A DNA stretch of 64,000 nucleotides from Nitrospinaceae bacterium (GTDB lineage: Bacteria > Nitrospinota > Nitrospinia > Nitrospinales > Nitrospinaceae). Position numbers and translations under genes: made by a program. The stretch lies in NCBI GenBank assembly GCA_965237905.1, contig OZ250172.1, positions 192,001 through 256,000 on the forward strand. The letters run 5' to 3'. Shown one piece after another: positions 1 to 64,000 of this stretch (position 1 is the first letter of the stretch; every line of letters begins with the position of its first letter). The notes under the pieces were generated by a model. It saw only the letters and a list, made by a program, of their open reading frames with translations, did no database searches and had not been told where the DNA came from.

Positions 1-89
1 TAAAGTAGTTCACGAAGGTTCTTTATAGTAATTTCAAACCTTCATTCGGTTTTTTGAGCATCTCTCTTCTACTGACTTGGTTTTTTGAC

Positions 90-971
90 ATGAAGTCATC
101 CATCAGATTTTTCACCGGTTTTATCCTTGCCTTTGGCTTATCAGGTTGGCTTTCTTTAGTATCCGCTTCCCAACCGACCCTCTCCGCTTCCGGTAAGTCT
201 CAATCAAATACCTCGATTACAGAATATCCCTATGAGGCTTTAGGACCTTCCATTTCATTAAAATGGCCGCGGGGAAGCCTGATATTTCCAGAAAGCAATG
301 ACCCGAGCAGGACCAATGAAGTGTTCCTTTTGAATGAAGCCTTCACTTCCCAATCCGAGCTTCAATCGCTTCATCATCACTTGGGGTTACAGTTTTTCTC
401 GCGCAACAAATACAACCAAGCTAAAGTGGAATACTTGAAGGCGTTGAAATTCGAATCCAATATTCCCGCTATTCATAAGAACCTGGGTTTGATTTATTTC
501 AATTCCAAGAGCTACAAAAGAGCCTACCGGAAAGCATTGCAGCTCGACCCGGGATACACCACCGCCCTGGCTAAACTGGCGATCTCCCTGGCGGCTCAAA
601 AAAAATATACCTCGGCAGAAAGAAAATTCAAACAGGCGATTCGGGCGGAACCTTCCAATGCCGATCACTACCTCAACCTGGGGCACTTTTATTTCTACTT
701 GAAGAAAAATTACAAGGGAGCTAAAAACTCTTATCAAAAAGCCTTGAAATTGAATCCCAGATTGAGAAAAGCCAAAAACAACTTAAGGGATATTAACCGG
801 AAGTTCAGAAAATGGAAGGACCAGGAAAGTGATTTTGAAAGTTCCTGGGGAAGTGATTTCGACTACGATAGCTCAAAAAATGCGGAGAAACAAAATATAC
901 CGGGTTATTCCGAAGAAGCTGACATTGCCGGTACCTGGGAGGAGGAAAGCACACAGCACCCGCTTTTTTAA
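90..971 (+). CDS. Exported tetratricopeptide-repeat (TPR) protein
   Basis: Signal-peptide-like N-terminus from ATG at 90; four TPR-like units (HHHLGLQFF, HKNLGLIYF, LAKLAISL, YLNLGHFYF...AKNSYQKALKLNP); acidic tail. Confidence 0.8.
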   Translation: MKSSIRFFTGFILAFGLSGWLSLVSASQPTLSASGKSQSNTSITEYPYEALGPSISLKWPRGSLIFPESNDPSRTNEVFLLNEAFTSQSELQSLHHHLGLQFFSRNKYNQAKVEYLKALKFESNIPAIHKNLGLIYFNSKSYKRAYRKALQLDPGYTTALAKLAISLAAQKKYTSAERKFKQAIRAEPSNADHYLNLGHFYFYLKKNYKGAKNSYQKALKLNPRLRKAKNNLRDINRKFRKWKDQESDFESSWGSDFDYDSSKNAEKQNIPGYSEEADIAGTWEEESTQHPLF

Positions 972-996
972 AACCCCTGCAAACAACGCGACAGAC

Positions 997-1239
997 TTAC
1001 TCTTCTTTTATTTCTTCTATTTCGATAATGGGAGTATCGGTCTCGATATACTCCCCTTCATTTGCATAAATTTCCTTCACCACACCCTCATACTCAGAAA
1101 CAAGCGTGTAATAACCCTCCGCAACAATTTCGGCCACCGGCATTCCCACTTTAACCGTATCTCCGATATTGACGAGAAATTCATCTACTTTACCGGACGT
1201 CATAGTCGGATACATAGGTGCCATGGTGATATATGCCAT
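997..1239 (-). CDS. Stand-alone biotinyl/lipoyl-attachment-like domain protein
   Basis: Lipoyl-domain pattern PTMTSGKV...V.IGDTVKVG.PVAEI...EGVVKEI...EGE.I; GGAGG RBS upstream. Confidence 0.75.
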   Translation of the reverse strand: MAYITMAPMYPTMTSGKVDEFLVNIGDTVKVGMPVAEIVAEGYYTLVSEYEGVVKEIYANEGEYIETDTPIIEIEEIKEE

Positions 1240-1362
1240 ATTCCTCCAGAATTAAATTAGGGGTGCTTCACCCATGCGTAATTTAAAATTTTATGTTTGA
1301 GAATATTATAATTGGATCGCTATGATAGTATAGGAATATTTCAAAATCCACGGAGTTTAGCC

Positions 1363-1596
1363 ATGAAAATCAAAGTCGGGGATTGCCTGTACGAGCCGCT
1401 CTCCCAGAACAATGGAGAGGTCACCCGAATCATCAGTCATCCCAATGGAAAACTGGTGACCGTACGTTGGAGAGTGGAAGACCATCTTCCCCATGATACG
1501 GAACATTTTTATTCCAAATTGAGCAAGAGCATCAAAAAAGGAGAAATCGAATATACTCCCGGCCCGGAGCACGAGTCGGAAGAAAATCCTTCATGA
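1363..1596 (+). CDS. Small hypothetical protein
   Basis: GGAG RBS before ATG 1363 (MKIKVGD...); fills the gap between neighbouring genes. Confidence 0.6.
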   Translation: MKIKVGDCLYEPLSQNNGEVTRIISHPNGKLVTVRWRVEDHLPHDTEHFYSKLSKSIKKGEIEYTPGPEHESEENPS

Positions 1597-1654
1597 TTTC
1601 TATCCAAGGCCTCCGTCAAAGATTTCAACTCACCCCATAGCCCCAAACTTCCGA

Positions 1655-1939
1655 TTATTGCCGATACATCGTGTGGCTTGGCCGCCCTGCTAGAATATTT
1701 TCCTTCCCCCAGTCCACGACCCCGGCAAATTTATCGGATTTGATAAAAGCGTTGTAAGCCTCTTCAGAATTCCAGTCGGAAACGATCAGATACGAATGGG
1801 AATCATTCACATCTTTGTACAAATTGGACTGCGTGTGCCCTTCCATTTCACTCATTACTTTTATAACGCTTTTAAAGGCATTTTCAAAAACTTCCTCTTT
1901 TCCAGGAATAATTTTATAATTCATCCCGATTGTTACCAT
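1655..1939 (-). CDS. Antibiotic biosynthesis monooxygenase (ABM/IsdG-like) family protein
   Basis: Y.IIPGKEEVFE...GH...LY.D....YLIVSDWNSEEAY.AF..S pattern, 94 aa. Confidence 0.8.
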   Translation of the reverse strand: MVTIGMNYKIIPGKEEVFENAFKSVIKVMSEMEGHTQSNLYKDVNDSHSYLIVSDWNSEEAYNAFIKSDKFAGVVDWGKENILAGRPSHTMYRQ

Positions 1940-1976
1940 TTTATTATCCTCATTCTCAGTAAATTTATGAAGGGGT

Positions 1977-2990
1977 TCAAACTATCAACTCAGGGGCGAT
2001 CATGTCAGGAGTTTGCGTAAAGACCAATTCTTTAATGGCAAACTTTTCCTTCAGCATCAAAATGTTCTCTTTGCGGTGCCCAGTATAATTAGAAATTTTT
2101 CGCAAGGGAACTTTAAAAGTCACCCGTTCCGGCAAAACCGCTTCCCGTAACAGGAGGTCGCACAAGGTGTCGAAGCATATCCGGGATTCCACGAGGGACC
2201 GGAGCGCAGGATGATAGGGTCCGTCTACAAGATTGGCCAGCAACGAAGGCTCCGGGTGAAGCCCCAACCGGATTACGGGTATCCCTGCGTCCTCAAACCG
2301 TTTTACCGCCCTCTTGAGGGCGTTTACCGTTCGATCCAGGCTCCAGGGGGCATACTCTCCTTTTTTATACATTTCATAGAGGGCTGTCTCACGCACCACG
2401 AGAGCCGGATAAATCCGTACAAAATCCGGTTTGAATTGCAACATATCACTAACGGATCGCTGAAATATTTCTTCAGAGTCTCCGGGAAGCCCCAACATCA
2501 GCTGTAAGCCCAGTCCATAACCTTTGCTTCGGATTAGATGAACAGACTGCCCCAAGGATTCAGGAGTATCGCCCCTGCCGGATCGCCTGAGAACCTCCGG
2601 ATCGGTGGACTGGACACCCAATTCGATGATTTCCACCGAGTATTTGTCCAGAAGCGCCAATGCCCCGGCATCCACGGCACCCGGATGGGTGGATAGACGC
2701 AGGCTTTGGACATATCCCCGATCAACCCATAATTGCACCGACGATAAAAGAAATTCCTGCCGTTTCACTGGCAAAGCGGTGAACGTTCCACCATAAAAAG
2801 CCGCTTCACGGATAGCGGGAAGCTTTTCCAGCGGCCGCGATTTGAGATACGTATTGAAAGCGCTCTCCAACCGTGCTTGATCCCCCTCCTTCTCAGCTCC
2901 GGAAATCTCATTCTGGTTGCAGAAAACGCAACGGTAGGGGCATCCCTGATGAGGAATAAAAATGGGAACGATCATACGTTGGCGAGGCAT
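1977..2990 (-). CDS. Radical SAM protein (Elp3/YhcC-like)
   Basis: IPHQGCPYRCVFCNQ (CxxxCxxC), FYGGTFT, IELGVQS, LMLGLPGD; typical position downstream of rnc. Confidence 0.85.
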   Translation of the reverse strand: MPRQRMIVPIFIPHQGCPYRCVFCNQNEISGAEKEGDQARLESAFNTYLKSRPLEKLPAIREAAFYGGTFTALPVKRQEFLLSSVQLWVDRGYVQSLRLSTHPGAVDAGALALLDKYSVEIIELGVQSTDPEVLRRSGRGDTPESLGQSVHLIRSKGYGLGLQLMLGLPGDSEEIFQRSVSDMLQFKPDFVRIYPALVVRETALYEMYKKGEYAPWSLDRTVNALKRAVKRFEDAGIPVIRLGLHPEPSLLANLVDGPYHPALRSLVESRICFDTLCDLLLREAVLPERVTFKVPLRKISNYTGHRKENILMLKEKFAIKELVFTQTPDMIAPELIV

Positions 2991-2994
2991 GTTA

Positions 2995-3711
2995 TCAATC
3001 GATAGGAGTTAAATTGAAACCTTCCAAAGCGGATTTGGCGGCGGCCTGCTCGGCTTCCTTTTTACTTTTGCCGTTTCCCCGTCCGCGAACACTTTCCTGA
3101 ACCAGGACCGCCACCTCAAACTCCTTGGCATGGGCAGGGCCCTTCTCGTTCACAATATTATAATTGGGAATGCAGTTGAACTGTGTTTGCGTATATTCCT
3201 GAAGCTCGCTTTTGTAATCCCGGAACCGGTCCGTCTCAGCATATTTGGCAATTTCCTCGCCAAGAACAGGCAGGTATATGTCCAACGCCATCTCCAGATT
3301 GCTATCGAAGTAAACGGCTCCGGCAAGGGCTTCATAGGCATTCGCCAAAAGAGAATTCTTTTCTCTGCCACCCGAGGCCTCTTCCCCTTTTCCCAAAAGC
3401 AGGTATTTTCCCAGATCCATTTGGCGGGCCAATTCGGCAAGACACGATTCATTGACCACGGCCGCACGAATTTTGGAAAGGGTTCCCTCCGCAAAATCTG
3501 GAAAGGCTTTGATCATATAACCGCTGACAATCAAATCCAGAACCGAGTCACCTAAAAACTCAAAGCGCTCATTATCTTTCAAAGATTGTGAATTTTCGTT
3601 GACGTAGGATTTATGAGTCAGGGCTTTATTGAGGAGAGAAATATCCCGAAAAGTGTAACCGATTTGCTTTTGAAGAGAGGCTAATTCCTGGGTGCGTTCT
3701 GTAGGAAGCAT
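2995..3711 (-). CDS. rnc: Ribonuclease III
   Basis: NERFEFLGDSVL signature; C-terminal dsRBD (DYKSELQE...GKSKKEAEQAAA). Confidence 0.97.
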   Translation of the reverse strand: MLPTERTQELASLQKQIGYTFRDISLLNKALTHKSYVNENSQSLKDNERFEFLGDSVLDLIVSGYMIKAFPDFAEGTLSKIRAAVVNESCLAELARQMDLGKYLLLGKGEEASGGREKNSLLANAYEALAGAVYFDSNLEMALDIYLPVLGEEIAKYAETDRFRDYKSELQEYTQTQFNCIPNYNIVNEKGPAHAKEFEVAVLVQESVRGRGNGKSKKEAEQAAAKSALEGFNLTPID

Positions 3712-3724
3712 TGAAGCCTGGCGG

Positions 3725-4966
3725 TTAACTCACCATTTCCTTGAAAATGATGACTCCGTTGGTACCTCCAAATCCAAACGAGTTGGACAAGGCGGCGGTT
3801 ATTTTTTTCTTGCGGGCTTCATTGGGAACATAATCCAGATCGCAATCCGGGTCCGGTGTGGTGTAGTTGATGGTTGGGGGAATAATGCCATGATGAATAG
3901 CCAAGACCGAATAAATCGCCTCGATCCCTCCAGCGGCTCCCAGCAGGTGCCCGGTCATCGACTTGGTGGAGCTGACGACCAGTTTGTAGGCATGGTCCCC
4001 AAAGACTTTTTTAATCGCGGCCGTCTCAGTGGTATCCGCCGCTGTAGAGGTGCCATGGGCATTGATATAGCTGATGTCCTCTTTATTCAGTTTGGAGTTA
4101 TCCAGAGCCAACTGCAGGCACCTTGCGGCCCCCTGCCCTTCAGGAGCGGGTGCCGTAATGTGATAGGCATCCCCATTCAAAGCATATCCGCCCACTTCGG
4201 AATATATTTTGGCTCCCCGCTTTTTAGCACTTTCCATTTCTTCCAGGATCACCACGCCACAGCCCTCACCTATCACAAAACCATCCCGGTCTTTATCAAA
4301 AGGCCGACTGGCCCCTTCCGGGTCGTCATTGCGGGTAGATAACGCTTTGGCGGCGGCAAACCCACCAACGGCCAGAGGAGTGATAACCGATTCGGTTCCT
4401 CCGGCAATCATCGTATCCGCCACCCCGTCACGGATCATTTGATACGCATCCCCAATAGCATGCGTTCCCGTGGCGCAGGCAGTCGCGACACAGCTGTTGG
4501 GACCTTTCGCTCCCAAATGAATGGACACCTGCCCGGAAGCCAGGTTGGGGATGAGCATGGGAATAAAAAAAGGCGTGATTTTTTTTACACCTTTATCCAG
4601 ATAGATCTTGTGGTACTTCTCAATGGCCGGCAAACCACACAGACCGACCCCCACCAGTACGCCGACTCTCTCCGCATTTTTGTCGGTGATCTCAAAACCG
4701 GAATCCTCCATGGCCATTTGACTGCAGGCCACGGCATAATGAATAAAGGTATCCATTTTTTTTACTTCTTTGTGATCGAGATAATCCTCAGGCTGGAATC
4801 CCTCAACTTCGCCCGCTATTTTTACGGGGAAATCATCAGGGACCTCAAACTTTGAAATAGGCCGGATGCCGGACTTACCCGCGCACACCGCGTCCCAATT
4901 CGTCTTCACACCAATACCCAAGGGCGATATGATGCCCAACCCTGTAACGACCACACGTCTTGACAT
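3725..4966 (-). CDS. fabF: 3-oxoacyl-ACP synthase II
   Basis: RRVVVTGLG, ATACATG catalytic Cys, INAHGTST, TGHLLGAAG, SNSFGFGGTN. Confidence 0.97.
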   Translation of the reverse strand: MSRRVVVTGLGIISPLGIGVKTNWDAVCAGKSGIRPISKFEVPDDFPVKIAGEVEGFQPEDYLDHKEVKKMDTFIHYAVACSQMAMEDSGFEITDKNAERVGVLVGVGLCGLPAIEKYHKIYLDKGVKKITPFFIPMLIPNLASGQVSIHLGAKGPNSCVATACATGTHAIGDAYQMIRDGVADTMIAGGTESVITPLAVGGFAAAKALSTRNDDPEGASRPFDKDRDGFVIGEGCGVVILEEMESAKKRGAKIYSEVGGYALNGDAYHITAPAPEGQGAARCLQLALDNSKLNKEDISYINAHGTSTAADTTETAAIKKVFGDHAYKLVVSSTKSMTGHLLGAAGGIEAIYSVLAIHHGIIPPTINYTTPDPDCDLDYVPNEARKKKITAALSNSFGFGGTNGVIIFKEMVS

Positions 4967-4992
4967 AAAATTTTCTGGACGGATTATAAAAA

Positions 4993-5226
4993 TTAATTGG
5001 TGTGCTTGTTGATATAATCAATCGCGTGTTCTACGGTAACAATCTTTTCAGCATCCTCATCCGGGATTTCGATTTCAAAGGCTTCTTCCAAAGCCATGAC
5101 CAATTCCACGATATCCAGTGAATCGGCCCCCAGATCATCGATAAACGCCGCAGTTCCTGTTACCTGTTTTTCATCCACACCCAACTGATCTACAATAATT
5201 TCTTTTACTTTATCTTCCACAGACAT
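4993..5226 (-). CDS. acpP: Acyl carrier protein
   Basis: [18 protein letters not shown] phosphopantetheine motif. Confidence 0.98.
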
Positions 5227-5248
5227 AATTTATACGCTCCTCAATAGG

Positions 5249-5989
5249 TCACATTAACATCCCACCATTAACACTGAGAACCTGGCCGGTTATATAACTG
5301 GCCCGGTCCGAAACAAGAAATGAAATACAATTGGCAATATCTTCGGGTAGACCCAACCGAGCCAGCGGGATTTGCTCGATGAGCCGTTCTCGAACTTTTT
5401 CATCCAAAACCTGGGTCATGGCGGTATCGATAAAACCCGGGGCAATTGCATTAACCCGGATTCCTCGTGAAGCCACCTCCCTGGCAGTGGTCTTGGTCAG
5501 CCCAATCAATCCCGCCTTGGAAGCCGAGTAATTGGCCTGACCTGCATTACCCATCAAACCGACAATAGAAGCAATGTTCACGATGGATCCGCTTTTTTGC
5601 TTCATCATCTGTTTGACCGCCTGCTGACTGCACAAAAAGGAACCTTTGAGATTGATTGAAAGCACCAAATCCCAGTCGGCTTCCTTCATCCGCATCAGCA
5701 ATCCGTCGCGGGTGATCCCGGCGTTGTTCACCAGGATATCTACCAGTTTAAATTCTTTCGAGACAGAATCAAAACATTTTTGAACCGCCCCGGCGTCCGT
5801 CACGTTCAATTCCACGGCAGAGGCAGAACCGCCGCCGCTTTTGATATCATCTGCCGATTTTTCAGCACCTTCCAGATTGACATCGCCTAGAATTACATGG
5901 GCACCTTGACGCGCCAGTTCTTCACCAACGATCTTTCCAATTCCCTGCGCTCCGCCCGTCACGAGGGCAATTTTATCCTTTAGCTCCAT
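5249..5989 (-). CDS. fabG: 3-oxoacyl-ACP reductase
   Basis: TGGAQGIG, NNAGITRD, YSASK; operon context. Confidence 0.96.
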   Translation of the reverse strand: MELKDKIALVTGGAQGIGKIVGEELARQGAHVILGDVNLEGAEKSADDIKSGGGSASAVELNVTDAGAVQKCFDSVSKEFKLVDILVNNAGITRDGLLMRMKEADWDLVLSINLKGSFLCSQQAVKQMMKQKSGSIVNIASIVGLMGNAGQANYSASKAGLIGLTKTTAREVASRGIRVNAIAPGFIDTAMTQVLDEKVRERLIEQIPLARLGLPEDIANCISFLVSDRASYITGQVLSVNGGMLM

Positions 5990-6010
5990 CGATCCTCTTA
6001 ACCTAATAGA

Positions 6011-6949
6011 TTAACCTTTTAATGCCGTAATTGTTTTTTCCAGGGACTCCTGATCTCCCACCTGGTAACAATCCACGCTTTTATCAAACCGTCTCATTAA
6101 TCCCGACAATACTTTGCCGGACCCGATTTCCACGATCGCCTGGATTCCCTGATCGACCATATATTGCATCGTTTCCAACCAACGCACCGGAGAACAGACT
6201 TGCCGGACCAAGGCTTGCCGCGCATCGCTTCCTTTGGAAATAGGTTTGGCTTGCACATTGGAAATGACTGGAACCTTTAAATCCTGAAACTCGGTTTGTT
6301 CCAGTTCACCTTGAAGTTTGATTTCCGCCGGCTTCATCAAAGAGCAGTGAAAGGGAGCGCTGACCGGCAAGAGAACGGATTTTTTGGCACCCGCCTGCTT
6401 CGCGTTTTCGGAAACGCTTTCCACTGATTCCTTATGACCTGCGATGACTATTTGCTCTGGACTGTTCAGATTGGCCGGTTGAACAACTTTTCCATTCGTG
6501 GAGACATCGTTGCAGAGTTCCTGGATTTTCTCCAAGGGCAAGCCAATGATCGCCGCCATGCCGCCGACCCCAACTGGTACGGCTTCCTGCATAAAACGAC
6601 CCCGTTGGCGAACCAGATGAACGGCATCCCGAAACTTGAGAGCTTCCACCGCAACCAGCGCGGAAAATTCACCCAAGCTATGGCCTGCCGCCATTACAAA
6701 ATCTATATCATGCTCTTTTAATCTTTTCAAGGCAATACTACTATGGATCAACAACGCAGGTTGTGTGTTTTCGGTCAATTTCAAAACCTCTTCCGGACCG
6801 TTAAAACAAATGTCCGCGATGTCCTGCCCCAGCACATCGCAGGCTTCATCAAACATAGCCCGGCACTCGGCGTCCGAATCATAAAAATCTTTTCCCATTC
6901 CTACAAACTGGGATCCCTGACCGGGAAATAAAAAAGCTGTCTTTACCAT
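6011..6949 (-). CDS. fabD: Malonyl-CoA:ACP transacylase
   Basis: FPGQGSQ, GHSLGE, VSAPFH; start at 6949 overlaps the fabH stop. Confidence 0.96.
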   Translation of the reverse strand: MVKTAFLFPGQGSQFVGMGKDFYDSDAECRAMFDEACDVLGQDIADICFNGPEEVLKLTENTQPALLIHSSIALKRLKEHDIDFVMAAGHSLGEFSALVAVEALKFRDAVHLVRQRGRFMQEAVPVGVGGMAAIIGLPLEKIQELCNDVSTNGKVVQPANLNSPEQIVIAGHKESVESVSENAKQAGAKKSVLLPVSAPFHCSLMKPAEIKLQGELEQTEFQDLKVPVISNVQAKPISKGSDARQALVRQVCSPVRWLETMQYMVDQGIQAIVEIGSGKVLSGLMRRFDKSVDCYQVGDQESLEKTITALKG

Positions 6950-7944
6950 CGAATCGCCGCCGCTCCCCAAGTTAGACCTGCGCCCAAAACGGTGAGCAGA
7001 CTCAACGTTCCTGATTGAAGTCTTCCGGACTCGCGTGCTTCATGCAGAGCGATCGGAATGGAAGCCGCGCTGGTATTTCCGTATTTATGAATATTGATAA
7101 AAAATTTATCAATATTCATATCCAGTTTTTCAGCAACGGTCTCAATAATTCTTCGGTTGGCCTGATGAGGGATCACCACATCCACATCTCCGGTAGACAG
7201 CTCATTGAATTCCAGACATTCTCTGGAAACTTCACTCATGCGTTTCACCGCCATTTTAAAGGTCGATTGCCCCGACATTTTCAAACAGTACATTTTATTG
7301 TCTACCGCTTCGTGGTTCACCGGTTCCCTTCCAATACCACCGGGCACGATCAACATATCGGATTGATTCCCATCGGAATAGATATGAGATGAAAGAATCC
7401 CTGTCGGTTTTTCCTTTTCGACCCGCTTGATGATAACCGCACCGGCGCCGTCTCCGAATAAAATACAGGTCTTCCGGTCAGTCCAGTCCATGATCCGGGA
7501 ATTGACTTCGGCTCCTATCACCATGACCTTCTCATACCGCCCGCTTTTGATGTATTGCTCGGCAATCGACAATCCGAATACAAACCCGGAACAAACGGCG
7601 GAAATGTCATAGGCCGCGGCTTTGGAGGCACCTAGATTCTTTTGCACAAAACAGGCCGTCGAGGGATAAAGCACATCCGGGGTGGAGGTGCAGACGATAA
7701 TCATATCCAACTCATCCGGGATCATTCCGGCCGCATTCAAAGCATTTTTGGCCGCATGGGCTCCCAGGGTGGAGGAAGACTCATCCTTCCGGGCAATCCT
7801 TCTCTCCTGAATACCGGTACGAGTTCGGATCCACTCATCCGAAGTATCCAAAGTTTTTTCCAGGTCCGCATTGGTCAAAACTTTTTCGGGAAGATACATA
7901 CCCGTTCCCACGATTTCAGCCTGGTACAGAGATTTTTTTTTCAT
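6943..7944 (-). CDS. fabH: 3-oxoacyl-ACP synthase III
   Basis: DTSDEWIRTRTGI, AVCSGF, PHQAN, GNTSAASIP. Confidence 0.96.
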   Translation of the reverse strand: MKKKSLYQAEIVGTGMYLPEKVLTNADLEKTLDTSDEWIRTRTGIQERRIARKDESSSTLGAHAAKNALNAAGMIPDELDMIIVCTSTPDVLYPSTACFVQKNLGASKAAAYDISAVCSGFVFGLSIAEQYIKSGRYEKVMVIGAEVNSRIMDWTDRKTCILFGDGAGAVIIKRVEKEKPTGILSSHIYSDGNQSDMLIVPGGIGREPVNHEAVDNKMYCLKMSGQSTFKMAVKRMSEVSRECLEFNELSTGDVDVVIPHQANRRIIETVAEKLDMNIDKFFINIHKYGNTSAASIPIALHEARESGRLQSGTLSLLTVLGAGLTWGAAAIRW

Positions 7945-7986
7945 GCGCAGATTAAGTTGGGCCGTTTAATTCAAAGGATCTGATAA

Positions 7987-9093
7987 TTAATTTTTTGAAG
8001 GATCGTCGGATGTTTCCTCGGAAGTTTCGAAATCTTTGGGGTCATCTTCCGGGCCGGTAACAATTTCCTTAATATGTTGCCAGAGCGATCCCTTGCCGTC
8101 CAGATTGTATTCAATATCCTCACAGATATGTTCATTGATTTTTTTTTCCACAAACAAATGCGCCTGGTAAATAGCATTCTTGATCGCTTTGGGACTGGAA
8201 CTGCCGTGGGCGATGATGCACACTCCATTGATTCCCAGAAGGGGCGCCCCTCCCTTTTCCGAATAATCGACTTTTTTCTTCAATTGAGTCAAATGAGGTT
8301 TCAGCAACATATAACTCAGCTTGGTCGTCATCCCCGTTTTAAAGAGGGTTTTCAGGCTACCACCGATCATCTCAGCCAGGCTTTCACTGATTTTGAGCGC
8401 CACATTTCCGGTAAAGCCGTCGCACACAATAACGTCGGCGTTGCCCCGGTAAACTTCTTTCCCTTCAATATTGCCGATAAAGTTGATATGGCTTTTCTTG
8501 AGTAGCTTGAAAGCCTCTTTGGTGGTCTCGTTGCCTTTACCATCCTCCTCACCTATACTCAGCAGCCCCACACCGGGATTGTCGTTCCCCAGAATGTATT
8601 TGGCATAAGCGTGGCCCATGATTCCAAATTGAAACAACTGGTTGGTTTTGCAATCCACATTGGCGCCGGCATCCAACAGGATAGAAGTGCCTTTAGCCGT
8701 CGGCAGTTGAACCGCGATGGCAGGCCGATCCACTCCCTTCAAAGGACGTAAAATGATAGTGGAATAGGCGAGGACCGCACCGGTATTGCCGGCACTGACG
8801 AAAGCAGAAGCTTCGCCTTTTTTAACCAGATCCACTCCAATCTTGATGGAGGACTTTTTTTTAGTTCGGATCACCTTGCTGGGGATGTCATTCATCTCGA
8901 CAACTTCATCCGCGTGCTCCACTTCGATGCTCAGCTGTTTCCAGTCCTCGTATTTCTCAAGTTCCTGATGCACCCGATGTGAAATTCCCGTGAGGATAAT
9001 AGGAATCTGAAATTCCCGTGCCGCCAACACAGCGCCTTCAACAATGGCCTCTGGAGCATGGTCTCCCCCCATTGCGTCAACAGCAATTTTCAT
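7987..9093 (-). CDS. plsX: Phosphate acyltransferase PlsX
   Basis: IAVDAMGGDHAP, SAGNTGA, LDAGANVD, CDGFTGNVALK. Confidence 0.96.
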   Translation of the reverse strand: MKIAVDAMGGDHAPEAIVEGAVLAAREFQIPIILTGISHRVHQELEKYEDWKQLSIEVEHADEVVEMNDIPSKVIRTKKKSSIKIGVDLVKKGEASAFVSAGNTGAVLAYSTIILRPLKGVDRPAIAVQLPTAKGTSILLDAGANVDCKTNQLFQFGIMGHAYAKYILGNDNPGVGLLSIGEEDGKGNETTKEAFKLLKKSHINFIGNIEGKEVYRGNADVIVCDGFTGNVALKISESLAEMIGGSLKTLFKTGMTTKLSYMLLKPHLTQLKKKVDYSEKGGAPLLGINGVCIIAHGSSSPKAIKNAIYQAHLFVEKKINEHICEDIEYNLDGKGSLWQHIKEIVTGPEDDPKDFETSEETSDDPSKN

Positions 9094-9277
9094 TTTTGAT
9101 TTTCTTCCTCCGGAAGGTTCAAAGGGGATCCGCCAATTGCCTCTTCAAGATAGAATTGGAGGAAATGAGGTTGTCAAAAACTTGGATCCGGCAATTTATT
9201 CGGGATAAGGTGATACCCCTTTCAATGGTTGAAATTCAAATAAACCGGTCAACCTGGATTGGAATCAATAGATCTAC

Positions 9278-9460
9278 TTAGACTGCTTCAACCTCTAAGA
9301 CTTCTTTATCCTTGTAGTATCCACAGTGAGGACAAACATGGTGAGGCCTTTTAATCTCATGACATTGGGTACATTCACCGTAAGCGGGAACACTTAAATG
9401 ATCATGCGAACGTCTCATTCCTTTTTTTGACTTGGATGTTCTTTTCTTGGGTACTGGCAT
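9278..9460 (-). CDS. rpmF: 50S ribosomal protein L32 (Zn-binding type)
   Basis: MPVPKKRTSKSKKGMRRSH...CTQC...HHVCPHCGYY. Confidence 0.97.
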   Translation of the reverse strand: MPVPKKRTSKSKKGMRRSHDHLSVPAYGECTQCHEIKRPHHVCPHCGYYKDKEVLEVEAV

Positions 9461-9478
9461 GCTGATTTCCTTTAAAAA

Positions 9479-10018
9479 CTACTTCAGTTTATCTTTCAAC
9501 GTTTTTAATACGGCCAATCGTGGGTCGATTGAATCCTTATCCGAACACTGACAATTTTTTTTATTCCGATTCAACCCACAATGGGAACAGATCCCTTTGC
9601 AATCATCCCTGCATAACCGGGCCAGAGGCAGACTCAACATCATCTGGTCATACACGGCTTGGGTTAAATCAATCCGATTATCGGAGTAGCACTCCACTTC
9701 GATGTCCGAAACATGGAGTTCAACATCCGTATTCCGGCTTCCGGCCTCTTGGCCGGGCACATAATGAGATGAAACCTTGGACCGAATCTTATAATTTAAC
9801 GGTTCCAAGCACCGGGAACAAGTCATTTCTATTTCTGTGGAAATGCTTCCCTTAAGAAAGACTTCCCGTCCCACTTTCGAAAGGCTACCTTGAACGTGAA
9901 CGTCTTCCCTTAAAATCCCTTCTTCCGGATCGACTTTAAAATAATCCAGCTTTTCAACGAGCTCAAAAACATATTCCTCGTCATCCGGAATATCATCAAA
10001 ATTTATGACCAAACTCAT
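9479..10018 (-). CDS. yceD: DUF177/YceD family protein
   Basis: CSRCLEP and LC..DCKGIC..CG...C.C...DPRLAVLK motifs; directly upstream of rpmF. Confidence 0.9.
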   Translation of the reverse strand: MSLVINFDDIPDDEEYVFELVEKLDYFKVDPEEGILREDVHVQGSLSKVGREVFLKGSISTEIEMTCSRCLEPLNYKIRSKVSSHYVPGQEAGSRNTDVELHVSDIEVECYSDNRIDLTQAVYDQMMLSLPLARLCRDDCKGICSHCGLNRNKKNCQCSDKDSIDPRLAVLKTLKDKLK

Positions 10019-10093
10019 GGTCGACCCGCTGATTCAAAAGGCATCATGAATACTATAATTGTGTCACGTGTAAAGGCGGGTAAGGTACTAAAA

Positions 10094-10122
10094 ATACTAG
10101 CTTTAATAAGCTAAAGAGTCAA
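10094..10122 (-). promoter_or_regulatory. Sigma70-like promoter for the yceD-rpmF-plsX-fab operon
   Basis: Minus strand TTGACT-17 bp-TAGTAT. Confidence 0.6.
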
Positions 10123-10148
10123 GGGGAAATTCAGCCTTCAATCCCCAT

Positions 10149-11027
10149 TCAGGACCGTGGATGACACTTGTCAAAAACCTCTCTCATCCTCTCTTGTACC
10201 ACATGCGTATAGATTTGGGTGGTGGAAATGTCCGAGTGCCCCAACATTTGCTGAACCGAGCGTAAATCGGCTCCCCTCTCCAAGAGGTGGGTCGCAAAAG
10301 CGTGCCGCAACGTGTGTGGAGAGGCGGGCACTGAAATATTAGCCTTCAAGGCATATTGTTTCAAGATTTTCCAGAAAGCCTGTCGGGTCATGGGCATTTT
10401 TCGCCGGGAAATGAAAAGCCCAGGGAGGTTTTTATTTTTGACCAGCCGGGGGCGGCTTTGTTCCAGATAAACCTTTAGATACGATTGAGCCACCTCTCCC
10501 AGTGGGATCACCCGCTCTTTCCCGCCCTTTCCGTAGGAACGAATAAACCCGACCTCTAAATTCAGGTCGTTCAACTCCAATGATATCAACTCACTGACCC
10601 GCACCCCGGTGGCATAGAGAACCTCCAGCATGGCCTTGTCCCTGAGCCCCAGTGGGGTCTCTGTATTAGGCTGATTTAAAAGAGATTCCACCTCATTCAA
10701 GGAAAGAGTATGAGGTAATTTGCGCCAGATTTTAGGGGTCTCCAGGGTCTCCACCGGGTTCTCACTGATCAGGCTTTCTCCCACCAGGTATTTGAAAAAC
10801 GATTTCAAGGAAGACAGGGAACGGGCGATGGACCGGGATGAGAGCCCTTGGTTGTGCAGACTCAATAAAAACTCTCGAATATCCGATGGGGTGATGGACT
10901 TTAACGATGTCTTGGGCTGGAAGGAAACAAACCGGGAAATATCCCGCCGGTACCCATCAACCGTATTGGGTGAGTGCCGTTTCTCGACAAACAAATGCTC
11001 GGTAAATTCCCGGACCAGCTCTTCCAT
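10149..11027 (-). CDS. xerD: Site-specific tyrosine recombinase XerD
   Basis: RDKAMLEVLYATGVRVSEL, GKGGKERVIP, SPHTLRHAFATHLLERGADLRSVQQMLGHSDISTTQIYTHV. Confidence 0.93.
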   Translation of the reverse strand: MEELVREFTEHLFVEKRHSPNTVDGYRRDISRFVSFQPKTSLKSITPSDIREFLLSLHNQGLSSRSIARSLSSLKSFFKYLVGESLISENPVETLETPKIWRKLPHTLSLNEVESLLNQPNTETPLGLRDKAMLEVLYATGVRVSELISLELNDLNLEVGFIRSYGKGGKERVIPLGEVAQSYLKVYLEQSRPRLVKNKNLPGLFISRRKMPMTRQAFWKILKQYALKANISVPASPHTLRHAFATHLLERGADLRSVQQMLGHSDISTTQIYTHVVQERMREVFDKCHPRS

Positions 11028-11202
11028 TTCAAAACCCTATAAAGGTTTATTTATCAATAATTTATGATAAAACTCCTGAATAATCAATGAAATTATCGGC
11101 ACCCAGGAAAATTTGCTGAAAATAATTAAATCAGTTAGAATTACCCAGCTTATCAGCTGAACCATTCATCTTCTCGATCCACCACCCACAAGAAAGACCG
11201 AT

Positions 11203-12195
11203 ATGGAACGAATCACGCTTATTCAACACCTGCGGCGACGCCAGAATATGGCCGAGGGAGCGACCGGGGAATTTACCAGCCTGATGATGGAAATTCTGGT
11301 AGCGGCCAAATTCGTCTCGCTGCAAGTGAATAACGCGGGTTTGGGGGAAGATATCCTGGGGCTGACGGGCCGGGTCAATATTCAGGGCGAAGAAGTCCAA
11401 AAGCTGGATGAATACGCCAATGAAATTTTCACCAAGTTGCTGGGAAATTCCGGTCTCATTTGCGCCATTACCTCGGAGGAATACGACAAGCCGGTAATCA
11501 TTCCTCCCGATCGAGCGGGCAAATATGTTTTCACGATGGATCCTCTGGATGGTTCTTCCAACATCGACGTCAACGTCAGCATCGGCACCATTTTTTCCAT
11601 CTACCGCAAGCAAAGCCCCGGCAAGGAAGTAACCGATGACGATTTGCTCCAAAAAGGATCACAACAAGTCGCATCCGGCTACATTGTCTACGGTTCCAGT
11701 ACCATGTTCGTTTACACTTCCGGCGAAGGCGTTCACGGATTTACCCTTGACCCGTCGCTGGGGGAGTTTTTCCTGTCGCACGGCGATGTCAAGATTCCGG
11801 AATCCGGCACCACTTACAGCATCAACGAAGGCAATATTGAAACCTGGGAAGAGTCTCAGAAAAATCTCGTTGACTACATGAAAGAAAGGGATGAGAAAAC
11901 TCAGAGACCCTACACATTACGATACATCGGTTCTCTCGTTTCGGATTTTCACCGCACGCTCCTCAAGGGTGGAATTTTCATGTACCCGGGCGACCAGAAA
12001 AATCCCCAGGGGAAATTACGCTATGCCTTCGAGGCGGCGCCTCTGGCATTTATCGTGGAACACGCCGGAGGCAAAGCAACGGATGGGCAAACCCGTATTC
12101 TGGATATCCCACCCTCGGAAATTCATCAAAGGACTCCCCTCTTCATTGGAAGCACCCGCGAGGTGGATCTGGCTACCCGATTCCTCAAAAAATAA
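11203..12195 (+). CDS. fbp: Class 1 fructose-1,6-bisphosphatase
   Basis: NIQGEEVQKLD, DPLDGSSNIDVNVSIGTIF, RYIGSLVSDFHRTLLKGG. Confidence 0.96.
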   Translation: MERITLIQHLRRRQNMAEGATGEFTSLMMEILVAAKFVSLQVNNAGLGEDILGLTGRVNIQGEEVQKLDEYANEIFTKLLGNSGLICAITSEEYDKPVIIPPDRAGKYVFTMDPLDGSSNIDVNVSIGTIFSIYRKQSPGKEVTDDDLLQKGSQQVASGYIVYGSSTMFVYTSGEGVHGFTLDPSLGEFFLSHGDVKIPESGTTYSINEGNIETWEESQKNLVDYMKERDEKTQRPYTLRYIGSLVSDFHRTLLKGGIFMYPGDQKNPQGKLRYAFEAAPLAFIVEHAGGKATDGQTRILDIPPSEIHQRTPLFIGSTREVDLATRFLKK

Positions 12196-12226
12196 TCTCC
12201 CATTCAAAATTGAATCCGACCGGTTT

Positions 12227-13498
12227 ATGAAAATCAAAAGCATCAAAGGCGTCAAAGACATCCTGCCCGGAGAAATTGAAAAATGGCAATGGGTGGAGTC
12301 CGTGGCTCACCGGATATTTTCCCGGTACGGCTTCAAGGAAATCCGGCCCCCTATTTTTGAATACACCAACCTGTTCAAAAGAAGTATCGGCGATACCACG
12401 GACATCGTCGAAAAAGAAATGTACACCTTCAAGGATAAAGGAGGCGAGGAGATCACCCTCCGGCCGGAAGGCACCGCTTCGGTCGTCCGGTCCTATATCG
12501 AACACAAAATGCACGGCCAGAATCCCTTGACCAAGCTGTATTACTTCGGCCCCATGTTCCGCTATGAGCGGCCGCAGGCGGGACGGTTCCGCCAGTTTTA
12601 CCAGATCGGAGTGGAGGCGATGGGATCAGCCAGTCCTGCAATTGATGCGGAAGTGATGACGATGCTCATTGAATTTTTCAAGGAATTGGGTTTGAACGAT
12701 CTCGAACTCCAGATCAACTCGTTAGGATGTAAAGAGTGCCGGCCGCAATACCGCGAAATTCTCAAGTCTGCCATTAAACCCCACTTGCAAGAGTTATGCA
12801 CCAACTGCAACCAACGCTACGAACGGAATCCATTAAGAGTCCTCGACTGCAAGGTGGAACGCGATGGTGAAATTGCCAAGGGCCTCCCCAAGATCAAGGA
12901 CCATCTCTGCGCTCAGTGCGAAGAGGATTTCGCGCAAGTCCAAAAATTTCTGAACGCGGTCAACACTTCTTATATCGTCAACGATCAAATTGTGCGCGGT
13001 CTCGACTATTACAACAAAACCACGTTTGAAGTAATTTCAAAAACCGGACTGGGATCGCAAAACGCCGTCTGCGGCGGCGGCCGTTACGATTCGCTGGTGG
13101 AAGATTTCGATGGCCCCCCTACCCCCTGCTTCGGCTTCGCTCTGGGTATGGAACGCCTGATCTCCATTCTGCCGGAGGAAAAACTCCAGGGTTTGGAACA
13201 GCGGCCCGATATCTATCTGGTTTGCCTGGGTGACGAGGCGCAGAAACTGGCCTTTCCCATCACGCATCAACTACGGGCTGTGGGCCTGTATGTGGAGCGT
13301 GAGATCGAAGGTGGAAGCATGAAAAGCCAGATGCGCAAAGCCAATAAATTAGCCAGCCGGTTTACACTGATCATCGGGGATGACGAAATCAAAAACAAGC
13401 AATACGTATTGAAAAATATGGATGGCGGCGAGCAGTGGGAAGTGACCGCGGACACTTTGGCGGAGGAAGTACAATCCCGGCTTAAATCATTTGAATAA
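12227..13498 (+). CDS. hisS: Histidyl-tRNA synthetase
   Basis: LRPEGTA, FRYERPQAGRFRQFYQ, VRGLDYY, GGGRYD; start trimmed to ATG 12227. Confidence 0.97.
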   Translation: MKIKSIKGVKDILPGEIEKWQWVESVAHRIFSRYGFKEIRPPIFEYTNLFKRSIGDTTDIVEKEMYTFKDKGGEEITLRPEGTASVVRSYIEHKMHGQNPLTKLYYFGPMFRYERPQAGRFRQFYQIGVEAMGSASPAIDAEVMTMLIEFFKELGLNDLELQINSLGCKECRPQYREILKSAIKPHLQELCTNCNQRYERNPLRVLDCKVERDGEIAKGLPKIKDHLCAQCEEDFAQVQKFLNAVNTSYIVNDQIVRGLDYYNKTTFEVISKTGLGSQNAVCGGGRYDSLVEDFDGPPTPCFGFALGMERLISILPEEKLQGLEQRPDIYLVCLGDEAQKLAFPITHQLRAVGLYVEREIEGGSMKSQMRKANKLASRFTLIIGDDEIKNKQYVLKNMDGGEQWEVTADTLAEEVQSRLKSFE

Positions 13499-13583
13499 AA
13501 GCTTGTTAGAGAATTGGGACCGAAAATGATGGATTGACTCCCGTGGAATCCCCGTGATAAATTTTAGTTCCAAGGGAGGTTTT

Positions 13584-14012
13584 ATGGCCGCCGATGAACA
13601 CGAAGTTCTTGAAAATTACATCACCCAGCACAACCTGAAAATTACCAAACAACGACGCGCCGTGCTGGAGGCGTTTCTAGGCAGTGAAGAACATCTCAGC
13701 GCCGAAGAGCTTTATAAAATGGTTTCGGCCAAGGAACCCAAGATCGGCTTGGCCACGGTGTACCGAACCCTCGCCCTGTTGACCGAAAGCGGACTCGCCG
13801 CCGAGCTCGATTTCGGTGACGGCCAGAAACGCTACGAACACAATTACCAGCACGCCCACCACGATCACATGATCTGCACCCAATGCGGCAAGATCATCGA
13901 ATTCCACAATTCCGTAATCGAAAAATTACAGGAAGAAGTAGCCCAGGAACACGGCTTCGAAATGACCACCCACAAACTGGACATGTTCGGCATCTGCAAA
14001 GACTGCCGCTAA
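13584..14012 (+). CDS. fur: Ferric uptake regulator family protein
   Basis: IGLATVYRTL, HHDHMICTQCGKIIEF, C-terminal CKDC; GGAGG RBS. Confidence 0.92.
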   Translation: MAADEHEVLENYITQHNLKITKQRRAVLEAFLGSEEHLSAEELYKMVSAKEPKIGLATVYRTLALLTESGLAAELDFGDGQKRYEHNYQHAHHDHMICTQCGKIIEFHNSVIEKLQEEVAQEHGFEMTTHKLDMFGICKDCR

Positions 14013-14076
14013 CCCGTCGTTCATAATATTTGTTTAACAACCAGATCAATTATGTTTTTGTGTGGAATTGTTCCGC

Positions 14077-15024
14077 CTACCCTTCAGCAGGTTTTTCTTT
14101 TTCTGTGGTGGTGGAGGATTTTTCGGCAGGCGGGGCGGTGATGGATTGGGCACAGCGGAAACCGATGAAGTTGTACAACTCGTCGACACTGCCGCCGTAG
14201 GAGGCCACTTTCGAAAATACCCGGTTCTTGGGATTCAGCCAGGTCCGGTTGGTGATCCTGAGAGCCCCGGCGGAAGAATTGAACGATCCGCCGCGAATCA
14301 CTTTGTTCTCGCCCTCTTTCGGTCCGGCGGGGTTGGTCTCCTTGTTGCCGACATAATACGGGCTGTACCAGTCTTCCGTCCATTCCCAGACGTTCCCCAT
14401 CATGTCGTGCAAGCCAAACTGGTTGAGTTTTTTCTGGCCTACCGGATGGGTGGTTTTATCCGAATTGTCCTCGTACCAGGCGTAGGCGCCATCCATGACG
14501 TTGCCCCAGAAATATCGGGTCTTGGCGTGTCCCCGGGCGGCGTATTCCCATTCCGCTTCCGTCGGCAGACGGCAGGCACCGCCGGATTTTTCGATAAACT
14601 GCTGGATGTCGTGATAGTTGACCTGCTCGACCGGATGGTCGGCTTTAACATTTTTCGAGGGATTGAACCCCATGACCTTTTCCCAACGGGCCTGGGTCAT
14701 TTCGTACCGGTCCATATAAAAATCGTCGAGGCACACTTCGTGCTCATATTTTTCATCCGCCTGGGCGCGGTCGTTGCCCATCGTGAAGCACCCGCCCTTG
14801 ATGAACACCATGCCCTCGGGAGCCTGCTTGGCTTTGAGCTTGTCCTCCTCCGACAATTCGATGGCAACCACACCCTGGGGCGAGGCCGTCTCCATATTCC
14901 CCTCGACCCCCTCTATTTCAGAGATGGAAGGCGCCTGATCCCCCTCTTTTTCGTTATTACACTGGGAACAACCCATGGGTAAGGCCAGCAGTAATAGAAT
15001 CCCGACTATCCTGAAAACGCTCAT
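14077..15024 (-). CDS. Formylglycine-generating enzyme (SUMF1/FGE-sulfatase) domain lipoprotein
   Basis: Lipobox-like PMGC; RLPTEAEWEYAARG, GLHDMMGNVWEW, RGGSF, IGFRC. Confidence 0.9.
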   Translation of the reverse strand: MSVFRIVGILLLLALPMGCSQCNNEKEGDQAPSISEIEGVEGNMETASPQGVVAIELSEEDKLKAKQAPEGMVFIKGGCFTMGNDRAQADEKYEHEVCLDDFYMDRYEMTQARWEKVMGFNPSKNVKADHPVEQVNYHDIQQFIEKSGGACRLPTEAEWEYAARGHAKTRYFWGNVMDGAYAWYEDNSDKTTHPVGQKKLNQFGLHDMMGNVWEWTEDWYSPYYVGNKETNPAGPKEGENKVIRGGSFNSSAGALRITNRTWLNPKNRVFSKVASYGGSVDELYNFIGFRCAQSITAPPAEKSSTTTEKEKPAEG

Positions 15025-15178
15025 TGGTCCTGAATTTCACCTTAAAATGGAAAAGGGGTCATAATACCCCATAAATGTTGATTTTCACTATTTCTTTCAG
15101 AACTCGGGAAAATAAAATTAAACCGATTTCCCTACCCAGATCGGCTAAAATATTTGAAAATTATGCCGATATGAAGAT

Positions 15179-17743
15179 ATGGCTCGAAAACTCCGCTACC
15201 CTTTTATTGAAATGCTGACAGTGTATCAAAAACCTGCGGGATATGGCGTCCTGATACTACTACTCCTGATAGGCGGATGGGGTTGCCAAAGTGCATCCAG
15301 CACTCCCGGCAAGCGCAAGGCAACAATCGCACAGCGCTTCGAGAAACCGGCCACTCCCGCTAAACCTGAGGTCACCGCTGAACAACCGGTCGAGAAACCG
15401 GCCACTCCCGCCGAACCTGAGGTCACAGCCGAGCAACCGGTCGAGAAACCTACCCCTGAGAAACGCAAGGCAACGATCGCACAGCGCTTCGAGAAACCGG
15501 CCGCTCCCGTCGAACCTGAAGTCACAGCAGAGCAACCGGTCAAGAAGCCGATTATCACCGTTTCTCCGGAAATCAGCACTCCCAAATCCCAATTGGATCT
15601 CGAATTCGCCATCGAACAATTCAAAGCCAATCAATTTGAGGTGGCGGAGTACTATCTCAAAAAATCATTGATGGCATCGCCTGACAATCCCAAGACCATC
15701 CGCTTCCTGCCCTGGGCTTATTTTTTTCAAAAGCGATACGACAAAGCCCTTATCTCATTCGAAAGTGCCCGCACCCATTTCCCAAAAGAAGCGGAACCGT
15801 TAATCGGAATGGGATGGTCCTATGTCGCGATGAAATTTTATGAGCGGGCCCTGGAAAAATTCAAGCAGGCCGAGGCCCTGTCACCCGATGCGTATGAAGT
15901 CCACAAAGGCCTTGGCTTTTGCAGTCTCTTCCTCGCCAGGGAGAAAACCGCGCAGTTTCATTTCAAGAAAATTTATGTGTTCGGGGAGCGGGACGATCTC
16001 GAAGACCAGTGGGAGCAATGGCATCAAGGCTTGCCCGACAAACCGGTGGAGGTGGCTCCTTCACACATTCGCACTGCATCCTTGTTCACCCTGGATATCG
16101 AAGCGCCCCGTTACCGGAGCATGCTGGCGGTGTTTCCGGATTCTCAACCGGAACATTACCCGGCACTGGAAGAAGCCTGGCGCCTTTACCGCAAAAAACT
16201 TTTCAAAAGAGCCTGGACCGCTTTTCAAAGTCTGCCCCAGAAAATCGCTGACACTCTGGACGCCCGCAACGGGTTGGCCTGGAGTCTCCTAAAAACCGGG
16301 AACCTGATCGAAGCGGAAAAAACATTTAATGAGACCTGGAAACAACGCGGCCGGTTCATCGGAACCCGGGTGGGAATTCTCGAAGTTAAGAAAAGTCTCC
16401 GGGCCAAGGCCTCGGTGGCCAACCATTATTTTGATATCCACAAATACCGCATCGCTGAGAAAAAGTTTGCACAACTGAATCAGAGTTATCCGGACTGGTC
16501 CTATCCCTACAGTGCCTTGGGCTGGATCGCACTGAAGCGCGGCCAGGAGGATACAGCCCTGAAGCGGTTCGAAACCGCTTTGGACAAGGACCCCAGGGAT
16601 CCCACCGCGCTGGAGGGCATGCGTCATTTAAGAGGAACGCTGGTTTCCAAACTGTATCAGGCCGACCAGAAGATGAGAAAGGGAGACTATAAGAACGCCT
16701 CCTACCTGTACTTCGATTATGTTCAGGAACACCAGCCCAACCCCACCATGACGTTTGCGCTGGCCAAGGCCTACAGCGGTCTGGGATTCAGCCAGATCGG
16801 GAAAATGCAATACAAGCTGGCCATCCAGAATTTCGAAAAGATACGGGTGCGGGAGGAATATGAATCGCACTGGACCAAGGGATTAGGAATGGCGTACTAC
16901 CACCTCGGACAGTATGAAGAGGCGGCTAAAAATTTAATCGTCGCCGATGCCCTCAGACCCAACAAGAAGGAAATCATTTACAAACTCGATTGGAGCATTT
17001 TGAGAAGTTGGGACACGGATATCGCCAAGGAATATTTCCTGGCCAAAGCCCGGCGCAAACCTCTCAGAGCTTCTGTTTACATGGCGATCGGGTGGATCGA
17101 ATATCAACACGGCGATCCCGACTTGGGAGTCGAATATTTTTTGAAGGCGATCTCGCTCGATCCCGAAATCGCGGCGTCGGAGGATTTTAAAAGCATCCTG
17201 GCCAAAGAACGGTTCGGATGGCAGGTCTACAACCATATCGGCTGGGCGTATTACCATCGCAACAATTTCGAGAACTCCATCAAGATGTTCAACACCGCTC
17301 TGGCGTCCCAGTCGCGATCCTCGGAAGCCATGAAAGGTTTGGGGTACAACTTTTACAAGATGAAGCAATGGCAAGAAGCGGAGGCCCATCTCAAAAGAAG
17401 TCTCAAGCGGAATCCCAACACCCATCCGGTCACTGAAAAAAACCGCGGCAACGAACCCGGCTCAAACATCAATATCGTGACCAGCGCCCGCACCAAACTG
17501 GCTCGCACCCTGCTCCAGCAGAAAAAGTACAAGGAAGCACTGGAACATTGGCTGGAAGCCTTGAATCAACATGCGGACTGGCCGGAGGTGCACGACGGAC
17601 TGGGATGGACTTATCTGAAACTCAACCGGCTGGCGGAATCCCGGGAAGCCTTCAATCAAGCTATCCGGCATCAACCCCTCAACCCGTTAAGCCACAAAGG
17701 GCTGAATGAGGTCAAATACCGCCTAGCCTTGAAAAGTTTGTAA
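15179..17743 (+). CDS. Large TPR-repeat lipoprotein with Pro/Glu-rich repeat linker
   Basis: Hydrophobic stretch plus GWGC lipobox-like motif; many TPR units (e.g. IGMGWSY, NGLAWSL, SALGWIA, NHIGWAY, DGLGWTY). Confidence 0.85.
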   Translation: MARKLRYPFIEMLTVYQKPAGYGVLILLLLIGGWGCQSASSTPGKRKATIAQRFEKPATPAKPEVTAEQPVEKPATPAEPEVTAEQPVEKPTPEKRKATIAQRFEKPAAPVEPEVTAEQPVKKPIITVSPEISTPKSQLDLEFAIEQFKANQFEVAEYYLKKSLMASPDNPKTIRFLPWAYFFQKRYDKALISFESARTHFPKEAEPLIGMGWSYVAMKFYERALEKFKQAEALSPDAYEVHKGLGFCSLFLAREKTAQFHFKKIYVFGERDDLEDQWEQWHQGLPDKPVEVAPSHIRTASLFTLDIEAPRYRSMLAVFPDSQPEHYPALEEAWRLYRKKLFKRAWTAFQSLPQKIADTLDARNGLAWSLLKTGNLIEAEKTFNETWKQRGRFIGTRVGILEVKKSLRAKASVANHYFDIHKYRIAEKKFAQLNQSYPDWSYPYSALGWIALKRGQEDTALKRFETALDKDPRDPTALEGMRHLRGTLVSKLYQADQKMRKGDYKNASYLYFDYVQEHQPNPTMTFALAKAYSGLGFSQIGKMQYKLAIQNFEKIRVREEYESHWTKGLGMAYYHLGQYEEAAKNLIVADALRPNKKEIIYKLDWSILRSWDTDIAKEYFLAKARRKPLRASVYMAIGWIEYQHGDPDLGVEYFLKAISLDPEIAASEDFKSILAKERFGWQVYNHIGWAYYHRNNFENSIKMFNTALASQSRSSEAMKGLGYNFYKMKQWQEAEAHLKRSLKRNPNTHPVTEKNRGNEPGSNINIVTSARTKLARTLLQQKKYKEALEHWLEALNQHADWPEVHDGLGWTYLKLNRLAESREAFNQAIRHQPLNPLSHKGLNEVKYRLALKSL
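15311..15550 (+). repeat. Intragenic imperfect tandem repeats (51-bp EKPATPAxPEVTAEQPV unit x3; KRKATIAQRF unit x2)
   Basis: Repeated GAGAAACCGGCCACTCCCG...GAACAACCGGTC and CGCAAGGCAAC.ATCGCACAGCGCTTC. Confidence 0.9.
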
Positions 17744-17768
17744 TAAACTGCGGATTTTATTGGGAATC

Positions 17769-17799
17769 TGTGAATTGATTGTGAATTACCTGTGGATAA
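17769..17799 (-). promoter_or_regulatory. Three phased DnaA-box-like 9-mers
   Basis: TGTGAATTG (17769), TGTGAATTA (17780), TGTGGATAA (17791; perfect reverse complement of TTATCCACA), at an 11-bp period. Confidence 0.55.
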
Positions 17800-17844
17800 A
17801 GTTCGCGGAAACCCCCTAAGCCTCAAGAAATCAGAATAATTGCG

Positions 17845-17873
17845 TTGACAACCCGGGGCAATTGGAATACAGT
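17845..17873 (+). promoter_or_regulatory. Sigma70 promoter with no downstream ORF
   Basis: TTGACA-17 bp-TACAGT in a convergent intergenic region. Confidence 0.6.
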
Positions 17874-17879
17874 AATCGC

Positions 17880-17990
17880 TTCCAATACAAGCGTTCAATA
17901 CATTTGGGGGAGGAAGGGGGACCTTTCCTTTTTCGCCGATCAGCGAAGAATCATGGAGTGGAGGCAATCTGCTCCATGATCCCTTATATT
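17880..17990 (+). ncRNA. Candidate structured small RNA
   Basis: Follows the promoter; hairpins AGGAAGGG-GGA-CCTTTCCT, TTCGC-CGATCA-GCGAA and ATCATGGAGTGGA-GGCAA-TCTGCTCCATGAT; G-U pairs favour the + strand. Confidence 0.4.
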
Positions 17991-18020
17991 TCCTGCGCTA
18001 AGCCCTGCCTTCGTCCTTCT

Positions 18021-19988
<1,968 letters not shown>

Positions 19989-20006
19989 GAAGAAAACTCC
20001 TCTTAT

Positions 20007-20429
20007 TTATGGTGAGCGTACCACCCTCGCGGCCTCGGTCAGGGTCCATAACCCGTCAGGTTGCTCAAACTCCCCGTCCCGCAATTTCAAAACCCAGGTG
20101 CGCATGCGTCCGTCCACCTGTTTCGCGATCATCGAAAATCCGCAGCCACTGGCAAATTTATCGCTGATGTGAATGGTCTTGCCGAATTTGTCGGTCTGCA
20201 AAAAAAATTCATTATACAAAGACAGCATTTCATCTTTGGTGGGTAATCTCCAATCGTCATACCCCGCGAACTTGTTTTCCTTAAGCTCGCGTGCGTAATC
20301 CACGGATTCCTGGTAATTGACCCATTTTTTCAGATCGATCATGGTATCCGTTTTTTTCCACATCAATCCCGTTTCGCGGTCGGTTACCGTTTCGTCGCCA
20401 TTATCTACAAAGCGTTCCTGTTCGGTCAT
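20007..20429 (-). CDS. DUF1566 (Lcl C-terminal-like) domain protein
   Basis: RFVDNGDETVTDRETGLMW and FAGYDDWRLPT motifs. Confidence 0.85.
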   Translation of the reverse strand: MTEQERFVDNGDETVTDRETGLMWKKTDTMIDLKKWVNYQESVDYARELKENKFAGYDDWRLPTKDEMLSLYNEFFLQTDKFGKTIHISDKFASGCGFSMIAKQVDGRMRTWVLKLRDGEFEQPDGLWTLTEAARVVRSP

Positions 20430-20554
20430 AAAGTCATCGCCTGATTCTTGTAAAACCCCCGGGATTTTGAAACTGACGGTAGAGAATATCATTATAAAAT
20501 CGTCAATTCAAAAGTTCTTCCCATTTTCGGACATTTATGAAATAAAATTGATCC

Positions 20555-20965
20555 ATGGCTACGAACCCGACGGAACTGCCTCCATTGAAAATCCTATTGA
20601 ACCAACTGGACTGGAACCTGCAGTGGCTCCAGCAGATGGAAAAGAACGAGCCAACGGATTATTACCGGGATGCCGCGCTCCAGCGTTTTGAGTTCACTTT
20701 CAACACAGCGGTGAAATGTATCCAGGCCGGCGCCCTGAAACAGAATATAACCTGTGAGTCGCCGGAGGAGTGCTTTGCGCTGGCGGAGCGCGTGGAGTGG
20801 CTGCCGGAGGGAGCGGCGTGGAAAAACATGCTCCAAGACCACGAAAACATGAAACTGGAGTCTGCCTCTACAAGCGCCGATGCTGTTTTCGCCAACCTAA
20901 AAAATTACCGCGAACAACTTAAAACCTTGTTCGACCGGCTGTCGGAATTCGAACCAAACTCATAA
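20555..20965 (+). CDS. HI0074-family nucleotidyltransferase substrate-binding (HEPN-like) protein, degenerate
   Basis: YYRDAALQRFEFTF...SPEECF..A...W..ML.D pattern. Confidence 0.7.
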   Translation: MATNPTELPPLKILLNQLDWNLQWLQQMEKNEPTDYYRDAALQRFEFTFNTAVKCIQAGALKQNITCESPEECFALAERVEWLPEGAAWKNMLQDHENMKLESASTSADAVFANLKNYREQLKTLFDRLSEFEPNS

Positions 20966-21517
20966 TTGGCTTTTGAGGGATTCAAACGCCTGCCTGCGAT
21001 GAGACCTGGCGTTTTTTTCTTCCGGGCTCATTTCGGCGTAGGTCCGGGTTTCGCCGTCGGGGATGAAAATCACATCCCACCCGAAACCCTGACTGCCTCG
21101 AATTTCGCGGGCGATGGTTCCCGCCACCCGGCCCTCCCCGATGATCCTCGTTTTGCCGTCGTACAGTGCGGTCCAACAGACAGCCTCGGCCTGGCGGTTT
21201 TCGAACGGTTCCAGCATTTTCAGCATACCTTCGCACCCGACACTCTTTTCGAACCATTTGACCAGAGCGCCCGGCAGACCGTTCCAGGCGGTAAAGATCA
21301 ACCCCGAATCCTCCACCAGGACCGGGCACTTGAATTCACCCCAGGCTTCAGTGACTTTGTGTTCGACCAGTTGGCGGATATCGTTGGTTTGGATTTCGTG
21401 CAGGTGATCGGCCACCCCCTGTTCCATCTCGATCCCAAGGATTTCTTGAGCCTCGCGCAGTTTGTTGGGATTGCCGGTAACAAACTTCAATTGCGTCCAG
21501 ATGGGATGATGCTTCAT
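20960..21517 (-). CDS. rdgB: Non-canonical purine NTP pyrophosphatase (Ham1/RdgB)
   Basis: FVTGNPNKLRE, VEDSGL, GLPGALVKWF, GFGWDVIF, TYAEM...KNARSHR. Confidence 0.93.
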   Translation of the reverse strand: MKHHPIWTQLKFVTGNPNKLREAQEILGIEMEQGVADHLHEIQTNDIRQLVEHKVTEAWGEFKCPVLVEDSGLIFTAWNGLPGALVKWFEKSVGCEGMLKMLEPFENRQAEAVCWTALYDGKTRIIGEGRVAGTIAREIRGSQGFGWDVIFIPDGETRTYAEMSPEEKNARSHRRQAFESLKSQL

Positions 21518-21622
21518 AATACCTGGCTAGTCTCGGATGCGGTTCGCCGGCGGCCTGCTTGCCGAAACCCGGTTCGTGTGATATAAATTTGGCCTTTAAT
21601 TTCCAACGAATCCATTACCCAA

Positions 21623-22404
21623 ATGAATCCAATCCTACAGCGACCGTGGCTCTGGCTGATTATCATAGCCCTTTGTGCCAGCGGATGCACCCGCATCTTT
21701 GAAAACGACCACGACGCACAGGCCCGGCAAGCGTTACAGGACCTGATGGCGATCCAGGACCAGTTCCATAAAGAAAACAAACGCTACGCTAAAAATCTCA
21801 TTGAAATCGATAGGTACAATTTAAAATATCACAATGGGATCGTTTATCTCGAAATCGAATCGGCAGGTAAGAACAAATACCGGGCCATCTCCCTGCCGGC
21901 AGAATCCTCCACCGCGCGCGTGTTCGCCTACGACACCAGCCACGGCGGGTATTATGAGATGGGCGAGGAGGAAGTGGCGCAATACGTTCTGGGCGCTCTG
22001 AACCATATCCGCAAAGAACAAAGAGAGAAAGCAACTTTCGATTATTTGTCGGCGGGGATGCTGATCTGTCTTTTCTGTTCGGCACCCGCATGCTTACCCG
22101 GTACAAGGAACCCAGAACGGGCTGGGTGTGGTGGCCTTATTTCCTATGCCTGGCACCCCTCAGCCTGGCCGTGGCCGGGCTCAACCACATCGACAAGGAA
22201 ACTTCCTTCTCCACCGAACTATTGATCTTGATGGGTACGGGGTTTGGGGTGTCTGTACTTTGCCTCATACTCGCCGGCATTGGAATAACCAAAATCCCAG
22301 CCAAAGGCGAATACCATATACTCCAGGGCATCGCCATCTGCACCATTTTCATAGGCCTGTTCAGCGGGGTGATTCTGGCCCAATCCTACTTCAACTACTC
22401 ATAG
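21623..22404 (+). pseudogene. Frameshifted lipoprotein/membrane protein with a PilE-like N-terminal helix
   Basis: ORFs 21623-22225 and 22090-22404 join into one hydrophobic protein with a single indel near the TTTT at 22071-22074; ASGC lipobox; ARQALQDLMAIQDQFHKENKRY. Confidence 0.6.
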
Positions 22405-22547
22405 ACTAAAGGGAATGCGCTGTATTTTAAAGAAAGTTGATGACGAGAGAGAGCCCCCCCCAGACGCCCTGGTCGATGACAGTCAAATCCTCGCTTGTTT
22501 TGTAACGGGAATCGCCGGATAATGGCCCCTCAAGGAGCAATTCGCCA

Positions 22548-23591
22548 ATGATCAATTTGATAGGTTATCCGGAAGAAAAATTAAAACAGTTGTTTGCCGA
22601 CTGGGAGGTGCCCACCTACCGGATCCAGCAGGTGTTCAGCTGGGTTTACCTTCATCGCGTATGGCAGTTCGAGGAAATGACCAATCTTTCCAAGGACCTG
22701 AGAGCCCGCTTGGCGGAGCATTTTGTCATCGCGCTACCCCGGATTGCGGCCAAAACCCATTCGCAGGACGGCTCCATCAAATACCTGTTTGAGCTGGATA
22801 ATGGGTTGCAGGTCGAAAGCGTCTGGATGCCGGACGAGACGCGGAAAACCCTGTGCATCTCCAGCCAGGTCGGTTGCCGGCTGGCCTGCTCTTTTTGCCT
22901 GACCGCCACCCTGGGATTGAAAAGTAACCTGACTGCGGGGGAAATTATCGGACAGATCCTGGCCGTGAATAATGACCTGCCGGAGGAAGACCAAGTCACC
23001 AACGTCGTGATGATGGGGATGGGTGAACCCCTGGATAATTATGAAGAGGTATGCGAGGCCTTGCGATTGATGGCCTCCCCGCACGCAATGCGTATATCCA
23101 ACCGCAAGATCACTTTGTCCACCTCGGGACTGGTTGACCGCATCCAGCAGTTTGCGCAGGAAAACATTCACGTCAACCTGGCCATCTCACTCAACGCCAC
23201 GGAAGACGCCACACGCGACCAGATCATGCCTATCAATAAAAAATACCCCATTAAAACACTCATGGGTTGCCTGAAGAAATATCCCTTAAAACCCACCCGC
23301 CGCATTACTTTTGAGTATGTACTTTTGAAAGATATTAACGATTCCGATGAAGATGCAGTGCGCCTGGGCAAGTTGTTGAGCGGGGTCCGATGCAAAATCA
23401 ACCTCATTCCATTCAATGGCTATGACGGCTCGCCCTACCAGCCCCCATCGGAGGAACGCATCAAATCTTTTCAAAACTATTTGATCCAAAAAAAATTCTC
23501 CGCCTTTATCCGTAAGAACCGGGGAACGGATATTTTGGGCGCGTGCGGCCAACTGGCGGCCCAGACGATGACGGGCTCTCCGGTTCAATGA
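22548..23591 (+). CDS. rlmN: 23S rRNA (A2503-C2)-methyltransferase RlmN
   Basis: TLCISSQVGCRLACSFC, VMMGMGEPL, ITFEYVLL, GACGQL. Confidence 0.96.
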   Translation: MINLIGYPEEKLKQLFADWEVPTYRIQQVFSWVYLHRVWQFEEMTNLSKDLRARLAEHFVIALPRIAAKTHSQDGSIKYLFELDNGLQVESVWMPDETRKTLCISSQVGCRLACSFCLTATLGLKSNLTAGEIIGQILAVNNDLPEEDQVTNVVMMGMGEPLDNYEEVCEALRLMASPHAMRISNRKITLSTSGLVDRIQQFAQENIHVNLAISLNATEDATRDQIMPINKKYPIKTLMGCLKKYPLKPTRRITFEYVLLKDINDSDEDAVRLGKLLSGVRCKINLIPFNGYDGSPYQPPSEERIKSFQNYLIQKKFSAFIRKNRGTDILGACGQLAAQTMTGSPVQ

Positions 23592-23867
23592 TTATTTCCA
23601 ACTATTCTCACCCTTTATTCTTGAAGCGAAACCGTCCTTTTCATACCCTTAAATTCCACTTTTTATCAAGGTTTGGAGAACGCGTTATTGTATGTATTTA
23701 CAGCATTTATAATTCCCTTGACTTTAAAAAACCCCTATGATATTTCTCTAACCTTTTTGAAGGAAGTGTTAATTTTCCCCCTGGCGCAACTGAGCCGATT
23801 CATCAAAAAAATTAGAAGTTTCGCAATTTAATTTATTCTCTGACCTTTTAACTCCAGGAACTCTGCG

Positions 23868-25964
23868 ATGCCCCCAAGCAACGTCTCAGAGCAAAAATCC
23901 TTTTCATTCAAACTGATTCTTCTGGCACTGGTGGTGTACGGCCTGGCTCACCTGAGTCCGGCTCTGCCCTGGGTTTCCTCTTCCTCATTTTTAAATGCCT
24001 TGGGACCCCAAACCGTCCAGGCTGAAGAAGAAGATGAGGAGGAAGAAGATGAGGAAGACGAAGAAGAGGAAGAAGAAGGCGATGGAGAAGAAACTGCTGA
24101 GGGCGAAGAAGGCGCCGAGGAAGAAGATACTTCGTATCTTACCGATATAGGTCCCGCCCAAGAAATCATAAACGAGCCGTACACGTTCCCCGGATTGGGC
24201 AATCGAAAAGCGACCTGGGGAGCGGCGCAACTGCACATCCTGTTCGCCTCCTTTATTCTGGGTTGCCCCATGTTCGTGGTCATCATGGAGGTGATGGGCG
24301 CACGTAGAACCCAGGGAGTCCGCAAAGCGGTTATTCTCGCCAATGTGTTCATGGGTGTTCTGACCGGCGTCATCATCGGCATCATTGGTGAAATCATTGT
24401 CGACATTCATCATGGCGTGCTGTACGGGTTGTGGGCCTGCGCTTTCGCCACTCTGATCGTCAGTTTCCTGAACTATTTCCACGTCTGCATGAACACTAAA
24501 GTATCGTCTGTCGTGGGCGCACTGGTTGGAACTTTCTTTGCCTATCTTCTGGTTCCGATAGACCATACCACTGCTCCCGCCATCATTTTGGCGCTTGTGA
24601 ATGGCGCGGTAGGTGGTTTCCTGTCCACCGCCATCATGTTTGCCGAAGCGGATTACAAGTTTGAACGCCTTGCGCATGAAATCACCAAGGTCATCGGTTT
24701 CTGTTATAGCTTCACCGCATTGACGGGCGGGTTGTTCCTGTTCATCATGATGGTGGCCTACAAGGATTTTATCTCCTATCTGGTCACCGCCTATCCCATC
24801 CTGTTCATGATCGGGTACCCCACCCTGTTTATATTGGAAACCATTGTCCTGTATATTTACGTTTATTCGTGGGACCCATTAAACAAATCCAATAAAAAGG
24901 GACGGCACATCGTTCTGGGCGTCATTTTGAATATCCTGGGACTGTCGTTGTTGTGTGCGCTGGATGGACCGGCCACCTTCATGCAGACACCTCCCAAACC
25001 GTATGACGCGCTGTTTACCACGATGACCGAGTGGGACCGCATTGCGACCATGACGTGGATGCCGCTCAATTACCACCGTCTGGTGGGCAACGGCACCTTC
25101 GGCGGGTTCATGGTGGGGGTCATTTCCGCTTACATGTATCTCTGGTCCAAGGATCCCAAGGAAAAAGAATATTACGACTGGGTCGGTTACATGGGGAACT
25201 TTATTGGCGTGCTGTTCATGATTCCCCTACCGGCGATGGGCTACATCTTTGTCCGCGAAATTTACCAGTACGACGCCACCATCGGCATGTACATCATGTC
25301 CGATCGCGAGTCGATGTTCATGCTGGTGCAGGGTCTATTGATCGGCACCATGTTTGCGGCCAGTAATATTTATATGTGGGTGAGCATGAAGCGCATCGAA
25401 AATGCCCACCGGTTTTTCCCGGCGATGAAACTGGGCTTCATCCTGATTGTCATTGCGGCGACCATCTGGTTCACCCCGCGGCGGTTCTTCGCCACCATGC
25501 TCCCGGAACCGGGGATGAATCCCGACATGGTGTTGCCGGACAACCTGGCATTTCTGGCACTCATGGTCTCTAAAAATACCGCCGCGTTCGCTCTGGTGAC
25601 GGTGACGCTTATTAATTATATTTTCTATACGATTTCGACTCGAACCGGGAAAATATCCTGGGGGAAAATCAATCCCCTCGGTCCCTATATTCTCATTTTC
25701 ATGGGATTCACCGATATCTGGCTGATGAGTTGGATGGGCACCATCCGTGAGTTGTCCCGGATGAACTGGCATATTTATAAAGTGTTCAAGGATGTCACCC
25801 CGGGAAAATACGCGCCTTCGCTGGCGGAATCGGGTGTGTTCGTGACCGGCGTGGTGTGGACATTCTTTATTGTCATGACCCTGATTATCTGGCTGGGCAT
25901 CAAATATCCAAAAACCAAGAAAGCTGAGGAAGCCCCTGCGGCGGCACCTCAAATGGCTGAATAG
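23868..25964 (+). CDS. Cytochrome bd-like oxidase subunit I (alternative CydA)
   Basis: Polytopic; conserved His in AQLHILFASF and NYHRLVGN; ETIVLYIYVYSWD; GTIRELSRMNWHIY resembles the CydA ExxRxPW region; N-terminal acidic tract. Confidence 0.8.
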   Translation: MPPSNVSEQKSFSFKLILLALVVYGLAHLSPALPWVSSSSFLNALGPQTVQAEEEDEEEEDEEDEEEEEEGDGEETAEGEEGAEEEDTSYLTDIGPAQEIINEPYTFPGLGNRKATWGAAQLHILFASFILGCPMFVVIMEVMGARRTQGVRKAVILANVFMGVLTGVIIGIIGEIIVDIHHGVLYGLWACAFATLIVSFLNYFHVCMNTKVSSVVGALVGTFFAYLLVPIDHTTAPAIILALVNGAVGGFLSTAIMFAEADYKFERLAHEITKVIGFCYSFTALTGGLFLFIMMVAYKDFISYLVTAYPILFMIGYPTLFILETIVLYIYVYSWDPLNKSNKKGRHIVLGVILNILGLSLLCALDGPATFMQTPPKPYDALFTTMTEWDRIATMTWMPLNYHRLVGNGTFGGFMVGVISAYMYLWSKDPKEKEYYDWVGYMGNFIGVLFMIPLPAMGYIFVREIYQYDATIGMYIMSDRESMFMLVQGLLIGTMFAASNIYMWVSMKRIENAHRFFPAMKLGFILIVIAATIWFTPRRFFATMLPEPGMNPDMVLPDNLAFLALMVSKNTAAFALVTVTLINYIFYTISTRTGKISWGKINPLGPYILIFMGFTDIWLMSWMGTIRELSRMNWHIYKVFKDVTPGKYAPSLAESGVFVTGVVWTFFIVMTLIIWLGIKYPKTKKAEEAPAAAPQMAE

Positions 25965-25991
25965 CTTTTCTCAACTACTTCTGGATCGATT

Positions 25992-27260
25992 ATGAAGACC
26001 TTACCTAAAATACTGATCATCGCCGCCGCCGTTGGCGCCTTTGGATACGGGGTCGGTAAATTTTTCAGCATGTCCCCGCCCATCATGGCGGGAGCCATGG
26101 CGGGCCTCACCCTGCTCTATGGCTTTCTGCTGACCAAACAACACCGCCCTCCCAAGGAACAGGGATTTTTCAAAAATATCGCCACCAAAATTCCGGTCAT
26201 CGCGGTGATCGCGGTCATCTTATGGTTTGGTGCGGGGTATTTTGGTTTTCCTGTCTGGTGGCAGATCGAGTTCGTTTCCTTCTCCGTCATCGGCATGATC
26301 TTTTTTATCATCCTCGATTTAAAATCCATGAAGGTAGAAAGAGGAGCCGGCGATTCGATTGTGCGGTTGATAGGCACCTACGCTTTACCTTCAGCGCTGT
26401 TCATTACCATTACCGCTCAATTGCCTCAATTTGATCCGGAATATGAATTGGCCAAGCTGAACAGGCCCCCGGTCAAATTGAGCGAATTAGCTGGACCGGA
26501 AGTCATCGCGGCCGGGCGCGAAGTGTTTGAATCCAACAAGTGCTTCAACTGCCACAAGGTGTTTTGGGAAGGCAACTCGGACCGTGGCCCGAACCTGGGA
26601 TCGAAACAGATCGGATTGTATTCTGAAGATTATATTAAGGATCAAGTTCTGAATCCCCGTAAAAATCAGTCTCCTGGTTTTGAAGATAAAAAATCCAAAA
26701 AAGCCATGCCGACTTATTATGGCGAGGATTTGAGTGAGGACGAGTTGAGCGTTCTGGTTTCTTATTTGAAAACCCTGCGTGATCCCACTCATATGCCGGT
26801 GGAGGGAAAATTCCCCAATCAATGGACTTGGTGGGATGATGCCGATGTCGTGGCGGCGGGTAAGATAATTTTCGAAGGTAAAGAACCGGCCACGGAAGGC
26901 CTTAACTGCGCCGTTTGCCATGGCGCCGACGGTATTCCCATGATGACCGGAGCCTTCGATTTCCGTAATCCCGATAACATGGATACCAAGAAAATGGCGG
27001 ACCATCGACCTCTTAAGCTTAAGGACTGGCCCGATGATCTGTATTACCGGCGCGTCACCCGGGGTATCGACGAAACTGCGATGGCGCCGTGGGGCATGCT
27101 CCACCCGCATCTCTATCTATGGAAAGCGGAAGCCTACGCCCGCACCTTCCACGATCCATTGGACAAGCGGACCGCGAAAAAACCGGTGCCTCCTATCCCC
27201 ACCAAGGAAGAAATCGAACGGTGGAAGAAGGATGAGCTATTCCTTGATCCTCTATATTAA
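25992..27260 (+). CDS. Membrane-anchored diheme cytochrome c
   Basis: Several N-terminal TM helices; CFNCH and CAVCH heme motifs; Met-ligand candidates AMP and AMAPW. Confidence 0.9.
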   Translation: MKTLPKILIIAAAVGAFGYGVGKFFSMSPPIMAGAMAGLTLLYGFLLTKQHRPPKEQGFFKNIATKIPVIAVIAVILWFGAGYFGFPVWWQIEFVSFSVIGMIFFIILDLKSMKVERGAGDSIVRLIGTYALPSALFITITAQLPQFDPEYELAKLNRPPVKLSELAGPEVIAAGREVFESNKCFNCHKVFWEGNSDRGPNLGSKQIGLYSEDYIKDQVLNPRKNQSPGFEDKKSKKAMPTYYGEDLSEDELSVLVSYLKTLRDPTHMPVEGKFPNQWTWWDDADVVAAGKIIFEGKEPATEGLNCAVCHGADGIPMMTGAFDFRNPDNMDTKKMADHRPLKLKDWPDDLYYRRVTRGIDETAMAPWGMLHPHLYLWKAEAYARTFHDPLDKRTAKKPVPPIPTKEEIERWKKDELFLDPLY

Positions 27261-27289
27261 GATTAGTAATCTAACTATAACAAATACTT

Positions 27290-27330
27290 ACCCGAATCTG
27301 CTCTACTACTCAGCAGATTCGGGTTTTTAT
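27290..27330 (+). terminator. Rho-independent terminator
   Basis: ACCCGAATCTGCT-loop-AGCAGATTCGGGT followed by a T run. Confidence 0.85.
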
Positions 27331-27453
27331 TTCTACCCCGTTTATACCCCTTCTTGAGGCTTGGCCTCACCCGTTTTCCCCGTTTCCAGTGATATAATCT
27401 CTATTTAGGCATATATGGTTTCAAATATATGTCTTCTCCCTTAAATAAGGAGG

Positions 27454-28579
27454 ATGGTTATGAAACCCAATGGCAAACCTTTCAAGCAGAATTTAAAATA
27501 TAAACTGCCTGTTTTCGCGGTGGTGTCCGTGATCCTCTGGTTTGGAACCGGAGCACTGGGATTCCCCGTCTGGTGGCAGATCGAATTCGTTTCCTTCGCC
27601 TTCGTGGGATTACTCCTGTTCCTCCTGCTGGACATGCCGTCCCTGAAGCCGGAGACCCAGTCCTCGCAATCAATGTTTCGAATAATGGGAGCCTATGCCT
27701 TCCCGACAGTGCTGTTCATCAACCCTGACGGCACAATTGCCTCAATTTGATCCTAATCCTCCTGAGCCTCCAGATCCATGTCGCCACGGCGCTTGCGAAG
27801 GTGATAGTAAAGAAGCTATCGAAGCAGGGCGGCAGGTGTTTGAAAGCAACAAATGCTTCAATTGCCATCGGGTGTTCTGGGAAGGCAATTCTGACCGCGG
27901 ACCCAATCTGGGCACCAAGCAAATCGGACTCTATCCTAAAGATTACATTAAGGAACAGATTCTGGACCCGCGAAAAAAGCAATCTCCCGGGTTTGAAGAT
28001 CCTAAATCCAAGCGGGCCATGCCGGATTATTACGGTGAGGACCTGAGCGAAAACGAATTGAACGCTCTGGTGGCTTATCTCAGAACCCTACGCGATCCAA
28101 CTCATATCCCCGTAGAAGGAAAACTGGGGGATCAGTGGACCTGGTGGGACGATCCACAGATCATCGCGGAAGGACAAAAGGTCTATGAAGGACTGGAACC
28201 GGCCACTGTGGGGCTCAATTGTGCGGCTTGTCATGGTAAGGAGGGCACACCCATGATGACCGATGCCTTCGATTTCAGGGATCCCAACCGCCCGGATACC
28301 GACAAAATGGCGGACCATATGGATGTCACCCTGAAAGATTTTCCGGACGCGTTGTATTACAAGCGGGTCACCAAAGGCATCGACGGCACGGCGATGGGCC
28401 CCTGGGGCATGCTCTACCCTCATCTCTATCTGTGGAAAGCCGAAGCCTACGCCAGGAACTTCCACGATCCGCTGGACAAGCGGACCGCGAAAAAGCCGGT
28501 ACCTCCTATCCCTACTCAGGAAGAAATCGAACGGTGGGGAAAGGAAGATATGATCATCACTCTCGCTGGACCCGGTTGA
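27454..28579 (+). pseudogene. Paralog of the diheme cytochrome c, frameshifted (extra A at ~27721)
   Basis: ORFs 27454-27750 and 27695-28579 align end to end with 25992-27260; removing one A in TTCATC-A-ACCCTG restores LFITLTAQLPQFDP; CFNCH and CAACH intact. Confidence 0.85.
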
Positions 28580-28599
28580 GTATGATGATGGGTTTATCC

Positions 28600-28632
28600 A
28601 ACCGGTACGGGAACCCCGTAGCGGTTTTTTTA
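28600..28632 (+). terminator. Rho-independent terminator
   Basis: AACCGGTACGGG-AAC-CCCGTAGCGGTT plus T run. Confidence 0.7.
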
Positions 28633-28701
28633 TGTTCCAGACGATGGGAAATTGATATGATAGGATCCTAATTCAACCAGCATTTATGCAAGGAGTGGGG
28701 A

Positions 28702-29184
28702 ATGAGCCGGATTGATGATCTCATCAAGGAAAATCTTAGTGAAGACGGCACGGTGCTGAGTCTTCGCGAAAAATATATCGGACTACGGGGCACCATGGAA
28801 TTGTTCACCAAAGGTGAGATACTGCAAAAAGTTAAAGTGCTGACCTATTCAGGAAACCAGATCGGCGATGAAGGGGCGGAATCGATTGCGGAATGCCCGT
28901 ATTTGACGAATCTGGAAAACCTTGTCCTGAATCTCAATGAAATCGGCGACGAGGGAGCGGTACTCCTGGCCAATACGCCGAACCTGCCCAAGGTCACCCA
29001 AATGTCGCTGTTCGGCAATGTGATCGGCGACGAAGGGGCGCGGGCGTTTGCCGATTCGCCGCAGAGCAAGAAACTCATCAAACTGGATTTGTACAAAAAC
29101 CAGTTTTCTCCGACAGGTATCAAAGCTTTGACGGAATCGAAGAACCTCAAAAACTGCGAAGAGTTGGAAATTTATCGGGAGTAA
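28702..29184 (+). CDS. Leucine-rich repeat protein (RNI/GALA-like)
   Basis: 28-aa repeats N.IGDEGA..LA x3 plus a degenerate fourth. Confidence 0.85.
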   Translation: MSRIDDLIKENLSEDGTVLSLREKYIGLRGTMELFTKGEILQKVKVLTYSGNQIGDEGAESIAECPYLTNLENLVLNLNEIGDEGAVLLANTPNLPKVTQMSLFGNVIGDEGARAFADSPQSKKLIKLDLYKNQFSPTGIKALTESKNLKNCEELEIYRE

Positions 29185-29190
29185 TCCGGT

Positions 29191-29496
29191 TCAGGCAGAT
29201 GAGCCTGTTTGTTCGGCCCATTGCTCCGGGGTCAGGGTTTTGATCTGAATTGCGTGAATCACTTTAGGTGAGCCGTTGATTTGGTCGTCCAACGCGCTAT
29301 AGACCAGCCGCCGCTGATCGATGAGATTGGCATTTTCAAATTTGGAAGAAACGACGGTGACCGCGTAATGCCCTCCCCCGCCGGCGGCTTTGTGTCCACG
29401 GTGCAGATAACTTTCGTCGATGATGTCCACGTGGGACGCCTCAAGTTTTTCCTTTAATATTTGATCGATCAATTGAACCGCTTCATCCATAATCAC
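29191..29496 (-). CDS. bolA: BolA family protein
   Basis: DESYLHRGH...GGHY.V.VVS.KFE...RLVY.AL...IHAIQIKT.TPEQW. Confidence 0.88.
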   Translation of the reverse strand: MIMDEAVQLIDQILKEKLEASHVDIIDESYLHRGHKAAGGGGHYAVTVVSSKFENANLIDQRRLVYSALDDQINGSPKVIHAIQIKTLTPEQWAEQTGSSA

Positions 29497-29560
29497 ACCT
29501 GAAATTAAAATAAAATTATTGGTTTAAAATGCTTTTCATTATTTGGTAAGCTGGCAGGAA

Positions 29561-29767
29561 TTATTTAGAGTCCCGGGCATTCATATCGGGCAGATCGTAA
29601 AAATTCTTGAGATTATCAGCATACCGGGAATGCGCTTCGTTTTTGTCTTCGTCCACCAAACGGGCACGGCACTTGGCACATACCGGAATGCGGTCCGGCG
29701 AATACGACTTGATCCGGTTTTTAACGCCGCACTCGGGGCATTCAATGATAAAAATATCCTTGTCCAT
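29561..29767 (-). CDS. Small zinc-ribbon protein (TrxC N-terminal-like)
   Basis: IECPECGVKNRI...PVCAKCRARL. Confidence 0.7.
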   Translation of the reverse strand: MDKDIFIIECPECGVKNRIKSYSPDRIPVCAKCRARLVDEDKNEAHSRYADNLKNFYDLPDMNARDSK

Positions 29768-29826
29768 AACTTTTCCCTTATTGAGATGAAGGGTGTATTA
29801 TAGACCAAAGGAGCCTGTGATTTAAA

Positions 29827-30108
29827 ATGTTTGTTTTCACCACTCAAAACTTCAAGCAACTGCCCCTCAGGACGAAAATCGGGCTATTTCTAGCGATCGC
29901 TCTGGGAGTCACCCTGCTATTCCTGTTCGGAATCACCTTTCTGGTGATTGCGCTGATCGGCGGGCTGATCACTATGGTCGCCAATCTGTTCCGAGGCAAC
30001 CGCCCCCAATCGCGGCCTTTGCGTGATCCTTTTCCACCACGACGTCCCCCCTCTCAAAGACCCCAACCTCCCCGCAAAGTTGACGACGATGATATTATCG
30101 ATGTGTGA
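29827..30108 (+). CDS. Small membrane protein with Pro/Arg-rich tail
   Basis: Two TM helices followed by a Pro-rich tail ending DDDIIDV. Confidence 0.7.
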   Translation: MFVFTTQNFKQLPLRTKIGLFLAIALGVTLLFLFGITFLVIALIGGLITMVANLFRGNRPQSRPLRDPFPPRRPPSQRPQPPRKVDDDDIIDV

Positions 30109-30120
30109 CGGATTCGTCGA

Positions 30121-31527
30121 TTAGCGCGGTTTCTTGTATTGATGGGTGGATCGGCCCAGGTAAACTTCCGCCGCTTCCATGAGAGTTTCCGATAGTGTGG
30201 GATGGGGATGCACCGTTTCCGCCAAATCTGCGGCAGTGGCCTTGAGCCGAATGGCCAGGGCGGCTTCTGAAATGAGGTCTCCCACCCCAACCCCGACCAT
30301 ACCCGCTCCCAAGATACGATCTGTTTTGGGATCGATAATCAGCTTGGTGGCTCCATCATTTCTACCCAATGTACCGGCCCTCCCTGAGGCTCCCCAGGGG
30401 AATTTCGCTATGGCGACTTCGATACCCTTCTGCTTGGCCTCCAGTTCGGTCAGGCCGCACCAGGCGATTTCCGGATTGGTGAATATGACGGCAGGAATGA
30501 CCAGTGAATCATCAGCCGGGGAGTCTCCCAACAGACTGTCGACCGTCCTTTTGGCCTCATGTGACGCCTTGTGAGCCAACATCGCGCCGCCCACCACATC
30601 GCCGATGGCAAAAATAGAAGGGTCCGCCGTTCTTCCCTTCGGGTCGGCTTTCACGAAACCCTTATCGTCCATCTCCACCTGGGTGTTTTCGAGACCTAAA
30701 TCGGATGTGTTCGGTTGACGGCCCACCGAAACCAAAACACGGTCAAACTCCACTTCCTCCGGTTCCCCACCGGTTCCCTCTAAAACAACCTTCAGGCATG
30801 CTCCTGCGTCCTTTATAGCGGTGACACGGGTATTGAGATGAATGGCTTCGAACTCCTTTTTGAGCCGGGCCTGTAAAATACGGACCAGATCGCGATCCGC
30901 CCCCTGAAGCAGGCCATCCGTCATTTCCACTACGGTGACTTGGCTCCCCAAAGCGGCATAAACCGTTCCCATTTCCAGGCCGATATACCCTCCTCCAATG
31001 ACCAGCAGGCGTTCGGGGATTTCTTCCAATTCCAAAGCACCGGTGGAATCCATCAGCCGGGAGCCGACTCCTGTCCAATCCTTGGGAATGATCGGCCGCG
31101 AACCCACAGCAATGAGGGCGCGATCGAACGAGAGAGCCCCATGGCCTTCGACCCGCACGGAATGGGAATCCTCAAAAACAGCCCGGCCTTGTATCCATTG
31201 AATACCGCGTTGTTTGCAAAGTTGAGCCAACCCGCCCGTAAAGTCGCCGGTCACCTTTTCCTTCCAGGCACGAATCTTACCGATATCAAGGGTCAGTTTT
31301 CCAAAATGGACGCCCCAGTCCCCAGCGTGCTTGGCTTCGGAAATCAGTTTCGCCAGATGCAAAAGAGTTTTTGACGGAATGCACCCGCGCAGGAGGCAGA
31401 CTCCTCCCAACTGCTTTTCTTCATCGACGAGAGTCACCTGCATCCCCTTGTCAGCGGCCAGGAAAGCCGCGGCATATCCGCCGGGGCCACCGCCAAGTAT
31501 CAATAATTTCTGTTCGCTCATATACAC
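30121..31527 (-). CDS. lpdA: Dihydrolipoyl dehydrogenase
   Basis: GGGPGGY, GGVCLLRGCIPSK redox disulfide, GGGYIGLE, HPHPTLSE. Confidence 0.95.
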   Translation of the reverse strand: MYMSEQKLLILGGGPGGYAAAFLAADKGMQVTLVDEEKQLGGVCLLRGCIPSKTLLHLAKLISEAKHAGDWGVHFGKLTLDIGKIRAWKEKVTGDFTGGLAQLCKQRGIQWIQGRAVFEDSHSVRVEGHGALSFDRALIAVGSRPIIPKDWTGVGSRLMDSTGALELEEIPERLLVIGGGYIGLEMGTVYAALGSQVTVVEMTDGLLQGADRDLVRILQARLKKEFEAIHLNTRVTAIKDAGACLKVVLEGTGGEPEEVEFDRVLVSVGRQPNTSDLGLENTQVEMDDKGFVKADPKGRTADPSIFAIGDVVGGAMLAHKASHEAKRTVDSLLGDSPADDSLVIPAVIFTNPEIAWCGLTELEAKQKGIEVAIAKFPWGASGRAGTLGRNDGATKLIIDPKTDRILGAGMVGVGVGDLISEAALAIRLKATAADLAETVHPHPTLSETLMEAAEVYLGRSTHQYKKPR

Positions 31528-31558
31528 CGTTGCTTGTTAAGAGGAAATGAAGTTTGGA

Positions 31559-32146
31559 TTATTTGTGACGTCTGCGACTGAGTTGTTCCCAGGGGCGGGG
31601 TTCGGTCTTTTGTTTCATCCGGCTCAATATAAAGTTAAAAATTTTTCGGGCTTCTTTCAAAGTCGTATGCGGTCCTAACAGTTTTTCCGTGTAGCTTTTT
31701 TCCAACTCAATGAACGACTGGACCTGGCGCCCATATTTTTTTACGATTTGGAGATTGCTGAGGTTGGATGTTTTCTGATCCAAAAGCTGTGGATTGCTCT
31801 TCGGGTTATCTTTCACTTCCGAAGTTTCCTGATCATGAGAGCTATCTGTGATTTGAGAGACCGGGGGGTCTTTCAAAAAATAGCGAAGGGCGAAACCTGA
31901 TTCCGTGGTGCAAAGATCATTTAAGCGTTTTGCCATCTCTTCCTCAATCTGCAACGAACCTTCCGAGACCGGTACGAATTTCCAATCCTCTTCCCCGACT
32001 TTTTCCAGCACTCCCAAATCCGCCAGATGACAACATAAAGCCGCGACAGTGGCATCTTCCACATCGGGAATCAGGATACCGTTCTTCAATAGCTCACCCC
32101 AGGAAGAGAGGGATCGTTGTGGATTTCTATCGTTCATGACAAACAC
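31559..32146 (-). CDS. Hypothetical protein
   Basis: 195-aa ORF filling the gap, co-oriented with its neighbours; no motif recognised. Confidence 0.55.
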   Translation of the reverse strand: MFVMNDRNPQRSLSSWGELLKNGILIPDVEDATVAALCCHLADLGVLEKVGEEDWKFVPVSEGSLQIEEEMAKRLNDLCTTESGFALRYFLKDPPVSQITDSSHDQETSEVKDNPKSNPQLLDQKTSNLSNLQIVKKYGRQVQSFIELEKSYTEKLLGPHTTLKEARKIFNFILSRMKQKTEPRPWEQLSRRRHK

Positions 32147-32161
32147 ACAAGCTTTTCATAG

Positions 32162-32812
32162 TCAGGCTTTACGGTTAGCCAAACGTTTGCCAAATGAATG
32201 TTTCCAGCTTTCGGAAAGCGCAGGATGGGCCATGAGCTTTTCGATGGCTTCGTACTTTGTTTTATCACGATACATAAGATAATGGGCGTCCCTCACCGAG
32301 ATTTTTTTATTATCCGAATGGATTCGTTCGACTGCCATTCCCACTTGAAGCCAGCCCTGTTTCAAAACCCGAAAATAATATCCGCAATACCCTAACTCCT
32401 GTATCCGGGAGGCCAGTTTGGGGAGTCCAAATATTTTGGTTAATTTATGGCACGGTTGCCGGGGTTGCGTGCATTGCACTTCGACTTCACCGATTCTGAA
32501 TATATCTCCAATATGAATCTGATCTTCCGTCAGCCCTTCAATCGTCAGATTTTCCCCAAAGGAAGCGGGCGGCATGTTGCGGGAAAGCTCCTTTTCCCAA
32601 ATAGGATAATGGTTGGCCGGATAACCACAGACCGCCTTATCCCGACCGCCATGATCTACCGGGTCGGCAACCTGGTCACCGTCAAATCCCATCAGGTCCA
32701 AAAAAATTTTCCCCTTAAACGGGTCCCTCAGTAGTGAAGTTTTTAATTTGTGACCTTTTTTATAAGTAACTTCACGTGGGGTTCCGATATTGATTGAGGT
32801 GATTGAAAGCAT
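32162..32812 (-). CDS. MOSC domain protein (YiiM-like)
   Basis: GDQVAD..HGGRDKAV, FGENLT, QPRQPCHKL, GYYFRVL. Confidence 0.92.
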   Translation of the reverse strand: MLSITSINIGTPREVTYKKGHKLKTSLLRDPFKGKIFLDLMGFDGDQVADPVDHGGRDKAVCGYPANHYPIWEKELSRNMPPASFGENLTIEGLTEDQIHIGDIFRIGEVEVQCTQPRQPCHKLTKIFGLPKLASRIQELGYCGYYFRVLKQGWLQVGMAVERIHSDNKKISVRDAHYLMYRDKTKYEAIEKLMAHPALSESWKHSFGKRLANRKA

Positions 32813-32887
32813 GAGGCTCCGTCAAATGATATCAATTAAAAAGAAGATGTATTTTAGCGGGTAATCGGGGTGGGAGAAAGTAAAAAT

Positions 32888-34849
32888 TTATTCTACAAAA
32901 TGATATCCGTCTCTGCCTTTTCGTTTAGCTTTATACAGGGCTGCGTCCGCCTTATCGAGAAGAGTTTCATAATCGTCCCCATCATCCGGGTACAGCGATA
33001 TACCAATACTGAATGACGACTTAATTTCATTCCCATCGAGATTTAAAGGCTCTCTACCCAGAGTGATCAGTTTTTCGGCCAGCGTCACAGCATTTTCCCG
33101 GCCCATCAATTCGGGCAGTACGAGAATAAATTCGTCGCCACCCAGGCGAGCCAGGGTATCCTCTTCTCGAACGGCGGATTTAAGTTTTTGCCCCATTTCC
33201 TTGAGAAAGAGATCGCCAATGCCATGACCGTAGTTATCGTTGACCAGCTTAAAATCATCAAAATCCAGGAACATGACCGCCAAACGCTTTTTAGCCCGAT
33301 GGGCATGAGCCAGAGCCAGAGTCAGCCGATCAATCAACAGAACCCGGTTGGGTAACCCGGTTAGAGAGTCGTAGTAGGCCATATTCTTGATGGTTTCCTC
33401 TGCCCTTTGACGCTCCAGCTCGGCTCCGGCTCGAGAGGCAAACACTCTCAAAATAGATATCGTTCTCTCTTTATCCAGCATAGGCCTGCGATCGAAGACC
33501 ACAAGATGCCCCATCACATTCAAGGAGGAATCAAAAAAGGGCACACCCGCGTAACTTTTAGCGCCTATTTCCTTTAAAAAGATCTCATCGGGAAACGCCT
33601 CTTGGATTCCATCGGCATAGAAACTGACGCTACCCCCCAGGAGATCTTCATAAGGGGTGTGAATCACTTCATACTGGTGACCGCTGACAAACTGCTCCCC
33701 ATTCCATCCCGCTATGATTTGACATTTCGAGTCGTGACCTTCTAAAATCTCACTGACCATGGTGCAACGAGCCGGTAGAGCGGAAGCCAAATGACGCACC
33801 AACGATTGGAAAAACTCATTTCCGGTTTGCGCCGAGGTTCCTTCGACGATCGATCGAAAAGCCTGATCATCGCGGTTTCTTTTTATTTCACCACCTATGC
33901 TGGCCGAAAAGGTCTTTAGTATCGATTCCTCATCAGGGGACCAGACTCGACAGGAATGACGATTGGCAAATAACGCAAACCCCCAATACGTATAATCAAT
34001 TGTAAAAGGCGCCAACACACAGGACTGGATTCCCTGCTTTTGAAAAAACGGCGGGTCCGAGCCGGCGGAGTTCACTACGTGGTTGATGGATTTCCCCATC
34101 CTCAGTTCTTTGACCCATTCGTCCCATCCCAAGCTGGTATAAGTCAAATCGCATAAGCCTCCGTCTAAATTCTTTTCACCCTCATTACACCAAAAGTATT
34201 TCAGGCTGAAAGCCCCTTCCCCGCTTTCCGGATGAGGATGATCCTGAAAGATATAAACACGGTCCATTCCCCCTGCTTTCCCAACAGTTCCCAATGCTTC
34301 CCTGATGGCGGATTCATGGTCAAAAACAGTCAGGAGTCGTATGGCGGCCTCGGACACTCCCTGCAAAAGAAGCCCTTGAGCTTTCAGGGATTCTTCCGCC
34401 TGAATTCTTTGTTGTTCTTCATTAAACAAGCTAATGGCGTGCCGAATGGCTTTGGAAAGAATTTCTGGTGAAAGACTCGCTTTAACCAGATAATCGGTGG
34501 CACCCGCCTTCATGGCCTGAACAGCAATCTCCTGATCTCCCTGGCCGGTCAACATGATTACGGGAAGCGTGTATCCTTTTTCCCGGACATCTTTTAGGAT
34601 ATCCACCCCATTCCATTCGCCTAAACGGTAATCCAGGAAAAACAGATCATAATGGGATTCTTCCAGTTTTGGGGCAATATCCTCCCGGGTGGGAGCGGAA
34701 TCCACCGTCACTTTGACATCATGAGTCCCCTCGATGATTAGCTCCTTAAAAATGAGCAAATCGTCCTCATCGTCTTCTGCGATTAAAATGCGAATGTCGT
34801 GCTCAATCAATCCCATAGGGGCCCATAAATTTTTAGTCAATTTAGGCAA
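32888..34849 (-). CDS. Response-regulator diguanylate cyclase (REC-GAF-GAF-GGDEF)
   Basis: ILIAEDD...LDYRL...MLTGQG...GATDYLVK; two GAF-like segments; DSLTGLPNR and ARLGGDEF; true start may be 34816. Confidence 0.92.
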   Translation of the reverse strand: MPKLTKNLWAPMGLIEHDIRILIAEDDEDDLLIFKELIIEGTHDVKVTVDSAPTREDIAPKLEESHYDLFFLDYRLGEWNGVDILKDVREKGYTLPVIMLTGQGDQEIAVQAMKAGATDYLVKASLSPEILSKAIRHAISLFNEEQQRIQAEESLKAQGLLLQGVSEAAIRLLTVFDHESAIREALGTVGKAGGMDRVYIFQDHPHPESGEGAFSLKYFWCNEGEKNLDGGLCDLTYTSLGWDEWVKELRMGKSINHVVNSAGSDPPFFQKQGIQSCVLAPFTIDYTYWGFALFANRHSCRVWSPDEESILKTFSASIGGEIKRNRDDQAFRSIVEGTSAQTGNEFFQSLVRHLASALPARCTMVSEILEGHDSKCQIIAGWNGEQFVSGHQYEVIHTPYEDLLGGSVSFYADGIQEAFPDEIFLKEIGAKSYAGVPFFDSSLNVMGHLVVFDRRPMLDKERTISILRVFASRAGAELERQRAEETIKNMAYYDSLTGLPNRVLLIDRLTLALAHAHRAKKRLAVMFLDFDDFKLVNDNYGHGIGDLFLKEMGQKLKSAVREEDTLARLGGDEFILVLPELMGRENAVTLAEKLITLGREPLNLDGNEIKSSFSIGISLYPDDGDDYETLLDKADAALYKAKRKGRDGYHFVE

Positions 34850-34968
34850 ATATAGAGAGAGTTCTCCTATATTTTATGGTAAGGAAATTCGCGCCCCCCG
34901 TCAACCACGTAATTATCTATAGGCTTATTTCTAAAGGACTTATGAGACTTGATAATGCGGGCGGAAAA

Positions 34969-35973
34969 TCAGGGCATCCACAGATACATAAAATTTGGCC
35001 CGGGGGTCTCTGGAATGAAATTCAGGTTCACAAAATTGAAATTGATGGAGGGGGGTACCGGTGTCGAGGAATAGATATTACTTTTGTATTGTCCGGACCG
35101 ATGATAAACAACAAGGCGCATTTCATCCAGCCCCAAATCCTTTTTGATAAATTCTTCCGCTTCATCCATATAGGCGATTTGGTCAATCAATTTGGCATCC
35201 AGAGCCTGTTGAGATGTATAAATTCGTCCATCAGCCAGTTTTTTGATTTCATCCCTATTCAATTGCTTTCGGTTATCTTCAATGGTGGCAACAAACCTTT
35301 GATGGAGACTGTCGATGGTTTGCTGGAAGATCAGACGTTCATCTTTCGTCAAAGCCCGGAATGGGGATAAAAAATCTTTATGGTCACCGGATTTGACCAC
35401 CTCGAAATCCACACCCACTTTTTCCATCAGGCCACTCAGATTCATTTTAAGGGCGATCACTCCAATGCTTCCAGTCAGCGAGGTGGGGTGAACGATAATC
35501 CGGTCTGCCGCCTGGGCCACATAGTACCCTCCGGAAGCCGCAAGATCCATGACGACGGCATACACTTTTATTTTTTTTCTTTCTTTGAACGTTTTAATTT
35601 CATGATAAATAATATCACTGGACGTCACGGTACCGCCGGGAGTATTGATTCTAAGAATCAGGGCTTTGACATCATTATCCTTCTCTGCTTTTTTTAAAGT
35701 TTCCCTGACGCGGTCGACCAACCCCGAATTCATCTCCACTCCCAATGCGGAAACCCGTTTTTTATTCGAAATCACTCCCTTGATATCAACCAGCAAGACT
35801 TTGTCGTCGCCTTCACCGGAAACCGTTTTTTCTTTTAAGGGACCCAGGCTGGGAGTCACATTGATTTTAAACAAAGTGCATCCGTTCAAAATTACAAATA
35901 GAAGTATCATCAACAGAAGGCGGACCTTGTGAACATGCTTTCGTGATCCACGGCACAAACTGATCCATTTCAT
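34969..35973 (-). CDS. sppA: Signal peptide peptidase SppA (S49), lipoprotein type
   Basis: LNGC lipobox; RINTPGG, AASGGYY, TGSIGV, ADGRIYT. Confidence 0.92.
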   Translation of the reverse strand: MKWISLCRGSRKHVHKVRLLLMILLFVILNGCTLFKINVTPSLGPLKEKTVSGEGDDKVLLVDIKGVISNKKRVSALGVEMNSGLVDRVRETLKKAEKDNDVKALILRINTPGGTVTSSDIIYHEIKTFKERKKIKVYAVVMDLAASGGYYVAQAADRIIVHPTSLTGSIGVIALKMNLSGLMEKVGVDFEVVKSGDHKDFLSPFRALTKDERLIFQQTIDSLHQRFVATIEDNRKQLNRDEIKKLADGRIYTSQQALDAKLIDQIAYMDEAEEFIKKDLGLDEMRLVVYHRSGQYKSNIYSSTPVPPSINFNFVNLNFIPETPGPNFMYLWMP

Positions 35974-35974
35974 A

Positions 35975-36892
35975 TCAATTTTCCTCACCGCACATAAATT
36001 CATAAAGAGGTTTGAAATTCGGGATCACCGAGGCCCAGCGCCCTTCTTGCCCTTCCAAAATTTCAAAGATATTGCTCCATGATTTTCTGACGACTTCCGA
36101 GTTCCTTCTGTCCTCCGGAAGAACCAGCTGCTCCAAAAAGGGCTGGGTGTTTATAACAATTTCGCGAACGGTCATGGTATCCCGAGCCACCTCCATTTTT
36201 AATTTCTTGCGGGCCTCCATGGTAGCGACATCACTGATTCGATTCTTTTGATAATCTTGAAAAAGATGCCGGAAACCCTCCTGAATATTTTCCAGGATAT
36301 CCGTGAGACGCGAATCGCTATTGACTTTAGCCAACTGCTTATTGATGCTTTGTAACGGGGAAATAATGTTGATCTCGTGAAGGGTGGACTCTTTGACATT
36401 GTAAACTTTCATCAGATCCTGAACGTCCATTTTATGCCCCTGCCCGGTTTCTGCGTTGACCGAATCCAGACATTTTTGGATCTGTTGCTCCAAATTTTCA
36501 TTGAGCTTTTCACGGGTTTGTTCCACTTGCTGGTCAAAAAGATCACCCTGACCCAGTTTTTCAAATTCAGGACGACATTCATCCGCTCGCTTTTGGATCA
36601 ACACCTCCGCTTCCGAGTTAATCATGGATTTAAGCCGGGTGATCCGCTTATCGGTTAAAGGACTTACAAATTTAATACGCACTTCCCGTTCCACCCGCAA
36701 CATCTCCCGCGGCATGGCCCGGAATACTTTTTCATAGCTGTCGTACAAAGTCTGCCAGTGCTCCAGAGTATGCTTCTTGTTGGTTTTGGTATATTTGATT
36801 GTGGTCCTTTTGATACGTACCACATTTTGCTGAATCAGGGAAATCAGCTTGTCCCTGATCATGGTGTCCATTTTTTCTTCCAGATTATCCAT
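35975..36892 (-). CDS. Hypothetical helical/coiled-coil protein
   Basis: 305-aa charged ORF in an operon-like arrangement; no motif recognised. Confidence 0.7.
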   Translation of the reverse strand: MDNLEEKMDTMIRDKLISLIQQNVVRIKRTTIKYTKTNKKHTLEHWQTLYDSYEKVFRAMPREMLRVEREVRIKFVSPLTDKRITRLKSMINSEAEVLIQKRADECRPEFEKLGQGDLFDQQVEQTREKLNENLEQQIQKCLDSVNAETGQGHKMDVQDLMKVYNVKESTLHEINIISPLQSINKQLAKVNSDSRLTDILENIQEGFRHLFQDYQKNRISDVATMEARKKLKMEVARDTMTVREIVINTQPFLEQLVLPEDRRNSEVVRKSWSNIFEILEGQEGRWASVIPNFKPLYEFMCGEEN

Positions 36893-36918
36893 AGCTGACT
36901 ATAAAAAGGTGAGTTTCA

Positions 36919-37776
36919 TTATTTGAGGTTATGGGACTTGGCGCACCGGCACCCGATTCCGTAAAATTCCTGTCCGTCATTCTGACCGTAGCGGTGCGAA
37001 ACCCGCATATAATCGGGAAGGCTGTTCCAGGCTCCTCCCCGAATCACATGATACTTGCCCTTTGAAGGCCCTTTGGGATTCTTGCGCGGACTCTTTTGAT
37101 AATAGTGAGCATCATACCAATCGAAAACCCATTCGGCAATGTTTCCCGACATCTCGTACACCCCTTCGGGGGTTTTGCCAAGCTCCAGCGAACCCACTGC
37201 TCGGAGAATATCACCTTTATCGATAAAACAACAACGGTTGAAGTGGGCTCGGGTTTCATCGGGAAGCTCTCCTCCCCAGGGATAAGTCCGATGAGTCTTG
37301 CCACCTGCGGCGCGCTCCCACTCCGCCTCCGTGGGGAGGCGTTTGCCGCGCCATGAACAGTAATTCCGGCACCGCTTCCAGGTAAGGCCAATCACCGGTT
37401 TGCGTTCCATCCCCGGTCGTGCCTTACGGTCATGCCACCCGGTAATAGTAGGATGTTGTTTGGGATTCTGTGCCAGATATGCTTCAAAATCGCCGCCCGT
37501 AACCTCATAACGGTCAATCCAGTAAGCGTTCAAATAGACTGTGTGCTGGGGGTATTCATCTTTCCGTCCGGTCCCCTCAAGACTTCCCATCAAAAACTCC
37601 CCGGCGGGAATCAACACCATATTCGCCGGATCTTCAGTTTTAGATGAATCCGCAAGCGCAGTCGCGGCCCCTGGCAGGACAACGACAACCAATACGAATA
37701 ACCATCCCAATCCACCCGATTTCACAGGAATCCCCCTACATAAAAAGGGGACATAATAAGTTATTGAGCCAGCCAA
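36919..37776 (-). CDS. FGE-sulfatase (SUMF1) domain protein, exported
   Basis: MVLIPAGEFLMGS, RLPTEAEWERAA, MSGNIAEWV, RGGAW, IGCRCA; start uncertain. Confidence 0.88.
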   Translation of the reverse strand: MAGSITYYVPFLCRGIPVKSGGLGWLFVLVVVVLPGAATALADSSKTEDPANMVLIPAGEFLMGSLEGTGRKDEYPQHTVYLNAYWIDRYEVTGGDFEAYLAQNPKQHPTITGWHDRKARPGMERKPVIGLTWKRCRNYCSWRGKRLPTEAEWERAAGGKTHRTYPWGGELPDETRAHFNRCCFIDKGDILRAVGSLELGKTPEGVYEMSGNIAEWVFDWYDAHYYQKSPRKNPKGPSKGKYHVIRGGAWNSLPDYMRVSHRYGQNDGQEFYGIGCRCAKSHNLK

Positions 37777-37864
37777 TTAAAGTCTTTATTATATCCAATC
37801 AGTCCCTGCGAAGCCGGGTGGACCGGTTCCGCACACGCTGAAACCTCTCACCTTTTTTCCGACC

Positions 37865-38353
37865 ATGCGCGCAATCAAACAATTGGATGAATGGCTGGCC
37901 CGGGCCGAATCGGGATTTCTTGTCTTCCTCCTCTTTCTCATGGTCTTTCTCGCCTTTGGCCAGGTTCTTTTGAGAAATTTTCTGGATAGCGGTCTTCTGT
38001 GGACGGACCTTTTTTTACGCCAGTTGGTGCTTTGGGTAGGTTTTCTGGGAGCCTCTCTGGCGGTCCGGGAGCGCCGCCATATTTCCATCGACGTACTACC
38101 TCAATTCCTACCTGCTGCCTATCGGCCATTTATTGAAGTGTTGGTGAATTTTTGCACGGGGTTGATCAGCGTGTTTCTTACGGTGGCCTCCTGGAAGTTT
38201 GTTCAAATGGAGATGGAGTTTCCCATCATCCTCTTTCTTGATTTGCCGGCCTGGATTTTTCAAACCATTCTACCGTTCAGCTTTGCCCTGATTTCCCTGC
38301 GCTACTTTCTGCATGTGTTTGATGACTCGATCACACTCTGGAAAAAGAAATGA
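37865..38353 (+). CDS. dctQ: TRAP transporter small permease
   Basis: Four TMs; QVLLRNF, WVGFLGASLA...RHISID. Confidence 0.9.
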   Translation: MRAIKQLDEWLARAESGFLVFLLFLMVFLAFGQVLLRNFLDSGLLWTDLFLRQLVLWVGFLGASLAVRERRHISIDVLPQFLPAAYRPFIEVLVNFCTGLISVFLTVASWKFVQMEMEFPIILFLDLPAWIFQTILPFSFALISLRYFLHVFDDSITLWKKK

Positions 38354-39624
38354 CTCTATTCATCGTCGTCGGCATCATTATCCTGGCTTTATTGGGGGTC
38401 CCGCTATATGCCATTATCGGTTTGGCGGGTTTGGTGGCCTATCACTATGCCGACCTCGATTCCGCGGGGATTTTTATTGAATTGTACCGCGTCGCCAGCT
38501 CTCCCACTCTGATCGCCATCCCGCTCTTTACCCTGGCGGGTTTCATCATGGCAGAGAGTAAAACCCCGCAACGATTGTCCCGGCTGTCTCAGTGTTATCT
38601 GGGAGGAATTCCCGGCGGTGTTCCTGTGGCTGTCATGGTAGCCTGCGCTTTTTTTACGGCGTTTACCGGAGCGTCAGGAGTCACCATTATTGCCCTGGGT
38701 GGCCTGTTTTATCCGTTATTGCTCAAGGAAAAATATTCCAAGGATTTCTCCCTCGGCTTGATGACCTCCTCGGGAAGTCTCGGACTGCTGTTTCCCCCTT
38801 CGCTCCCATTGATCCTTTATGGTGTGATCGCTCAGGTGAGTATCAACGAGTTGTTTCTCGCCGGGATCGTTCCGGGCCTGCTGATGATCGGTATACTCGG
38901 CCTGTACAGCATGTGGACGAATGTGAGGTTAAAAATCACAAAAGTTCCTTTCGATATTAAGAAAGCGCGTTCCGCCTTGCGGGAGGCCGCCTGGGAGGTG
39001 CCCCTGCCCTTCATCATTGTATTGGGGATTTACTTCGGCGTGTTTACGGTGACCGAGGCGGCGGCGGTAACGGTGGTTTATGTCCTCATCATCGAGTCCT
39101 GGATTTACAAAGATATTCACCCCGTACGGGACCTGCCCAAATTGATGATCAACAGTATGGTCCTGGTCGGCACCATCTTGATTATTCTGGGCACGGCGAT
39201 GGGGTTTACCAGCTATCTGGTGGATGTGCAGGTTCCCATGCAGGTTCTGGATTTCATGAGGCAGTATATCGACAACAAGTGGACTTTCCTGATCGTACTC
39301 ACCGTTTTACTGCTCATCGTCGGTTGTATGATGGAAATTTTTTCGGCCCTCATTGTAGTCGTCCCCTTGATCATTCCCATCGCCAAGAGTTTTGACGTCA
39401 ACATGGTGCATCTGGGGATTATTTTTCTGACCAACCTGGAAATCGGCTATTCCACGCCGCCAGTGGGCATCAATCTGTTTATCGCCAGTTCCCGTTTTTC
39501 GGAACCGGTGCTTCGTCTGTATCGGGCGACTCTGCCTTTTCTGGGGTTGCGCATCGTGGGTCTTTTGATCATCACCTATTTCCCCGCCTTGAGTCTGTTT
39601 CTGGTCAACCTCTTTCAACGATAG
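38350..39624 (+). CDS. dctM: TRAP transporter large permease
   Basis: LIAIPLF.LAG, SGSLGLLFPPS, TEAAAV, IGYSTPPVGINLF. Confidence 0.93.
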   Translation: MTLFIVVGIIILALLGVPLYAIIGLAGLVAYHYADLDSAGIFIELYRVASSPTLIAIPLFTLAGFIMAESKTPQRLSRLSQCYLGGIPGGVPVAVMVACAFFTAFTGASGVTIIALGGLFYPLLLKEKYSKDFSLGLMTSSGSLGLLFPPSLPLILYGVIAQVSINELFLAGIVPGLLMIGILGLYSMWTNVRLKITKVPFDIKKARSALREAAWEVPLPFIIVLGIYFGVFTVTEAAAVTVVYVLIIESWIYKDIHPVRDLPKLMINSMVLVGTILIILGTAMGFTSYLVDVQVPMQVLDFMRQYIDNKWTFLIVLTVLLLIVGCMMEIFSALIVVVPLIIPIAKSFDVNMVHLGIIFLTNLEIGYSTPPVGINLFIASSRFSEPVLRLYRATLPFLGLRIVGLLIITYFPALSLFLVNLFQR

Positions 39625-39700
39625 GCAGGGGATTATGTTAATATTGCTTTTTTAGTCCAGTCGATTGGCTGGAGTACCTCATAAACTTGGAGGTTTCAAA

Positions 39701-40246
39701 ATGCTGACTGCACCCAAGCAACCTTACGACATCGGTCCGCTTCATTATACGGTGGCACCCGGTCCCTGGGGTCTGATGGGTCTCGCGGCTTCGAACAAAG
39801 GACTGATTCATATTCAATCCGTGATACCCAGCGAAAAAGCTTACGTCAATTTCCTGAAACGATCCTTCGTCAACGCTCCCCAAAAAGATTCGAAACGATT
39901 GAAGCTGGCCACCGATCAGCTGCGTCTCTACCTGAAAGGCAAACTCCGGGATTTTGATATCCCGCTGGACTTCTTCACAGGAACAACTTTTCAGAAACAA
40001 GTGTGGAAAAAGCTGGCCTCCATCCCCTATGGCGAAACCCGGAGCTATGCCTGGCTGGCGCGTTCGGTTAAACGTCCCAATGCCCACCGGGCGGTCGGCA
40101 ACGCCAATGGGAAAAATCCTCTTTCAATCCTGCTACCCTGTCACCGGGTGGTTCAGAGTAATGGGGACCTGGGAGGGTATTCGGGAGGCCTTCATATTAA
40201 AAGATATTTACTTGAACTTGAGAAGACCGGCCGTGCCTCTTTATAA
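39701..40246 (+). CDS. ogt: Methylated-DNA--protein-cysteine methyltransferase
   Basis: FQKQVW..L..IPYGETRSY, RAVGNANGKNP, PCHRVV; GGAGG RBS before ATG 39701. Confidence 0.93.
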   Translation: MLTAPKQPYDIGPLHYTVAPGPWGLMGLAASNKGLIHIQSVIPSEKAYVNFLKRSFVNAPQKDSKRLKLATDQLRLYLKGKLRDFDIPLDFFTGTTFQKQVWKKLASIPYGETRSYAWLARSVKRPNAHRAVGNANGKNPLSILLPCHRVVQSNGDLGGYSGGLHIKRYLLELEKTGRASL

Positions 40247-40997
40247 AACCCAGGCGGTCGTCTTGAAGTCCATGAAACTGTCGGAAAAGGACAAACTGGT
40301 GACTTTTCTGACCGAAACCCACGGCAAAGTTAAATGCGTGGCCAAAGCGGCACGAAGGTTGAAAAGCCGGTTTGGTGCTTCTCTGGAACCCATGTCGCAT
40401 GTTTCGCTGATTTATTTCGGCAAGGAACACCAGGAGCTCTACCGGCTCAATCAATGTGATATCATCCAGTCTTTTCAGGAAATCAAAGAGAATCCCGATT
40501 CCTTTTACACGGCGGTCTATTTTCTGGAATTAGCGGGTCATATGATCGTCGAAGCGCATCCCGAACCGGAGATTTTTCATCTCTTGGTGCGATCGCTCCA
40601 GGAGGCAGGCAAAGTCGACAGTTTGGGAACTTTGTGCCGGTTGTTTGAGCTCCGGATCATGGCTCATGCCGGGTATAATCCCCGGCTCCAGAAATGTATC
40701 GCCTGCCGCAAGGAACCGCAGTCTCTGTGGGTGGGGTTCAGTTACAACCAGCACGGTATTGTCTGCGAATCCTGTTTCGAAAAAGAACCGGTAGAAACGC
40801 GGATCAAGTCAGGGACCCTCAACTACCTGAAAAAATTTCTGTCTCTTGATTTAAATCACGTCCACCGATTGAAAGTGCCGAAAGAGGTGGAAGCAGAAAT
40901 TGAATCCATCACCCATCGGCTGGTGCTGGCCCGGCTGGGAAGGGAGTTAAAATCTTATCCCTTCATCCGGCAGATGGCGGAAATGACTAGAACTTAA
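40233..40997 (+). CDS. recO: DNA repair protein RecO
   Basis: GTG start; DKLVTFLT..HGKV..VAKAARR.KSRFGASLEP; Zn-finger CIAC...CESC. Confidence 0.92.
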   Translation: MPLYKTQAVVLKSMKLSEKDKLVTFLTETHGKVKCVAKAARRLKSRFGASLEPMSHVSLIYFGKEHQELYRLNQCDIIQSFQEIKENPDSFYTAVYFLELAGHMIVEAHPEPEIFHLLVRSLQEAGKVDSLGTLCRLFELRIMAHAGYNPRLQKCIACRKEPQSLWVGFSYNQHGIVCESCFEKEPVETRIKSGTLNYLKKFLSLDLNHVHRLKVPKEVEAEIESITHRLVLARLGRELKSYPFIRQMAEMTRT

Positions 40998-41013
40998 TGG
41001 GGAATAGAGAACC

Positions 41014-41400
41014 ATGACCAAAAAAGGCATTCATACTGAAAACGCCCCGGCAGCCATTGGCCCCTATCAGCAGGGCATCCGGCTGGGCGACTGGGTGTTC
41101 ACCTCGGGGCAGATCGCCCTTGATCCAGCGACGGGCAACTTTATCGCGGGAGAAATCGAGCAGGAAACGGAATTGACTCTGAAAAATATAGCAGCCATTC
41201 TCCAGGCCGAAGGCCTTTCGATGGATCATGTGGTGAAGGCTACGGTTTACCTCTCAGACATGAATCATTTCGCACGGATGAACCAGGTCTACGAGAAATG
41301 TTTCGCGACCAGTAAACCCGCCCGGGCATGCGTCCAGGTCGCGGCCCTCCCCAAGGGCGCCAAGGTGGAAATCGATGTGATCGCGGCGGCCAACGGCTGA
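41014..41400 (+). CDS. ridA: RidA/YjgF reactive intermediate deaminase
   Basis: APAAIGPY, SGQIALDP, PARACVQVAALPKGAKVEID. Confidence 0.92.
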   Translation: MTKKGIHTENAPAAIGPYQQGIRLGDWVFTSGQIALDPATGNFIAGEIEQETELTLKNIAAILQAEGLSMDHVVKATVYLSDMNHFARMNQVYEKCFATSKPARACVQVAALPKGAKVEIDVIAAANG

Positions 41401-41417
41401 CAGTAAGGCGCAATTTA

Positions 41418-41675
41418 ATGGCAAGAAAGAAAAAGAAAAGCCGCGCGGGCGAAATTAATTTTTACAAAGCCATGACCGTGCTGGGACTCATTTTAGCGGG
41501 AGTTCTGATTTATATGTTCTTCGGATCGGCACCGGAGCTGAGCAAGCATGACTTTCATGTCGCCACCGATCCCGCCGGAAAATGCCTGACCTGCCATATG
41601 GCTCAGGATAGAAATACGCCCATCATGCCGCACCGTCCTATGGAAGACTGTACCTTCTGCCATAAACCGCAATAA
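41418..41675 (+). CDS. Small membrane-anchored diheme cytochrome c (NapB-like)
   Basis: One TM helix, then CLTCH and CTFCH with intervening TPIMPH. Confidence 0.75.
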   Translation: MARKKKKSRAGEINFYKAMTVLGLILAGVLIYMFFGSAPELSKHDFHVATDPAGKCLTCHMAQDRNTPIMPHRPMEDCTFCHKPQ

Positions 41676-41693
41676 GAATGTCAGGAAAAGTTT

Positions 41694-43100
41694 TTAGGAG
41701 GGGTTGTCAAACTGAGTTCGATCCGGCTTGCCAATAGCATACACGTTGAATCCCAGATCAAATAAGGCTTGGTGGTCGAGATGGTTGCGTCCATCAAACA
41801 GAAAGGCGGGTTTTTCCATGCCATTAAAAATCCGTTTGTAATCCAGGGATTTGTACTGGTCCCACTCGGTCATCAAGGCAATAGCGTGGGCACCTTCTGC
41901 CGCTTTGTAAGGATCGGGTTCATACACGATCTCGCCTTCCACGCCTTCCACGCCTTCCAGATCCTTCTGCGCATTTTTAAGGGCGTGAGGATCGGTAATA
42001 CACAGGCGGGCGCGTTCTTTCAAAAGCATTTTGGAGATATGAATGGCGGGAGAATCACGCGTATCCCCGGTATCAGGTTTAAAAGCAAAACCGAACAGGG
42101 CGATTTTTTTATCGACCACGGAATTGAACATGCCGGTCAGCATACGTTGCACAAACCTCTGCATCTGATAATCGTTGATGGTAATCACCTGTTGCCAGAA
42201 ATCCGCCACCGGTTGCAAACCGAAATGCTCGCAGAGGTAAACCAGATTCAAAATATCCTTGCGGAAACACGACCCGCCAAACCCTAACCCGGCGCGCAGA
42301 AATTTGGGACCGATGCGGGAATCTTTCCCCACGGCCCGCGCCACTTCATCCACATCCGCTTCGGTCGCTTCGCACAATCCCGAAATACTGTTGATCGAGG
42401 AAATTCTCTGCGCCAGAAAGGCGTTTGAAACCAACTTGGAAAGTTCACTGCTCCACAGGTTGGTGGTGATCAATTTATCGCGCGGCACCCAGCGCTCATA
42501 GATTTTAATCAATTCGTCACGGGCCGCCTGCCCTGAAGGCGTGTCCATGGACCCGATCAACACCCGGTCCGGATTTTCCATATCGTGGATACCCGTTCCT
42601 TCGGCCATAAATTCGGGATTGGACAAAATTTCAAAATGAACAGAGCTGTCACCGGAATGCAGAATTTTGCCCAGCGTTTCGGCGGCACGAACGGGGATGG
42701 TGCTTTTTTCGACGACGATTTTATCCGATTTGGCGTTTTCTTTAATCCTGCGGGCGGTTTGTTCAATGTACTGCAGATCCACGGCCTTGCCTGCCCCTTC
42801 TCCAAAGGTTTTGGTCGGGGTGTTGACCGCCACAAAAATAATATCCGCCTCTTCGATGGCCCGATCAATATCCACTGAGAAAAACAGATTCTGGCCGCGG
42901 GCTTTCTGAACGCGTTCCTTCAAGCCCGGCTCGTATATGGGAAGGTTATCGGAATTCCACCGATCGACCCTCTCCTGGGAGATGTCCAGAACGGTCACCT
43001 GGTAGTCCGGACAGAAGTTAGCGATCACGGTCATGGTGGGGCCACCAACATACCCGGCACCGATACAGGCAATTTTCTTGACGAATTTGTTGTCACTCAC
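41694..43100 (-). CDS. ugd: UDP-glucose 6-dehydrogenase
   Basis: IACIGAGYVGGPT, VEKSTIPV, SNPEF, GFGGSCF, FAFKPDTGDTRDS. Confidence 0.95.
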   Translation of the reverse strand: MSDNKFVKKIACIGAGYVGGPTMTVIANFCPDYQVTVLDISQERVDRWNSDNLPIYEPGLKERVQKARGQNLFFSVDIDRAIEEADIIFVAVNTPTKTFGEGAGKAVDLQYIEQTARRIKENAKSDKIVVEKSTIPVRAAETLGKILHSGDSSVHFEILSNPEFMAEGTGIHDMENPDRVLIGSMDTPSGQAARDELIKIYERWVPRDKLITTNLWSSELSKLVSNAFLAQRISSINSISGLCEATEADVDEVARAVGKDSRIGPKFLRAGLGFGGSCFRKDILNLVYLCEHFGLQPVADFWQQVITINDYQMQRFVQRMLTGMFNSVVDKKIALFGFAFKPDTGDTRDSPAIHISKMLLKERARLCITDPHALKNAQKDLEGVEGVEGEIVYEPDPYKAAEGAHAIALMTEWDQYKSLDYKRIFNGMEKPAFLFDGRNHLDHQALFDLGFNVYAIGKPDRTQFDNPS

Positions 43101-43114
43101 TGATAATTCCCGAA

Positions 43115-43159
43115 GAAAAAAGAAAAAGGGAGAACGATCCGTTGGGACCGTCCTCCCTT
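43115..43159 (-). terminator. Rho-independent terminator of the c554-like gene
   Basis: Minus strand AAGGGAGGACGGTCC-CAAC-GGATCGTTCTCCCTT followed by T runs. Confidence 0.8.
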
Positions 43160-43187
43160 AATATGTTAAAGCTTATTCGCAAAAAGT

Positions 43188-44018
43188 CTATTTCTTATAA
43201 TAAAATTTCTTCTTCTTAGAGCTGTAAGGCCTGGTTCCCTTGGCAAACTTGAGCTTGCCTGATTTTTTAAATTCCCAATCTTCAATCCGCAAACCTTTTG
43301 TGTCGGACTTGGCTTTGGTCTTGGCTCGATCTTTGACTTTGCCGTCTTTGACAATATCCTGGTCGGCATTGTCTTCGTTAAAATACTTGGCAATGGGGTG
43401 CATGGTTGCTTTAGCTTTGGCAAAGTCCAGCTTGCCTTTACCATGCGGATTCTTGGGATGATTGTGACAGCGGCTACAGACGTTTTCATAATCCCAGCGC
43501 TGGCCGTATTTTTCCGTCTCTTCCTTTTTAAAATCACCTTTGGTGTTTTTCATGACCACCCGGAATTGGGCTCCGCCAGCCACGGAGTGGCACATTTCAC
43601 AACCGACCTGCTCCTTGTTGGGTTCTTCCGGATCAATCTTGGTGCTGATATCTTTGCCCGACTTCTTACTTTTACTGCCTGCGGGCTTGAATCCGCCGAG
43701 TTGCCTGTAACCGGTGGTGTGACACCGAAGGCATTGGGGGTCGGCCGTGTAATCTTTTTTAGGGTCCAGCTTGGCTTTCTTTTTGGCGTCGGCCCGCTCA
43801 CCCGCTTTTAAAAGGTTAAAGGTCTTGCCGTGAGGAGAGTTCACCCAGGCTTGATAATAGGGATCATGGCAACTGCCGTTACATTTGACGGCGCCCACAT
43901 ATTTGGGTTTTTTGGGAATTTTCTTCTTCTTCTTTTTGGCGTCGGCATCATCTGCCACGCCGACTAGAAAAAAGGCTGAAATAAGAATCAAGCTGATTAA
44001 CTTTATTGTTTTGCCCAT
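43188..44018 (-). CDS. Tetraheme cytochrome c554 (CycA) family protein
   Basis: Signal peptide; CNGSCH, CLRCH, CEMCH, CSRCH; AKKKAKLDPKKDYT.D segment characteristic of c554. Confidence 0.85.
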   Translation of the reverse strand: MGKTIKLISLILISAFFLVGVADDADAKKKKKKIPKKPKYVGAVKCNGSCHDPYYQAWVNSPHGKTFNLLKAGERADAKKKAKLDPKKDYTADPQCLRCHTTGYRQLGGFKPAGSKSKKSGKDISTKIDPEEPNKEQVGCEMCHSVAGGAQFRVVMKNTKGDFKKEETEKYGQRWDYENVCSRCHNHPKNPHGKGKLDFAKAKATMHPIAKYFNEDNADQDIVKDGKVKDRAKTKAKSDTKGLRIEDWEFKKSGKLKFAKGTRPYSSKKKKFYYKK

Positions 44019-44078
44019 TGTTTTTCCCTGATGATTATGAAATATGTAAAAGTGAATTCCCCTTTAAAAAACTGGGGC

Positions 44079-44107
44079 AGAATATAATAAATACCCTGTT
44101 AGGTCAA
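44079..44107 (-). promoter_or_regulatory. Sigma70-like promoter for the c554-like gene
   Basis: Minus strand TTGACC-17 bp-TATTCT. Confidence 0.55.
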
Positions 44108-44175
44108 CCCCCCATTTCGGGTTAAATAGTTGTAAATTAATCAATAACCTCCGGTTTGGAGTCCAGCTACCGCCC

Positions 44176-45219
<1,044 letters not shown>

Positions 45220-45250
45220 TCTCGAAAAAGCACTAACCAAACCTGAGGGA

Positions 45251-45535
45251 TTATCCGTCTGAGTCGTTCACCGCTTGCTTGAAATGCTTCCCGGATTTAA
45301 AACGAACCACTTTACGTTCTGAAATTTCGGCTTCCTCACCGGTCTTGGGATTTCGGCCCATTCGTTTCGATTTCTGTTTGACCTGGAAGGTACCGAACCG
45401 GCGCAAAATGACGGGTTCGCCTTGCCCTAAGGATTCCTTGATAAGCTTGATTACCGTTTCCACGGCTTCTTCGGCCTTGGATCGGGACAGGCTCGCTTCC
45501 TGAGAAACATGGTTGATAATATCCTGCTTGGTCAT
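45251..45535 (-). CDS. Integration host factor / HU family DNA-binding protein
   Basis: MTKQDII...FGTFQVK.K..R.GRNPKTGEEA.ISERKVVRFK. Confidence 0.93.
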   Translation of the reverse strand: MTKQDIINHVSQEASLSRSKAEEAVETVIKLIKESLGQGEPVILRRFGTFQVKQKSKRMGRNPKTGEEAEISERKVVRFKSGKHFKQAVNDSDG

Positions 45536-45626
45536 GCTCCCTCCTTAAAGGTAATTATTGCTTAAGTCCTTTAAAATCAAAGAACTTCATACATTCAGCC
45601 AAGACCTGAACAGCTAAAGCTTCCGG

Positions 45627-45639
45627 TAAAACCTTGATT
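45627..45639 (-). promoter_or_regulatory. IHF consensus binding site upstream of the IHF/HU gene
   Basis: Minus strand AATCAAGGTTTTA matches WATCAANNNNTTR; near-matches at 45859-45871 and 45954-45966. Confidence 0.5.
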
Positions 45640-45775
45640 TTAAGTCATTTGAAATTACTTATCGGTTGGCCCCCTCGTGAAGATAAGTAAATAATCAAAA
45701 TAAAATCAAAGCTTTTCGGCCCAACGGATGGACCCACATGACTGAACGGGATAGAAAATCCGGTTCCACAATGCT

Positions 45776-45807
45776 TACAGGATGCGTGTTGCATCCTGTA
45801 CTTTTTT
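45776..45807 (+). terminator. Plus-strand terminator with no plus-strand ORF upstream
   Basis: TACAGGATGC-GTGTT-GCATCCTGTA-CTTTTTT. Confidence 0.65.
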
Positions 45808-46075
45808 GCCTTCTTAATGTCTCCAAGTATTTATCTAAGTTACCATTTATTTCAAAAATTTCAATAGGTTATTGCATTCTCGACAATGTTTTTTAGAAGC
45901 GGGTGCCCTCTTTTCGGTACCCCAATCTCTCAATTACATTGACATATAATTCATAACCTACTGATTTTAAAGTAAGTAGAAACCCAAAAGGGGTCCTTTC
46001 CATAGAAAGACACCTCGGTAAAAAACAGGGATGCGCCCTTTTTTTAGAGTACTTTAAGTGGAATTTTCGGCAGGA

Positions 46076-47739
<1,664 letters not shown>

Positions 47740-49029
47740 TTACCCCATCGCCTTTTTCAAAGCACGGAATTGAGCCGCAATGGTTTGATCGATATCGTCA
47801 TTGGTATGCACGGCGGACATGAATCCCGCCTCGAACTGGGAAGGCGCAATGTAGATTCCCTCTTCCAGCATGGCATTAAAATAGCGCTTGAACAACTCCG
47901 TATCCGAAGTCTTCACCGAATCAAAGCTGACTATTTCCTGATCGGTAAAAAACATCGAAAACATGGAACCGACGCGCGTGAACGTAGCGGTCACTCCCAA
48001 CTTCTTGACGTTCTCTTTAAATCCACTACACAGCCGTTCACTCTTCTTTTCCAGATCCTCATAAACTCCAGATTGGGACAACAGGTTCAGCATTTCGATA
48101 CCAGCCGTCACCGCCAGCGGATTTCCCGACAACGTACCGGCCTGATAAACCGCACCCACCGGCGCGATATGATCCATGATTTCCTTTTTGCCACCGTAGG
48201 CGCCCACCGGCAGTCCGCCGCCGATGATCTTTCCGAGGCAGGTTAAATCGGGTGACACTCCATACAATTTCTGCGCGCCGCCGTAGGCAACGCGGAACCC
48301 GGTAATCACTTCATCGAAGATCAACAGGGCGCCGGACTCGGTAGTGACCTTGCGCAATAGTTCGAGAAATCCCGGTTGCGGCGGTACCACTCCCATGTTG
48401 CCCCCTATCGGCTCCACGATCAGACAGGCGATTTCCTTCCCCATTTTGGCGAACAACTCCTTGACTGCCTGCGCGTCATTATAAGGGATGTTCAAGGTCT
48501 TTTTGGCCAGATCGGAAACGATCCCCGGACAATCCGGCAGGCCCAGCGACAACACCCCCGATCCGGCTTTCACCAACAGGCTGTCGCCATGACCGTGATA
48601 ACAGCCTTCAAACTTGACGATCTTGTCCCGCCCGGTAAACCCGCGGGCCAGCCGGAGTGCGCTGAGCGTCGCTTCGGTACCCGAGCTGACCAGTCGCATG
48701 GTTTCGATGGAGGGCACGGCCGCCACCACTTTTTTCGCCAGCTCGGTTTCCAACTCGGTTGGCGCGCCGAAGCTGGTCCCCAATTGCGCCTGCTTACTGA
48801 CCGCATCCACGATGCGCGGGTGCGCGTGACCAAAGATCATGGGTCCCCAGGAGGAGACGTAATCGATAAATTCGTTGCCGTCGGCATCGGTGATTCGGGG
48901 TCCTTTGGCTTTAGCGATGAACAGGGGATTACCGCCCACCGCCTTGAACGCCCGCACCGGGCTGTTGACGCCGCCGGGGATGACTTTTTGAGCTTCCTGA
49001 AACAGGGACTCCGATTGGGTTCGCTTCAT
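47740..49029 (-). CDS. hemL: Glutamate-1-semialdehyde 2,1-aminomutase
   Basis: [41 protein letters not shown]. Confidence 0.97.
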
Positions 49030-49883
49030 AACTTTCCGAATAAAATTTCCAGATCTTTTTTCAACGCATCCGGTATCAGTTTACGGTCGGTGACAATGGC
49101 GTTTTTGGCCGCCTCGCCGCAGGCACAGGATCGTTTCAGTACCGGTTGCTTTACGATTTCCTTGAGAATGGACTGCGCCAGTTCCACATTCTTGTGCATG
49201 ATTTCCATGACCCCTTCCAGTGTCACCGCCTCCTCTTCCTCGTGCCAGCAATCGTAGTCGGTGGCGAGGGCAATGGTAACATAACAAATCCCCGCTTCAC
49301 GCGCGAGCTTGGCTTCGGTGACGTTGGTCATGCCGATCACTTCGACTCCCCAGCTTCGATACAAAAACGATTCAGCCCGCGTGGAAAACTGAGGGCCTTC
49401 GATGCAGAGATAGGTCCCCCTGGGATGCACGGTTGCCCCGGCCTTTTGACCGGATTCCAGCACCACTTCGTGTAATTCGTCGCAGATGGGATCGGCCAGG
49501 CTGACGTGGCCGACTATCCCGTTACCAAAAAAAGTCGTCTTACGGGCAAAGGTGCGGTCGATAAATTGATCGGGCACCACGATGTGACCGGGAGCGATCT
49601 CTTCCTTCATGCTACCGACGGCGCTGACGGAGATGATCCGCTCCACTCCCAGTTTCTTCATGGCAAAGATGTTGGCGCGGTAGTTGATTTCCGAAGGAGT
49701 GATGCGGTGCCCGACGCCGTGACGCGGCAGAAACGCCATGCGAGTGCCGTCGAGATCGCCCACAATGATTTTGTCCGAGGGATCGCCAAAAGGGGTCTTC
49801 ACGGAAACCGTGTCGACGACTTTGAGGTCCTTCATCGCGTACAAACCGCTTCCGCCGATAACACCCAGAATTTGTTCGGTCAT
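49026..49883 (-). CDS. mtnP: S-methyl-5'-thioadenosine phosphorylase
   Basis: [46 protein letters not shown]. Confidence 0.93.
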
Positions 49884-49898
49884 TTAAAAATTCCCCCC

Positions 49899-49991
49899 GG
49901 AATTGCTGCTAAGGAAAGTGTGTTGGGTAAAAGGTGGGGCCGCTGATTGCTCGACTCACGACTCTACATCTTTGTATTTTATACCATTATC
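49899..49991 (-). repeat. Leader/promoter segment A, copy 1 (upstream of mtnP)
   Basis: GGAATTGC..TAAGGAAAGT...GTTGGGTAA.AGGTGGG...CTCTAC.TCTTT.TATTTTATACC recurs at 53810-53903 and ~55484-55578; contains a minus-strand GGTATAAAAT -10-like motif. Confidence 0.85.
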
Positions 49992-50010
49992 TGCTTTTTT
50001 CAAAGCAAAG

Positions 50011-50072
50011 CTTTGACCGGGGAGCGTCTCAGCTTGAAGCCGACTGTCTCCGAACGGCCAATAGCGGACATT
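50011..50072. repeat. Palindromic element B, right half
   Basis: CTTTGACCGGGGAGCGTCTCAGCTTGAAGCCGACTGTCTCCGAACGGCCAATAGCGGACATT. Confidence 0.9.
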
Positions 50073-50103
50073 CGGCTGAGGAGAGTTTAACAGAAAATGC
50101 CTC

Positions 50104-50307
50104 TTAACTTTTTACCTCAAATGGTTCACATTCCGCTGACGGGAAACACATGTGCTTCAGCTCCAGTGTTGAATAATGCGTGGTCATGCTCACTCCAGAT
50201 TTGTGACCGATCAAAAATTTCCGGTCTTCTTCTGGAACCCGCGCCACTCTCAACCTGGCACCCAATGTGTGCTTTAAATCGTGAACGCGAACAATTTCAA
50301 CCCACAA
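50104..50307 (-). pseudogene. C-terminal remnant of a tyrosine recombinase/integrase
   Basis: VHDLKHT.G.RLR.A.V..EDR..LIGH.S...TTHYS box-II motif (HxxK, H, catalytic Y); no N-terminal part recognisable. Confidence 0.75.
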
Positions 50308-50410
50308 ACCTCAGCGAGGCGAAACTCAACTTGCAACATATCTTACTTGTGTACAAATACAATTCGCAGCTATTGACTATTTTCCCCACCCGCGGTTACA
50401 TAAAAATCAC

Positions 50411-50755
50411 TTGGACCTCTCACCTTCCGAATCCGGCCTGTCCTTGTACCGTCAATTTATCCGTGATATAAAAATCGAAAGCTCCACAAATCCAAGCTCA
50501 TGGTATTACTGGAAGGACTCTGTAATGTATCCCTTGATCTTATTGGTAGTTTTAATTTCTTTCCTTATATGGCTCCCCTACGTTTGTGCAAATTTTTTGC
50601 GCCAACAAAAATCAAATCTGCAAACCAAAATCATTAAAAATATAACAAAAGACGCTGAAGAGGTGGGTGTTGGCATAACCCAGACGACCAACATTTTAAT
50701 TTTTATAAGAAGTGTTTTCACTATGTTAAGACCACTTCCTCATAAAGAATTTTAG
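50411..50755 (+). CDS. Hypothetical membrane protein or gene fragment
   Basis: TTG start, one TM segment, AT-rich; may be a remnant. Confidence 0.35.
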   Translation: MDLSPSESGLSLYRQFIRDIKIESSTNPSSWYYWKDSVMYPLILLVVLISFLIWLPYVCANFLRQQKSNLQTKIIKNITKDAEEVGVGITQTTNILIFIRSVFTMLRPLPHKEF

Positions 50756-50851
50756 GACTGTCGGCTGATGACTAACCTTAAACTCCTAGAAAAAATTACA
50801 GGTGAACCTAATTTAACCAGACTTAAACATGAATCAATGAAAGGACTCGCT

Positions 50852-51997
50852 ATGATTTCTTTAAGTTTTAACGATACGATCAAATACTTGGTTATTTTTT
50901 CAATGTTCTACCTTGGTGGCTGTGCTGGTTACTCAGCCGCCCTTGATACCAGCACCTGTACACAACGAGGTGGAACTGTTCAGGATGTATGTGTGCATAG
51001 GGATCCTTACAACCTCGCAAACTGTCTACGCGTCGAAAGTCAATGTATGGGGTCAATGACCCACGACGAATATAATAAACAAGCGAAGGAAACCCGGAAA
51101 CAAAAGTATAGGGAGGAAGTGTACTCTTCGCCCAATGAAGCGCTAACAAACGCGGCTTACGATGGTGACGCCACAAAGGTGAAAGCCTTATTGGCAAAGG
51201 GCGCCAATATTAACAATAAAGACAAGTATGGTGGGACGGCCTTAATGAATGCGTCTTTGAAAGGACATGAGGCCGTAGTGAAGGTGCTACTGGCAAGAGG
51301 AGCTAAACTCGACCTTCAATCAAGTGATGGCTGGACGGCATTGACGATGGCTTCTAAGAGAGGACATGAGGCTATTGTGAAAATGCTGCTGGCCAAGGGG
51401 GCTGCTGTAAACATTAAATTTCACAGTGGTGGGACGGCAATCGATGTGGCAAAAACTGAAAAAATTCGGCAACTACTCAAGGCGGGTGGGGTTTCAACTC
51501 CTTCTTCGGCGCAAGCATCCTCTTCGGACAATGAAGCACTATTGGCCGCGGCTTGGAATGGTGACGCCGCAAAGGTGAAAGTCTTGTTGAGAAAGGGCGT
51601 CAACATTAACCATACAGATACGCATGAAATAACGGCATTGATGATGGCGTCTCAGAAAGGGCATGAAGCTGTGGTGAAGATACTGCTGGCAAAAGGAGCT
51701 AAACTCGAGCTTCTATCAACTCTTGGCTGGACTGCTTTGAGGATGGCGTCTGCGACAGGACAAGAGGCCATAGTGAAGATGCTGCTGGCCAAGGGCGCCA
51801 AGATTGACACTCAAGATGGGATGGGTGGTGAGACGGCCTTAATGTTTGCGTCTCGGTTAGGGCATGAGGCCGTAGTGAAGATCCTGCTGGACAAAGGAGC
51901 AGACATAAGCCTTAAAGATAACTTTGGAAAGACGGCCCTCAATAAGGCAAATACTGAAAAAGTTTGGAAACTGCTCAAGGCGGCTGGGGCAAAGTAA
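50852..51997 (+). CDS. Ankyrin-repeat lipoprotein with Cys-rich N-terminal domain and two ankyrin modules
   Basis: AAGGA RBS, LGGC lipobox, repeated G.TALM.AS..GHEAVVK.LLAKGA. Confidence 0.92.
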   Translation: MISLSFNDTIKYLVIFSMFYLGGCAGYSAALDTSTCTQRGGTVQDVCVHRDPYNLANCLRVESQCMGSMTHDEYNKQAKETRKQKYREEVYSSPNEALTNAAYDGDATKVKALLAKGANINNKDKYGGTALMNASLKGHEAVVKVLLARGAKLDLQSSDGWTALTMASKRGHEAIVKMLLAKGAAVNIKFHSGGTAIDVAKTEKIRQLLKAGGVSTPSSAQASSSDNEALLAAAWNGDAAKVKVLLRKGVNINHTDTHEITALMMASQKGHEAVVKILLAKGAKLELLSTLGWTALRMASATGQEAIVKMLLAKGAKIDTQDGMGGETALMFASRLGHEAVVKILLDKGADISLKDNFGKTALNKANTEKVWKLLKAAGAK

Positions 51998-52019
51998 TTC
52001 TTCACTCGTCACACAAACC

Positions 52020-52090
52020 AAAGGCTTTCGTCGGTGACGCCTGATAGGTGCAAGCCTTGTTAGAAAAATGACGCCAACATTGACCATCAA
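52020..52090 (+). pseudogene. Degenerate ankyrin-repeat remnant
   Basis: GGTGACGCC...AGGTGCAAGCCTTGTTAGAAAAATGACGCCAACATTGACCAT resembles the GDAA.VKALLEKGANINH coding sequence of the flanking genes, with indels and stops. Confidence 0.55.
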
Positions 52091-52198
52091 GAATTTTAGG
52101 ATAGTCGGATGATGACTAACCTTAAACTGCTTCTGAATATATTTACAGGTGAACCTAATTTAACCAGACTTAAACATGAATCAATGAAAGGACTCGCT

Positions 52199-52795
52199 AT
52201 GATTTCTTTAAGTTTTAACGATACGATCAAATACTTGGTTATTTGTTCAATATTTTACCTTGGTGGCTGCGCTGGTATGTCATCCTCCATGGATACCTTT
52301 CCTTCTTCGGGGCAAGCGTCCTCTTCGGACAATGAAGCACTAGTTGTCGCGGCTAAAAATGGTGACGCCGCAAGGGTGAAAGCCTTGTTGGAAAAGGGCG
52401 CCAACGTTAACTATCTAAAGAAGAATGATGTGTCGGTCTTAATGTATGCGTCTCAAGATGGGCATGCTGCCGTAGTAAATATCCTGCTGGCAAAGGGCGC
52501 CAACGTTAACCATAAAGATAATATTAGCTGGACAGCATTGATGATAGCGTCTGCATCCGGGCATGAGGCCATAGTGAAGGTGCTTCTGGCAAAGGGCGCC
52601 AACGTTAACAATAGAGATAAAAATGGCGGGACAGCTTTATATTATGCGTCTTTTAAAGGGCAGGAAACAGTGGTGAAGATGTTGTTAGCCAAGGGGGCAG
52701 ACGTAAGCACTAAAACTTCTAAAGGTAAGACAGCCCTCAGTCAGGCAAAAACTGAAAAAATTCGGCAAATGCTCAAGGCGGCTGGAGCAAAGTAA
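52199..52795 (+). CDS. Ankyrin-repeat lipoprotein (tandem paralog)
   Basis: Near-identical leader and signal peptide to 50852; about five ankyrin repeats; shared 3' end GCAAAGTAATTCTTCACTC. Confidence 0.92.
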   Translation: MISLSFNDTIKYLVICSIFYLGGCAGMSSSMDTFPSSGQASSSDNEALVVAAKNGDAARVKALLEKGANVNYLKKNDVSVLMYASQDGHAAVVNILLAKGANVNHKDNISWTALMIASASGHEAIVKVLLAKGANVNNRDKNGGTALYYASFKGQETVVKMLLAKGADVSTKTSKGKTALSQAKTEKIRQMLKAAGAK

Positions 52796-52941
52796 TTCTT
52801 CACTCTAAAGCCTCTAACTATCAAAACCAGTTATTTTTAAAACCGTGTATGTCTTCAAATGAATCTGGACAGGAGTTGGAAAATTTCTAGAGGTACATTT
52901 GGCTTATAGTCCTTCGATAATTTTTTTAAGTTTAAGTTAAG

Positions 52942-52993
52942 AAACCCTGGTATTGAGACTTTGTTGTCTACTCAGTTCCAGGGTTTTTCTTTT
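52942..52993 (+). terminator. Hairpin/terminator downstream of the ankyrin genes
   Basis: AAACCCTGG...CCAGGGTTT followed by TTCTTTT. Confidence 0.55.
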
Positions 52994-53039
52994 ATTTGGT
53001 TTCAGCAAAGTTTATTTATGCTTTACAAAGGATCTGGCA

Positions 53040-53098
53040 AACGTCTGCTTTGGGTCGATTCCAGCCATTTAAATTCCTAACTGAGACACACCCTTTGA
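53040..53098. repeat. Palindromic element B, left half
   Basis: AACGTCTGCTTTGGGTCGATTCCAGCCATTTAAATTCCTAACTGAGACACACCCTTTGA, after which similarity stops. Confidence 0.9.
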
Positions 53099-53119
53099 GG
53101 GAGCAGGCGTAAATCAGCC

Positions 53120-53326
53120 TTATATTCTCACAAAATAGGGTAGAGCCACTAAAACCGTGCCTGCAATTACAAGCACGTATACGTTCGATATAAAATACGG
53201 AATGACAAATAGAGCGATGCCGGTCATTAGTGGAACTACCGCCTTTTGTTTTTTCCCATATGTAAAGAATCCGAGGCCAAGTGCTCCGAACAGCATTCCC
53301 CACATAAGCAGCGATGTACCTTCCAT
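53120..53326 (-). CDS. Small three-TM membrane protein (cassette-like cargo)
   Basis: WGMLFGALGLGFFTYGKKQK..VPL.TGIALFVIPYF; hydrophobic 68 aa. Confidence 0.75.
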   Translation of the reverse strand: MEGTSLLMWGMLFGALGLGFFTYGKKQKAVVPLMTGIALFVIPYFISNVYVLVIAGTVLVALPYFVRI

Positions 53327-53903
53327 AATGACTTACCCATTGTTCTTAGCGGATCCAGCCCTTGCTCTCGGCTCGCTTCGAATACCAGATCAAAAACGCC
53401 GTCACCACCAACTGCATCAGAACACCCATCCAAATTTCGAAGGAACTAAATCCGGCCACGCCAAATATATGCATCATTGACACAATCACGCCAAGGAGCG
53501 ACGCGATTAATACATAGAACGCGGCCGACTTCCTGAGCAGAAGCAGGAGACAGCCCAACGTTCCGCCGAAAACGGCTATCGCAAAAGCTGCGGTGGCCCA
53601 TGCGGGTCGGCCTTCGATTATCGGGCGATACGACTCAGGAAACGAGGCGAGCGAGTCTGCATTCATCTGTGCGAAGTAATTGATGACGCCCATAACATTA
53701 AAAATAAGTGTGACAACGCAAATTATCCAAAAACTCCAATGAACACCACCAACGTTTTCATCGTTCATTACATCCTCCTTCTGCCTGTAACTCCACAAGC
53801 AGTTCATCTGGAATTGCAAATAAGGAAAGTGAGTTGGGTAACAGGTGGGGTCGTTGATCAACCCGCTGACGATTCTACTTCTTTATATTTTATACCCTTG
53901 CCC
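53326..53903. repeat. ~575-bp direct repeat, copy 1 (membrane gene plus segment A)
   Basis: Nearly identical to 55007-55578. Confidence 0.95.
53346..53768 (-). CDS. Four-TM membrane protein, copy 1
   Basis: AAGGAGG RBS; HWSFWIIC...PAWATAAFAIAVFGGTLGCLLLLLRK...AESKGWIR. Confidence 0.85.
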   Translation of the reverse strand: MNDENVGGVHWSFWIICVVTLIFNVMGVINYFAQMNADSLASFPESYRPIIEGRPAWATAAFAIAVFGGTLGCLLLLLRKSAAFYVLIASLLGVIVSMMHIFGVAGFSSFEIWMGVLMQLVVTAFLIWYSKRAESKGWIR

Positions 53904-53990
53904 AAGCACAAGAAACCCCGCTCTAGTCGGGGCCTCATCCTGGTCCTCGGTTCTTCTTGTTATGCGCTGAGTCGAGGGGAAGGGCGGACC

Positions 53991-54479
53991 TTATCTGGAC
54001 CTGTGCGCTTCCAGCTCGATCTCGATCATGAACCCGGGCAGGGCGAGCCCTTTGACCTCGAGCCAGGTTCCGGTCGGAAACTGTTTTGTGTAGATCGAGT
54101 TACGATACGAAGCGACCTCGAGAAACTTCGCCATGTTGGTCGTATAGACGTTCTCAACCATCACGTCGTCGAAGGTATAGCCGTAGTGCTTCAGAACCTT
54201 ATCCAGATCGGAGTAAGCGTTTTTCATCTGCTGCTCCAAATCGCCGACAGCTGTCGGGTTGCCCTCATCATCCATGCTCACGGCGCCCGAGATCTTGATG
54301 TCATCACCGATCTTCACGGCATGCGTGTAGCCGTAGGCCTTTTCGACCTCCGGTCGCAAAAGGAAATACTCCGGCATTTCTTTCGCCAGCACGATCGTCT
54401 CGTCGGATTCCGGGCCGGGGCAGCCGGACAGGAAAGCCAGGAAGAGTGTTGCAAGGACGAGCAGTGATTTTTTGTTCAT
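53991..54479 (-). CDS. RidA/YjgF-family lipoprotein
   Basis: LSGC lipobox; YGYTHAVKIGD...SGAVS...FPTGTWLEVKGLALPGFMIEIELEA; stop abuts GCGGACC. Confidence 0.85.
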   Translation of the reverse strand: MNKKSLLVLATLFLAFLSGCPGPESDETIVLAKEMPEYFLLRPEVEKAYGYTHAVKIGDDIKISGAVSMDDEGNPTAVGDLEQQMKNAYSDLDKVLKHYGYTFDDVMVENVYTTNMAKFLEVASYRNSIYTKQFPTGTWLEVKGLALPGFMIEIELEAHRSR

Positions 54480-54502
54480 TGTTTTTCTCCTCAGATTTGT
54501 CG

Positions 54503-54619
54503 AATGTCCGCTTTGGGTCGATTCCAGCCACTTAAATTCTTAACTGAGACACACCCTTTAACTGGATAGTGTGCCCCAGTTTAAAACCGGGTGTCTCCAA
54601 ACGATCTAAAGCAGTCACT
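54503..54619. repeat. Palindromic element B, full copy
   Basis: AATGTCCGCTTTGGGTCG...AACTGAGACACACCC-TTTAAC-...CTCCAAACGATCTAAAGCAGTCACT; overlaps the cupin stop codon. Confidence 0.9.
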
Positions 54620-54992
54620 CAATATTATCAACCACTTGGCTTGGATAGGACATTTCCAGCACGACACATCCATCCTCTGATTTGAATGGTCCATGTATTT
54701 CACCGGGTGGTCGGCTTGCGTAGTCTCCAGCTTCAAGCCATTGATCAAAAGCAGTATCATAAATTCTGCCTTCCAGTATCATTATTTCTTCCGGGTAATC
54801 ATGACTTTTCTCACCAAATGCGGATGTATCTGCACCGGGTTTGAATCGGGTCAGCCTTGTATAGTCACCGGTTTCATGATCAATGGCTAGAGTCAACTCC
54901 TCCGCATACTCTTCCATACCGTCAATTGGACTCCAAAGAGATTTATTTTCAATCTGCAATGGGTTCCAGTATGTTTTAGTTGTCTTAGCCAT
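54615..54992 (-). CDS. ChrR-like cupin domain protein
   Basis: YTRLTRFKPG...HDYPEEIMILEG.IYD...AGDYASRPPGEIHGPF. Confidence 0.85.
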   Translation of the reverse strand: MAKTTKTYWNPLQIENKSLWSPIDGMEEYAEELTLAIDHETGDYTRLTRFKPGADTSAFGEKSHDYPEEIMILEGRIYDTAFDQWLEAGDYASRPPGEIHGPFKSEDGCVVLEMSYPSQVVDNIE

Positions 54993-55006
54993 TATATATT
55001 CTCCAT

Positions 55007-55578
55007 TAATGACTTACCCATTGTTCTTAGCGGATCCAGCCCTTGCTCTCGGCTCGCTTCGAATACCAGATCAAAAACGCCGTCACCACCAACTGCATCA
55101 GAACACCCATCCAAATTTCGAAGGAACTAAATCCGGCCACGCCAAATATATGCATCATTGACACAATCACGCCAAGGAGCGACGCGATTAATACATAGAA
55201 CGCGGCCGACTTCCTGAGCAGAAGCAGGAGACAGCCCAACGTTCCGCCGAAAACGGCTATCGCAAAAGCTGCGGTGGCCCATGCGGGTCGGCCTTCGATT
55301 ATCGGGCGATACGACTCAGGAAACGAGGCGAGCGAGTCTGCATTCATCTGTGCGAAGTAATTGATGGCGCCCATAACATTAAAAATAAGTGTGACAACGC
55401 AAATTATCCAAAAACTCCAATGAACACCACCAACGGTCTCATCGTTCATTACGTCCTCCTTCTGCCTGTAACTCAGTTCATCTGAAATTGCAAATAAGGA
55501 AAGTTTTGTTGGGTAAAAGGTGGGCTCGTTGATCAACCCGCTGACGACTCTACTTCTTTATACTTTATACCCTTGCCC
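55007..55578. repeat. ~575-bp direct repeat, copy 2
   Basis: Nearly identical to 53326-53903. Confidence 0.95.
55027..55449 (-). CDS. Four-TM membrane protein, copy 2
   Basis: Differs from copy 1 at only two residues I can see (DEN/DET, MGV/MGA). Confidence 0.85.
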   Translation of the reverse strand: MNDETVGGVHWSFWIICVVTLIFNVMGAINYFAQMNADSLASFPESYRPIIEGRPAWATAAFAIAVFGGTLGCLLLLLRKSAAFYVLIASLLGVIVSMMHIFGVAGFSSFEIWMGVLMQLVVTAFLIWYSKRAESKGWIR

Positions 55579-55591
55579 GCTTTTAGCAAAG

Positions 55592-55654
55592 CTTTGACCG
55601 GGGTGTGTCTCAATTTGAAGGCGACTGTCTCCAAACGACCAAAAGCGGACCTTA
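55592..55654. repeat. Palindromic element B, right half
   Basis: CTTTGACCGGGGTGTGTCTCAATTTGAAGGCGACTGTCTCCAAACGACCAAAAGCGGACC-TTA (TTA is the stop of the next gene). Confidence 0.9.
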
Positions 55655-56089
55655 ACTAGTTACGCTGGCCCACAGATAAACAACAAACGACAACCCGCTG
55701 ACTATGCTCCGTACCCAATGCCGGGGCGCCCATTGATTTAGCAAGTCTTCAGTTTCCGAATCCGAGCGTTGCGCATTTGGATCCAACAACTGATCGTTGA
55801 TCGGCTTGAGCACGACTACCGTGAACGGAATGATGAAAACCAGAAGCGCGGCTCCGATGGCCCAAAGAGGATCGCGTAATAGATACCACTGAATGAGTCC
55901 CGCCAGTGTACCGCCGACCGCTGAGAATATTTGCATAGGCGCGGCGAGATTGTACATCGGAGGAAAAAACTTGGCCGCAAACGGAACGCCTGCTTTCATT
56001 GAGGCCGGATGTTGTGCAACAGAGATGTAAACTGCTGCCCCAAAGAATGTTCCGCACAGAAAAAGCGCGATGATCTCAACGAAAATCAT
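55652..56089 (-). CDS. DUF1772 (anthrone oxygenase-like) membrane protein
   Basis: FFGAAVYISVAQHPA...F.PMY..AAPMQ...IPFTVVVLKPINDQLL...LL.QW...HWVRS. Confidence 0.82.
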   Translation of the reverse strand: MIFVEIIALFLCGTFFGAAVYISVAQHPASMKAGVPFAAKFFPPMYNLAAPMQIFSAVGGTLAGLIQWYLLRDPLWAIGAALLVFIIPFTVVVLKPINDQLLDPNAQRSDSETEDLLNQWAPRHWVRSIVSGLSFVVYLWASVTS

Positions 56090-56131
56090 TTGTATTTACC
56101 CGGTTAGTGATTTTACGAAATTGAAACTCAT

Positions 56132-56246
56132 AATGTCTGATTTGGGTCGATTCCAGCCATTTAAATTCCTAACTGACTCACACCCTTTGACCGGATAGTG
56201 CCTCAGTTTGAAGCCGACTGTCTCCAAACAGTCTAGAACGGACGCT
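56132..56246. repeat. Palindromic element B, full copy
   Basis: AATGTCTGATTTGGGTCGATTCCAGCCATTTAAATTCCTAACTGACTCACACCCTTTGACCGGATAGTGCCTCAGTTTGAAGCCGACTGTCTCCAAACAGTCTAGAACGGACGCT. Confidence 0.9.
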
Positions 56247-56280
56247 TCACTACTTAGGGAGATTTTGGAAACCATGAAGT

Positions 56281-56895
56281 TTATCTCTTACGCTCCCATC
56301 GCTTAACATAGTCGTTTATATACCAGTCAAAGAGCTTCTTTAGACTTTCTTCGGAGAAAAGTGATTCATCATATTTTGTCCCGCCTTGTTTTTCTGCGCA
56401 ATCCAGTCTCATGTCTTGAGTATCGGGTCCTTCAGAACCTATGTAACCAAAAACGGGGTTTAATTTTTCGGCAACACCTTTACAACATTCAGCAAATTTT
56501 TGTAGCTTCTTGAAATCAGCTTGGCTGGAATCTTCCGTGAACCCCCAGAGAACATCTTCGCAAATACTGACGGAAACACCAGCATTATCAAAATCAACCA
56601 CAAGAGACAAGTATGTGTATGCATCGACCAACCAGCCGATAAAATTGACTATACAATGGCTTACTTTGTGACCCTCTGTATAAGCCAAAAACTCTTCCAT
56701 CTCTCCCGCAGAAGCGACTTTATCTGGAACGATCGGATCATCACCATAGGCCAACAAAGGTTCTGCTTCTAACAGGGCAAATCCGCGGCTGTTAATTATT
56801 TTTATTAGCGTCAGTAAGCTTCCAACTGGAAGTTCTTTGCATGACAACAAACATTCTAAGTCTGCACCTCCGATAGATGGCTTACGGTGTTCCAT
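56281..56895 (-). CDS. Hypothetical acidic protein (cassette-like cargo)
   Basis: 204-aa ORF between element copies; no motif confidently recognised. Confidence 0.65.
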   Translation of the reverse strand: MEHRKPSIGGADLECLLSCKELPVGSLLTLIKIINSRGFALLEAEPLLAYGDDPIVPDKVASAGEMEEFLAYTEGHKVSHCIVNFIGWLVDAYTYLSLVVDFDNAGVSVSICEDVLWGFTEDSSQADFKKLQKFAECCKGVAEKLNPVFGYIGSEGPDTQDMRLDCAEKQGGTKYDESLFSEESLKKLFDWYINDYVKRWERKR

Positions 56896-56925
56896 GGTTA
56901 TGGCCTTACAATTTCCATAGGATTG

Positions 56926-56936
56926 AATGTCCGCCT
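56926..56936. repeat. Element B left-end stub
   Basis: AATGTCCGCCT immediately adjacent to the stop codon at 56937. Confidence 0.5.
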
Positions 56937-57620
56937 TTAAGGCAACTCATTAATTGTTAAGAATCTTTCTGTATCCTCATCACCTAAAAGTAATACAGGT
57001 TCAGGGCCACCATCGAAATTTTTTATTGCGGCAATTAAAAAGTGCTTAGTTTGAGAACGAAGAAATGAATGAGCTTTAATAGTGACTATATGTTTACCAT
57101 CACCTGCCCATGATTTATCTTTATTTTCCCCCCAGTATGGAGAACCTACTGGTATTTCATTTGAAACACGCCTTGGGAAAGTAGCGATTCTGTATTTTTT
57201 ACATAGATTATCTTCAACTAAATCAAATTTATCTTGGGTCAAGATAAATTTACTAACAGCATGATCAATTGAAGCATATTGAGTTACTTGAATTGAAAGA
57301 CGGACATTTTTAATTCTTGTTACAAATTGCAAGCCACAAATTGCCTGATAATAATATTCATTATCTTGAAACTTAGATCCTAATACAAAATGATCTACAA
57401 TAAATATCTTTTGTTTACTTTTGAGCCATTCCCTAAAATTTGATTGCTCATTAAATAGGTCTGAATATATAACACCTATTAAAAAAAATAATGAAACAAC
57501 AAATAGCCATATCCAAGGAAGATTTGCATATTTTGAGTTAAAGTGTTGCGTTAGCCATTGCTGCGATAGCCACACAGTAAGCGTAATAAAGGTAGAAATA
57601 CCTGGCAATGCATACTTCAA
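56937..57620 (-). CDS. AT-rich hypothetical protein with two N-terminal TM helices
   Basis: 227-aa ORF, visibly more AT-rich than asd next door; GAGGAG RBS upstream. Confidence 0.7.
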   Translation of the reverse strand: MKYALPGISTFITLTVWLSQQWLTQHFNSKYANLPWIWLFVVSLFFLIGVIYSDLFNEQSNFREWLKSKQKIFIVDHFVLGSKFQDNEYYYQAICGLQFVTRIKNVRLSIQVTQYASIDHAVSKFILTQDKFDLVEDNLCKKYRIATFPRRVSNEIPVGSPYWGENKDKSWAGDGKHIVTIKAHSFLRSQTKHFLIAAIKNFDGGPEPVLLLGDEDTERFLTINELP

Positions 57621-57645
57621 TATTGGCTCCTCATAATAAGGAAGA

Positions 57646-58659
57646 TTATCTACGGATCAAAACCTCGGCAATCTGGATGGCGTTCAGGGCGGCGCCTTTG
57701 CGTAGATTATCCGCCACAATCCACAGGTTGACGGCACGCGGATTATCGAGGTCGGCGCGGATGCGTCCGACCATCACCTCATCCCTGCCGGCGGCGTCCA
57801 CCGCCAGGGGATATTCGCCTTTCCCCGGAGCGTCCACCAGGCGCACCCCCGGCGCTGAACTCAAAATGTTTTTGAGTTCCTTCACATCTATTACTTGTTC
57901 CGTTTCCACATTGACGGCCTCGGAATGCGCATAAAACACGGGCACGCGAACCGTGGTCGGCGACACTTGAATAGAATCGTCTTCCAGGATTTTCCGGGTC
58001 TCGTTCACCATCTTCATCTCTTCCTTGGTATAACCCGTATCCAGAAACGTATCGATGTGCGGCAGGCAATTGAAAGCGATCTGATGGGGATAGACATCTG
58101 TCTCAGCCGGCTGTTCGTTCAGGACCTGACTGCTTTGCGCTTTCAACTCTTCGATGGCGCTTTGACCCGTGCCCGACACGGACTGGTAAGTCGACACCAC
58201 CACCCGTTTGATCGTGTAGCGGTCATGAATCGGCTTCAACGCCACCACCATCTGGATGGTGGAGCAATTGGGGTTGGCGATGATTCCCGGGTTGTTGCCA
58301 ATGGCGTGCGGGTTGATCTCCGGCACCACCAGCGGAATGCCCTTTTCCATGCGGAAGGCACTGCTGTTATCGATCACCCGGCACCCCGCTTTTGCGGCGA
58401 TGGGGCAAAATTCCAAGCTGACCGATCCCCCGGCGGAGAACAGGGCGATATCCAGTCCTGCAAAGGAATCTGCTTTCAATTCCTGCACGGTAATTTTCTT
58501 GCCATTGAATTCCACCTGCTTGCCGGCCGAACGCGAAGAAGCCAGCGGCACCAGTTTGCCGACGGGAAACTTCCGCTCTTCCAGAATGGACAGCAGAGTC
58601 CGGCCCACCGCTCCGGTGGCTCCGACGACTGCGACATCATATTTAGTCTTCTTTTTCAC
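57646..58659 (-). CDS. asd: Aspartate-semialdehyde dehydrogenase
   Basis: VVGATGAVG, DNSSAFRM, ANPNCSTIQ, STYQSVSG, DNLRKGAALNA. Confidence 0.97.
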   Translation of the reverse strand: MKKKTKYDVAVVGATGAVGRTLLSILEERKFPVGKLVPLASSRSAGKQVEFNGKKITVQELKADSFAGLDIALFSAGGSVSLEFCPIAAKAGCRVIDNSSAFRMEKGIPLVVPEINPHAIGNNPGIIANPNCSTIQMVVALKPIHDRYTIKRVVVSTYQSVSGTGQSAIEELKAQSSQVLNEQPAETDVYPHQIAFNCLPHIDTFLDTGYTKEEMKMVNETRKILEDDSIQVSPTTVRVPVFYAHSEAVNVETEQVIDVKELKNILSSAPGVRLVDAPGKGEYPLAVDAAGRDEVMVGRIRADLDNPRAVNLWIVADNLRKGAALNAIQIAEVLIRR

Positions 58660-59747
58660 TACAACTGTTTCTCCAATTCTTCAGCCACCCGGTCTCCCAT
58701 AGCCGCGCAACCGATTTCTTTTCCGCTATTGGACAGGATGTCTCTGGTCCGGTAACCCTGCCCCAATACCTCATCAACTACCTTTTCTAATATAGTATTT
58801 ACATCCTCTAAGCTAAAGGAATACTTGAACATCATACCCACCGACAGAATCGTCGCCAGCGGGTTGGCGATGTCCTTTCCGGCGATATCCGGCGCGCTTC
58901 CATGAATAGGTTCGTACATGGCGGTTTTGCCCCCAAGGCTGGCCGAGGGCAACATGCCGATGGAGCCGGTCAGCATCGACGCCTGGTCGCTCAGGATATC
59001 CCCGAACATGTTGGTGGTCACGATGACGTCGAACTGCTTGGGATTGCGCACCAACTGCATGGCGCAATTGTCCACATACATGTGGGACAGCGTGATGTCC
59101 TTGTAATCTTCATGAACTTTGGTGACGATCTCGCGCCACAGGCCGGTGCATTCCAAAACATTGGCCTTGTCGATGGAGTAAACGTTTTTATCCCGCTTGC
59201 CCGCCACGTCGAAGGCCACCCTGGCGATGCGCTCTATCTCCGGCTCCGTGTAGACCAGCGTGTTGACGCCCTTGCGGGTGCCATCTGCCAGGGTTTCCAC
59301 GCCGCGCGGCTCGCCGAAATAGATGCCGCCGGTCAATTCCCGGACCACCATGATATCCAGTCCCTCCACTACTTCCGGCTTGAGGGTCGATGCCTCCGTC
59401 AGCGGAGCGAAGATTTTGGCGGGGCGCAGATTGGCGAACAATCCCAGGCTGGAACGCAGTCCCAGCAAAGCCCGCTCCGGCCGCAGGGAAAAATCGATCG
59501 TCTCCCACTTCGGCCCTCCGACCGCGCCCAGCAATACCGCATCGGCAGACAGCGCGGCTTTGAGCGTATCTTTCGGCAGAGGATGACCGTCGGCCTCGTA
59601 CCCGGCACCGCCCACGGGAGCTTCTATCAATTTCAGCTTGAGATTCTTTTTGCTCTCGACGATTTTCAGGATTTTTACGGCCTCGCGAATCACTTCGGGA
59701 CCGATGCCGTCTCCGGGTAACACGGTAATATTGAATTTCTGACTCAT
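58659..59747 (-). CDS. leuB: 3-isopropylmalate dehydrogenase
   Basis: [42 protein letters not shown]. Confidence 0.96.
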
Positions 59748-59908
59748 CAAAAAAACCCTTCTAAACGCGTTGAATGGATTTGAAAAAGAAGAGCATTATA
59801 CCCGAAAACCCCGTCGCCCTCTACCGAGGGAGGAAACTTGCTATCGGTTAACGGCGAACGACGATCATAGAGCGCAATTCAGAATTTTAAAATTATCCAC
59901 GGCGATTC

Positions 59909-60021
59909 GTAGCCCGATAAATCGGGCAACTACAAAAGCAAAAGGAAGAATCCCCCCAGCCCCCTTTACAAGGGGGAGCTTTAGACCACCCCTCACCCTG
60001 CCCTCTCCCAGGGAGAGAGGA
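59909..60021. repeat. Cluster of REP-like palindromes
   Basis: Minus-strand GTAG-TTGCCCGA-TTTA-TCGGGC (59909-59933); TCCCCCCAGCCCCCTTTACAAGGGGGAG; CCCTCACCCTGCCCTCTCCCAGGGAGAGAGG. Confidence 0.65.
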
Positions 60022-60050
60022 GATGTGTGTGATCCTGTTATCCTGTCTGC

Positions 60051-60851
60051 TTAAGGTTTTCTCTGCGTCCTCCGGCCTTTACGTTCTTTTAGCTTTTTTC
60101 CGGTAGGTCTTCTGCCATAGACCACCTTGACCAGGTAGAGTCCGCGGGAGGGAGCGGTGGGGCCGGCCATCAGCCGGTCTTTCGATTTCAGAATTACCTT
60201 CATTTGCTCCGGCGGCCGTTTGCCCCAGCCGATTTCGATCAACGTGCCGACAATGATGCGAACCATGTACTTCAGGAATCCACTGCCATCGACCGTGATC
60301 CGGATAAAATCATCCTCTTTCGCAATGGACAGCCGGTAAATTTCGCGCAGGGTGGTTTTAGAGGTACAGCCGGCGCTCTGGAAGGCTTTGAAATCTTTTC
60401 GTCCCACCAGACACCGGGCGGCCTTTCGCATGGCGGTCACATTCAGCGTCGGAGTCGCGATGTAATGCGCCACCCGGCAGTGCAGGGCCGAGGGGTAATC
60501 CCGGTTCAAAATCGTGTGCCGGTAGGTTTTGCGGGTGGCGGATATCTGCGCATGGAAATCGGGCTTTGCCTCCTCGACCTTTTTCACCACGATATCGGAA
60601 GGAAGCAGGCTGTTCAGAGCTTTCAGAAACTCCCCCGGTGTCATGGCAGAGGATGTTTGAAAATGAGCCACCTGCCCTTCGGCATGCACCCCGGAATCGG
60701 TTCGGCCCGATCCGATCACCCGGATCTTTTCCTGGGTAATTTTATGCAGTTTGGCCTCCAAAACCTCCTGGATGCTCACCTCATTGGGCTGGAGTTGCCA
60801 GCCGTGGTAGCGGGTGCCCTCATATTCCAACAGGAGCTTGATTTTTCTCAT
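60051..60851 (-). CDS. truA: tRNA pseudouridine(38-40) synthase
   Basis: YEGTRYHGWQ.Q, GSGRTDSGVHAEGQVAHF, GFLKYMVRIIVGTL, AGPTAP..GLYL. Confidence 0.96.
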   Translation of the reverse strand: MRKIKLLLEYEGTRYHGWQLQPNEVSIQEVLEAKLHKITQEKIRVIGSGRTDSGVHAEGQVAHFQTSSAMTPGEFLKALNSLLPSDIVVKKVEEAKPDFHAQISATRKTYRHTILNRDYPSALHCRVAHYIATPTLNVTAMRKAARCLVGRKDFKAFQSAGCTSKTTLREIYRLSIAKEDDFIRITVDGSGFLKYMVRIIVGTLIEIGWGKRPPEQMKVILKSKDRLMAGPTAPSRGLYLVKVVYGRRPTGKKLKERKGRRTQRKP

Positions 60852-60877
60852 TTTAGGAGACCTCAGCCGAAAAATAT

Positions 60878-60917
60878 AAAAAGCGCGCCGGCATTGCACC
60901 GGCGCGCTTTTCTTTTT
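60878..60917. terminator. Strong bidirectional-looking terminator hairpin in the divergent truA/mrp intergenic region
   Basis: AAAAAGCGCGCCGG-CATTGCA-CCGGCGCGCTTTTCTTTTT. Confidence 0.75.
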
Positions 60918-61195
60918 ATTCGACTCCCTTTAAAAACTCAAGGGATTTATCCGATTTTATAATCGGATTTCATGGTGGTCTTTCGTAAATGAATTGTCAG
61001 GTGGTTTCAAGCTCCTTGTATTCTCCTTACAAGTTAGTCAAACCTTCAAGTGGCAATATAATCCCATTTCCTGATTTCGCAACATTTTTCAATTCTGCGG
61101 AACCTTTTCATCCTTTGGACCGCTCTTGTGATACAATACCGCCAATCCAAATAGCCAAGAATCTTGTATCTCTTGTAAAAATAAGGAGTTTATCT

Positions 61196-62089
61196 ATGAA
61201 AACCTATGATGACCTGGCGGGCGACGGCGGGTCCAACGTCATAGAACAAGTTGTTTCCCAAAGAGAAAAACTGCGGAAACGGCTCGATCCCATCAAACAC
61301 AAAATTTCCGTGATGAGCGGTAAGGGCGGCGTCGGAAAAAGTTCCATCACCGCCAATATGGCAGTCTGCCTGGCCTCGCTGGGACATAAAGTGGGTATCC
61401 TGGACGCCGATTTGAACGGTCCCAGCATCGGGAAACTGCTCAATGTGCCCCACTCCGATAAACTGAAAATCGGTCCCGAAGGGGTTCAACCCGCGATCGG
61501 CGCCCTGGGCATCAAAATCATGTCCATGGATATGCTTCTGCCCAGCCCCGATTCGCCGGTCATGTGGAACGAAGGCAAAGACGCCACTGCGGTCTGGATC
61601 AGCATGATGGAATCCCAGGCCCTGCGCGAATTGCTGACCGATACCATCTGGGGCGAGTTGGATTATCTTATCATCGACATGCCGCCCGGAAGCGACCGCA
61701 TCGACAATGTGCGCGACCTGATCCCGGAATTGGCCGGCGTGGTGGAGATCACCATCCCTTCCCCCATTTCCCAGCATATTGTTTCCAAATCGATCACCAA
61801 AAGCAATCAACTCGGGGTTTCCATTATCGGGCTGATCGAAAACATGGCGACTTACGTTTGCCCGCATTGCAATGAAGAGGGCAAGCTGTTTGAAGGCGAA
61901 GACGTGGAAAAACTGTCCAAAGAGAAAAAGATTCCCCTGCTGGGCCGCATCCCGTTCGACACGCGGGTGTCCCGTCAAACCGGATCGGGCAAACTGTTCT
62001 TTGAAGAACACGCCGACTCGGTCACCGGGCAGGCCATTTCTCAGGTGGTCGACAACATATTAAAATTCATCAAAAATAAATCCAATTAA
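61196..62089 (+). CDS. Mrp/ApbC/NBP35-family P-loop ATPase (paralog 1)
   Basis: SGKGGVGKSS, DADLNGPSI, WGELDYLIIDMPPG, ENM..YVCPHC; AAGGAG RBS before ATG 61196. Confidence 0.92.
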   Translation: MKTYDDLAGDGGSNVIEQVVSQREKLRKRLDPIKHKISVMSGKGGVGKSSITANMAVCLASLGHKVGILDADLNGPSIGKLLNVPHSDKLKIGPEGVQPAIGALGIKIMSMDMLLPSPDSPVMWNEGKDATAVWISMMESQALRELLTDTIWGELDYLIIDMPPGSDRIDNVRDLIPELAGVVEITIPSPISQHIVSKSITKSNQLGVSIIGLIENMATYVCPHCNEEGKLFEGEDVEKLSKEKKIPLLGRIPFDTRVSRQTGSGKLFFEEHADSVTGQAISQVVDNILKFIKNKSN

Positions 62090-62098
62090 GGAGCGACA

Positions 62099-62536
62099 AT
62101 GAAATTCCTTTGCATACCCTGCGACGAGCAAATGGCAACGCAGGCCGACGGCATCATGCCGAAGGAAAAAAACAGCATTACCCTGAAATTTAAATGCAAA
62201 AAATGCGGGCATATGATCGCCATGCTGACCAATAAATTTGAAACCGAATTCGTTAGCAAACTGGGTGTGGAAGCAGGCGGTCCGTCCGAGCATGCCGATA
62301 CGCCGTTCGGCATGATGGGTGCCACATTGGCCAAGGGTAAGGAAGAACTAAAAAATGCCGCCCCTGCAGAAGAGGATTTCGAGTGGACGCAGGAAGCGAA
62401 GGATCGCATTCAGAAAGTACCCTTCTTCGTAAGGGGCATGGCCAAGAGGACTGTGCTGAGCTTCGCCAAAGATAGAGGCATCAAGGTCATCGACGGCGCA
62501 TTGATGGACGAAGTCCGCGACAAGGTGGGGATGTAA
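62099..62536 (+). CDS. Zn-ribbon plus PCP-reductase C-terminal domain protein
   Basis: CIPC...CKKC; WTQEAKDRIQKVPFFVRGMAKR...FA...G...ID. Confidence 0.8.
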   Translation: MKFLCIPCDEQMATQADGIMPKEKNSITLKFKCKKCGHMIAMLTNKFETEFVSKLGVEAGGPSEHADTPFGMMGATLAKGKEELKNAAPAEEDFEWTQEAKDRIQKVPFFVRGMAKRTVLSFAKDRGIKVIDGALMDEVRDKVGM

Positions 62537-62572
62537 CCGGATTAGATCCAACCAAAACTCTTTACGGAATAC

Positions 62573-62604
62573 AAAAAACCCGGCCCTAAAACCGGGTTTT
62601 TTTA
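62573..62604. terminator. Bidirectional terminator
   Basis: AAAAAACCCGG-CCCTAAAA-CCGGGTTTTTTT between convergent genes. Confidence 0.85.
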
Positions 62605-62618
62605 TTGGGTTAACAATC

Positions 62619-62969
62619 TTATGCGGCGGATTTGGCTTTGCATTCCTCGCACTGGCACAGTTCCCTGAGTAGAGTGTAGGGGTACAATCCCGTGCTGTGG
62701 CCGTCGTTCCAATCGAACTGGATGGCGTAAAGGCCCACGGTTTTGAGGTTGAGGGGACGGATGGTGTCGGGGATCATGCCCGGCTTGATTTTCTTTTCGC
62801 CGGACCATTCGTCGATGCAGTTGGCGCAGGGACACTTCTCCCTCAGCAGTTTCACATGAAAGACCGATTCATGCCCGTCGGTCCACGTGATTCCCAGGGT
62901 GCCTTCATCGATCTGTTTGATATCGCTCGGCGAGGGGCCGTTCGACTCTTCTTGGGTTTCTTCTGCCAT
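62619..62969 (-). CDS. DUF971 (GBBH-like N-terminal) protein
   Basis: ITWTDGHES...LREKCPCANC...VGLYAIQFDWNDGHSTGLY. Confidence 0.9.
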   Translation of the reverse strand: MAEETQEESNGPSPSDIKQIDEGTLGITWTDGHESVFHVKLLREKCPCANCIDEWSGEKKIKPGMIPDTIRPLNLKTVGLYAIQFDWNDGHSTGLYPYTLLRELCQCEECKAKSAA

Positions 62970-63003
62970 TTTTTTTCCTGGAATTAAGGATTAAAGTTTC
63001 GCT

Positions 63004-64000
63004 TCAGCCTTTCCAGGCCAGTTCAAATCCGGCGCCCACCTTCTTGGCTGCCTGTGATTGATTGATACTGATCTGCGCCGCCACCTGTCCTGCCAAATGC
63101 CGATAGGCCTCGCTGGCCGGAGAATCCGGATGACTGAGGGTGATCGGCATCCCCGAATCGCCGCTGGCGACCACATCAGGGATGAGAGGGATTTCTCCCA
63201 GAACCGGGACATTGAACTGCTTGGCCAACTGTTGGCCCGCCCCGGACTGAAAGATGAAATGTTTCTTGTCACACCCGTCACAAACGAAGTAGCTCATGTT
63301 CTCGACCACGCCGAGTACCGGCACTTTCACCTGCTGGAACATTTTCACTCCCTTTTCGGCGTCGATCAGGCTGATCTGCTGAGGCGTCGTCACAATCACC
63401 CCGCCCGATAAGGGAGCGCGCTGGGTGAGGGTCAACTGCACGTCGCCGGTTCCGGGAGGCAGGTCGATCACCAGGTAATCGAGCTCGCCCCATTCCACGT
63501 TCTGAAGGAATTGCTGGATGATGCCTCCCAGCATGGGGCCGCGCAGCATCAGCGGTTGGCCCTCTTCAGTCAAAAACGCGGCAGAAACCACCTTGAGGCC
63601 ATGTTTTTCATGGGGATGGAATTTGTTATCCGCGGCACCTTTGGGCGGTGTGATAGGAATCCCCAGCATTTTGGGAATACTGGGACCGTAAACGTCTCCG
63701 TCCATCAATCCCACCGTCGCGCCGGTCAGGCTTAAGGCGATCGCGAGGTTGGTGCTGACCGTCGATTTACCGACTCCGCCCTTGCCGCTGGCGACCGCTA
63801 TGATGTTCTTCACGCCAGTTAGAATGGGTTGCGAATGTTCGGAAGCACGCACTGTCGCCGTCATATTGACGTCCACCGCCGCCACGCCGTCGATCGCCCC
63901 TACTTTGTCGCTGCATTCGTTTTTCAATTGTTCTTTTACCGGGCAGGCGGGAGTGGTCAACTCCACATCAAACTTCACCTTTCCGCTATCTATATTCAGG
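63004..64000 (-). CDS. Mrp/ApbC Fe-S carrier with N-terminal DUF59 domain (5' end outside window)
   Basis: LTTPACPV, IAVASGKGGVGKST, LRGPM, DLPPGTGD, ENMSYFVCDGC. Confidence 0.93.
   Translation of the reverse strand, partial: LNIDSGKVKFDVELTTPACPVKEQLKNECSDKVGAIDGVAAVDVNMTATVRASEHSQPILTGVKNIIAVASGKGGVGKSTVSTNLAIALSLTGATVGLMDGDVYGPSIPKMLGIPITPPKGAADNKFHPHEKHGLKVVSAAFLTEEGQPLMLRGPMLGGIIQQFLQNVEWGELDYLVIDLPPGTGDVQLTLTQRAPLSGGVIVTTPQQISLIDAEKGVKMFQQVKVPVLGVVENMSYFVCDGCDKKHFIFQSGAGQQLAKQFNVPVLGEIPLIPDVVASGDSGMPITLSHPDSPASEAYRHLAGQVAAQISINQSQAAKKVGAGFELAWKG

Follow-up and report, generated by a model that had tools for sequence, protein, structure and literature searches.

To our knowledge, integrons and the dif modules of Acinetobacter are the only systems with a good description in which single genes move as modules bounded by sites. 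Dif modules are described as one to a few genes bounded by pdif sites of ~28-30 bp; each site consists of a 6-bp spacer and two arms, of which one is well conserved while the other varies, and a given module can occur in different contexts (PMC13141974). Since neighbouring pdif sites are inverted, modules with the conserved arms inside alternate with modules with the variable arms inside (PMC13141974).

We analysed a window (a 64,000-nucleotide stretch of contig OZ250172.1) of a Nitrospinaceae genome of 3.09 Mb (G000; other G-numbers denote its relatives), in which copies of a 115-bp repeat are interspersed with unrelated small genes between two housekeeping genes, mtnP and asd. The layout is closest to that of the dif modules: sites with two arms, one conserved and one variable, and a 6-bp spacer, alternating site orientation with two module classes (the second being represented here by 55-bp 'empty' stretches), and recurrence of the same module in different contexts. 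Unlike the dif modules, the arrays are chromosomal and not on Rep_3 plasmids, and they occur in several phyla; the site does not resemble the dif of its host, and an extra inner palindrome lies between paired sites in this genus. We read the repeat as an inverted pair of 30-bp sites around this palindrome, bordering modules that are exchanged between loci and species, likely by conservative site-specific recombination; we regard the case for this reading as evenly balanced.

Architecture of the repeat

The initial annotation had placed two full copies, one left half and two right halves of the repeat in the interval, with 18-bp terminal inverted repeats and an inner stem, and all of these are present (Table 1). 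It had taken the whole element, folded into a long hairpin, as the working unit. We find that three nested parts describe the 115-bp repeat better than a single hairpin site does. In each half there is one 30-bp site with 12-bp inverted arms and a 6-bp centre (12-6-12): type A reads AATGTCCGCTTT-GGGTCG-variable arm, and type B, its inverted partner, reads variable arm-CGGCCA-ATAGCGGACATT. A genus-specific inner palindrome sits between the A and B sites. Where modules abut, the two sites enclose a 55-bp stretch, itself a 15-7-15 palindrome, and together these make up the full copy. Hairpin folding of the full copies is weak. The folding z-scores were -1.8 and -2.4 for copy 1 and +0.3 and -1.1 for copy 2, which folds no better than shuffled sequence, and the inner stems of the two copies differ without compensating changes, those of junction 2 being poorly matched. 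The inverted pair of 30-bp sites replaces the long hairpin as the working unit.

Every module runs from a B site through its cargo to an A site, the conserved arm of each facing the cargo. Cargo genes read from A to B, and in the seven mapped G000 modules the genes next to the A arm start at it; only the two ankyrin genes in the first module of the window depart from this. Allowing up to two mismatches to the two 18-mer types, G000 holds 15 half-sites, falling in about seven loci. Five whole-genome shuffles gave 0, 0, 0, 0 and 1, so the half-sites are not a product of chance. In other species the right arm was the inverted left arm, with at most 4 mismatches, in 53 of 82 instances found with a search pattern that left the right arm out, as against 22 of 5000 random 12-mers.

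Table 1. Features of the mtnP-asd interval, in window positions
Feature	Position	Strand	Basis
D6a, native mtnP promoter/leader, chromosomal flank of array	49899..49988	-	kept upstream of mtnP in relatives
R1, right half: inner stem and B site 50043-50072	50004/50011..50072	+	
Phage-type tyrosine recombinase C-terminal remnant, 63-67 aa, cargo	50104..50307	-	frame 2 translation
Two paralogous ankyrin-repeat genes, first-module cargo	50768-51997, 52109-52795	+	Pfam Ank families
L1, left half: A site 53040-53069 and inner stem	53040..53098	+	
68-aa ORF	53120-53326	-	relative in G002
4-TM gene copy a	53346-53768	-	relatives in G002, G001, G008
D6b, mtnP promoter/leader copy upstream of 4-TM copy a	53810..53899	-	
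RidA module, with RidA lipoprotein gene 53991-54479	53897..54502	-	Pfam Ribonuc_L-PSP
Terminator-like site within RidA module	53912-53936		
Internal relic arm GCGGACC in RidA module	53984-53990		
Full junction 1: A 54503-54532, inner palindrome with 7-bp spacer, degenerate B 54590-54619	54503..54619	+	
Cupin gene	54615-54992	-	
4-TM gene copy b	55027-55449	-	
D6c, second mtnP promoter/leader copy	55485..55574	-	
R2, right half with B site 55624-55653	55585/55592..55654	+	
DUF1772/anthrone-oxygenase-like gene, the only gene of its module, flanked by B (55624) and A (56132)	55652..56089	-	
Full junction 2: A 56132-56161, inner palindrome, degenerate B 56217-56246	56132..56246	+	
Orphan 204-aa gene	56281..56895	-	no Pfam hit
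Relic A arm AATGTCCGCCTT, without centre	56926..56937	+	
Orphan 227-aa gene adjoining asd	56937..57620	-	no Pfam hit

The genes listed by the initial annotation are all there, but the list had missed the integrase remnant, the two plus-strand ankyrin genes and a second repeat, D6. D6 is the native mtnP promoter/leader, copied twice along with the 4-TM gene; upstream of mtnP it is conserved in G001, G005, G006 and G008 and partly in G004, G007 and G009. Among promoter-like sequences of the region, TTGAAA-16-TAAAAT (50003-49976) matches best. The 204-aa orphan has an Atlas feature score of 0.93 to a cluster with PF15600 in 43% of its members, a weak lead towards a possible relationship with Imm64-like immunity proteins; for the 227-aa orphan every Atlas score was under 0.9. 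Both reported stubs of the repeat exist. That at 56926, AATGTCCGC, is a relic A arm matching at 11 of 12 bases and without a centre; GCGGACC lies inside the RidA module, where all three copies of the module keep it.

Small, co-oriented and mostly orphan genes between imperfect palindromes, with content that varies at a fixed spot between species, are a likeness to integrons and CALINs. Stop codons overlapping the palindrome are another: those of the RidA, cupin, DUF1772-like and 227-aa genes abut or overlap element ends, as had been noted. A canonical integron remnant (CALIN), the repeats being divergent attC sites once served by IntI, would explain these features, and we consider it extremely improbable. 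The best match to the integron integrase (TIGR02249) in G000 scored 90.6 bits against a cut-off of 265, and none of the five other site-bearing genomes had a match over the cut-off, which upholds the earlier view that this is not a canonical integron. Unlike an integron, the array has neither IntI nor an attI or Pc platform. Its conserved unit, 30 bp long, is symmetric, whereas attC sites span 55-140 bp with R and L boxes; by eye, RYYYAAC/GTTRRRY boxes are absent. Half elements stand at the array ends, and cargo lies between a B and an A site that are inverted relative to each other, which is how Acinetobacter dif modules are laid out and attC arrays are not. The site is also frequent in named Alphaproteobacteria records, and we know of no integrons reported in that class.

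Movement of modules between loci and species

Strong evidence for module mobility comes from the copies of the RidA module, the cargo at a second locus, between the PEP mutase gene and proS, and the variable mtnP-asd gap. Over 606 nt, the copies of the RidA module in the window, at a second G000 locus at 2670 kb (2670412 onward) and in G007 share 99.3%, 99.5% and 99.8% identity. Since G007 is another species, with core genes 16-20% apart from those of G000 (mtnP 83.7% and asd 80.2% identical), the near-identity of the module shows the traffic to be recent. The module keeps its site-proximal arms while its distal arms vary by neighbour, the RidA-distal arm being different in all three genomic contexts. 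It was different again in contigs from two metagenome runs, which we treat as weak evidence because these joints were read on single contigs at 90% likeness with short sides. In the window the true B site of the module is absent and D6b is joined in its place; at 2670 kb the module entered mini sites with the outer arms only and no inner palindrome.

The PEP mutase/proS locus is empty in G001 (contig C35) and occupied in G000, G004, G005 and G008. Only the ends, 63-74 bp, are alike among the four occupied species, and their cargo had no detectable similarity in any of the six pairs. The mtnP-asd gap measures ~0.75 kb in G006, 4.0 kb in G001, 5.0 kb in G008 and 7.8 kb in G000. Its content varies as well: out of 11 window cargo proteins (mtnP and asd excluded), only the RidA, 4-TM, cupin and 68-aa proteins recur in any of the loci of 16 relatives. 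The interval is a co-oriented, cassette-type array with content variable between relatives, as in integrons, and the modules whose borders the repeat marks vary from species to species and reappear in other places almost unchanged. Overall, the gene-shuffling interpretation of the initial annotation is partly supported: it holds for the most part, except for the hairpin.

At PEP mutase/proS, an 8-bp direct repeat flanks the unit in G000, the tips of the unit are inverted repeats, and full copies resemble tip-to-tip joints. Non-autonomous, MITE-like transposons with terminal inverted repeats, carrying passenger genes and using a transposase encoded elsewhere, could produce this arrangement. We judge them very unlikely, given the mere seven or so loci in 3.09 Mb, the occupation of the same two loci across species with ends in place and cargo different, the degeneracy of the flanking repeat in the other three species and the lack of a transposase linked to the unit. 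The initial annotation had likewise set the repeat apart from a genome-wide MITE, and the 15 half-sites, the gene-carrying units and the single 8-bp flanking repeat bear this out.

Integrase-less integrative islets (satellite-type islands) form tandem arrays at one att site. Tandem accretion of such small integrative elements would make the 115-bp copy attP-like, with the 15-7-15 palindrome as crossover core and the conserved outer 18-mers as arm-type sites. A resident integrase of the P4 type would bind these in trans through its N-terminal arm-binding domain, and the array would lengthen each time a unit integrated at the same 7-bp core. Short direct repeats do lie directly beside the inner palindrome at both loci. 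At PEP mutase/proS CCTCGGAA occurs on either side, whereas the empty site has it once, and TTTGAYS is found at the D6|R joint in 8 sequences and at the L|asd joint in 4. Both loci show the order R, cargo, L, as attP x attB would give, and a 390-aa integrase with an Arm-DNA-bind_3 domain sits among unchanged neighbours in all six genus genomes examined (G000, G001, G002, G003, G008, G010); 8 of 10 genus genomes have a match to it at E <= 1e-30. The R, cargo, L order, attP-like joints between units, a decayed integrase and outer short direct repeats are shared with satellite-type islet arrays; unlike in these, the hotspot is not a tRNA gene, the intact relatives of the decayed integrase use tRNA sites, and cargo is exchanged inside fixed ends. 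Accretion leaves that swapping at PEP mutase/proS unexplained. Nor does it account for the movement of the RidA module with outer arms only into sites without the inner palindrome, or for the arrays that other phyla build from the 30-bp site alone. The inner stems of junction 2 are, moreover, poorly matched. On balance we find accretion rather unlikely.

Spread of the site and search for its enzyme

The 18-mer AAYGTCCGCTTTGGGTCG has >132 exact matches in contigs of other species from several phyla (single genome per species), where our own arithmetic gives ~35 expected by chance. It is often found within arrays of small, mostly orphan ORFs with both A and B types. One of these, L148, has mixed site orders, compared with B, cargo, A, short spacer, B, cargo, A in the window. 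Many other phyla use the 30-bp site alone and build their arrays from it, and the asymmetric 6-bp centre with two fixed types A and B is common to G000 and a Gammaproteobacteria MAG.

Passive REP-like or stabiliser hairpins, travelling with accessory genes by homologous or illegitimate recombination after transformation and needing no dedicated enzyme, would fit the lack of IntI and of a Y1 HUH transposase, the failure to find serine recombinases in two of five site-bearing genomes, and the module borders that lie away from sites. We think this improbable. The 18-mer is identical at 18 of 18 bases across phyla and across 33-64% G+C, which would be hard to maintain without a sequence-specific reader, and the conservation of the centre and types in the Gammaproteobacteria MAG also speaks against passive repeats. 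No T-run follows the stem, the repeat has no Rfam match, and 12-18 bp is short for RecA-dependent exchange. Short intergenic palindromes, whose doublets can form long hairpins, are a likeness to REP/BIME, REPIN with RAYT and MITEs. However, G000 has no Y1 transposase and ~15 half-sites in place of hundreds, the elements carry genes, and the sequence is shared across phyla whereas REP sequences are, as far as is known, species-specific.

The initial annotation had asked which recombinase, tyrosine or HUH, co-occurs with the repeat; we could link none to the site. The Y1 HUH transposase family (PF01797) had no match in G000, the control being positive in 6 of 14 genomes. None of 45 ORFs flanking arrays in two other genomes was a recombinase gene; in the same survey, one IS240-type DDE transposase lay 3.4 kb from an array. 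No intact integrase adjoins the site in the window, only the 63-67-aa remnant. Its intact relatives elsewhere, integrases of 356-377 aa with 70-83% identity to it, adjoin a tRNA end, and as the site is absent from all 10 of those loci the remnant is probably not derived from the enzyme of the system. The only dif-like sequence of G000, GGTTCCCATAACATATATTATGTCAACT at 124576, is near the GC-skew maximum and has no arm in common with the site; judged on this lack of likeness, XerC/XerD would be unlikely to bind it. The 390-aa integrase, of which four of the five other site-bearing genomes have no close relative, is one candidate for the genus-specific step.

Proposed exchange and its meaning

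We propose that strands are exchanged at the 6-bp centres of A and B sites, or directly next to them, by an enzyme that would act in trans. Tyrosine recombinases exchange strands in this way at sites of such shape. A cargo module and its neighbouring empty module lie between two like-oriented sites. Such a pair would be the unit able to exit in circular form and insert at a different site, a route also proposed for the Acinetobacter dif modules. The inner palindrome may serve as a second, genus-specific core for the first entry of a unit into a naive chromosomal site. Against site-specific exchange of modules stands the inverted orientation of flanking sites, which in a simple two-site reaction gives inversion and not excision; certain borders are also off-site, namely the 570-bp duplication of 4-TM gene and D6, with no site at its 3' end, and the joint between RidA and D6b. 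Nor were circles, inversions or excision products observed.

It would not be unreasonable to suggest, tentatively, that there is a gene-cassette system across several phyla that works without an integron integrase. Its 30-bp 12-6-12 site, which comes in two fixed forms with the centres GGGTCG and CGGCCA, would bound exchangeable modules of a single gene in Pseudomonadota, Nitrospinota, Bacteroidota and Chloroflexota. Either an undescribed recombinase or a moonlighting housekeeping enzyme would serve it, and the genus of the window would have added a composite three-site junction. The logic of site-bounded modules is seen here with a different site, and without the known enzymes, in a lineage of marine nitrite oxidisers and in well over 100 other species. 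If the enzyme is found, this would add a further route for the trade in accessory genes, together with a new pair of recombination site and enzyme.

Architecture of the repeat and gene content of the array

The repeat family that the initial annotation had described in the row of small genes between mtnP and asd was recovered both by a repeat finder and by a profile search of the genome. On aligning the copies in the window with the same core from other taxa, we observed that each half of the repeat contains one complete 30-bp site, type A in the left half (L) and type B in the right half (R), B being a reversed A with its own centre flavour. In a full copy, the 55-bp stretch between A and B is itself a palindrome, made up of AACTGAGACACACCC, 7 bp and GGGTGTGTCTCA. 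The cargo, meaning the genes between repeat copies, always lies between B and A, and the conserved arms point towards it. Reading runs from the A arm to the B arm for the genes of the seven modules mapped in the window's own genome (G000), the ankyrin genes being the sole exception.

Positions of the sites, repeats and associated genes (five-digit numbers without a prefix refer to the window)
Feature	Position	Description
Left 69 nt of repeat	53040, 54503, 56132	three copies, 83-100% identical (repeat finder)
Right part of repeat	50004/50024, 54571, 55585/55605, 56178/56198	three to four copies (repeat finder)
Type A site	53040, 54503, 56132	AATGTCCGCTTT + GGGTCG + variable arm
Type B site	50043, 55624	variable arm + CGGCCA or CGACCA + A(A/T)AGCGGAC(A/C)TT
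Degenerate B sites	54590, 56217	
D6 (copies a, b, c)	49899, 53810, 55485	90-nt repeat
Tyrosine recombinase stub	50104-50307, minus strand	C-terminal
Repeats D5, D12	50741-50950, 52085-52297	ankyrin-gene pair
RidA block	53897..54502	606 nt
Orphan protein	56281-56895	204 aa
dif-like 28-mer	G000, 124576-124603	only one in G000
Split yifB/comM-type gene	G000:C1:2652414-2672374 (L065, L066)	Mg-chelatase gene, ~18 kb between parts
C-terminal part	L066:11414-12406	
N-terminal part	L065:7538-8374	
Nuclease pair, G000	2671-2673 kb (L065:7162-7614, 8393-9319)	staphylococcal-nuclease-like, Endonuclease_NS
Nuclease pair, G044	L209:15449-16168, L210:1474-2049	same pair, Gammaproteobacteria MAG
Integrase	G000:C1:2776617-2777786 (L219:6618-7790)	390 aa, arm-binding domain

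A single strand of the element had been suggested to fold into a long hairpin, which we find unconvincing: the folding z-scores were -1.8 and -2.4 for one full copy as against +0.3 and -1.1 for the other, in which the inner stems differ without compensation. These values are not clearly beyond those of shuffled sequence, and the hairpin was dropped as the form of the element. The ORFs and stop codons were found where they had been placed. Four stop codons had been assigned to element ends; three do overlap or adjoin an arm of type B, in one case the relic arm inside the RidA module, and the fourth lies just past a relic A arm at 56926.

Pfam identified mtnP, asd, RidA, a cupin and a DUF1772/anthrone-oxygenase-like protein in the array region, gave no match for the 68-aa, 204-aa and 227-aa ORFs, and returned only two matches for one copy of the 4-TM gene, both under their cut-offs. 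In a language-model comparison the orphan 204-aa protein scored 0.93 with a cluster that has Imm64 in 43% of its members, a weak, model-based lead to an Imm64-like function in polymorphic-toxin immunity; an atlas look-up gave no lead for the second orphan of the array. Rfam detected no meaningful family over 47000-60000 (two matches, both far under gathering scores), and the window contains no tRNA genes.

Three features had been absent from the initial annotation, namely the tyrosine recombinase stub, two plus-strand ankyrin-repeat genes and D6. The upstream regions and signal/lipoprotein-like N-termini of the two ankyrin genes are 90% identical, a case of recent tandem paralogy within the first module. 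D6 is the native promoter and leader of mtnP: relatives have it conserved ahead of mtnP, and the region's best promoter-like match falls within it. Its two additional copies accompany the duplicated 4-TM gene. A 643-694-aa ORF was seen to adjoin mtnP in four species (L039, L041, L042 and L046, from G007, G004, G010 and G009). It cuts the D6 leader in two in G007, G004 and G009, the G010 locus ends within it, and it is missing from G000, G001, G005, G006 and G008.

Probable exchange of modules between sites

The RidA block consists of a terminator, the RidA gene and a ribosome-binding site. Its copy in the window shares 99.3% identity with a second one at 2670 kb and 99.5% with the one at the mtnP locus of G007, a relative; between G000 and G007, mtnP is 83.7% and asd 80.2% identical. 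The B centre and arm (CGGCCA CAAGCGGACA) are common to the copies at 2670 kb and in G007, as is the A arm; beyond each centre, the arms are different in every context. The borders of the block coincide with the site centres. In the window, D6b stands in place of the B site.

A second locus lies between PEP mutase and proS. The sequence there is uninterrupted on one contig of G001, where the PEP mutase frame extends a few codons further; in G000, G004, G005 and G008 an insertion at the same point provides a new stop codon. Likeness among the four insertions is confined to their 63-74-bp ends, and the 2.0-2.9 kb inside showed no similarity in any of the six pairs. The unit in G000 has CCTCGGAA on either side, a repeat that is degenerate in the other three. 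G001 also has the PEP mutase 3' end in two forms (L063 on C35 and L064 on C16; empty site versus L half), which could reflect either a duplication or an assembly of mixed strains.

The gap between mtnP and asd ranges from ~0.75 kb (G006) through 4.0 (G001) and 5.0 (G008) to 7.8 kb (G000) with varying gene content, and R beside the mtnP leader and L beside asd are retained. The part of the initial proposal in which the repeat borders gene modules that vary across relatives is supported. At 90% likeness, the 4-TM gene, RidA, DUF1772 and the integrase remnant were found in other contexts in four metagenome runs (X1, X3, X5, X10); in one example the B arm, not D6b, precedes the RidA block. These joints come from single contigs with short sides, and hint at single modules in other neighbourhoods.

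The site has the two-armed form of tyrosine-recombinase core sites. Because of this form, because the RidA borders fall at the centres and because cargo is replaced inside fixed ends, exchange would be site-specific, at the 30-bp sites. Passive palindromes are a less likely explanation. The inner palindrome, which short direct repeats adjoin at both loci, would probably have been used when a chromosomal site without an A or B site first received a unit. In the main rival explanation the inner core is the only crossover and the outer 18-mers are arm-type sites; this fits the joints, but neither the cargo swaps nor the arrays of other phyla.

Occurrence of the site within and beyond the genus

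Half-sites with up to two mismatches number 15 in G000 as against 0-1 in five shuffles, and profile searches of the whole 3.09-Mb genome gave six strong left and six strong right halves. The loci are the window, 559-562 kb, 663 kb, 848 kb, 1359-1363 kb, 2670-2671 kb and 2821 kb, and since the half-sites are clustered at these few places, the repeat is not a dispersed MITE; MITEs that carry cargo are a less likely reading. The 117-nt copy has matches in 16 of 41 related genomes, G000 counted, and in eight of ten of the same genus.

More than 132 stretches identical to the 18-mer AAYGTCCGCTTTGGGTCG are among the matches listed (one genome per species), with ~35 expected by chance. The records are labelled as Sphingomonadales, Xanthomonadales, Pseudomonas, Caulobacter, Betaproteobacteria, Nitrospinaceae, Cyclobacteriaceae, Aggregatilineales and others, a range to be taken as a lower bound. 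Of 82 distinct instances, 53 continue after the 18-mer with 12 bases that match the inverted left arm with four mismatches or fewer, as against 22 of 5000 random 12-mers, and the six bases preceding the 18-mer showed no conservation in the 82 instances. Because an inverted arm follows the pattern and the six bases before it are not conserved, the common unit is a site of 12-6-12 form.

Arrays with sites 0.3-2.3 kb apart between small co-oriented ORFs were seen in several genomes, 20 of the 28 ORFs scanned having no Pfam match. A Gammaproteobacteria MAG (L148) has the same two flavours as the window, with centres GGGTCG and CGGCCA. Rfam found only tRNA at six loci with the short site. The site is rare on plasmids (three weak, unannotated matches to a 56-nt query in the plasmid collection) and in viral contigs (only three exact matches). 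A literature search on full texts, mostly at abstract level and hence no proof of novelty, found no paper on this site.

A pair of nuclease genes was observed at or in site arrays both of G000 and of the unrelated Gammaproteobacteria MAG G044, and could be recurrent cargo or a coincidence. The ~18 kb within the split comM-type gene of G000 contains a 575-aa serine recombinase, a truncated tyrosine recombinase, a CBASS-like nucleotidyltransferase (SMODS/DncV-like) and the second RidA module with mini sites, and has the appearance of an island inserted in comM. The gene of a QatA-like ATPase adjoins it, just outside the C-terminal part.

Candidate enzymes and comparison with known systems

No integron integrase was found in G000 or in five other site-bearing genomes, in agreement with the earlier view that this is not a canonical integron; a decayed integron is also less likely. 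Y1 HUH transposases were not found in G000. Its only serine recombinase is a 587-aa enzyme in an island, and none was found in two of the five other site-bearing genomes. None of 45 ORFs at the array ends of two other genomes is a recombinase.

XerC/XerD acting through likeness to dif was rejected on sequence: the dif-like 28-mer is unlike the 30-bp site. This 28-mer lies close to the maximum of the cumulative GC skew (110 kb), and ~120 kb separate it from the array. The integrase remnant was rejected as the system's enzyme, its intact relatives (70-83% identical) being at loci without the site; the three most similar ones adjoin a tRNA end.

The 390-aa integrase has the same neighbours in six genomes of the genus and matches in eight of ten, and it remains a candidate for the genus-specific inner core. 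Because no close relative was found in four of five distant site-bearing genomes, it cannot be the general enzyme of the 30-bp site. It has no tRNA nearby, and was observed to diverge faster (64-81% amino acid identity) than the adjoining LRR gene (91-95%).

The outcome is integron-like, but no integron integrase was found, and attC boxes are absent by eye. The closest layout is that of the Acinetobacter dif modules, in which each site consists of two arms and a 6-bp spacer, neighbouring sites are inverted, and modules of two classes alternate, empty ones included (PMC13141974). In contrast to these, the site described here is not dif-like, and its arrays are chromosomal and occur in several phyla.
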